The notes beneath the pieces were generated by a model. That model saw only the letters and a program-made list of their open reading frames with translations. It made no database searches and had not been told where the DNA came from. A stretch of DNA of 64,000 nucleotides, taken from positions 657,395 to 721,394 of the forward strand of contig OZ252282.1 of assembly GCA_965250035.1 (NCBI GenBank), written 5' to 3'. The translations under genes were made by a program, and so were the position numbers. Source of the stretch: Enterobacterales bacterium. Lineage in GTDB: Bacteria; Pseudomonadota; Gammaproteobacteria; Enterobacterales; GCA-2746155. How positions within the stretch are numbered: the first letter of the stretch is position 1; every line of letters starts with the position of its first letter. Below are positions 1 to 64,000 of this stretch, one piece after another.

Positions 1-323
1 TTCTTCAATAGGGCGGCAACCCCATTGCTCAACTTGTCGACAATGCCGTCTTTCCAGGCGATCGTATCGGCAAAATTCAGTTCTGGTGCAGACGTAGAGA
101 TACCCAGGCTAGACTTCTTAGCATGATCACTAATTTCTTCAAAGCGACTCGCTGCATGGATCAGGGCTTTGGATGGAATACAGCCTTTAATCAAACAGGT
201 CCCACCGGGACGTTTCCCCTCGACAATAACTGTATCCAGGCCTAACTGACCACAACGAATGGCAGCAACATAACCACCAGGACCAGCGCCTACGACGAGG
301 ACTTTCGTGTTAATCGTTTCCAT
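1..323 (-). CDS. lpdV: dihydrolipoyl dehydrogenase (E3), N-terminal part; the gene runs off the left edge
   Basis: Not in the ORF track because it is truncated. The reverse complement from the ATG at 323-321 reads [56 protein letters not shown]. This shows the FAD GxGxxG motif and the redox-active CxxxxC. It lies 4 nt downstream of the E2 stop on the same strand. Confidence 0.85.
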
Positions 324-326
324 TCC

Positions 327-1658
327 TTATTCCTCCATAAACAGCATGGCTGGGTTTTCGAGGAGCGATTTTATCTTCTGTATAAAGAGCGTCGCTTCCC
401 AACCATCGATTATTCGGTGATCGAACGATGAAGAGAGGTTCATAATGTCGCGTGGTACGAAGCCACCATCCTGCCATACTGGACGTTTGGCAATCTTATT
501 GACTCCGACAATGGCAACTTCTGGCGTGTTGATGACCGGTGTATGTACCAGCCCGCCCATGGGCCCCAGACTGGTAACCGTGATGGTAGAGCCATTCAGT
601 TCATCCGCCTTGATTGAACCCTCTCGTGCCGCTGTGGATAGTCGCTTTATCTCTGCCGCAGAATCCCAGATGCTGAGTGATTCACTATGACGAACGACCG
701 GAACCATCAGCCCTTTGTCCGTTTGTGTGGCAATACCTATGTGCGCCGCGGCGTATTCTTCGACGATATTATCCACATCGTTATAACGGCTGCTCATCTG
801 CGGATATTCTCGGATCGCCATGACAATGGCGCGCATGATGAATGGCAGCACGGTTAATTTCGGTTGTGACTCATTGCGTTGAGTATTCAGGTTCTGGCGT
901 AACGTCTCCAATTCGGTCACGTCGATCTCTTCAACATAGGTGAAATGCGGGATCCGTTGTTTTGCGTCCTGCATTACCTGGGCAATTTTACGGCGCAAGC
1001 CAATGACAGGAATTTCCTTCATGCCAGTTAATGCCACACGACCCGAAGCGACTGAGGTTTGACCTTCACCGGCGATAAAAGCATCCAAATCGCTATGCTG
1101 AATTCGCCCAGCGGGCCCTGTTCCGTGTACCTGACGCAGATCGATACCGGCATTTCGGGCGCGTTGACGTACCGCAGGAGCCGCGATTGGCTTTTCGCCC
1201 TCTGGTCTTGGTATTGCGGTTGCTGACTGTGTTGCCGTCGACTGTGCCACAGGTTTAGAAGCAATTGCCGCTGGTTGCTTATTTGGTTCCTGTTTCTGCT
1301 CAGTCGGAGCGGTTACTTCCTCGGCTTGTTTCGCGGCGGGTTTTTCCTGCGTTTCTACTACGGGTGTCGCAGCCGACTCACCGGGTGTCGCATTTGCCTG
1401 AGCCTCATCCGTATGCAGGCGCATCAGTTCTGAACCGACCGGCATCATCTGACCACGCTCAGCGCCCAGGCTTATGACTTCGCCGTCTACCGGGGAGGGG
1501 ATTTCAACGCTAGCCTTGTCGGTCATCACCACACAGACCACGTCATCTTCTTTCACCATGTCACCGACGGCAACGGGCCACTCGATGATTTCTACTTCGG
1601 CAATCCCTTCACCAATATCCGGGAGCTCAATACTGTAATTACCTTTCAAATCACTCAT
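327..1658 (-). CDS. bkdB: branched-chain 2-oxoacid dehydrogenase E2 (lipoamide acyltransferase)
   Basis: 443 aa. Lipoyl domain with MTDKASVEIPSP, an E3-binding segment (PAVRQRARNAGIDLRQVHGTGPAGRI), and the catalytic SFDHRIIDG motif. It sits in an operon after E1 alpha and beta. Confidence 0.9.
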   Translation of the reverse strand: MSDLKGNYSIELPDIGEGIAEVEIIEWPVAVGDMVKEDDVVCVVMTDKASVEIPSPVDGEVISLGAERGQMMPVGSELMRLHTDEAQANATPGESAATPVVETQEKPAAKQAEEVTAPTEQKQEPNKQPAAIASKPVAQSTATQSATAIPRPEGEKPIAAPAVRQRARNAGIDLRQVHGTGPAGRIQHSDLDAFIAGEGQTSVASGRVALTGMKEIPVIGLRRKIAQVMQDAKQRIPHFTYVEEIDVTELETLRQNLNTQRNESQPKLTVLPFIMRAIVMAIREYPQMSSRYNDVDNIVEEYAAAHIGIATQTDKGLMVPVVRHSESLSIWDSAAEIKRLSTAAREGSIKADELNGSTITVTSLGPMGGLVHTPVINTPEVAIVGVNKIAKRPVWQDGGFVPRDIMNLSSSFDHRIIDGWEATLFIQKIKSLLENPAMLFMEE

Positions 1659-1659
1659 C

Positions 1660-2682
1660 TTATTGCTCCATTACTTGTTGTAGGGCGCGTCCGACACGAG
1701 CCGGTCCAGGGAAGTAGTCCCATTCCTGGGCATGGGGGTAGGGGGTGTCCCAACCCGTAATTCGAATGACCGGTGCTTCAAGATAGTGGAAGCAGCGTTC
1801 CTGAACGATGGTAATCAGTTCTGCGCCATAGCCACAGGTCTTGGTCGCTTCATGGACAACCACGCAACGTCCCGTCTTCTTGACGGATGCTTCGATGGCT
1901 TCCTCATCCAATGGCAGCAGGCTTCTTAAGTCAATAATTTCTGCGTCAATCCCGGTTTCTTCTGCAGCAGCCTCGGCGACATGGACCATTGTGCCGTAGG
2001 CCAGGACTGTAACATCATTACCCGGTCGGGTAATTTTTGCCTTACCAATCGGTACTGTGTAATGCCCATCCGGCACCGCACTCAGATCATGACTAGCCCA
2101 GGCTTTGACTGGACGATCATGATGCCCATCGAATGGACCGTTGTACAGTCGCTTGGGTTCCAGGAATATCACGGGATCATCGTCTTCAATAGCCGCAATC
2201 AGCATGCCTTTGGCATCATAGGGATTGGACGGGATAATCGTCTTCAAACCACAAACATGCGTGAAGATAGCCTCTGGACTCTGACTGTGCGTCTGGCCGC
2301 CGAAGATACCCCCACCAACGGGTGTACGGATAGTAATTGGGGCAATGAACTGTCCAGCCGAACGGTAACGGAGTCGCGCTACCTCTGAGGCAATCTGGTC
2401 GTAGGCTGGCAGGATATAGTCAGCAAACTGAATTTCCGGGACCGGTCTTAACCCATAGACACCCATACCAACAGCGGCACCAATGATACCCAATTCACTA
2501 ATGGGTGTGTCGAATACTCTGGACTTGCCATATTTCTTCTGCAGACCATCAGTCGCGCGGAATACGCCACCGAAGTATCCGACATCTTCACCGAATAGTA
2601 CGACGTTGTCGTCATCGGCCATTTTCACATCCATCGCATCACGGATGGCTTCGATCATATTTCGTTTAGTCGTCGCTGCCAT
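1660..2682 (-). CDS. bkdA2: 2-oxoisovalerate dehydrogenase E1 beta subunit
   Basis: 340 aa with a typical E1-beta sequence (FGEDVGYFGGVFRAT, EFxDY-type region). Tightly coupled to the flanking E1 alpha and E2 genes. Confidence 0.92.
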   Translation of the reverse strand: MAATTKRNMIEAIRDAMDVKMADDDNVVLFGEDVGYFGGVFRATDGLQKKYGKSRVFDTPISELGIIGAAVGMGVYGLRPVPEIQFADYILPAYDQIASEVARLRYRSAGQFIAPITIRTPVGGGIFGGQTHSQSPEAIFTHVCGLKTIIPSNPYDAKGMLIAAIEDDDPVIFLEPKRLYNGPFDGHHDRPVKAWASHDLSAVPDGHYTVPIGKAKITRPGNDVTVLAYGTMVHVAEAAAEETGIDAEIIDLRSLLPLDEEAIEASVKKTGRCVVVHEATKTCGYGAELITIVQERCFHYLEAPVIRITGWDTPYPHAQEWDYFPGPARVGRALQQVMEQ

Positions 2683-2684
2683 GC

Positions 2685-3965
<1,281 letters not shown>

Positions 3966-4125
3966 CTATTTAAATGAGGCGTGATTTTAGCACAAACAAG
4001 GCTGAATTTTCATGCCAAAAATCTGCTTCAAACGGACATTTAATGGCATAATAATTTAACAAAATATAAATAATTGATATTATGTGTTAATAAATGAGCA
4101 TTAATTGAATTAATGAGGTTAAACC

Positions 4126-4605
4126 ATGGCTTTATCTGAACTCGATGAAATCGATCTGCAAATCTTGCGAATACTTCAGAACGATGCAGCGATATCCAAT
4201 GCCGATCTGGCAGAACAGGTATCGCTCTCTCCATCGCCCTGTGCCCGTCGTGTGAGACTACTCGAACAGAAGGGTTACATCCGTCAGCAGGTAACATTAC
4301 TGGACAATAAAAAACTCGGCCTGTCCGTTACCATGTTCGTACAAATTACCTTAAGTCGACAACGGAAGAAATCACTCGATGCGTTTGAAAGTGTCATCTC
4401 CGGATGGCCTGAAGTCATGGAATGTTACCTAATGACGGGTGATATCGATTACCTGCTCAGAGTCTTACTACCCGATTTAGAAGCCTGCCAGCAGTTCCTC
4501 GATAAGCTAACCGATGTTGATGCCATCGGTCATGTGCGGAGTAGTTTGTCTCTAAAACAGGTACGTTACAAAACCGAGATCCCACTGGATCATGCCATCC
4601 ACTAG
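4126..4605 (+). CDS. bkdR: Lrp/AsnC-family transcriptional regulator, divergent from the bkd operon (BkdR-like)
   Basis: 159 aa. N-terminal HTH (LDEIDLQILRILQNDAAISNADLAEQVSLSPSPCARRVRLLEQKGYI) plus an AsnC-type ligand domain. The divergent arrangement matches Pseudomonas bkdR. Confidence 0.8.
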   Translation: MALSELDEIDLQILRILQNDAAISNADLAEQVSLSPSPCARRVRLLEQKGYIRQQVTLLDNKKLGLSVTMFVQITLSRQRKKSLDAFESVISGWPEVMECYLMTGDIDYLLRVLLPDLEACQQFLDKLTDVDAIGHVRSSLSLKQVRYKTEIPLDHAIH

Positions 4606-4757
4606 TAGAATGTGCATGAATTAGGCACTTTAGCGCCTACAGAGGTTTTTATCATTTTCGAACTTATTTATAATCTGCAGGTTTTAGCCATTGATATATC
4701 AACGAATCGTAACCATTGATTAACAATGCAGTTTTTATCAACATAGATAACAATTAA

Positions 4758-7391
4758 ATGACCACACAAATACCCTACATGACGACCAATGAAATCCGCA
4801 GCAAGTTTCTGGATTTCTTTGCCCGTAACGAACATCAGATTGTCGCTTCCAGCCCCTTGGTGCCCGGTAATGATCCAACGCTGTTGTTCACCAACGCCGG
4901 CATGGTGCAATTCAAAGACACATTCCTCGGCACCGACCCACGCTCTTATGTTAGAGCCACATCCTCGCAACGATGTGTACGTGCTGGTGGGAAGCACAAT
5001 GATTTGGATAATGTAGGTTATACGGCACGGCATCATACCTTCTTTGAGATGCTGGGTAATTTCAGTTTCGGTGATTATTTCAAAGAGGATGCTATACGTT
5101 TTGCCTGGGAATTTCTAACCAAGGAATTAAAGCTGCCGGAAGAGCGCCTGTGGGTGACGGTCTACATCGATGACGATGAGGCGGCGGATATCTGGTTCAA
5201 TAAAATCGGCATAAATCAGGAACGCTTTAGTCGTATGGGCGAGAAGGACAATTTCTGGTCGATGGGTGATACCGGCCCTTGCGGTCCTTGCTCCGAGATC
5301 TTCTTTGATCACGGTCCAGAGGTTGCTGGAGGTCCCCCAGGTTCTCCGGACGAAGATGGTGATCGCTACATTGAAATCTGGAACCTGGTATTCATGCAAT
5401 TCGACCGTTCGGCTGACGGTGAGCTGACGCCACTTCCTAATCCGTCAATCGATACTGGCATGGGACTGGAGCGCACAGCAGCGATCATGCAGGACGTGCA
5501 CAGCAATTATCAGATTGATTTATTTCAGGCGTTGATAAACCGACTGAAAGCAGATAATCAGTTGGCTGAAGACGTTTCATCGGCATCACTGAATGTCATC
5601 GCCGATCACATCCGTTCTTGTGCCTTCCTTATCGCAGATGGCGTGATACCGGCGAATGAGGGCAGGGGCTATGTATTGCGCCGAATCATCCGCAGGGCGG
5701 TTCGCCATGGCCACAAACTCGGTATCGATACGAATTTCTTCTATAAAATGGTGCAGCCTTTGGTGGATCAGATGGGGCATGCCTATCCTGAACTTAAAGA
5801 GCAGCAGGCGCATATCGAGAAACTACTTCTGCGTGAAGAAGAACAGTTTCTACGGACTCTGGAAAACGGCTTGCGTATCTTCGAGGCTGAAACGTCCGAT
5901 CTTAGTGATCAGACCATACCCGGCGAATTAATCTTCAAGCTTTATGATACCTATGGCTTCCCAACCGATTTGACGGCAGATATTGCCCGAGAGCGTGCAT
6001 TGGAAATGGACATGACCGGTTTTGAGGCCTGCATGCAGATACAAAGAGACAAGGCACGCTCTGCCAGTAAATTTGGTATGGCTGATAACGAAGAATTGGA
6101 ATTTAGTTCTCAGACAGCCTTTGAAGGCTATCAGCATGAGCAGGGCGAAGCGAAAATTCTCTATCTCAGCAAGGCGAACGCATCGGTGGATACGCTTGAA
6201 ACCGGAGAGGAGGGTGCTCTGGTACTCGACAAGACGCCATTTTATGCAGAGTCTGGTGGCCAGGTCGGTGATACTGGAATCATCGAGACGGACAGTATGC
6301 GATTTGCTGTCAATGACACTCAAAAGCAGCAAGATATGTTCATTCATTATGGCAAGGTCATTGAAGGGAATCTGGCGGTCGGTGATACGGTTCGTTGCGC
6401 GATTGATGAGGAACGCCGGAAAGCAATCAAAGCAAATCATTCGGCGACACATCTAATGCACGCGGCATTGCAACAGGTGCTAGGCAATCATGTGCAACAG
6501 AAGGGGTCATTAGTAAACGAACATTATCTTAGGTTTGATTTTTCTCATACCGATCCGGTGACCGATGACGAGCTGGATGCGATTGAACGACTCGTTAATG
6601 ACGAAATACGCGCCAATAACCCTGTACAAACTGAATTGATGAGCCCAGATGACGCACAGCAAGCGGGTGCTATGGCGCTGTTTGGCGAAAAGTATGGTGA
6701 TCTGGTACGCGTCCTGACGATGGGCGACTTTTCCAAAGAACTATGTGGTGGGACGCACGTCACGAGTACGGGCGATATTGGGCTGTTCCGAATCAGCGGT
6801 GAAACAGGCATTGCCGCAGGTATTCGTCGAATCGAAGCGGTCACCGCAGCGGGAGCCGTTGATTTTACCCTGTCACAACAACAGACGATTAAACGATTGG
6901 CCGGATTATTAAAAACCGATGCCAATCATAGCGTAGAAAAGGTCGAGCAATTACAGAAGAAAACTAAGCAACTGGAACGTGAGATTGAGAAGCTTAATGC
7001 ACGTATCGCCTCAGGATCAGGCTCTAGTCTGGATGACAGCATTCAGACGGTTGGTGATTTCAAGTTGATCGTTTGCCGTATTGATGACATAGAACCGAAG
7101 GCACTTCGTGAGACAGTGGATAAGCTGAAGGATAAAATTCAGACTGGTATTGTCGTCATGGCAACCGTACGAGGCGATAAGATCAGCCTCATCGCAGGTG
7201 TAACTAAGACCCTCACCAAGCAAATTAATGCCGGTACGGTGGTTAATCATCTCGCAAATCAGGTTGGTGGTAAGGGCGGAGGTCGTCCGGATATGGCCCA
7301 AGCGGGTGGTGATGATGTCGGCGCACTCGATGAAGCCATAAAATCTACCGAGATATGGTTAAAGGACCAACTCGCCTCATTAGAGGCCTAA
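4758..7391 (+). CDS. alaS: alanine--tRNA ligase
   Basis: 877 aa. Class II core ([18 protein letters not shown]), the HSATHLMH motif of the editing/second domain, and a C-terminal [12 protein letters not shown]. The start could also be the second Met at 4776. Confidence 0.97.
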
Positions 7392-7604
7392 AACCGGTAT
7401 TGTTACAAAAAAAAGACACTTTAATAGCGCAATAATCAAATGAATATGACATGTTGCTTGAATAGTGGCGTTTAAACGCAAATTTTGTAATTTTTGCTAA
7501 CAATTTAAATGATATGGACTATAATGAATCTAAGAACGCGTGGACTTTTTAGTAATAAAAAGTGTTGAGCTGTCAGGAATAGTGCTCACCAAGGGAGTAA
7601 CAAC

Positions 7605-7802
7605 ATGCTTATATTAACCCGCAGAGTTGGCGAGACGTTAATGATTGGAGATGACGTCACGGTAACCGTATTAGGTGTTAAAGGCAACCAAGTCAGAATC
7701 GGGGTAAACGCACCCAAAGAAGTATCTGTACACAGGGAAGAAATTTACCTGCGTATCCAGGGTGAAAAAGATGATAACGAACCTGACGGTAATAAACTCT
7801 AA
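7605..7802 (+). CDS. csrA: carbon storage regulator CsrA
   Basis: 65 aa beginning [55 protein letters not shown] lies upstream. Confidence 0.97.
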
Positions 7803-7852
7803 CTAGTTTCGAACAACTCACCGCCAGCAATTCAATTTATCCATTCTAACTA

Positions 7853-7893
7853 TTGCTTTTTAAATCAAATCAGGTATATTTCTGCGCTCGTAC
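7853..7893 (+). promoter_or_regulatory. candidate sigma70 tRNA promoter with GC-rich discriminator
   Basis: TTGCTT (7853-7858), a 16-nt spacer, TATATT (7875-7880), then the discriminator tctGCGCtcg. This sits directly before the first GGAGAGG tRNA-like 5' end. Confidence 0.45.
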
Positions 7894-7908
7894 GGAGAGG
7901 TGGCCGAG
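7891..7908 (+). repeat. 18-nt duplicate of the tRNA-Ser 5' end plus 3 upstream nt (TACGGAGAGGTGGCCGAG)
   Basis: Identical to 8029-8046. After nt 7908 the sequence diverges and no acceptor 3' strand follows, so it is a fragment and not a second tRNA. Confidence 0.7.
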
Positions 7909-8031
7909 GCGTAAGTCACGTTGTCTGCAAAGCACCGCTTTGCGTGACTTGAGCGACGATAATCTGTGATTATCGGCAGTGTGATCGATCTGGCACGTCC
8001 CAACCGACGCGCATACAATTTGAAGTTTTAC

Positions 8032-8124
8032 GGAGAGGTGGCCGAGCGGCTGAAGGCGCTCCCCTGCTAAGGGAGTATAGGGTTTGTAGCCCTATCGAGG
8101 GTTCGAATCCCTCTCTCTCCGCCA
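8032..8124 (+). tRNA. serV: tRNA-Ser (anticodon GCU), class II with long variable arm
   Basis: The hand-folded cloverleaf is as follows. Acceptor GGAGAGG/TCTCTCC. D-arm GCCGAGCGGCTGAAGGC. Anticodon stem CTCCC/GGGAG with loop CTGCTAA. Variable arm TATAGGGTTTGTAGCCCTATC. T-arm GAGGG-TTCGAAT-CCCTC. Discriminator G and an encoded CCA. Its position after csrA matches E. coli serV. Confidence 0.93.
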
Positions 8125-8164
8125 GATACAAAAAAAGCTCCATTCTTGGGGCTTTTTTTGTATC
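8125..8164 (+). terminator. rho-independent (bidirectional-looking) terminator after the tRNA
   Basis: GATACAAAAAAAGC (8125-8138) is the perfect reverse complement of GCTTTTTTTGTATC (8151-8164). There is an A-run on the left arm and a T-run on the right arm. Confidence 0.7.
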
Positions 8165-8195
8165 TGACAGAGTTAGAGTTTGATTCTCACACTCA

Positions 8196-8309
8196 GGGTT
8201 CGACCGAACGCATGCGTTTGGGACGCGTAGCAGTCAGAAAGACTGCGTTAGCGCCCGAAGGGCAAGATTCGTAGAAGCAATACGAATCTTGTCTATCCCT
8301 CTCTCTCTC
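8196..8309 (+). repeat. tRNA-Ser T-arm/3'-end fragment split by a 91-nt hairpin-rich insert
   Basis: GGGTTCGA (8196-8203) and ATCCCTCTCTCTCTC (8295-8309) together reproduce the tRNA segment GGGTTCGA|ATCCCTCTCTCTC. The insert contains a perfect 10-bp hairpin, AAGATTCGTA...TACGAATCTT. Confidence 0.5.
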
Positions 8310-8683
8310 AAATATTAGTCTATTTTCTCATTTGTTAGGTTTTTTGTTAGAAATTTGTTTGGGTTTTGTCAAAATTGACAGGGGGATTTGAGATTGCTTT
8401 TATTGGACACACATCTTATAGAGGAGTAAATTAATATTTCTACAAGGGAGTAATGACTGACGTCAAGGAAAATACAGAGACTATTTCATATGGAGTAATA
8501 TCTAGCTCTCCCTTCTTTTAATGAACTGTTATGCAGTCGAACTTTATACAATCGACTCTAAATAACCACAATTAAGTAAACTGAGCTCTCAAGATTATTC
8601 CAGAATATCTTGTGTGAGATGGGTTTATTTAAGAGGTCTCAATAACTGGATGAAATAATAGCAACTAATTAAGAGGGATTTTA

Positions 8684-11600
8684 ATGGTCGATTTGCGATC
8701 ACAACTATGTACAGATGTAGGTGAGTTTCTGTCTGCGTATAAGTACAAAGAAACTGTAGCTATTGCAGCAGGTCTACTGACACTTCCAAGACTTTCAGCG
8801 AATTCAATAAGGTGTGAAACTCTAGCGCATCTTGCAGTTGCTTACTCGAGAGGAAATAGTCAACCTAACAGAACAACATTCAATACTGCACTAAATGATT
8901 TACTGGGCAACACTAAAGTTGCAATGTTAGAAGACCCTCAAGAGGATGTTTTTGTTTCAAATATCTTAACTGAGATTGGAGATCTTAGGGTGTTTAATGC
9001 ACTTTGGGAAGCCAATGATTACTTCATTCAAGTCCTGATTGATATCGTAACTCGGTACAAGGTACCTGATAGTCTCCAGCAAATAAGAGAGAGCTGTATA
9101 TCTTTGCTCAAATTGAGTGAGGAGGTTGCTTCACGATCTAACTTATCCAGAAATTTCAGTGAAAATTCACGAGACAAACAGAATATCAATGTTCCTAGGT
9201 CCAGTAAATTTGATTCCTTGTCTAAACGAGTTACGTTTACTAATGACGAATTGGAGAACCTAGGGATATCGGTCGAATCAATAGCTCCATTTGTCATTTC
9301 AAATGATGATTTAGTCAATTTGACGCAATCAAAAGTCGGAAACTCAATTTTAGAAAGAAAACCAGTTGTTGAAATTGACGGTAGTTACATACTTACTATT
9401 CCAAGTGCAGTAGGAATAGCTATCAGGTATTACTTTTTAGCTGGTTGTGAAGCAAATAGTAGCTTGAGTGTTTTTTCGAGACTACTAGCTGATTATCAAG
9501 CTAAACAATTAACAGATGATATTCTATTTGAATTCAAAGGCTCATTTAAATCAATAAAGCCTGAGTTGCCTGATATCGCAAATATACCTTCAATGCATGC
9601 GTTGTTATTAAAGGATAATTCTGGAACTTATCTTCATGCAGTTATTCTACATGATAAAAATGAACAAATAATTGATGAAGGTATGGATAGTTACTTTATC
9701 CCTTCAGAAGAGCAAATTGAGGCTCTTAATCAATTTTTCCATGCAGTCGCTGAATGCTGTAAATCACAGGATGATTTTGTATCGGGTTCTTCGCTAATCA
9801 CGTTTGGTGGTCTAGGAAGAGGATATAACCTCGGATTTGATAAATGGCCTGATGACTGGGGTTTTACTGCACTAAGCTTAAATGACTTACTCTTATTAAG
9901 TAATTCTAAAAGTAGACCTTTAGAGGAATTGTTTGAATGTATAAGACAGAAGCAGTGGATGGAAGACAACGGTGTAAAGGTACATAACATCAATGGAGAT
10001 ATGAATTATTTTGGATTTTGGAAGCAAAATGACTACAAGTGTATTCCTGATGAGATTCCTGTTTCAGAAAATGGCTTCATCAGTTTATACACTGATTTTG
10101 TGTTTTCTCTTAGAAGAGATTTGAGAATAGTAGGAGACAAACATAGCGTTAAATTTATCGACGGTACCTGGAAGAGAGTTGAGCGATTAACAAGAGATTC
10201 TTTTTATGAAGGGATGAAGAATAAACCAATTTACGCATCTGTCGATCACATACTTAGTGGTGTTCTGAATGGACTTGTCGAATCAGACTTTATTTACCTT
10301 TGGTTCGGAGTAGAGTTTGAAAATGAAACATTAGAACGGTCAATGATCTACGAGTGGTGGTCTGGTTTCATTGATTCGGTAGAAGAAGCTCTCAGTTTTA
10401 TCTCCTCTAATGTAACCATTGAAGAGTGTTATTCGTTACAAGTACTAATTGATTTTTCGAATATTACATCAACTGAACAGCTGAATTTAGATTCTCAAGA
10501 AAATAGAGGTTACAGTGTTAATTGGAATATTGATGTTTGTACAATACAACTTGCACCAAATTTCTTGGCAAATTTTGCACAAGTAGACAATGTTGGTGAA
10601 AAGTTAGTTCTTTATCAAATTCTATACAGTATTTCAGACTATTTGGCTGGGAAGGGGCATGATATTTATGAGTATATCGATAGAGCCATAGACCATGTTT
10701 TAGGTGATTCGGGTGTTCGGCTTCTCCATATATTTATGTCATTTGATCAAGCTGAATTTTTACTAAATTCAGAGTCACGCAAACCAATATTTATCGACAA
10801 AAAGAAAACAACATTTGATTTAATTCGAATTAGTAAGTCTTTGGGGTTATACAACGAGGAGTATATAGGGAAGCGTAATTGTGGTGCAATTTTACATAGT
10901 CTTGTCGACGAAATTTGGGTCAGAATTAGTGCTGTTTTATCTAAGGTAAAAAAGAAATCTATACTAAATGAGTTAGTATCACTTGTTAATGCGATAGAGC
11001 AAGATCGCGGGCAGTGGAACAGAACGGCACGAGCCGTTTATGCAATTTATTCTAAACATGACGATGTTATTAGGGTCGCTCGTGATAGAGAGTCCAATAG
11101 GAGTTTGGCATCTTTATGCTTACGTTCATTAATTGAAATGTCATTATGTGAATGTCCTGACGAATCAGAAATACTTATTAATGAGGCTATTATTGGTGAT
11201 TTACTCTCACTTACTTCTTTATTAGTAAATATCGCTTCAGATTCTGATGCTATTCACTGGGGGCTCGTTGCTCCAAAACTAATCTTAAACATGAATGGCA
11301 CATATTTAATTCCTACAGATGTAATGGATGAAATGCTAGTACCTTACTATACAGGGCACTTTGGTATTCAATTTGGAGGAGCAATAGAAGATTATGAAGA
11401 TCTTTATGATGCAAAGGAAATTGAGAAGACAGATGTTCAAGTTGGTGTTTTTGGCGAAGAGTTTGATAATGCTTTATCTGAAGAATATGGGCTTTTAGCA
11501 CATCATATAATCGAATGTTGGTCAGAAATCATTGACCTGCATATAGAATCATCCTGTACATCGATAACAATTAGCCGGGATGCCATAATCAGTCATATTG

Positions 11601-12376
11601 TAGAAAAAAGACAGTTAGAAACAGAAATTGTGGTGCGATTCTTCCGAGCCTTCACATTATTCACAAGGAGTAATTGGTCTAACGTTCCCGAAGGCTTCTC
11701 ATTTAGAGATATTGCGCCCTGGAAGTTTAAAAGAAGACTAAGTTGCCTAGTCAAACCTATAATTCAACTTAACGATGAAGAGGTTTTCTTAAGTTTATCA
11801 TTAATCCGTCTAGGTATTGGCTATTTTCTTGATCGAGCAAAACGTGGTGAATTTAATACTGAGTTTTTTGAATCTACAGGTATGCGTACTTATGTGGGGT
11901 CAATGATCGAAAAAAGAGGCGCGGATTTTACTGAATTAGTTGCATCGAAACTTGAGGCTGATAAATGGTTTGTCAATAAAGAACTTCTCATGAAAACAGT
12001 AGGTGCAACTCAAGAACTTGGTGATATTGATGTGTTAGCAATTAAAGGTGGTGTGATGCTAATTTTCGAATGTAAAAAACTACAAATGGCAAAAACAATC
12101 TCTGAAATTGCAGATGTTTGTAATAGGTTTAGAGGAAAGGAAAAAGATGAACTTAGGAAACATTTGAATCGAGTCGATTGGTCATTAAATAACCTTAATA
12201 TCATGTTGCAGCGGCTAAATTATGATGGGAAGGTTTTGTCTATACGGAGTGCTCTTCTCACAAGCACAGATATGCCTATGAAGTATAAAAATGATTTACC
12301 GATAAATAGTAAAGATATTATCTCTTATAGAGAAATTGATAACTGGTTATCAACTTTAGATTTTCCAAGCTTATAA
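8684..12376 (+). CDS. large hypothetical protein (1230 aa) with a C-terminal PD-(D/E)xK nuclease-like motif
   Basis: A long uninterrupted ORF with SD AAGAGGGA upstream. No P-loop was seen. The C-terminal segment GDIDVLAIKGGVMLIFECKK (nt 12023-12079) fits the D...ExK restriction-endonuclease-fold signature. The rest has no motif I recognise. Confidence 0.75.
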   Translation: MVDLRSQLCTDVGEFLSAYKYKETVAIAAGLLTLPRLSANSIRCETLAHLAVAYSRGNSQPNRTTFNTALNDLLGNTKVAMLEDPQEDVFVSNILTEIGDLRVFNALWEANDYFIQVLIDIVTRYKVPDSLQQIRESCISLLKLSEEVASRSNLSRNFSENSRDKQNINVPRSSKFDSLSKRVTFTNDELENLGISVESIAPFVISNDDLVNLTQSKVGNSILERKPVVEIDGSYILTIPSAVGIAIRYYFLAGCEANSSLSVFSRLLADYQAKQLTDDILFEFKGSFKSIKPELPDIANIPSMHALLLKDNSGTYLHAVILHDKNEQIIDEGMDSYFIPSEEQIEALNQFFHAVAECCKSQDDFVSGSSLITFGGLGRGYNLGFDKWPDDWGFTALSLNDLLLLSNSKSRPLEELFECIRQKQWMEDNGVKVHNINGDMNYFGFWKQNDYKCIPDEIPVSENGFISLYTDFVFSLRRDLRIVGDKHSVKFIDGTWKRVERLTRDSFYEGMKNKPIYASVDHILSGVLNGLVESDFIYLWFGVEFENETLERSMIYEWWSGFIDSVEEALSFISSNVTIEECYSLQVLIDFSNITSTEQLNLDSQENRGYSVNWNIDVCTIQLAPNFLANFAQVDNVGEKLVLYQILYSISDYLAGKGHDIYEYIDRAIDHVLGDSGVRLLHIFMSFDQAEFLLNSESRKPIFIDKKKTTFDLIRISKSLGLYNEEYIGKRNCGAILHSLVDEIWVRISAVLSKVKKKSILNELVSLVNAIEQDRGQWNRTARAVYAIYSKHDDVIRVARDRESNRSLASLCLRSLIEMSLCECPDESEILINEAIIGDLLSLTSLLVNIASDSDAIHWGLVAPKLILNMNGTYLIPTDVMDEMLVPYYTGHFGIQFGGAIEDYEDLYDAKEIEKTDVQVGVFGEEFDNALSEEYGLLAHHIIECWSEIIDLHIESSCTSITISRDAIISHIVEKRQLETEIVVRFFRAFTLFTRSNWSNVPEGFSFRDIAPWKFKRRLSCLVKPIIQLNDEEVFLSLSLIRLGIGYFLDRAKRGEFNTEFFESTGMRTYVGSMIEKRGADFTELVASKLEADKWFVNKELLMKTVGATQELGDIDVLAIKGGVMLIFECKKLQMAKTISEIADVCNRFRGKEKDELRKHLNRVDWSLNNLNIMLQRLNYDGKVLSIRSALLTSTDMPMKYKNDLPINSKDIISYREIDNWLSTLDFPSL

Positions 12377-12410
12377 ATTGAATTCATTACACAGTTGTAT
12401 GCTCACATTT

Positions 12411-12480
12411 GAGAGGCGTTCCCTCGCTAGGGGAGTATAACTACACACTTCTTATACTTAGAATCCCTATCTCTCCATCA
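12411..12480 (+). pseudogene. degenerate tRNA-Ser 3' fragment (anticodon arm to 3' end)
   Basis: The sequence is GAGAGGCGTTCCCTCGCTAGGGGAGTATA...GAATCCCTATCTCTCCATCA. It aligns to the tRNA from AAGGCGCTCCCCTGCTAAGGGAGTATA to GAATCCCTCTCTCTCCGCCA. The variable arm and T stem are replaced. Confidence 0.55.
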
Positions 12481-12497
12481 TGAAAATTATTTTATTA

Positions 12498-12529
12498 AGA
12501 GAGAGGGATGATTTGGAATCCCTCTCTCT
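12498..12529. repeat. inverted repeat built from the tRNA 3'-end core
   Basis: AGAGAGAGGGAT, an 8-nt loop, then ATCCCTCTCTCT. This is a 12-bp perfect stem whose right arm equals the tRNA T-stem/acceptor sequence. Confidence 0.6.
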
Positions 12530-12690
12530 CAGGACATATAGGGTTTGTCCGAATTTTTGTCCGAAATTAATAGTATCTAATATGTAACTATCTGAATTTA
12601 AATGAAGTTTTTGTACGTTCAACGAACACTTGGCTACAAACACAAAAAATTCTGTAACGCACAGATAAATATAGAAAAAATAGCGGGTGC

Positions 12691-12783
12691 GAAGAGGGCT
12701 AATAATGGTGGTTTTCGTACCTCTGCTACGGGAGTATAGGGTTTGTAGCCCTCTCGAGGGTTCGAATCCCTCTCTCTCCGCCA
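12691..12783 (+). pseudogene. 93-nt tRNA-Ser-like chimera (probable att remnant): perfect 3' half, diverged 5' half
   Basis: Same length as the real tRNA. Positions 12729-12783 match the tRNA 3' 55 nt with one mismatch and include CCA. The anticodon loop CTGCTAC retains GCT. The D-arm is AT-rich and unpaired, and the anticodon stem is weakened. Confidence 0.65.
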
Positions 12784-12795
12784 AATAACAAAAAA

Positions 12796-12837
12796 GCCCA
12801 TTAAAATCAATAAGATAGCAATGGGTTTTATTTTTTC
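12796..12837 (+). terminator. possible terminator after the tRNA-like remnant
   Basis: GCCCATT...AATGGGT stem (one G-T pair, long loop) followed by TTTATTTTTT. Confidence 0.4.
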
Positions 12838-12876
12838 ATCCCCCAAAACGTCCTCCATTGATTCTTGTTCATAAGC

Positions 12877-13566
12877 TCATTCATGTATCACTTGGTACGG
12901 ACAATCATCATCCCATTCATGCTGTAAATGTGCTGGAAGCATAATTACTAGGTTCGTTTCAGAAAGCTGACTTAGGGCTCTACTAATTTGATTCATATGA
13001 TATCCGCTGTAGAGAACATTATATGCAGACTTGTATATTAAGCTCTCATCCATGTATTCCAGTAATTCGTCATACTGCAATTTAAACTTTTCTTGGGAAT
13101 GAAAGTTTCCTGAATATAATATCGTATCAATTAAATTTTTATTCGTTTTTATAGGTCCTGAATAAGAGCAATCATATAGCGAAACATCATCGCTTAATTT
13201 TTTCTCCCATGTAGATCTCATATGGCTAAAAAATTTATTAACATGGATATTTTTTACTTCTCTTTCCATGTAGTTGCATATTGAGACAAAACTCATAGGT
13301 TCAGTTTTCATATAAAACAATCGCAATGACCACATAAATAGAGCAATATCTCTAAGTGTGATTTGTTTGGTGGTGTCAACCCATCTTTGACCAACTCGCT
13401 CGATACTGATACGAGCGAATAATTTCCCTTCGTTCATTAACCTTTCTGAATGCCGAATAAACTCATTCTTAACATACCAGAAGTTTTCTGCCTTTCCTCC
13501 ATTATCCACTTCAGGGAAAGTGGTACCTGATATATCTATAGGTATTTGTCTTCCAGTCCAATCCAT
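12877..13566 (-). CDS. hypothetical protein (229 aa)
   Basis: Clean ORF with no motif I recognise. AT-rich. Divergent from the DUF2971 gene. Confidence 0.55.
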   Translation of the reverse strand: MDWTGRQIPIDISGTTFPEVDNGGKAENFWYVKNEFIRHSERLMNEGKLFARISIERVGQRWVDTTKQITLRDIALFMWSLRLFYMKTEPMSFVSICNYMEREVKNIHVNKFFSHMRSTWEKKLSDDVSLYDCSYSGPIKTNKNLIDTILYSGNFHSQEKFKLQYDELLEYMDESLIYKSAYNVLYSGYHMNQISRALSQLSETNLVIMLPAHLQHEWDDDCPYQVIHE

Positions 13567-13815
13567 TATATTTATTGCCTATAGCTCACCTGCTTGGAGT
13601 TATTATTAAGACTAAGGTGACAGAAAACCATCTTCCAGCAACTTAACCTACAGATATCATCATTTTGGAATTAGAAATACTGATAGTTTATAGAGCTGAT
13701 AACTTAATAAGTATTTTAATCACAGACACACCGCAATCTACAGTTGTAGTGAAGGTAGAAATTTAATTTACTGTGATAAGCTGTGCGAGAAATATAACAG
13801 GAACTACAACGATAA

Positions 13816-14772
13816 ATGAATGATATACATCAACAAGCACTAGAAATTTTTTCGCCTAACTATATAGAGCGGGTGAACCGGGTCAAAACAGAACAACTAC
13901 AATTCGTGCAATATACAAGTGCTGAAGCAGCAATGAGTATGATACAGAATCAAGAAATTTGGTTGCGAAATACGCAGTGCATGAATGATTTCAACGAAGT
14001 TGAACACGGGCTTCGTTGCCTGAATGATGCCATCCGTGATCATGAAGTTGGTAAAAATTTTCAAGCTCTTTTTGATGAGTTATTCCCTGGTGTAAGGAAG
14101 ACATTTTTTGAATCCTTTGAGAGTTGGATCCCGCACTTCAAAACGAGCACCTTTATTACATGCGTCTCAGAGCACCCCCAAGATGAAGATAAATATGGAC
14201 GATTATCAATGTGGCGAGCCTATGGAGGGAAATCATCAGTAGCGCTAGTCCTGAATTCTACCCCTTTTTTTGCTGAAACAGATGTTTTTTACGCTTATTC
14301 GTATCCGGTTGCCTACCTAGATAAAGATGATTTTAATCAAGAGTTTACAAAGTTGACCGAGAGGATGCATGATGCGAAATCTTTCCTGAAAGAGTTAGGC
14401 TCTGATGTAGTCTCAAATTATCTTTTTCAGACATTTCAAAGTGCAGTCTTTAGTGTAAAACACCCAGGTTTTAAAGAAGAGCGAGAATGGAGGGTTGTTT
14501 ATAATCCTTCATATAGACGATCTGAGAAAATGTCTATGGAAATTAGAAGTATTAGTGGGGTTCCCCAAGAAATTCAAAAATTACCTTTAAAAGACTTTCC
14601 TGACGACGGATTCACCGGAGCAACAATCCCACAATTTTTAAAACAAATAATTATTGGTCCGAATGATCAACAGATAGTACTCGGAAAAGCATTTGCACAA
14701 TTACTCTCACGAGCTGGTGTTGATGACCCTTGGAGTAGAATTAGTTATTCAGGCATACCATTAAGGGATTGA
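13816..14772 (+). CDS. DUF2971-family protein
   Basis: 318 aa. The N-terminal YTSAEAAMSMIQNQEIWLRNTQCMNDFNE and the internal LSMWRAYGG match my recollection of the DUF2971 pattern (YTs..a..il.n..lw.s....mND..E; mW..Y). Confidence 0.7.
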   Translation: MNDIHQQALEIFSPNYIERVNRVKTEQLQFVQYTSAEAAMSMIQNQEIWLRNTQCMNDFNEVEHGLRCLNDAIRDHEVGKNFQALFDELFPGVRKTFFESFESWIPHFKTSTFITCVSEHPQDEDKYGRLSMWRAYGGKSSVALVLNSTPFFAETDVFYAYSYPVAYLDKDDFNQEFTKLTERMHDAKSFLKELGSDVVSNYLFQTFQSAVFSVKHPGFKEEREWRVVYNPSYRRSEKMSMEIRSISGVPQEIQKLPLKDFPDDGFTGATIPQFLKQIIIGPNDQQIVLGKAFAQLLSRAGVDDPWSRISYSGIPLRD

Positions 14773-15109
14773 GTGTAAATAGCTAAATAATAAAGCGAAT
14801 GAACATAATCACAATATCGTAAAATTCTAACTTGATTTCATGTCGTGAATCGTTTTATTCTAACATTATGGATGAATGTCCGTGTAAAAACGGAAGCAAG
14901 GAAGGCTAAAGCCCACCTGTTTAAATCATTATGAATATAACCTGCTGACTAATGAATTGACGATTTGTTAGTGGCATGAATTACATTCGCCATACATGTG
15001 ATTGAATTTAAGAAAACACTTCAGCAAGCGCTGTAAATGGAAATTATTGTTTATATCTCCATCAACAATTTTTATTAGTGGAGGTATTCTAGTCAACTAG
15101 GAAGATTTA

Positions 15110-17530
15110 ATGAAAACTCACGGAATAGATATTGTTAAACTCGCACAGATAATTGCTATACTCAGTTTGTTCGGGTGCGTATCTAACCTTAATGCGACTG
15201 GTTATGTCGACCGACAGACACGAACTGCTTACTACCAGACTTGTATATCTAATGGGCACGATTATTTTACTAACGTCCCTCACAACCAAATATTTCTAGA
15301 GATAGAAATTGGTGAGAATGATGCTATTACACCAGGCATGTGCGTTGGAACTTCCATCGATCATGTCCACAATACCTATACATGTACACGATCTGGGCCA
15401 GAATATATTGTTCAGTCAACATCAGGAACAGGAAATCCAATCCCCGACTCATATCAAGTAAGGCAAACGTTTCACTGCGTTAGTTCTACATACAATGACA
15501 CGACCACCTCTTCACAAGTAGCAGCGACAGCGATTAAAACGTCAAAAACTGTCACTGATTGTGGATTAACCCCCACGCATCCCAAGAAAGTCACTGTAAA
15601 TGGGCAATTGAAATGTGAGCCAGAGCCTATTCCATGTGAAATTGACACACAACAGAAATGCAGTTCAATACCAAATGGCTCTAACCCAATTTATCAAGCA
15701 ATTTCTCCAGAGTTATCCTTATCACAAAATGCCCCTAATCCAATTAATATTGGCAGCTGCAGTACGAATACATCCACAATACCTGATGAAATTAATGACT
15801 ATCAAGCGATGAGTATTGAAAGAGATTTTCAATTAAATACTGAGTTTGATACACCACTCGTCACAATCCACAACCCTCATACAGGCAATGCCTACTCATT
15901 TTCTGATGATGGGGCTGGTGGTTTTACGACTGAGTCAATCCATAATGCAAGGCTTGAAGGCACCACGGATGGCCAGGGTAATCTGACAGGGTATAACTTG
16001 GTACTTAGCAATGGTTCAGTTGAGAACTACAATGTGAATGGTCGCCTATCCTCAATTACCCAACGAAATGGACAGGGTATCACCATTGGGTATAACTCTA
16101 ATGATAAACCAACAACGCTTACAACCTCATACGGAAGAGTGACGACTTTAAGCTACGACACATCAGGTAAGTTATCGACAATTATTGAAGCTGACAACCA
16201 AACAACCACACTTGAGTATGATACATCTGGAAGGCGTAAAAAAATCATTTTTGATGATAATACTAGTGGCACACTGACTGATAATCCATATGTTGAATAT
16301 CATTATGATGATACCAATAACACAGGTTTGATTACCCGTATATCTGATGAGTCAGGTACTGAGCTTAGAAGCTGGACATACGATGTGGATGGCAATGTTC
16401 TATCTGAAACTGATTCAGGTGGCACTCAATACTTCACATATAATGTCGATGATTCGATCACGATTACGAACAAATTAGGAAAAGATACAACCTATCACTA
16501 TACGATTATTAATGGTGAACGACTCATCACACAGGTTGAAGGCGTTGCGTCGGCAAATTGTGCAGGCGCTAATCAGTATAAGTCATATGATAGGAATGGT
16601 GCACTTATAAGTAAGACTGACTGGTCTGGCAATACGACGAATATCTTGAGAGACAGTCGAGGTAACGAGATAAGACGGATCGAAGCACTAGGTAGCGTTG
16701 ATGAGAGAGTAATACATACCGAGTGGCATGATACATACAAGCTACCTGTTAGAGTAATTGATGACTCTCGACAAACAATATTCAGCTATGACAGCAATGG
16801 AAACTTGCTTAGTAAGGCCACTTCTGAAGCTGACCCAAATTATACAGTCCCAGACAGTGCATCTGTATCACCCCCTACCGACTACATTGCCTATTGGCCT
16901 ATGGAGTCAATTAGTTCAAACACCATCACAGACCAAGTTGGTAGTCATGATGCTTCAGTCGTAGGCAGTCCATCTATCAGTGCTTCTGGCCGAGTTGGTA
17001 ATGCACTCAGTCTTAGTGGGAGTGGTCAGTATGCAACGATTATTGATGATCTGTCATTACAGCCCACGGAAGTTACTATTTGTACATACGTCAAAGGCAA
17101 CGCAAACGCGATAAATGATACTGTTTTTCAATCCTATTCAAAAACGCCCAATATCTCCGGATTCAAACTGCAAGCGTGGTCAAACGGATATATAGGTTTT
17201 CTTGTGGGCGATTATTCAGGTGCTTCTAAAAATGTAGGATACGCTGCGATAAGTATCGGAAAGGTCAATGATAATACCTGGCATCATGTATGTGCCTCAT
17301 ACGATGGAAGCTACCTAAGAGGATATTATGATGGAGTGCTGACAAGCGAAAAGCCATACAACAACGGCATAAAATATTCGTTGACGAATTTTGTTGCAAT
17401 TGGGACATTGTTTAACACAAGCACTCAGCATACTACATTTAATTTCAACGGACTGATAGATGAGTTGAAATTGTATGGTCGAGCTCTTAGTCATGAAGAA
17501 GTGTTGGCGATATTTCTAGAAAACGAATAA
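15110..17530 (+). CDS. A1: secreted YD-repeat protein with Cys-rich N-domain and C-terminal LamG (Laminin_G_3-like) domain
   Basis: 806 aa with SD AGGAAG. The hydrophobic signal ends ...LSLFGC, a possible lipobox. YD/RHS repeats include NYNVNGRLSSITQRNG, LSYDTSGKL, LEYDTSGRR, WTYDVDGNV and FSYDSNGNLL. The last 216 aa (16880-17527) carry LamG hallmarks: WHHVCASYDGSYLRGYYDG and FNGLIDELKLYGRALSHEEV. Confidence 0.88.
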   Translation: MKTHGIDIVKLAQIIAILSLFGCVSNLNATGYVDRQTRTAYYQTCISNGHDYFTNVPHNQIFLEIEIGENDAITPGMCVGTSIDHVHNTYTCTRSGPEYIVQSTSGTGNPIPDSYQVRQTFHCVSSTYNDTTTSSQVAATAIKTSKTVTDCGLTPTHPKKVTVNGQLKCEPEPIPCEIDTQQKCSSIPNGSNPIYQAISPELSLSQNAPNPINIGSCSTNTSTIPDEINDYQAMSIERDFQLNTEFDTPLVTIHNPHTGNAYSFSDDGAGGFTTESIHNARLEGTTDGQGNLTGYNLVLSNGSVENYNVNGRLSSITQRNGQGITIGYNSNDKPTTLTTSYGRVTTLSYDTSGKLSTIIEADNQTTTLEYDTSGRRKKIIFDDNTSGTLTDNPYVEYHYDDTNNTGLITRISDESGTELRSWTYDVDGNVLSETDSGGTQYFTYNVDDSITITNKLGKDTTYHYTIINGERLITQVEGVASANCAGANQYKSYDRNGALISKTDWSGNTTNILRDSRGNEIRRIEALGSVDERVIHTEWHDTYKLPVRVIDDSRQTIFSYDSNGNLLSKATSEADPNYTVPDSASVSPPTDYIAYWPMESISSNTITDQVGSHDASVVGSPSISASGRVGNALSLSGSGQYATIIDDLSLQPTEVTICTYVKGNANAINDTVFQSYSKTPNISGFKLQAWSNGYIGFLVGDYSGASKNVGYAAISIGKVNDNTWHHVCASYDGSYLRGYYDGVLTSEKPYNNGIKYSLTNFVAIGTLFNTSTQHTTFNFNGLIDELKLYGRALSHEEVLAIFLENE

Positions 17531-17647
17531 GAAAACTATGGTCATGAAACTCTGAATATATGTAATGCTCACACTAAACATATCATTTCATTTATAAATT
17601 AATAATAGCCAAATACAACCCGTTAATGAAATCCTCGAGGAAGATTA

Positions 17648-20065
17648 ATGAACATGTCTGTAATTAAGTATCTCTTTATTTGCTGTGTAATCTCATACCA
17701 AATATTTTTAGAATCTGTGTATGCAGACTATATTGACGCAACGGCGGTGCCTAATCAAACAGCATATCAATGTAGATCAGCTGGAGTCGAGGGAGAGAGT
17801 GCCGTTGGAATAGGCGGCTGGTTCAAAATATATACTCCATCCCCTGCCACTAATGAAGCTCTCTTCGCTGCTGCAAATCAATGTAAACAATCTCAGTTGC
17901 CTCCTGACTTTGAAATCAGTGGGGTACATGCTCAACATTGCGTTGCAAAAGCATATACAGAGATTCAGTCACATTGGTATGGAACACTTTATTTAGGAAA
18001 CGACTATCGTTGCACACGACATGACGATTACACAACTAAGACCAAGTATCACGTTTTTGGACAGTTTTATATCCTTGGCAATGAGACGCAATATACTTGT
18101 CCAAACCCAGATTATCCAAAGCTGACCCAAGTTAATGGTGAGCAAAAGTGTGCTTCTATAGCGATACCATGTGAGTCACCATTAAATTTTAAAGAATGTG
18201 GCGCTGAAGAAAGTGGCAGTAATCAAATATTCGCAGAATTGAGCGAAGAAGTAAGCGCTTCAAGCAACAGCTTTAATCCAATTGATATAGGTTCTTGTAC
18301 GACTAGCAATCCTTTGCCTCAAGCCACGCCTAATGACAATCAAGTGACAAATATTGATAGAGACTTTCAGCATCTTTCGAATCTCGATGAGCCTGTCATA
18401 ACAATTCAAATTCCATTTGAAGGGAAATCGTATCAATTTTCTGATAGTGGTGGAAACAACTGGTCACCGATGAACCAAGCAAACCAAGCCTCCTTAGATG
18501 TAGCACGCGATGGCAATGGTGTAGTTACTGGCTATAACTTAACACTTAAAAATGGGGTTGTTGAACAGTACTCCTTGAATGGCCGCTTGATGTCAATTAA
18601 ACAACGTAACGGCCAAACTTCAACGCTTGGCTATAATGGCAATGACCAAGTCGTATCACTCACCGATAGTTTTGGTAAGGTGACCAGTCTTTCATATGAT
18701 GGAGCTGCTAATCTCACATCTGTAACAGGTCCAGACAACCAGACAACTAAGCTTGAGTATAATGCGTCAGGAAAACGGTCTAAGATTATTTACGCCGACG
18801 AAACGCCATTAACAGATAATGATAATCCCTTCATTCAGTACCATTATGATGATACGAATCATAATGGTTTGATCACTCAGGTGACCAACCAAGATGGGAT
18901 TCAGCTCAAAGTATGGACATATGACTCTGAGGGCAGAGTGCTAACAGTCAGCTCACCACAAGGGCACGAGAATAAATCCTACGATTACAATCCTGATGGC
19001 ACAACGACGGTTACAAACGCACTGGGGAAAGAAACCATTTATCATTTCAGCCACATCAATGGGGTGCGGTTAATAACCCAAGTCGAAGGTGTAGCATCGG
19101 CAAGTTGTGCAGGTGCGCATCAATCAAAATCTTATGATGAGAATGGATATTTAATAAGTAAGACAGATTGGAGCGGAAATACGACTTCTTACATTAGAAA
19201 TGCGAAGGGCCAAGAGCTGAGTCGCACTGAAGGGGTGGGGAGTAACTCTGAGCGCGTAGTAACTACTGAATGGCATGAGGCACATAATGTCCCAACACTC
19301 ATTACTGACGAGCATCAAAAGACCCAGTTTATTTACGATTATGAGAGTGGGGTATTACAGAAGAAAATTGTTCTACCCCCTAATGGTATAGAAGAGCCAC
19401 AAGTCGAATTGCCAATTGACCATATTGCTCATTGGACGATGGATAGTGTAAGTGGCGTTACAGTCTCAGATGTCACTGGGGGACATGATGCAACTTCAAT
19501 TAGTAATCCCTCGTTTGTTTCAGGCAAGAACCAAAATTCAATTTCACTCAATGGTTCTGGACAGTATTTAAACATTACTAACCACCTAGATTTGCGCCCG
19601 AATGAAATGACGGTTTGCGCTTGGGTTAAAGGGAATTCGAATACATCGAGTGATGCGATATTTCAGTCATACTCTAGGCGACCTTATCATTCAGGGTTTT
19701 TGTTATATGCAACTAGTAGTGGAAATGCAGCCATTCAGGTGGCAGCCAATACGGGTGGTCTTAATAATGATGACTACGCTGCGTTAGGGATAGGGTATGT
19801 GAATGATAATACCTGGCATCATATTTGCGCTTCGTACGATGGTAAAACCATTAAGGTATATTATGACGGCGACTATATTAGATCTAAACAATTTGATGGT
19901 GGCTTAGACTATGCCACAAACAATTATGTTGCAATTGGGGCTATGTATACAGGGCCTAACAGGCATACAGGCTATGACTTTCACGGAGAATTAGATGAGA
20001 TTAAGTTATTCACCCGAGTGCTAAATGGATACGAAATAAATGAAATTTATCGAGAGTTTGAGTAA
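17648..20065 (+). CDS. A2: paralog of A1 (signal peptide, Cys-rich N-domain, YD repeats, C-terminal LamG)
   Basis: 805 aa with SD GAGGAAG. Signal ...ESVYA|DY. YD repeats include LSYDGAANL, LEYNASGKR and WTYDSEGRV. LamG tail at 19418-20062 (WHHICASYDGKTIKVYYDG, FHGELDEIKLFTRVLNGYEI). By eye, roughly half of the YD-region residues are identical to A1. Confidence 0.88.
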   Translation: MNMSVIKYLFICCVISYQIFLESVYADYIDATAVPNQTAYQCRSAGVEGESAVGIGGWFKIYTPSPATNEALFAAANQCKQSQLPPDFEISGVHAQHCVAKAYTEIQSHWYGTLYLGNDYRCTRHDDYTTKTKYHVFGQFYILGNETQYTCPNPDYPKLTQVNGEQKCASIAIPCESPLNFKECGAEESGSNQIFAELSEEVSASSNSFNPIDIGSCTTSNPLPQATPNDNQVTNIDRDFQHLSNLDEPVITIQIPFEGKSYQFSDSGGNNWSPMNQANQASLDVARDGNGVVTGYNLTLKNGVVEQYSLNGRLMSIKQRNGQTSTLGYNGNDQVVSLTDSFGKVTSLSYDGAANLTSVTGPDNQTTKLEYNASGKRSKIIYADETPLTDNDNPFIQYHYDDTNHNGLITQVTNQDGIQLKVWTYDSEGRVLTVSSPQGHENKSYDYNPDGTTTVTNALGKETIYHFSHINGVRLITQVEGVASASCAGAHQSKSYDENGYLISKTDWSGNTTSYIRNAKGQELSRTEGVGSNSERVVTTEWHEAHNVPTLITDEHQKTQFIYDYESGVLQKKIVLPPNGIEEPQVELPIDHIAHWTMDSVSGVTVSDVTGGHDATSISNPSFVSGKNQNSISLNGSGQYLNITNHLDLRPNEMTVCAWVKGNSNTSSDAIFQSYSRRPYHSGFLLYATSSGNAAIQVAANTGGLNNDDYAALGIGYVNDNTWHHICASYDGKTIKVYYDGDYIRSKQFDGGLDYATNNYVAIGAMYTGPNRHTGYDFHGELDEIKLFTRVLNGYEINEIYREFE

Positions 20066-20184
20066 GGGCTTTGATAATGGATATTTTAATTAATTGTCAA
20101 CATTCGCATTACATTGTTCGAGTTACATGTAATGCAATTGATTCTACCAAATATTGGATACACCGATAATACCAAGGAAGTTAA

Positions 20185-38311: not shown

Positions 38312-38638
38312 ATGTCCGCAAAATCAGCTGTTATTTGTCATACGAGAGTTAATATGCTTAATGAAATAATTCAGAGATTACAATCACTAGATAGCGAATC
38401 TACGAATGGTGGAATATCAAATCATTATTTCGAAGTATCGAATAATGACGTCGAAACAGTTATTTCTGCAAATCGAGAGGGATTAATTTGGTTTGCTTTA
38501 GAAGCATTAAAACTGGCAGAAAATTCTGTAGAAGGTGCTCACTTACACATAGATGAGTATGGAATAGCTGATAAAGTGGATAAAGGATTAGTGTTATCTT
38601 TTAAGAATGCAAACTGGTCTGGTGCAAATGACATATAA
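38312..38638 (+). CDS. small hypothetical cassette ORF
   Basis: 108 aa, with an alternative start at MLNEII (38354). I have a vague memory of similarity to small polymorphic-toxin immunity proteins (…GAHLHIDE…). This is unverified. Confidence 0.45.
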   Translation: MSAKSAVICHTRVNMLNEIIQRLQSLDSESTNGGISNHYFEVSNNDVETVISANREGLIWFALEALKLAENSVEGAHLHIDEYGIADKVDKGLVLSFKNANWSGANDI

Positions 38639-38734
38639 CAAGACGTATCATCGGACACATTTTTGTGTGTCACGGTTTTTGAGAACAAAAACAGCGTCAC
38701 ACTGCGATGTGCCGTTGTACTAGGCGTTACAAAG
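38633..38734 (+). repeat. attC-like imperfect palindromic element
   Basis: It starts ATATAAC, overlapping the stop codon, and ends GGCGTTACAAAG. The centre, TGTCACGGTTTTTGAGAACAAAAACAGCGTCACA, folds as a bulged hairpin. Confidence 0.55.
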
Positions 38735-38918
38735 TTTCCTTTCTTGGTTAAGGATAGGGCCAATCGTGAATGGACATTGTAGACAGGATCCCAGAGTAAT
38801 AGCAAAGTCATTTTAGAATGCGCCGATTTTAGACAGGGAGAAAGTATGCTACCTTAAAGCGTGCTTCACGATATGGAATCAAGCTTCGCAATCGGTTCTT
38901 CACGCATTTAAGGGAGGA

Positions 38919-39036
38919 GGCATGAACCACTAGAATCGTACACTCAGCCGAATACCCTTGCGGCGCATAGGGACAAATCTGTGTAATCAGTCGTCTCTGC
39001 AGACAACAAGTTGGCTGCTGTTCTCAAGCGTTATAT
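38919..39036 (+). repeat. attC-like element of a different sequence type
   Basis: GCATGAAC on the left and AAGCGTTATATGC on the right are inverted repeats. The element ends 4 nt before the next ORF start. The interval 38735-38918 has no convincing ORF. Confidence 0.4.
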
Positions 39037-39039
39037 GCT

Positions 39040-39510
39040 ATGAACTTCTCCATCGTACTACTATCTATTGGAATACTATCTGGACTTTCAGATGCTTACC
39101 GTGATCTTGAGAAAGAATGTATTTCAGATAAAGTCCCCGAGAATTTAATCGAGCTAAAAACTGATTGGTATTCCATTTCAAGTAGACTTAAACGAAGTGC
39201 AGAATCTTTAGGAGGTAGCGCAAAAATATATTCATTCGATAAAGGGATATTTATAAAGCCATCAGCGATGTTTGCTCGCAATCTTATGATTCCTTCTGAT
39301 GAAATAGCAGGTTGTACTATGACGTGTTTTGGTACCTGTGATCAGCACGAGAATTTATTAATACCGAAAACAGGGGCAGACATAAGGATTCAAAGGACTG
39401 ATGAAATAATTGACTGGTGTTGGGAGAACAAAAAGCGATGTACTCTGGACATACAAAACGACAGTGGCTGTACAAAAACTACGAACTTCCAGCGAGAGAA
39501 GAATTTGTAG
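39040..39510 (+). CDS. hypothetical secreted protein (cassette ORF)
   Basis: 156 aa with signal MNFSIVLLSIGILSGLSDA. Confidence 0.5.
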   Translation: MNFSIVLLSIGILSGLSDAYRDLEKECISDKVPENLIELKTDWYSISSRLKRSAESLGGSAKIYSFDKGIFIKPSAMFARNLMIPSDEIAGCTMTCFGTCDQHENLLIPKTGADIRIQRTDEIIDWCWENKKRCTLDIQNDSGCTKTTNFQREKNL

Positions 39511-39583
39511 AAATATTGAGTGACAGAAAAAAATATGATGAACAACTCAAGCAAAGTTGTCTTGGATACTGAGCATATCACAA

Positions 39584-39677
39584 GGCGCTTAACCAGATAC
39601 TTATTAGGCTGTCATGGTTTTTGTTAATAAAAACATCGCCAACCGGCACGTTGCTGGCTAGCTGAGCGTTATGTGCC
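39584..39677 (+). repeat. attC-like imperfect palindromic element
   Basis: GGCGCTTAAC on the left and GTTATGTGCC on the right (8 of 10 complementary). The centre, GGCTGTCATGGTTTTTGTTAATAAAAACATCGCCAACC, is a hairpin with an unpaired G. Confidence 0.6.
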
Positions 39678-39695
39678 TTTAAGATCATTTAAGAA

Positions 39696-40415
39696 ATGAA
39701 CATTCTAGAAACAAAAACATATGAAGAAATAATGAGTGAAGAAATTCAGCTTGAGCTTAAGAAAAATCTTTCTTATAAAAAGTTGATTTCAAAAGAATCA
39801 CTTAAATTGATGTATGAAGCTGTACCTCACCTTGGTTTCATGATTTCAATTATTCTTGTACTTTTTTGGCTGCTTTTAAACTGGATAATCGGATCTTTTA
39901 CTAGCTTTGATTTTGGCTGGAATAGCAAATATGGTACTTTCATTTCCATATCGATAGTCATTTTTTCATTTACATATGCACTATTCGAAATTGCAAGATG
40001 TGAACTCCCTCTATCAATTATTCGCAAGAACTTGAAGCTTGATCTTGCAAACAAAATAATAGAGGTAACAGAATATACAATTAAAGAGGTAAAGCTCTTT
40101 GAGGAGCCAGAGCATAGTGGTTATATCTATTTCCTACTTACCTCAGACAATGAAGTTTTAGCTCTTTATGACTCCGAAAGCCAGTATTTGGCAATAAATG
40201 GAGAGAATCCTCAAAACAGCAATTTCAAACCGAAAGAAAAATTGCTTTTATCACGGGCTCCAATTTCAAAACAAATTTTCCTAGATGAATTCAAGGGTGA
40301 CTTTCTAGACATCCCAGAGCCAAAAGAATTTACCTCAAAAACAAGAGTGTGGCCTGAACACGGTACTGTATTGAATTGCAAATGGGAGAAAATTGATGCT
40401 AAATATTCCGCATAG
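39696..40415 (+). CDS. hypothetical membrane protein (cassette ORF)
   Basis: 239 aa with two hydrophobic helices near residues 45-105. Confidence 0.5.
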   Translation: MNILETKTYEEIMSEEIQLELKKNLSYKKLISKESLKLMYEAVPHLGFMISIILVLFWLLLNWIIGSFTSFDFGWNSKYGTFISISIVIFSFTYALFEIARCELPLSIIRKNLKLDLANKIIEVTEYTIKEVKLFEEPEHSGYIYFLLTSDNEVLALYDSESQYLAINGENPQNSNFKPKEKLLLSRAPISKQIFLDEFKGDFLDIPEPKEFTSKTRVWPEHGTVLNCKWEKIDAKYSA

Positions 40416-40497
40416 TTTTAACCAAAAAAACAAGCACATGATAACGCGAAGCATTACGACACGCTATGCGTGCCTATGTTTACGGCGTTACAAGACT
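40413..40497 (+). repeat. attC-like imperfect palindromic element
   Basis: TAGTTTTAAC on the left, overlapping the stop, and CGGCGTTACAAGACTA on the right. There is an internal bulged hairpin, GCACATGATAACGCG...CGCTATGCGTGC. Confidence 0.55.
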
Positions 40498-40508
40498 AAG
40501 GGAAACTA

Positions 40509-40967
40509 ATGTTCAAAAAATTACTAAAGGGAATTGGTAAGTTCCTGCTGGCTATAATAATACTAATAGCAATTTTCGCAACATATGCATTATACAAACA
40601 ATCAGAGTATTCTGAGACGGCAGTGCCATATGTTAATGAATTGATTCCTCGGATATCTACTTGGGACACAAGATTAATTCGCGCAGAATTTGTCGGTGGA
40701 TTTAGCGAGCAATTCGATGAGGCAGAATTTGAAAAAATCATTCGGTTCTTTTCGAAGCTAGGGTCTTTGAAATCACATGATGAGCCTGTTTTTCAAGGTG
40801 TCTCTTCATCAGCAACATTAGATGAAGGTGCGAACTCATTTGTCACATATACGATTGAGGCTCAATATGAGAATGGGGATGCAACTATCAAGCTAGTACT
40901 TGTTGATCATGGAGATGATTTTGAAATATATAATCTTAATATTACCTCATTGGCATTGGCTGAATAA
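40509..40967 (+). CDS. hypothetical protein with N-terminal TM helix (cassette ORF)
   Basis: 152 aa with FLLAIIILIAIFATYAL. Confidence 0.5.
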   Translation: MFKKLLKGIGKFLLAIIILIAIFATYALYKQSEYSETAVPYVNELIPRISTWDTRLIRAEFVGGFSEQFDEAEFEKIIRFFSKLGSLKSHDEPVFQGVSSSATLDEGANSFVTYTIEAQYENGDATIKLVLVDHGDDFEIYNLNITSLALAE

Positions 40968-41040
40968 TCTTGTAACAAGAAACTGTTGCCGACCATTGAA
41001 AAACGCGGCGGCAAACTTTAGACATAACTTACAACACTAA
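40968..41040 (+). repeat. degenerate attC-like element
   Basis: CTTGTAAC on the left. The right end, CTTACAACACTAA, is homologous to GTTACAAGACTAA of the previous element but has GTT changed to CTT. Hairpin GTTGCCG...CGGCAAAC. Confidence 0.4.
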
Positions 41041-41050
41041 TGGAGAAATA

Positions 41051-41584
41051 ATGCACTACATCATTGGATTGATTACAGCAAATGCTGGACTAGTATGGGC
41101 ATTGAACAGCCTTCAGAATGCTGGCTTTAATATAAATTCATTAAATCCGTTCGCATGGGCTCGAAGAAGGAGATGGGAGAAAAAATTAGGTACTAAACCT
41201 ATGCATGCATTGACAGATACTATGGATGCTGCTGCTCTATTGGTCGTGTCTGTCGTACGTGAAAAAGGCGATATTGCAAGAGAAACAAAAGTCGATTTGC
41301 TTGAGTTATTCGAAAAAGAATTTGGAGTAAATAGAAGCCAATCTCTTGAATTGTTTTCATCATCTACGTATATGTTAAAAGATGTATTGAGCATGGCGCA
41401 TGAAGTAAGAAATGTATTAAAACCATCTAAAGATGAGTTCACCCCAAGCCACATTCAGAAACTTACTGAGATGTTGCAAATTGGAGCGAACCTGGAAGGT
41501 GAGCCAACAAAAGAACAAATTGCAATTCTTGAGGAAGTTGGCAAAGAATTTAATGCTCAAGCAGAGAAACCTACGAATTGGTAA
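41051..41584 (+). CDS. hypothetical protein, possibly TerB/DjlA-N-like (cassette ORF)
   Basis: 177 aa with an N-terminal hydrophobic helix and two helical halves. The family assignment is from memory only. Confidence 0.4.
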   Translation: MHYIIGLITANAGLVWALNSLQNAGFNINSLNPFAWARRRRWEKKLGTKPMHALTDTMDAAALLVVSVVREKGDIARETKVDLLELFEKEFGVNRSQSLELFSSSTYMLKDVLSMAHEVRNVLKPSKDEFTPSHIQKLTEMLQIGANLEGEPTKEQIAILEEVGKEFNAQAEKPTNW

Positions 41585-41690
41585 GTTATATCCAGTCAAT
41601 CATCGGCCAACTATGTGGTTGTCATGGTTTTGGAATAAAAAAACAACGCCAACTGGCATAATTCAGGTTAGCAGAAAGCTCGCCATAAAT
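41582..41690 (+). repeat. degenerate attC-like element of the same family as 39584-39677
   Basis: The shared core GGTTGTCATGGTTTTGGAATAAAAAAACAACGCCAACTGGCA aligns with GGCTGTCATGGTTTTTGTTAATAAAAACATCGCCAACCGGCA. The terminal AAC/GTT triplets are not conserved. Confidence 0.45.
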
Positions 41691-41707
41691 TTAATAATAG
41701 AGGTTAT

Positions 41708-42169
41708 ATGAATCAAATATTCAAAATTTCACTCGGATTAGTTGTGTTAATTTCTTTCAATACTATCCGCTCTGAGGAGTGTGCCGAAGAGTGCCAGTTG
41801 CAACAGGTCCAATCTTATTTTTCAGCACTCGATAAAGTAGCTAAAAAGGGATCAACTGCATCAGACATTGAAGCACTTCTGGCTTTAACACACGATAGTG
41901 TTAGGTATATTCATGTTCAGTACGAAGCCGATTTTACCAAAGATACATGGCGAGAAGCATTTCTGAGAAACCTTGAGTTAGGTCGTTATCAAAAAACTGA
42001 AAAGAATCAAATACGAATACTTAATTCTATTTCGGGTAAAGATCACATTGCGATTGAATATTCTCATGGAGAAATCAATAGTGATGGGAAATGGGAGAAA
42101 ACTGACAACTATCTAGCATTATTTGGATTCACCGATGGGAAAATATCGCTAATAAAAGAGTTATGGTAG
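41708..42169 (+). CDS. NTF2/SnoaL-like fold protein with signal peptide (tentative)
   Basis: 153 aa. The overall pattern resembles nuclear-transport-factor-2-family proteins. Confidence 0.45.
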   Translation: MNQIFKISLGLVVLISFNTIRSEECAEECQLQQVQSYFSALDKVAKKGSTASDIEALLALTHDSVRYIHVQYEADFTKDTWREAFLRNLELGRYQKTEKNQIRILNSISGKDHIAIEYSHGEINSDGKWEKTDNYLALFGFTDGKISLIKELW

Positions 42170-42480
42170 TTGTGCCTAATCCAGATAAATTTGAACATAT
42201 TCGATTAGCGCAGGAAAGTGCTTATAAATTGCGGCCATGGAGTAAAGAACTCTTCTTTCTTCTTGCAAGCTTTGCGCTCGGCTTTATTCATTACAGCCTT
42301 GGCGTAGTATGTTTGTTTTTTGCGATTTATTACTCGGTCAAACAAATTAGTAGCGTTGCGCACATACCCTGTCCAATTTGTGAAGCACCATTTGGTAGTG
42401 GCAGTAAATTCACGCTATCGCCAGGTGGTGATAAATGTCAAAATTGTGGGACCACGTTTAAACAAAATGAAACAGAATGA
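42163..42480 (+). CDS. small membrane protein with C-terminal zinc-ribbon (CPIC...CQNC)
   Basis: 105 aa. It overlaps the previous ORF by 7 nt. Confidence 0.45.
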   Translation: MVVVPNPDKFEHIRLAQESAYKLRPWSKELFFLLASFALGFIHYSLGVVCLFFAIYYSVKQISSVAHIPCPICEAPFGSGSKFTLSPGGDKCQNCGTTFKQNETE

Positions 42481-42537
42481 AATGTCTGTCTTAACGATAT
42501 TCGTTTCGAGACTATAGAACTATAAAAGGAGAAGTTC

Positions 42538-43035
42538 ATGAGAGTACTATTATTTATTATCCTGGGTCTGTTTTCAGTTCAAATGATTTCAGCTGATGAA
42601 ACTAAAGAAGCCAAGGTAAAAGAATTGCTTCAGGTTATGGATTCAGATGCCATGATCGAGTCGATGTATGACCAAATGGAAATGATGCTTAAAAGTACAT
42701 CTACACAAATGGGAGTACAGCCAAATGAGAAAGAAATTTTCGACGAATACTATTCAAAGATGATGAACGTCATGAAATCTTCAATTAACTGGGAAGCTAT
42801 GGAGCCATTAATGATTGAGCTTCACAATAAGCATTACACGGAGGAAGAGATATCAGACATGCTTGAGTTCTACAAAACAGACACTGGTAGAAAAATCATC
42901 AAGAAAATGCCTGTTGTCATGCAAGAATCGATGTTGATTGGCCAATCTCTGGTACAGCAAGCGCTTCCGCAAATCCAAGCACTATCAGCTGAGCTAGCTC
43001 AAGAGTTACAAAAAGCACGGGCTAAATCTGAATAA
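42538..43035 (+). CDS. DUF2059-family periplasmic protein
   Basis: 165 aa with a signal peptide and SD AGGAGAA. YTEEEISDMLEFYKTDTGRKIIKKMPVVMQES matches the fT.eEL..l..FY.sp.GkK....P pattern I recall for DUF2059. Confidence 0.65.
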   Translation: MRVLLFIILGLFSVQMISADETKEAKVKELLQVMDSDAMIESMYDQMEMMLKSTSTQMGVQPNEKEIFDEYYSKMMNVMKSSINWEAMEPLMIELHNKHYTEEEISDMLEFYKTDTGRKIIKKMPVVMQESMLIGQSLVQQALPQIQALSAELAQELQKARAKSE

Positions 43036-43098
43036 GTATACCGACCAAGTCTTAGTCCAGAACTCGATCTTGATGCAACAACATTGTAAATCGAATGT

Positions 43099-43137
43099 GT
43101 CAAAGTTATAAGCATATGTAGGTGACGTAACTTTGAC
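43099..43137. promoter_or_regulatory. candidate operator: inverted repeat GTCAAAGTTA-N19-TAACTTTGAC
   Basis: A perfect 10-bp inverted repeat (12 of 13 when extended). It lies about 75 nt upstream of the XRE-family ORF. Confidence 0.3.
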
Positions 43138-43210
43138 GCAATACTGTCGTATACATTGAGGAAAATCTAAATGACACTAAGCCGGTGCTTATTCTCACGA
43201 GGATTTAAAA

Positions 43211-43849
43211 ATGGACATGAAGGTTGATACCAAAATATTAAAGTACGAGCGCAACCGGCGCGCCTGGAGTCAGCAGCATCTCTCTGAAGCCGCGGACTTG
43301 AGTTTGCGCACTATTCAAAGAATTGAAACGACTGGATTAGCATCACCCGAGTCAATTAAATCAATAGCCTCAGCTTTCAACGTGACGGTTGAGGAGCTAC
43401 TTGTAAAAGAACCTATGTTGAATAAATTTCCGCTCTCAGTTAAATCAATAGCTGCATCATTAGCTGCTATCTTACCAATTGCTTATTTATCGTTATCTTT
43501 GATGAACTCCAATGATTTATCTGCCGAGCCGACGATTTATACATTCATCGGGGGAGTCAGAGTGGATGAGAATTTGGGCCATCAATTTCGAATCCCTTTA
43601 AAGTCTAAACAAGTGTTTACTATACAGATAGATGATAATCATCAACTGCTATTGATAACTCCAGGAGAAAACGATGAGAACCCTGAAACTGAAATAAGGC
43701 TTTTACAACGTGAGAGGGATGCCTATGACATTCTTCATGTTGCTAGAACTAAAGGCTCCAGCAGTTTTGAAAGGTCAATATCTTATAGGGTATGCGGTGA
43801 TGACGTAACATTTTATACTCCTAAAAAAGATAAAATACCGCTTTGTTAA
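43211..43849 (+). CDS. XRE-family HTH protein with central TM segment
   Basis: 212 aa. HTH LKYERNRRAWSQQHLSEAADLSLRTIQRIETTG, then SIAASLAAILPIAYLSLSL. Confidence 0.7.
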   Translation: MDMKVDTKILKYERNRRAWSQQHLSEAADLSLRTIQRIETTGLASPESIKSIASAFNVTVEELLVKEPMLNKFPLSVKSIAASLAAILPIAYLSLSLMNSNDLSAEPTIYTFIGGVRVDENLGHQFRIPLKSKQVFTIQIDDNHQLLLITPGENDENPETEIRLLQRERDAYDILHVARTKGSSSFERSISYRVCGDDVTFYTPKKDKIPLC

Positions 43850-43934
43850 TGGGCACATATATACTGGCTGAAGGCTATCGCGCAATAAGTAAAACTTATT
43901 GGGAAGCCACAACAGATTATTAAAGCGTTATGAC
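43832..43934 (+). repeat. attC-like element
   Basis: ATACCGCTTTGTTAA on the left, inside the ORF 3' end, against the reverse complement of TTATTAAAGCGTTAT on the right. The element ends GCGTTATGAC directly before the GNAT ATG. Confidence 0.45.
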
Positions 43935-44477
43935 ATGCAGATGATGAGTGAACAACCAAACCTCAAAACAAAGCGATTATTGCTACGACCATTTTCGCTA
44001 CATGATGCATCTGATGTTCAATCACTAGCAGGAGATGCAAACGTAGCAGAAACTACTGCAAGTGTCCCACATCCGTATTTAGATGGCATTGCTGAGGAAT
44101 GGATAAATACCCATCAGCATAACTGGGATAATGGAAGCCAATGTGTGTACGCAATCACTGATATCGGTTCATCTACATTATTTGGAGCTATTTCAATAAT
44201 AGATATAAAAAATCATATTGGTGAAATTGGATACTGGATAGGCTCTCAATATTGGGGAGATGGTTATTGTAGCGAGGCATGTAATGAAATCATAAGGTTT
44301 GGTTTTGAGTGCTTATCACTGACAAAATTGCATGCTCATCATCTATCTCGAAATCCGGCCTCAGGAAAAGTATTATTAAACGCTGGGATGGTTCATAAAC
44401 GGAGTGAAGTGATAACTTTTCCTAGGAATGGAACATTAGAACAAATAGAGTATTATGAGATAGTAAAGACTAAATAA
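43935..44477 (+). CDS. GNAT-family N-acetyltransferase (RimJ/RimL-like)
   Basis: The track ORF starts at 43899 on a non-ATG codon, so I prefer the ATG at 43935 (MQMMSEQPNLKTKRLLLRPFSLHDASDV...). The sequence IGYWIGSQYWGDGY is typical. Confidence 0.75.
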   Translation: MQMMSEQPNLKTKRLLLRPFSLHDASDVQSLAGDANVAETTASVPHPYLDGIAEEWINTHQHNWDNGSQCVYAITDIGSSTLFGAISIIDIKNHIGEIGYWIGSQYWGDGYCSEACNEIIRFGFECLSLTKLHAHHLSRNPASGKVLLNAGMVHKRSEVITFPRNGTLEQIEYYEIVKTK

Positions 44478-44547
44478 TCACAAATTAAGTGTCTTCGAAA
44501 TCTCTTAGTCCGGTGGCATCCGTTAGATGTATTACGTCAGGATAATT

Positions 44548-44766
44548 ATGAAAAGTGATCACAAATCAAATATTAAGAAAATGATGGAAAGTGATAATTT
44601 GAAATGCCCTCAATGTTCCAGCATTAATCTCGATTGTCGTGAGTTAGGTATTAGAGGATCACGTTGGAAAGTCATGTTTGGACGTGAATTACTCAATAAG
44701 GATGAACTGCTCGCATATGCATGTGACGACTGTGGATTCGTTTTTCTAAGACTTAATAAAATTTAG
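44548..44766 (+). CDS. small zinc-ribbon protein
   Basis: CPQC...CDDC. I prefer the ATG at 44548 (MKSDHKS), preceded by a GTTAGAT box at 44513-44519, over the track start at 44527. Confidence 0.45.
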   Translation: MKSDHKSNIKKMMESDNLKCPQCSSINLDCRELGIRGSRWKVMFGRELLNKDELLAYACDDCGFVFLRLNKI

Positions 44767-44848
44767 TCAAGTAAAGGTATATGCCCAGAAGGTTATTTGT
44801 GCTCACAGTATTCGAAATTAACTTATAGATGTTAGGTTCCTATCTTCC

Positions 44849-45247
44849 ATGAGTATGCCTGATTACGAATCATATAGCTTAAGAGATCTTATTGATGTCT
44901 TGAACAACATAGATAGGGATAAATATCCCGATAGAGTTCAAGCTATTGAAAATATCCTGAATGATAATGAGAAATATCTAATCCTTAAAGCACAGCATGA
45001 AGAGATGCTTAAGCAGGAAGAAGCGGACGATTTTGAAGACGAAGAACCAGGCGCCGCTATCGGATTTCGGCTAATTGTTACTGCCATATTGTTGTTGTCT
45101 ACAGGCTCGCTTCATACAGATTTTGGGGCAATTTATATCGAATCTTTGGGTATGAGGATATTTATTTCTGTCCTACTATTACTTGGCTCGCTAGCGTTGA
45201 TTCTTGATGCTAATCGCAAGAATAAGGTAATTCCAAAGAGCAAATGA
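44849..45247 (+). CDS. hypothetical membrane protein
   Basis: 132 aa with two C-terminal TM helices. A GTTAGGT box lies at 44830-44836 upstream. Confidence 0.5.
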   Translation: MSMPDYESYSLRDLIDVLNNIDRDKYPDRVQAIENILNDNEKYLILKAQHEEMLKQEEADDFEDEEPGAAIGFRLIVTAILLLSTGSLHTDFGAIYIESLGMRIFISVLLLLGSLALILDANRKNKVIPKSK

Positions 45248-45352
45248 AACGAATTATGCAACATCACGTATGTGCAAATTAATAGCATAATATAGAACTA
45301 TGATCTCAATGCATAAACCACGATACGTTTATCGAACAACAAGGAAGAACAC

Positions 45353-45694
45353 ATGAAACACACTCGTTTACTATTAATCATTTCACTCATCGCACTTACC
45401 TCAGGTTACAGTGCAGATTCTAATTCTGATGGAGATGAGTCTGTGAGTGTCACTGAGGACAGTAGGACACTTAAAAAAATATCCCATTCAATGATCAAAG
45501 ATTACTTGCGTGCAGTGGGCTGTAAAAAACGCTCCACCAAGGAATTTGTGAAGCGCATCAAAGATGAGACTGAACAAACAGATGAGTATGTATCGGAACA
45601 CTGGAAACTCAAGGCGTGTGGTAAGACACGTAATATAAAGATAGACTTTCATAAAGATGGGAGTAGAGTCTTTATTGAACAATATAGACCATAA
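45353..45694 (+). CDS. hypothetical secreted protein
   Basis: 113 aa with SD AAGGAAG and signal MKHTRLLLIISLIALTSG. Confidence 0.5.
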   Translation: MKHTRLLLIISLIALTSGYSADSNSDGDESVSVTEDSRTLKKISHSMIKDYLRAVGCKKRSTKEFVKRIKDETEQTDEYVSEHWKLKACGKTRNIKIDFHKDGSRVFIEQYRP

Positions 45695-45763
45695 CCGAAA
45701 AACCATGCCGATCGTTGAGGTCGGAAACAAGCCGTGATGTCGTGAACAAATGAAGCAAATGGT

Positions 45764-46816
45764 ATGAACGAAGCATTGATAAACCTTGGGTTCGTCCCAT
45801 TCTTTGCGCAGCAGCTTTCTGATTACAGTGTCATGGATAGTCGACTCGGCCGTATTGTTTCAGTACAACGATCACTCGTCGACGTTGTTTGTAGTGATCA
45901 AAAACGAAGTGTTGAATTATCAATCCACCTTCAGCAATCTGATGCGGTCGATCGTCCCACCATTGGTGACTGGGTTATTTTGGATGAGTCGCTTGCACGT
46001 GTAGAACAGGTACTCGACAGGAAAAGCCTGTTTAAACGTATCGGTTCTGGAAACACGACACAGTTTCAACCGATCGCTGCAAACATCGACGTTGTCTTTA
46101 TCGTTACATCCTGTAATGAGGAATTCAATGAGTCTCGGCTTGAGCGTTATCTTGCATTGTGTAATGACGCTGGAGCGATGCCAGTCATTATACTCACGAA
46201 AGCTGATCTGACTGACGACACCAGTCAGTTTATAGAACGAGCCCGAACGCTTCAGTCGGCTGTCGCGGTTGAAGCTGTTAGTGCCCTGGACCCAAGCTCT
46301 TTGGATGGTGTGAGAGGCTGGATTGATAACAACGCAACCATTGCATTGGTTGGTTCTTCTGGTGTTGGAAAGTCTACTCTTGTCAATGCATTGGCAGGGG
46401 ATGAATTGGCCGCGACCGGAGCGATACGAGACGATGACAAGAAAGGCCGTCATACAACGACTCACAGAGAGCTATATCCGCTCGCCTCTGGAGGGCTTAT
46501 AATCGATGTGCCGGGTATGCGAGAGCTCAAGGTTGCCGATGTGGATGAAGCATTGGGCCATGTGTTTGGCGATATCGAAGAATTAGCCGGCGACTGCAAA
46601 TTCTCAGATTGTTCACATAGCAACGAGCCAGGATGTGCGGTACTAGCAGCCATTGAATTGGGCGAGCTGGATAGTCGTAGACTTGCCAGTTACCACAAAC
46701 TGTTGCGCGAGAATGAACATGCCGTTGCGAGTTTGGCAGAGAAACGCGCTAAAGATCGTAGTTTTGGCAAGATGGTCAAAGGTGTAATGCGCCTCAAAGA
46801 AGAAACGAGGCGCTAG
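45764..46816 (+). CDS. rsgA: ribosome small-subunit biogenesis GTPase RsgA
   Basis: 350 aa. Circularly permuted GTPase order (ILTKADL, then GSSGVGKSTLVNAL, then DVPGMRE) and a C-terminal zinc knuckle, CKFSDCSHSNEPGCAV. Confidence 0.9.
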   Translation: MNEALINLGFVPFFAQQLSDYSVMDSRLGRIVSVQRSLVDVVCSDQKRSVELSIHLQQSDAVDRPTIGDWVILDESLARVEQVLDRKSLFKRIGSGNTTQFQPIAANIDVVFIVTSCNEEFNESRLERYLALCNDAGAMPVIILTKADLTDDTSQFIERARTLQSAVAVEAVSALDPSSLDGVRGWIDNNATIALVGSSGVGKSTLVNALAGDELAATGAIRDDDKKGRHTTTHRELYPLASGGLIIDVPGMRELKVADVDEALGHVFGDIEELAGDCKFSDCSHSNEPGCAVLAAIELGELDSRRLASYHKLLRENEHAVASLAEKRAKDRSFGKMVKGVMRLKEETRR

Positions 46817-46820
46817 CGTT

Positions 46821-47354
46821 TTACTTGTAGGTTCCTCGGATGGGGTAGTTATTATCCGGGTTTCTTATCCATTGTATGCCAGAGACAAACTCAGGCAGGC
46901 TTGGCCGGACAAAAGGATTATTCGAAAGGTCGACTACCTGAATATTCCCTTCCTGATTGATAACAAATAGCCCTGGCTCGGAAAAGTTGTGATCGGTTTC
47001 TTTCTCAGAACGAGGTATGGAAATGTACACACCCAGTGATTGCATTTGTTCCTGTGTTAATCCATAGGCTATCGGGAAGCTCACATTGAGTTTTTCCATG
47101 TGGCTCTCTAATTGTTCTTTGCTATCACCAGATATGGCAATGATATCCACGCCTGCTTCATTTAGCGTTTGTACATGCTGTTCCAGCTCATTGAGATATT
47201 TTGTGCACAACGGACAATGTCTTCCTCTATACACAACGACAAGTTTCCAGTCCTTATCGCCGTTTGGCTGAGAGAGCCGTACATGCTCACCATTTAATAG
47301 CGTGGCGGTAATTTCAGGAAATTTCGCGCCAGCATGTAATTTGTTTGTATACAT
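46821..47354 (-). CDS. AhpC/TSA (redoxin) family thiol peroxidase-like protein
   Basis: VVYRGRHCPLCTKYLNEL. I prefer the start at 47354 (MYTNKLHAG), preceded by AGGAGAAAAG, over the track start at 47429. Confidence 0.75.
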   Translation of the reverse strand: MYTNKLHAGAKFPEITATLLNGEHVRLSQPNGDKDWKLVVVYRGRHCPLCTKYLNELEQHVQTLNEAGVDIIAISGDSKEQLESHMEKLNVSFPIAYGLTQEQMQSLGVYISIPRSEKETDHNFSEPGLFVINQEGNIQVVDLSNNPFVRPSLPEFVSGIQWIRNPDNNYPIRGTYK

Positions 47355-47573
47355 CTTTTCTCCTAAATGATTTGTTACATGATACTCAAAGCGTATCTGT
47401 TCATGTTTGGTCGTGTGTTTTACCATCACGTCTAACCAGGTAAAACTTCTCTAACCTTATACGCCAGTTTTACAAAATGTATTCTAGGTATACTATGGTT
47501 ACCTTCTAATGCATTTCAATTAGTAATTTTTTGAAACCAAAAGCATATAAATTTACACAGGAGATAATCAGAT

Positions 47574-47927
47574 ATGTCATACGTTGATGGATTTGTAGCA
47601 GCCGTGGAGAATGACAATAAAGAAGCATATATAAAACATGCAAAAATCGCAGCGGCAGTATTCAAAGAGTACGGTGCACTAAAGGTCGTTGAATGTTGGG
47701 GTGATGAGGTTCCCGATGGTGAGGTCACCTCATTTCCAATGGCAGTGAAATGTAAAGAAAATGAAACCGTTGTATTTTCCTGGGTCATCTGGCCGGACAA
47801 GAAAGTACGTGAAGATGGTTGGCAAAAAATGATGGAAGACCCCAGAATGGATCCAACTAACGAACCCATGCCCTTTGATGGAAAAAGATTAATTTATGGC
47901 GGTTTCCAAATGATGTTGGAAGAGTAG
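47574..47927 (+). CDS. DUF1428-family protein
   Basis: 117 aa: MSYVDGFVAAVENDNKEAY...FSWVIWPDK...MPFDGKRLIYGGF. Confidence 0.75.
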   Translation: MSYVDGFVAAVENDNKEAYIKHAKIAAAVFKEYGALKVVECWGDEVPDGEVTSFPMAVKCKENETVVFSWVIWPDKKVREDGWQKMMEDPRMDPTNEPMPFDGKRLIYGGFQMMLEE

Positions 47928-47948
47928 TTTGGTTTCGCTAATTGATGC

Positions 47949-48545
47949 ATGAGTATTGATGTGCAGGGACTCAATGATCTGGTACGGGATATTCGAGCCT
48001 GTGAGCTATGTATAGATCATTTACCGTTAGGTGCACGACCTGTCGTTCAGATTAATTCAGAAGCAAAAATTCTGATTGCTGGTCAAGCCCCTGGGCGAAA
48101 AGTTCATGATTCTGGCGTGCCCTTTGACGATGCGAGCGGTGTTAGATTACGCCAATGGCTCGGATTGTCTGAGGGTCAGTTCTACAATGATAAAATCGTG
48201 GCACTATTACCGATGGGGTTCTGCTATCCGGGAACAGGGAAGTCTGGTGATTTACCTCCACGACCCGAATGCGCAGAGGCATGGCGTGACAGTGTGATGA
48301 ACCATCTTGAGCACATAAAACTGACAATACTATTAGGTAAGTACGCGGTTTCGTATCATTTGCCCAATGCGTCGGGAAACCTGACAGAGCTGGTGAAAAA
48401 CTGGCGCATGTACGGCGGTAATGTTTATCCACTACCGCATCCAAGCCCGCGGAACAATATTTGGTTGAAACGTAATCCTTGGTTTGAGTTAGAGGTAATC
48501 CCAGAAATTAGAAAACGCGTCGCAGAGGTTTTGGCCAATCGATAA
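47949..48545 (+). CDS. uracil-DNA glycosylase superfamily protein
   Basis: 198 aa with the motifs GQAPG and HPSPRN. Confidence 0.7.
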   Translation: MSIDVQGLNDLVRDIRACELCIDHLPLGARPVVQINSEAKILIAGQAPGRKVHDSGVPFDDASGVRLRQWLGLSEGQFYNDKIVALLPMGFCYPGTGKSGDLPPRPECAEAWRDSVMNHLEHIKLTILLGKYAVSYHLPNASGNLTELVKNWRMYGGNVYPLPHPSPRNNIWLKRNPWFELEVIPEIRKRVAEVLANR

Positions 48546-48638
48546 GAAAGCAGTGGCATAAGGGTGATTGAAAAAGCAACTAACACCTCTTCATGCTATA
48601 TTGCATGATCAGGTATTGCACGATGGATTTATGTTGAG

Positions 48639-49385
48639 ATGACAATAGAAACGGATGAAGATTTAAAAAAGTTATCAGAAATTGGCAGAATTGTCGCCCT
48701 GACTCTGAAGCATATGATGGCTAAGACAGAACCGGGCATGACGACATCTGAACTGGATCTGATCGGGCAGCAGCAATTAGAAAGCTATGGTGCTCAGTCT
48801 GCTCCGAAAGTGACCTATAATTTTCCGGGCTATACCTGTATCAGCGTCAATGAAGAGGCTGCTCACGGCATTCCGGGAACCCGAGTTATCCAACCGGGGG
48901 ATATGGTCAACATTGATGTATCTGCAGTGAAGGATGGCTATTTTGCGGACACCGGAGGATCATTCGTTGTTCCACCCACAAACTTCATAAAGGATAAGCT
49001 CATAAGATCAACCAGGCTCGCGCTAGCCGAGGCGTGTCAGAGCGCTGTCGCAGGAAGGCCGTTGAACGGTATTGGGAAATCAATCCAAAAAGTTGCAAAG
49101 AAGTCGGGCTTTAGAATTATTAAAAATCTTTGTAGTCACGGTGTTGGGCGAGGTTTGCATGAAGAACCCAAGGAAATACGTGGCTATTATGATCCTAAAG
49201 ATCGGCGTACGCTGCATGAGGGCCTGGTCATCACGATAGAGCCATTCCTTTCAACCAGGAGTCGATTTGTATCTGAGACTGACGATGGTTGGACATTGGT
49301 CGGTCATAAACATAATTTATCGGCGCAATTTGAACACACTATGGTCATCACTAAGGGAAAACCCATGCTACTCACTGTGGCATGA
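48639..49385 (+). CDS. map: type I methionyl aminopeptidase
   Basis: 248 aa with metal-ligand contexts AHGIPG, GDMVNIDVS, GYFADTG, HGVGRGLHEEP and ITIEPF. Confidence 0.9.
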   Translation: MTIETDEDLKKLSEIGRIVALTLKHMMAKTEPGMTTSELDLIGQQQLESYGAQSAPKVTYNFPGYTCISVNEEAAHGIPGTRVIQPGDMVNIDVSAVKDGYFADTGGSFVVPPTNFIKDKLIRSTRLALAEACQSAVAGRPLNGIGKSIQKVAKKSGFRIIKNLCSHGVGRGLHEEPKEIRGYYDPKDRRTLHEGLVITIEPFLSTRSRFVSETDDGWTLVGHKHNLSAQFEHTMVITKGKPMLLTVA

Positions 49386-49436
49386 AGTGAGTCGTAAAGG
49401 ATCATCAATGTCTGCAAATCTACTCACTGAGTTGTT

Positions 49437-50681
49437 ATGGGCTTAACAGGGTATAAATCAGCGGCCTTTGCATTGGGGTCATCCGCATCCTTCAGGTGCG
49501 CCCAATGGATTTTAACAGGGTTGTTGCTGTTCACCACAACGGCCTGTAGTGTCTCCAATTTCTCTCGGGGGCAGTTAATTCCGGCTTCGGATGAACCGAC
49601 TCGCATCGAATTTTCCACTATCGAGCAACTGATTATCATCGAGGCAGAAATCAATGGTGTCACTGGGACATTCCTGTTCGATAATGGCTTTTCTCTGAGT
49701 GCGGTGAATCAATCGTTCGCAAACAGGGCGGGGGTGTCCTTTACATCGTCTGCAAATATTAAGGATGCGAATAACCAGCGAGCACAAACCAGAGAAACCA
49801 CCGTGAGCAAGGTAGTTATTGGCAGTCATCAGTTCATAGATACTGGCTTCTATCTGATCGATACCAAACGATTCCTGCCCTGTCATGAGATTGATGGCAT
49901 TATTGGCGCTTCGATTATTAATAAGGCTAACTGGAAAATTGAATCTGCCAACAAGCAGTTACAAATCGCTTCAAAGCCTTTCCCGCATGTGTATTCGCCG
50001 ATCAGGCTAAGCTACAGTAGTAATAATAGTGCCTTCATTGATCTGACTGTGAAAGGTAATGTAATTACAACCAAACTTGATTTTGGATCGAACTCAGAAC
50101 TCAGGACTCGTCGTTCTTCGGTCGGTAATTCGTTGTCAGGGGAACTCGTCGAGCAATCGCGAGGCATACAGTCTCTCTCAGCGACTGGACCAGGGCAACA
50201 TGAGGACGTTTATTCACTCACTGCAAAAATACCCATCAGTAGTGAAGAAGTCATATTCCCGGCACCTGCGAAACTTCGCTTGCATGAGTCACTCAAGTAT
50301 GAGGGCTATCTAGGAGCCGGTTATTATTCTGATATGACGGTGGTGCTAAATTCGACTCAGGAAGAAATGAGTTTCAAACCTGATACCGAGTCAGGCACCA
50401 GCCGTAGTAACAATTCCTATGGGATGTCATTGTATCCAATCGCCGGGACATGGAAGCTAATACAATTGAATGCAAATGATCCACTCCTCGCGGATGTTGA
50501 GTTGATGCAAACCGTTCACGCGATTGACGATATTGAGATGACAGGAATGGATGTGTGCCAGTACCGTGACTATCTAACGACTAAGCAACAGGCGAATGAG
50601 TCACTTCGTATTAAATTTGAACCCACTGGGCCTGGCATAACCTTGCCTTTGAGGCAACCAGCAGTCATTCCGTTACAATAA
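49437..50681 (+). CDS. putative retropepsin-like aspartyl-protease-domain protein; start uncertain
   Basis: 414 aa. IIIEAEINGVTGTFLFDNGFSLSAV resembles the bacterial retropepsin-like pattern but has DNG instead of DTG/DSG. The N-terminus is hydrophobic. Confidence 0.4.
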   Translation: MGLTGYKSAAFALGSSASFRCAQWILTGLLLFTTTACSVSNFSRGQLIPASDEPTRIEFSTIEQLIIIEAEINGVTGTFLFDNGFSLSAVNQSFANRAGVSFTSSANIKDANNQRAQTRETTVSKVVIGSHQFIDTGFYLIDTKRFLPCHEIDGIIGASIINKANWKIESANKQLQIASKPFPHVYSPIRLSYSSNNSAFIDLTVKGNVITTKLDFGSNSELRTRRSSVGNSLSGELVEQSRGIQSLSATGPGQHEDVYSLTAKIPISSEEVIFPAPAKLRLHESLKYEGYLGAGYYSDMTVVLNSTQEEMSFKPDTESGTSRSNNSYGMSLYPIAGTWKLIQLNANDPLLADVELMQTVHAIDDIEMTGMDVCQYRDYLTTKQQANESLRIKFEPTGPGITLPLRQPAVIPLQ

Positions 50682-50703
50682 GTAATAGCTGAAAGGAACT
50701 CTT

Positions 50704-51393
50704 ATGACCATTGGACTAGTCGTTGTCATCCTGCTCACCTGGTTGCTGTTGAAATATGTTGCTAAAGAACCGCTCTCAATACTCGGTGTCCGCCCGACCA
50801 AACAGCGCCTAGTTGAGTTTACGGTTGCTTTTCTATTCATGGCGACGATTGGTTTTATTAATCATCTGTGGCAAGCACACTGGAAAGAAATTTCCTATGC
50901 ATTAAACCCTGATCATGGTGTGTTAGATTTTTTCGGTGGTACTTTTTGGGTTTTTAAAGCCGTATTGTTTGAGGAGTTATTGTTCAGAGGGGTTCTTCTC
51001 TACCTCTTGATTAAAATTATTGGTCCAATTAAGGCCTGTTTAGTCAGTTCGCTGATCTTCGGTATGTACCACTGGTTCAGTTATGATGTCTTCGGAGCGC
51101 GAGCTATATTGATGGTGTATGTCTTACTGATCACTGGTGCCGGTGGCTGGATGTTCGCTTATGCGTACGCAAAAACAAAATCTCTCTACGCACCGACTGG
51201 TCTCCATATGGGGTGGAATATGGTAACCGCGGTTGTCTTTTCTTCTGGGCCACTTGGACAACAACTACTCTTACAGCAGGGCAAAGCGATACAAACGGGT
51301 GACTGGTATACGCTTACCTTCTTTTCGTTACAGACAATTATTGCGCCTGGCATTGTGACAATATATTTAAGTCGACGCTATCGGTCGTCCTAA
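50704..51393 (+). CDS. CPBP-family intramembrane glutamic endopeptidase
   Basis: FEELLFRG (EExxxR), FGMYHW and HMGWN motifs in a polytopic protein. Confidence 0.85.
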   Translation: MTIGLVVVILLTWLLLKYVAKEPLSILGVRPTKQRLVEFTVAFLFMATIGFINHLWQAHWKEISYALNPDHGVLDFFGGTFWVFKAVLFEELLFRGVLLYLLIKIIGPIKACLVSSLIFGMYHWFSYDVFGARAILMVYVLLITGAGGWMFAYAYAKTKSLYAPTGLHMGWNMVTAVVFSSGPLGQQLLLQQGKAIQTGDWYTLTFFSLQTIIAPGIVTIYLSRRYRSS

Positions 51394-51400
51394 GAAAAAG

Positions 51401-51997
51401 ATGCGATTACCGATACTGAATGGCATGGTGTACAGTCAATTCCTCGATGGCTGGCAGATCAGTTGGGAGTCAGCAGGTCATTATCGCCACTGGTGTTATC
51501 AGGAAAAAGACAGTGGGTGGGAGAACCTAATAGTGGTCATGTTCAATCCCGGGAGTTTGAGTGGTGATGGGGCCAATCTACGACGCGATACCACATTAAG
51601 AATCTTGCGCGAGGTGTGTGGTCCTGCCAGGCTCAACCCTTATATCATTAATCTGTTTGATTATGCCTGTCCCTCGCCACAGCAGTTATTTAACGACTGG
51701 TCGTCTCGGGATGCACATGACACCGTATTCGATCGGTTGGCGCTTGATCAATTTGATTACGTCATCATGGCATATGGTGATTATGAGAATGGAGGCCAGT
51801 ACGAAGACGACATCAAGGAGCGAATCCATCGGGTACGAGAGTCATTGCAAACTCTGGAAGAAATTGACCTACCGAGGAACAAGTCGGGTACCCCGAAACA
51901 TCCACTAATTTGGCAGCGTCAGAAACTCAAACCGGATATCACGCAGAGACTGTCGAGAAAGAGAATTTGTTATAATCAGTCGACTAGTCAGAGCTGA
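51401..51997 (+). CDS. DUF1643-like protein
   Basis: LIVVMFNPGSLSGDG..LRRDTTLRI resembles the mlNPS.A....D.T pattern I recall for DUF1643. Confidence 0.45.
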   Translation: MRLPILNGMVYSQFLDGWQISWESAGHYRHWCYQEKDSGWENLIVVMFNPGSLSGDGANLRRDTTLRILREVCGPARLNPYIINLFDYACPSPQQLFNDWSSRDAHDTVFDRLALDQFDYVIMAYGDYENGGQYEDDIKERIHRVRESLQTLEEIDLPRNKSGTPKHPLIWQRQKLKPDITQRLSRKRICYNQSTSQS

Positions 51998-52007
51998 TGA
52001 TCTAAAG

Positions 52008-54170
52008 GTGCCGATTTTGCGTTTAACAACAGCAGATGTCGGTTTATCTAATTCACGAAGAGTAAATACATTGCTGCGGAAACAAATTTTACGATGGCTC
52101 TTAGTAGCCTCATTCACGATTGCTTCACTCACGCAGGTTCGTGCGAATGAAATTGAGTCTGAGCAGGATGCCCCTGTCGAGACAGAGGAGAATGTCATCG
52201 TCACAATTGCGAGTCGCGATGACCAGGCGTTATCGGACTTACCTATGAGTATCTCGGTGATTAGTGCGAGTGAATTACAGTCAATAAATCACAGCCATAT
52301 CCAAGAGGCTATCAATCGCATTCCTGGCGTCAATTTTCACCGGGGTAATGGCCAGGAATACCTACCAGCAATACGCTCTCAAGTATTTACCGGAGCGGGG
52401 GGCTGCGGTGCATTGTTGATACTTGAGGGTAATATCCCGGTCAGGCCTGCCGGATTTTGCAACATCAATGAGCTGTTTGAGGCGAACACAGAACTGGCCA
52501 GCCAGATAGAGGTAATCCGGGGGCCTGGCACGGTGTATTATGGTTCGAACGCTCTGCATGGTGTCATCAATATCATCACACCGCCTGCCGAGCAGGGAGG
52601 ACGTATCGCACTTGAAGTGGGAGAGAATGACCACTACCGAACAACATTCAAGACTGGCCATGAAAGTGACGACCATCGTGTTGGACTGGCATTTATCGGT
52701 GCCAGTTATGGCGGCTGGCGCGAAGAATCATTCTACGATCAGCAAAAGCTGGCACTACGTCATGAGTACAGTGGGGATGGATTTTCAATCAGAAGCGGCC
52801 TCAGTACTACCAATCTGAATCAGGAAACCTCGGGCTATGTGACCGGTGAGGATTCCTATAGGGATTTATCCATCAGTCGGATGAATCAGGATCCGGAGGG
52901 CTATCGCGATGTTCAATCACTCAGGTTATGGTCGAGGATTGCGATTGATCATAATGTCGACAGCCGGTTGATTATCACACCCTATCTACGTTCGTCAGAC
53001 ATGAATTTCATGATGCACTTTTTGCCAGGCGATCCCGTCGAAGAAAATGGTCAGACAAGTTTTGGCATACAGTCAAACTATGAAACCTACTTCAATGAGA
53101 GTCTCAGGCTGAGGACAGGGTTCGATATCGAATACGCAGATACTTTCTTGCGACAGACTCAGCAGAACCCAACGCCTGGTTCGGCATTTTTGCAAGCGAC
53201 AATCCCTGCGGGCAAGCAATACGATTATGAAGTCGATTCACGACTGATAAGTGGGTTTGCCGATCTGCATAAAGAATATAGCCGTCGCTTTTCAGTAGGT
53301 GCCGGTCTGCGTTTCGAACAGTTGGAATACGATTATACAAACCTGATGAATAGCGGGCGTCTCACAGAAGATGGGCAGACCTGTGGCTTCGGAGGTTGTC
53401 GATACAGCCGCCCAGAAAGCGCTGTTGATACCTTCGACAACTGGTCTATCGACCTCAATATGAACTATCTTGCCACGTCAGACACTGCGCTCTTCAGTCG
53501 CTTAAGCAGGGCATTTCGCGCACCGCAAGCTACTGAGTTATATCGCCTGCAGAGAGCACAAACCATTGCTGATCTCGACTCTGAGAGTGTGACAGCGTTT
53601 GAAGTTGGTTATCAAGCCCGACAGGATGTTTTACGATATCAGGTATCCCTTTACTGGATGACGAAGAAAAACTTTATCTTCCGTGATGCCGACTTCTTCA
53701 ATGTCAGCGATGGAGAGACCAGCCATCATGGGATTGAATTGGCGTTGAATTATAGCCTGGGTGAGAACTGGTATTTTGGCCTGAGTAGTAGTTATGCCAG
53801 GCACCGATATGCCTATGACTCGATTCAGAATGGCATCAATATTAACGGCAAAGATATCGATAGTGCGCCTCGCCTAACGGCTAATAGCCGGTTGGGTTGG
53901 CAAAATAATGCGACCAGGATAGAGTTTGAATGGATTCATGCCGATGACTACTATCTTGAACCGACGAATCAGTTCTCCTATGCTGGTCATGATCTAGTTC
54001 ATCTTGTCGCGAGCCATCAACTCAGTAACTCGCTTGAATTAAAGGCCAGAGTGCATAATCTCCTCGACAAACGCTATGCCGAGCGCGCCGACTATACCTC
54101 ATTCACAGCCTATCGCTACTTCCCGGGTACGCCTCGACAGATATCGTTGATCCTGAGTTATATGTGGTAA
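52008..54170 (+). CDS. TonB-dependent outer-membrane receptor
   Basis: 720 aa. Signal ...ASLTQVRA. Plug region (IEVIRGPGTVYYGSNALHGVINI). The beta-barrel ends with the aromatic ...LILSYMW. The start codon is uncertain. Confidence 0.9.
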   Translation: MPILRLTTADVGLSNSRRVNTLLRKQILRWLLVASFTIASLTQVRANEIESEQDAPVETEENVIVTIASRDDQALSDLPMSISVISASELQSINHSHIQEAINRIPGVNFHRGNGQEYLPAIRSQVFTGAGGCGALLILEGNIPVRPAGFCNINELFEANTELASQIEVIRGPGTVYYGSNALHGVINIITPPAEQGGRIALEVGENDHYRTTFKTGHESDDHRVGLAFIGASYGGWREESFYDQQKLALRHEYSGDGFSIRSGLSTTNLNQETSGYVTGEDSYRDLSISRMNQDPEGYRDVQSLRLWSRIAIDHNVDSRLIITPYLRSSDMNFMMHFLPGDPVEENGQTSFGIQSNYETYFNESLRLRTGFDIEYADTFLRQTQQNPTPGSAFLQATIPAGKQYDYEVDSRLISGFADLHKEYSRRFSVGAGLRFEQLEYDYTNLMNSGRLTEDGQTCGFGGCRYSRPESAVDTFDNWSIDLNMNYLATSDTALFSRLSRAFRAPQATELYRLQRAQTIADLDSESVTAFEVGYQARQDVLRYQVSLYWMTKKNFIFRDADFFNVSDGETSHHGIELALNYSLGENWYFGLSSSYARHRYAYDSIQNGININGKDIDSAPRLTANSRLGWQNNATRIEFEWIHADDYYLEPTNQFSYAGHDLVHLVASHQLSNSLELKARVHNLLDKRYAERADYTSFTAYRYFPGTPRQISLILSYMW

Positions 54171-54285
54171 TAGATCCGAGTCTATGCGCCTTCACATGGG
54201 CAATTTTAGATAAAACGGACTTCCCCTGCGTCGGACACCACAGCGGTAGGTGTCACTGAATGACAGGCTCGACTATCATCTTAGT

Positions 54286-56118
54286 ATGAAAATATTCCGA
54301 CTGCTCCCACTAAGCCTCTGTCTGGCGCTGTTGTCAGGTTGTTCTGTTTTACCCTGGTCCGACCGGCCATCTCATAATGCGAGTGGTATAATTTGCCAGT
54401 GGGGAACCTCGCAGTTTGATTTGTGTGAGTATGACACCGAAGCGGAAATGATTGAGGCCTTACTCAATGAGATGACGCTCGATGAAAAATTGGGTCAGAT
54501 GACCCAGTCAGTTTGGCACAATAGTGTGACGCCGGACATTATCCGAGAAAAGTTAATCGGGTCGATCATCCATACCGAAGGACCAGTTCCCGGAAGCCAG
54601 GTATCCGATTGGACGGCAACATTCGATGCCTTCCAGGCACAGGCTCTGAACACCCGACTGGGGATCCCACTGCTCAAGGGCGTTGATGCGGTGCATGGGC
54701 AGAATACATTCGAAGGATCGGTGATATTTCCCCATAACATTGGAATGGGGGCAACACGAAATTTTGACTTAATCCAAAGGGCAGCCGAGATAACAGCATT
54801 AGAGACTGCCGCGACTGGATTCAACTGGACGTTCTCTCCCTGTATTGCCATGCCGGAACATGAGCATTGGGGCAGGGTCTACGAGGGCTTTTCGGAGGAC
54901 AGGGATCTAACTATCGCCGCGGTCACAGCATCAGTGAAGGGACACCAGGGCGAGTCACTAGCGCACAGCCGTACGGTCGCGGCGACTGCGAAGCATTATC
55001 TCGGAGATGGCGCGACAGAAGGCGGTCGGGAAGGGGGGAACTCAGTCCTTAGTGAGCAGATCATCCGCGAGCGTCATCTGCCAACCTATCAGGCGGCTGT
55101 TGATCAGGGGATCGCCAGTATCATGGTCGGTTTTAACTCAGTTAATGGCATTAATATGCATCAGCATACGGAATTGGTGCAGGGTGTGCTAAAGGACGAG
55201 ATGGGATTTAATGGCGTGGTTATGACGGACTGGTTGGGTGGCACTCGCTATGGACCGCCACACAGTGTGATTAATGCTGGGGTGGATGTGTTCATGCAAC
55301 CTGGAAATCACGATGAATTCATCAGTAAAGCGAAGGCTTCAGTTGAAGACGGCACCATCGCCATGAGTCGTATTGATGATGCCGTACGACGCATATTGCA
55401 AATGAAATTCAATCTGGGACTCTTTAAACAGCCCTTCAGCGATAGGTCTCTTGCCGACAGGGTTGGTTCAACAGTTCACCGACAGGTTGCTCGCCAGGCG
55501 GTACGAGAGTCGTTGGTACTGTTAAAAACATCACCCGATCTTTTACCACTCGATACCGAAGAGACAATCGCCGTGGTTGGTGAGCATGCAGATAATACTG
55601 GCTTGCAAAGCGGAGGCTGGTCTATCCATTGGCAAGGTCAGACGCATAGTTATACCGGCGCTACGAGTATTCTCGATGGCATTCAGACACTGACCAATCA
55701 GGTAGAGTATTCAGCGACTGGTTGTCATGCCGACATGGAGTCTAGCAAGGTTGTTGTCGTCGTGGGAGAGTTACCCTATGCCGAATTCAAGGGGGACAGT
55801 ACAAATCTCGATATCCCCGTTCAACAGAAAGCCATGATTAAGCAATGTAAGGATTTAGACAAACAGATTATCCTGATCCTTATTTCCGGACGTCCCATGA
55901 CCATCACCGACTCGATTGAGGCGAGCGACGCCTTCATTGCCGCCTGGTTACCTGGTTCAGAGGGAGCAGGGGTAGCCGATTTTCTCTATGGCACAGACGG
56001 CTTCAAGCCTGTCGGTAAGTTACCTTTCAGCTGGCCGCGACAATACAGTGATTTACCGTTAGCTCCGGATGCCAATGAGGCACTCTATCCGTTCGGCTTC
56101 GGCTTGACCGCTTATTAA
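54286..56118 (+). CDS. glycoside hydrolase family 3 beta-glucosidase-like lipoprotein
   Basis: GFNGVVMTDW nucleophile motif. I prefer the ATG at 54286, which gives MKIFRLLPLSLCLALLSGC with a lipobox. The track start is 54250. Confidence 0.9.
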   Translation: MKIFRLLPLSLCLALLSGCSVLPWSDRPSHNASGIICQWGTSQFDLCEYDTEAEMIEALLNEMTLDEKLGQMTQSVWHNSVTPDIIREKLIGSIIHTEGPVPGSQVSDWTATFDAFQAQALNTRLGIPLLKGVDAVHGQNTFEGSVIFPHNIGMGATRNFDLIQRAAEITALETAATGFNWTFSPCIAMPEHEHWGRVYEGFSEDRDLTIAAVTASVKGHQGESLAHSRTVAATAKHYLGDGATEGGREGGNSVLSEQIIRERHLPTYQAAVDQGIASIMVGFNSVNGINMHQHTELVQGVLKDEMGFNGVVMTDWLGGTRYGPPHSVINAGVDVFMQPGNHDEFISKAKASVEDGTIAMSRIDDAVRRILQMKFNLGLFKQPFSDRSLADRVGSTVHRQVARQAVRESLVLLKTSPDLLPLDTEETIAVVGEHADNTGLQSGGWSIHWQGQTHSYTGATSILDGIQTLTNQVEYSATGCHADMESSKVVVVVGELPYAEFKGDSTNLDIPVQQKAMIKQCKDLDKQIILILISGRPMTITDSIEASDAFIAAWLPGSEGAGVADFLYGTDGFKPVGKLPFSWPRQYSDLPLAPDANEALYPFGFGLTAY

Positions 56119-56139
56119 ATAAAAATCGATAAATATATT

Positions 56140-56160
56140 GCAAATGAGAATCATTATCAT
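56140..56160. promoter_or_regulatory. Fur-box-like site
   Basis: AAATGAGAATCATTATC (56142-56158) matches 15 of 17 positions of the consensus core TAATGATAATCATTATC. It lies about 40 nt upstream of the 56200 ORF. Confidence 0.55.
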
Positions 56161-56199
56161 TTAATATATTCCTTGTCCCATCCAGATAAGGAATAAAGC

Positions 56200-56670
56200 A
56201 TGAAGCTACAATTTATTTGCACTCCCTTCTTACATCGAATAGCAGAGAATGAGCATCTCACCAGAACCTGTTGGGAAAAGGGGTTCGATACTGGGCTGTA
56301 TTATTTCGAGAAGATGATGTGGGACGAGGCATTGCCTTACCTGGGGCAGGCTTACGAGGCTGCGCTACTGCTATTCGATAATCCCCGTGTTGATGACAAT
56401 CAATCCGGGGAATGGCTAACAGCGTCCGCTTTGTCACTTATATCAACGCTCGCTAATCTAGATCTGCATGAGCATATCGCGACGATTCATGCAGAAACGA
56501 CTAAACGGTTGCAAAAATTACAGCAGACAGGTGCTGACGGCGGCTTCTGGCGGCAGAAATTTGATGAGCAGATAGCGGTCCATTCATTGCATCCGGATTC
56601 CCTGGATCAATTTGCCGGTATGCAAATCGTTGACCGCAAAATATATCCGCAAGGTGCTACTTTACACTAG
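56200..56670 (+). CDS. hypothetical protein (156 aa), possibly iron-regulated
   Basis: ORF with SD AAGGAA. No recognised motif. Confidence 0.5.
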   Translation: MKLQFICTPFLHRIAENEHLTRTCWEKGFDTGLYYFEKMMWDEALPYLGQAYEAALLLFDNPRVDDNQSGEWLTASALSLISTLANLDLHEHIATIHAETTKRLQKLQQTGADGGFWRQKFDEQIAVHSLHPDSLDQFAGMQIVDRKIYPQGATLH

Positions 56671-56674
56671 CCTA

Positions 56675-64000: not shown

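Follow-up and report, generated by a model that had tools for sequence, protein, structure and literature searches.

A divergent Upx-family protein with an intact C-terminal nuclease site, encoded in foreign DNA at a csrA-tRNA-Ser(GCT) hotspot

Analysis of a 64,000-nucleotide stretch of gammaproteobacterial DNA (hereafter the window) leads us to conclude, with a probability of about 0.78, that one of its ORFs encodes a functional, divergent Upx nuclease, which was horizontally acquired in foreign DNA at a csrA-tRNA-Ser(GCT) hotspot. The membership of this protein in the Upx family (by sequence and predicted fold), an intact catalytic triad that is invariant in the family, purifying selection, the stand-alone position of the gene and its insertion at the hotspot are all supported by the data presented here. 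The main value of this result lies in annotation: a nameless gene of a poorly sampled marine-type gammaproteobacterium can now be named as upx, with its active site intact, and a known family gains a divergent, naturally isolated single-gene example. Features of the locus are listed in Table 1.

Table 1. Features of the upx locus and of its product, in window coordinates
Feature	Residues	Position	Strand	Basis or remark
Intact tRNA-Ser(GCT), integration hotspot downstream of alaS-csrA		8032..8124	+	ARAGORN; Rfam 55.4 bits (gathering score 29)
Terminator-like inverted repeat I1		8111-8178		In the native segment downstream of tRNA-Ser
Native segment downstream of tRNA-Ser, left edge of the Upx module		8125..8310	+	Conserved with related locus L085 to about 8310
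Structured old tRNA-3'-like remnant ending in TGTCTATCCCTCTCTCTC		8290-8307		Repeat family D2
AT-rich leader of the Upx module		8311..8683	+	No homology to relatives from 8311 onward
Promoter-like site in the upx leader		8404-8432		Consensus scan; not evidence of function
Shine-Dalgarno-like AAGAGGGA upstream of upx		8671-8678		Direct sequence reading
upx gene	1-1230	8684..12376	+	1230-aa ORF, ATG start; Upx profile matches, AF2 model, dN/dS
N-terminal domain (NTD)	1-487	8684-10144		Approximate, alignment to SeUpx
EDPQEDVF, most conserved NTD motif	83-90	8930..8953	+	184 relatives
Middle domain	488-684	10145-10735		Approximate, alignment to SeUpx
C-terminal domain (CTD)	685-1230	10736-12373		Approximate, alignment to SeUpx
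PD-(D/E)xK nuclease core	~1065-1223	11876..12352	+	Alpha-beta-beta-beta-alpha-beta topology in models
Active-site stretch GDIDVLAIKGGVMLIFECKK	1113-1132	12020..12079	+	SeUpx alignment, conservation
Catalytic codon	D1116	12029-12031		
Catalytic codon	E1129	12068-12070		
Catalytic codon	K1131	12074-12076		
Decayed tRNA-Ser 3' copy (anticodon-arm piece and T-arm/acceptor piece)		12414..12475	+	D3 85%, D2 89%
Second tRNA-3' fragment, TTGGAATCCCTCTCTCTC joined to an out-of-order variable-arm piece		12513..12548	+	D2 94%, D4 81%
Pseudo-tRNA: tRNA-Ser 3' half and 14 nt of downstream sequence; right edge of the module		12713..12797	+	D1

The upx gene and its assignment to the Upx family

An earlier note, made from the DNA letters, had described a 1230-aa ORF as the AT-rich sole cargo of an islet, and each of these points was confirmed. 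The ORF is intact, the GC content of the gene is 0.34-0.37 (about 0.35) compared with 0.47-0.54 in the flank on the alaS side, and the region 8125-12876 contains no plausible ORF besides upx. A 229-aa ORF beside the pseudo-tRNA was considered as a decayed integrase and rejected, as it gave no matches in Pfam, NCBIfam, PADLOC or PHROGs. The upx gene is under purifying selection, with a dN/dS of about 0.12 relative to its closest homologues.

The Upx defence family is attributed to Gao et al. 2020, as cited in two mechanistic papers of 2026 (PMC13099982, PMC13601566). The window protein matches the PADLOC model Upx PDLC02221 over almost its entire length (residues 16-1202 aligned with positions 44-1250 of the 1271 in the model, E 2.2e-142), and the same run gave no Avs match. 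It also matches the NCBIfam model NF042954 Upx_antiphage (E 1.3e-157, 526 bits) and, by a precomputed match on an identical protein, Pfam PF28173 Upx-like; a search of PHROGs with the protein gave no match. The only sequence match in the PDB is 9wuf_A, from the cryo-EM structure of Salmonella enterica Upx, SeUpx (E 2.4e-86, residues 12-1172), with which the identity is only about 21-25%. The score of 526 bits does not reach the NF042954 equivalog cut-off of 1900 bits; the protein is a member of the Upx family, but not an SeUpx equivalog under the narrow rule of NCBI. With residues 31-1230 as the query, 2047 related cluster representatives were found at E<=1e-3. According to a database look-up, the protein itself occurs only in assemblies of one organism, and the sources searched give it no name.

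Predicted structure and the C-terminal nuclease

The AF2 model of residues 31-1230 (pLDDT 90.4, pTM 0.86) shares the three-domain fold of 9wuf. A Foldseek search of the PDB with this model retrieved 9wuf with E 4.5e-62 and TM-scores of 0.77/0.76 over 1266 columns, and no other significant fold match was obtained (the next one had E 0.011). The AlphaFold and Foldseek analysis proposed in the earlier note has thus identified the predicted fold as that of the solved Upx structure.

A PD-(D/E)xK motif had been proposed for the C-terminus, and this proposal is borne out by the alignment with SeUpx, by conservation and by the predicted nuclease fold. The GDID and ECK motifs of the window protein align to G1158-D1161 and E1176-K1178 of SeUpx, so that the triad D1116/E1129/K1131 coincides with D1161/E1176/K1178 of 9wuf_A. 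In the model, D1116 lies in strand beta2 (residues 1114-1121), while E1129 and K1131 lie in strand beta3 (1124-1131). Among relatives, the triad is retained without change in 34 of 34 and in 183 of 184. A model of the CTD alone (pLDDT 93.4) matched 9wuf, followed exclusively by PD-(D/E)xK nucleases, namely the R2 endonuclease domain, Cdn1, Hjc, McrC and Can2/Card1; a non-nuclease C-terminal fold, named in advance as an outcome that would speak against the earlier reading, was not among the matches. For the first ~1050 residues, Pfam searches detected no domain of the NTPase, helicase or methylase type, in agreement with the earlier reading.

N-terminal residues and the question of a second nuclease

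The most conserved motif of the NTD, EDPQEDVF, which was also the search pattern chosen for the family by the locus-finding tool, retains E83 in 182, D84 in 177 and D88 in 176 of the 184 relatives. The residues D122, D127, R129, E147 and D173 of SeUpx, reported as those of a non-canonical N-terminal nuclease, have their counterparts in L95, D100, R102, D120 and E146 of the window protein. Across the family the D122 column is mostly hydrophobic, and the D127 column is occupied by Asn in 122 of the 184 relatives. These two columns are not conserved, and the SeUpx set of NTD residues is therefore probably not a defining feature of Upx.

The two mechanistic papers disagree on the trigger, which is terminase in one and gp16 in the other, and on the outcome, i.e. 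cell toxicity and abortive infection versus direct immunity (PMC13601566 and PMC13099982, respectively). Applied to the window protein, the second model would mean that a non-canonical N-terminal nuclease and the C-terminal nuclease directly degrade ssDNA intermediates of the phage, that a gp16-like virion protein injected early lifts the inhibition exerted by the middle domain, and that the cell survives. We consider this unlikely. The model draws on SeUpx biochemistry, pull-downs and MOI growth curves (PMC13099982), and of the five N-terminal residues of SeUpx, four have a chemically equivalent counterpart here (D100, R102, D120 and E146). However, the fifth position, D122, is Leu, and the frequency of Asn in the D127 column makes an N-terminal nuclease unlikely as a family-wide property. 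Moreover, a genome-wide toxicity screen yielded terminase, and not gp16, as the sole activator, and one homologue also defends against T4, a phage without gp16 (PMC13601566).

The contrast between an invariant C-terminal triad and two reported SeUpx NTD catalytic residues that are not conserved provides a pointed and cheap prediction. The window protein could be used to test which activation model generalises, with respect both to the trigger (terminase or gp16) and to the outcome (cell death or direct immunity).

Location at the tRNA-Ser(GCT) hotspot

The 3' sequence of tRNA-Ser, GGTTCGAATCCCTCTCTCTCCGCCA, is present in exactly two copies, at 8100-8124 and 12759-12783 (chance expectation 0), and a 78-nt repeat, D1, pairs 8061-8138 with 12720-12797 at 92% identity. 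The decayed tRNA-Ser copy closest to upx starts 38 nt past its stop codon, while the pseudo-tRNA is the third and best copy to the right of the gene; its 5' half is unrelated to tRNA-Ser. ARAGORN reported a tRNA at 12693-12783, which was rejected as a real tRNA, since Rfam does not recognise it and it represents a 3'-half fragment. The native segment that forms the left edge of the module has an RNA fold z-score of -4.8. Two public assemblies, independent of each other, are interrupted precisely at the tRNA-derived repeats to the right of upx.

The Upx islet is the first module of about 44 kb of lineage-specific DNA (roughly 8.3-52 kb), which also carries RHS toxin genes. Related genomes, in which empty sites were located via AlaS homologues, have tRNA-Ser(GCT) after csrA as well (loci L084-L087). 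In L084 and L087 the tRNA gene is directly followed by a TonB receptor gene (corresponding to 52187 onward in the window), and in L085 by an ETF-QO gene (56674 onward). Among the scanned ORFs of at least 100 aa between 8.3 and 52 kb there were no matches to integrases or transposases, and no tRNA-derived repeat was found at the far end of the region (about 52 kb). We conclude that upx was acquired horizontally by insertion at a tRNA hotspot, where genes for defence and polymorphic toxins have accumulated over about 44 kb with no integrase kept. The att-like repeats noticed previously are indeed copies of the tRNA-Ser 3' end on both sides of upx. The description of the locus as a tRNA-flanked islet holds for these repeats and for the horizontal origin of the DNA, but only one of the flanking elements is a real tRNA and the islet is part of the 44-kb insertion.

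Two linked ideas are offered here as quite doubtful speculation: that the 4.4-kb Upx module might be an integrase-less defence cassette swapped in trans, and that the Upx of the marine clade might be a single-nuclease sensor. The bounds conceivable for such a cassette, 8290-8307 on the left and 12458-12475 and 12513-12530 on the right, are all tRNA-Ser 3' fragments, and tRNA-Ser-targeting integrases of other elements might swap the module at the anciently used csrA-tRNA-Ser hotspot. The marine clade, like most of the family, does not possess the full SeUpx N-terminal catalytic set and may act as a pure protein sensor; in that case, the "dual nuclease" behaviour described in the literature would be peculiar to the Salmonella clade.

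Genomic contexts of the relatives

No conserved partner gene of Upx was distinguished, as any one family accounted for at most 3 of the 120 neighbouring proteins of relatives. PADLOC identified Avs3a, an Avs1b-like protein, a PD-T4-6-like kinase or a type III restriction enzyme next to some relatives, Avs-type genes being located beside Upx in loci L020 and L076. With regard to the enrichment in defence islands proposed as a check, some homologues adjoin defence genes, but the contexts are mixed, with housekeeping genes making up many of the neighbours. Large ORFs beside relatives, among them those identified by PADLOC, were considered as second Upx copies and rejected, since BLASTP revealed no similarity. 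A tRNA gene lies within 10 kb in 16 of 60 relative loci, which is not clearly above background. The surroundings of the closest homologues were searched for flanking repeats, with none detected. The DNA homology shared with the closest loci covers 8627-12354 and stops no more than about 60 bp from either end of the ORF, which leaves no common cassette ends to define.

It is very improbable that upx is a stranded, useless remnant of a decayed island, or that it serves conflicts between mobile elements (e.g. as an anti-plasmid factor) rather than phage defence. The lack of any integrase or transposase in the roughly 44-kb region, the decay of the att-like repeats around upx and the restriction of the protein to one organism would fit a remnant, but the reading frame is intact and of full length, every family-invariant residue is present, the dN/dS value is low and the ribosome-binding site is good. 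Upx relatives were found in 5 of 72,556 plasmid records, in none of 50,697 phage records and at one locus among viral contigs (IMG/VR); this near-absence argues against carriage on phages or plasmids and gives no indication of a role linked to mobile elements.

A truly novel nuclease system unrelated to known defence families, as implied by the label "orphan" in the earlier note, can hardly be maintained: a sub-threshold Hjc match was all that the local Pfam search returned and the protein had no name, but it is matched end to end by three independent Upx models and by a solved Upx structure (in sequence and fold), it has more than two thousand related cluster representatives, and the family is not "uncharacterised", having been studied by cryo-EM and mechanistic work.

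Proposed mode of action

SeUpx protects against phage PhiV-1, and the substitutions E1176A or E1176A/K1178A abolish this protection (PMC13099982; PMC13601566). In vitro the SeUpx nuclease acts in the 3'-to-5' direction on single-stranded DNA, and apo Upx is a monomer (PMC13099982). A diverse set of terminase ATPase domains activates three homologues, SeUpx, HpUpx of Hydrobacter penzbergensis and PbUpx of Pyrinomonadaceae, two of which are only 16% identical (PMC13601566). Since homologues with as little as 16% identity to SeUpx still defend and sense terminase ATPase domains, the divergence of the window protein falls in the range over which the family is functional.

By homology to SeUpx and the two other tested proteins, the Upx of the window is expected to be a monomer of three packed domains, in which the N-terminal and middle parts, devoid of an NTPase, may serve as sensor and regulator. 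A phage protein produced in the course of infection, most probably the large-terminase ATPase domain, would be recognised by the sensor, and this recognition would unleash the Mg2+-dependent C-terminal PD-(D/E)xK nuclease (D1116, E1129, K1131). Degradation of nucleic acid by the unleashed enzyme would then stop the multiplication of the phage. The anti-phage role suggested earlier is, on grounds of homology, the best reading for an Upx protein; the published work suggests such an activity, together with its probable trigger, substrate and outcome for the cell. Several observations weigh against this explanation, i.e. the low identity to SeUpx, an NCBIfam score far below the equivalog cut-off, the disagreement between the two mechanistic papers, Leu in place of SeUpx D122 and the mixed contexts of the relatives.

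Comparison with known systems

The closest known system is SeUpx of S. enterica NCTC6026 (Gao_Upx, PDB 9wuf). The two proteins are of similar length (1230 and 1272 aa), align collinearly from end to end, share the three-domain fold (TM 0.77) and the C-terminal D...ExK triad in beta2 and beta3, are encoded by stand-alone genes and contain no NTPase. They differ in sequence (about 21-25% identity, with an NCBIfam score of 526 bits for the window protein against an equivalog cut-off of 1900), in the replacement of D122 by Leu and in the marine-type gammaproteobacterial host.

A likeness to Avs1-3, antiviral STAND NTPases that sense terminase, is proposed at the level of mechanism, as in both cases a large sensor would bind the large terminase of the phage and switch on an effector nuclease. 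However, the Upx of the window has no STAND, P-loop or NACHT domain (Pfam), no Avs match in PADLOC and no similarity to Avs proteins in sequence or fold, and published apo Upx is monomeric.

The locus resembles tRNA-integrated islands in its tRNA-adjacent insertion, copies of the tRNA 3' end as direct repeats, low GC content, empty site in relatives, and cargo of defence and toxin genes. It differs from them in that it has no integrase, retains native sequence for ~190 nt past the tRNA and carries no tRNA-derived repeat at its far end.

With the NERD, Hjc and R2-RLE nucleases the protein shares the core fold and the catalytic motif of its last ~170 residues, and the corresponding profiles match this tail (PADLOC NERD, E 1e-4; Pfam Hjc, E 0.08, sub-threshold). 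Those nucleases occur as small independent enzymes or as domains within other machines, whereas the Upx of the window is a 1230-aa putative sensor with a nuclease tail.

Assignment to the Upx family

The 1230-aa protein is matched by the PADLOC Upx model (residues 16-1202 against model positions 44-1250 of 1271, E 2.2e-142) and, over the same span, by NCBIfam NF042954 "anti-phage protein Upx" (E 1.3e-157, 526 bits), and the identical protein in public collections is assigned to Pfam PF28173 ("Upx-like"). The sole match in a PDB sequence search was 9wuf_A, the cryo-EM structure of Salmonella Upx (SeUpx; E 2.4e-86, residues 12-1172). When 1.84 billion cluster representatives were scanned exhaustively with HMMER, 2047 relatives reached E<=1e-3, of which 650 reached E<=1e-30; almost all have a length of 1200-1300 aa and can be aligned end to end. 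A relative is encoded by 239 species-representative genomes from many phyla. These matches refute the description of the protein as an orphan in an earlier note based on the sequence alone.

The AlphaFold2 model of residues 31-1230 (pLDDT 90.4, pTM 0.86) has only one significant match in the PDB, again 9wuf (E 4.5e-62, TM 0.77/0.76, 1266 columns, 21% identity), the second-best structure reaching E 0.011. The NF042954 score is below the equivalog threshold (526 vs 1900 bits), which marks the protein as no close counterpart of Salmonella Upx (approximately 21-25% identity). Apart from this narrow threshold, all runnable structural and sequence tests of membership gave a positive outcome, and the protein is a member of Upx.

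The upx frame is full length and intact, all family-invariant residues are retained, and Nei-Gojobori dN/dS is 0.115-0.126 in comparison with its three nearest homologues, which are 72-74% identical in amino-acid sequence. This speaks for a functional protein and against a relic.

C-terminal nuclease domain

When the protein is aligned directly to 9wuf_A, GDID falls on SeUpx G1158-D1161 and ECK on E1176-K1178, so that D1116, E1129 and K1131 (residues 1113-1132 are GDIDVLAIKGGVMLIFECKK) correspond to SeUpx D1161, E1176 and K1178. Defence by SeUpx is reported to be abolished by E1176A alone or by E1176A/K1178A together (PMC13601566; PMC13099982). The triad is unchanged in all 34 full-length relatives of one alignment and in 183 of the 184 of another. 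The models place D1116 in strand beta2 (1114-1121) and E1129/K1131 in beta3 (1124-1131) of a core with alpha-beta-beta-beta-alpha-beta topology. The last 196 residues, modelled alone (pLDDT 93.4), match 9wuf and then only PD-(D/E)xK nucleases, i.e. the R2 retrotransposon endonuclease domain, Cdn1, Hjc, McrC, Can2/Card1 and cap-snatching endonucleases. The 9wuf alignment, the invariant triad and these matches show that the PD-(D/E)xK motif proposed earlier was correctly recognized, and the structure modelling speaks against a C-terminal fold other than a nuclease.

Proposed mode of action

Apo Upx is described as a monomer of N-terminal, middle and C-terminal domains (PMC13099982). The ATPase domains of diverse phage large terminases activate three Upx homologues, one pair of which shares just 16% identity, and this activation results in nuclease-dependent toxicity; in AlphaFold 3 models unfolded terminase strands are threaded through the N-terminal sensor (PMC13601566). 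Beyond family membership, what we propose for the window protein is inferred from such tested homologues: its N-terminal part may sense the ATPase domain of a phage large terminase, and this would elicit the C-terminal nuclease activity and hence toxicity.

SeUpx is reported to degrade single-stranded DNA in the 3'-to-5' direction in a Mg2+-dependent manner and to have a second, weak nuclease in its N-terminal domain; in that study the ejection protein gp16 acts as the activator and infected cells survive (PMC13099982). A mode with two nucleases, a gp16 trigger and cell survival is less favoured here. In an alignment of 184 Upx proteins (compared over residues 83-146 of the window protein, positions 8930-9121), the column of SeUpx D122 contains Leu in the window protein and mostly hydrophobic residues in the family, and that of D127 contains Asn in 122 of the 184. 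D122 and D127 belong to the five residues reported as catalytic in the N-terminal domain of SeUpx. We favour terminase sensing for the window Upx, because it was demonstrated in homologues that diverge widely and because the "catalytic" positions D122/D127 are poorly conserved, the latter argument being an inference from conservation rather than a test. In contrast, the motif EDPxEDVF of the N-terminal domain hardly varies (E83 in 182/184 relatives); it does not appear among the mutated positions given in the text consulted on SeUpx (PMC13099982).

The Upx module and its tRNA-derived repeats

The gene is a single ORF of 1230 codons starting with ATG, and AAGAGGGA is located five bases 5' of this codon. 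Its GC content is 0.34-0.37, vs 0.47-0.54 in the pyruvate-dehydrogenase/alaS flank, and no other plausible ORF is present between tRNA-Ser and position 12876. The terminal 25 nt of tRNA-Ser reappear exactly at 12759-12783 (chance expectation 0 matches) within a longer repeat of 78 nt (92% identity, 8061-8138 vs 12720-12797), and decayed shorter copies occur at 8290-8307, 12414-12475 and 12513-12548. The earlier picture of a lone AT-rich ORF between att-like repeats is thus borne out, except for its second flanking tRNA. ARAGORN calls a tRNA-Ser(GCT) at 12693-12783, of which only the 3' 64 nt are tRNA-derived, the 5' half being unrelated; Rfam recognizes no tRNA there even at E<=1 (55 bits for the real gene). 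This is a false-positive call on an att-like fragment.

Features of the analyzed region (window positions)
Feature	Position	Strand	Remarks
alaS	4758-7391		upstream of upx
csrA	7605-7802		upstream of upx
tRNA-Ser(GCT)	8032-8124		upstream of upx; Rfam 55 bits
upx	8684-12376	+	1230 aa
229-aa ORF	12877-13566	-	right after the pseudo-tRNA
DUF2971 protein, 318 aa	13816-14772	+	phrog_1762; weak AbiGi-like and REase-like matches
Four tandem RHS genes	15110-25454		three paralogues of ~800 aa with C-terminal LamG-like domain, then RHS-core protein
SMODS-associated NUDIX domain protein	28212-29027	-	E 2.8e-35; stand-alone
Two more RHS genes and Imm32	29484-38638		1736-aa RHS/Big_7/Y_Y_Y protein, 987-aa RHS protein, immunity gene

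Conservation with L085, a relative with an empty site, persists downstream of tRNA-Ser until about 8310, so the module begins at the old tRNA-like remnant 8290-8307 and not at the tRNA, immediately after a structured segment (8190-8310). This segment, just 3' of tRNA-Ser, and its L085 counterpart (9232-9345) have conserved flanks, CGAAGGG ... TCTATCCC, around a 14-15 bp hairpin of unlike sequence (fold z-scores -4.8 and -3.6). The segment resembles what is left of an old tRNA T-arm/acceptor, carrying a palindromic insertion.

Breakpoints of two independent public assemblies coincide exactly with the repeats flanking Upx. The module forms a separate ~4.7-kb contig in both run assemblies: one of 4687 bp (L001, window 8095-12781) spans repeat to repeat, and one of 4629 bp (L002, 8153-12781) starts just past the left copy and finishes inside the right one. 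Such breaks are expected of a repeat-bounded unit and are a useful signature, which does not prove a circular form.

The surrounding island

Related genomes, located via AlaS homologues of 74-84% identity, retain the order pyruvate dehydrogenase genes, lrp-like gene, alaS, csrA, tRNA-Ser. In two of them (L084, L087) tRNA-Ser is directly followed by genes for a TonB-dependent receptor and a GH3 glycosidase, homologous to the window from 52187 onward, and in L085 by an ETF-QO gene, homologous from 56674 onward. About 44 kb (roughly 8311-52000), missing at the same site in all three, is therefore lineage-specific, and the Upx islet is merely its first module. GC is low up to about 45 kb; from there ordinary-looking genes with higher GC follow.

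The 229-aa ORF has no match in Pfam, NCBIfam, PADLOC or PHROGs; with the divergently oriented DUF2971 gene it may constitute a further defence candidate. The RHS genes and Imm32 form a polymorphic-toxin cluster. No recognizable nucleotidyltransferase lies beside the NUDIX protein. Within the region no integrase or transposase was found, and its far end carries no tRNA-derived repeat. The island, with tRNA repeats and an empty site in relatives but no recombinase, is most aptly called a decayed or composite tRNA-hotspot insertion.

Distribution of upx and comparison with known systems

DNA similarity to the closest homologues covers 8627-12354, extending at most ~57 bp upstream and stopping within the upx 3' end, and the Celerinatantimonas upx adjoins relA in a different AT-rich stretch; this confinement to the ORF and the site beside relA indicate that the gene was repeatedly transferred alone. 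Mobile elements hardly ever carry relatives, which occur in 5 of 72,556 plasmid records, at one locus in viral contigs and in none of 50,697 phage records. The upx of L005 (5-kb contig binned "Eubacteriales") and that of Alishewanella longhuensis (L006) are almost identical (pS 0.004), and the Celerinatantimonas copy (L004) is only dS 0.19 away; mis-binning and/or a very recent transfer between marine gammaproteobacteria would explain this.

No family was common to more than three of the 120 neighbouring proteins from 30 loci, and Upx has no obligatory partner gene. The neighbours are housekeeping genes amid integrases, reverse transcriptases, MADS components, a methylase, a HEPN protein and HipA. 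According to PADLOC, direct neighbours of some relatives (L020, L063, L076, L013) include Avs3a (2135 aa), a PD-T4-6-like kinase protein, an Avs1b-like nuclease-NTPase and a type III restriction enzyme; large neighbours at three loci (L021, L028, L035; 1292-1454 aa) matched nothing in PADLOC. The enrichment of homologues in defence islands, raised earlier as a check, is partial and not universal: some lie beside defence genes, but many among housekeeping genes. The defence neighbours agree with the occasional link of Upx to Avs1 (PMC13601566) and with the restriction of Upx in Pseudomonas to a single island hotspot (PMC12629846).

The view of the protein as uncharacterised, though soundly reasoned, has been overtaken by the literature on Upx. 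The STAND NTPase that is a feature of Avs is absent from the window protein, which is thus not an Avs; it is a new divergent member of a known, recently characterised defence family.
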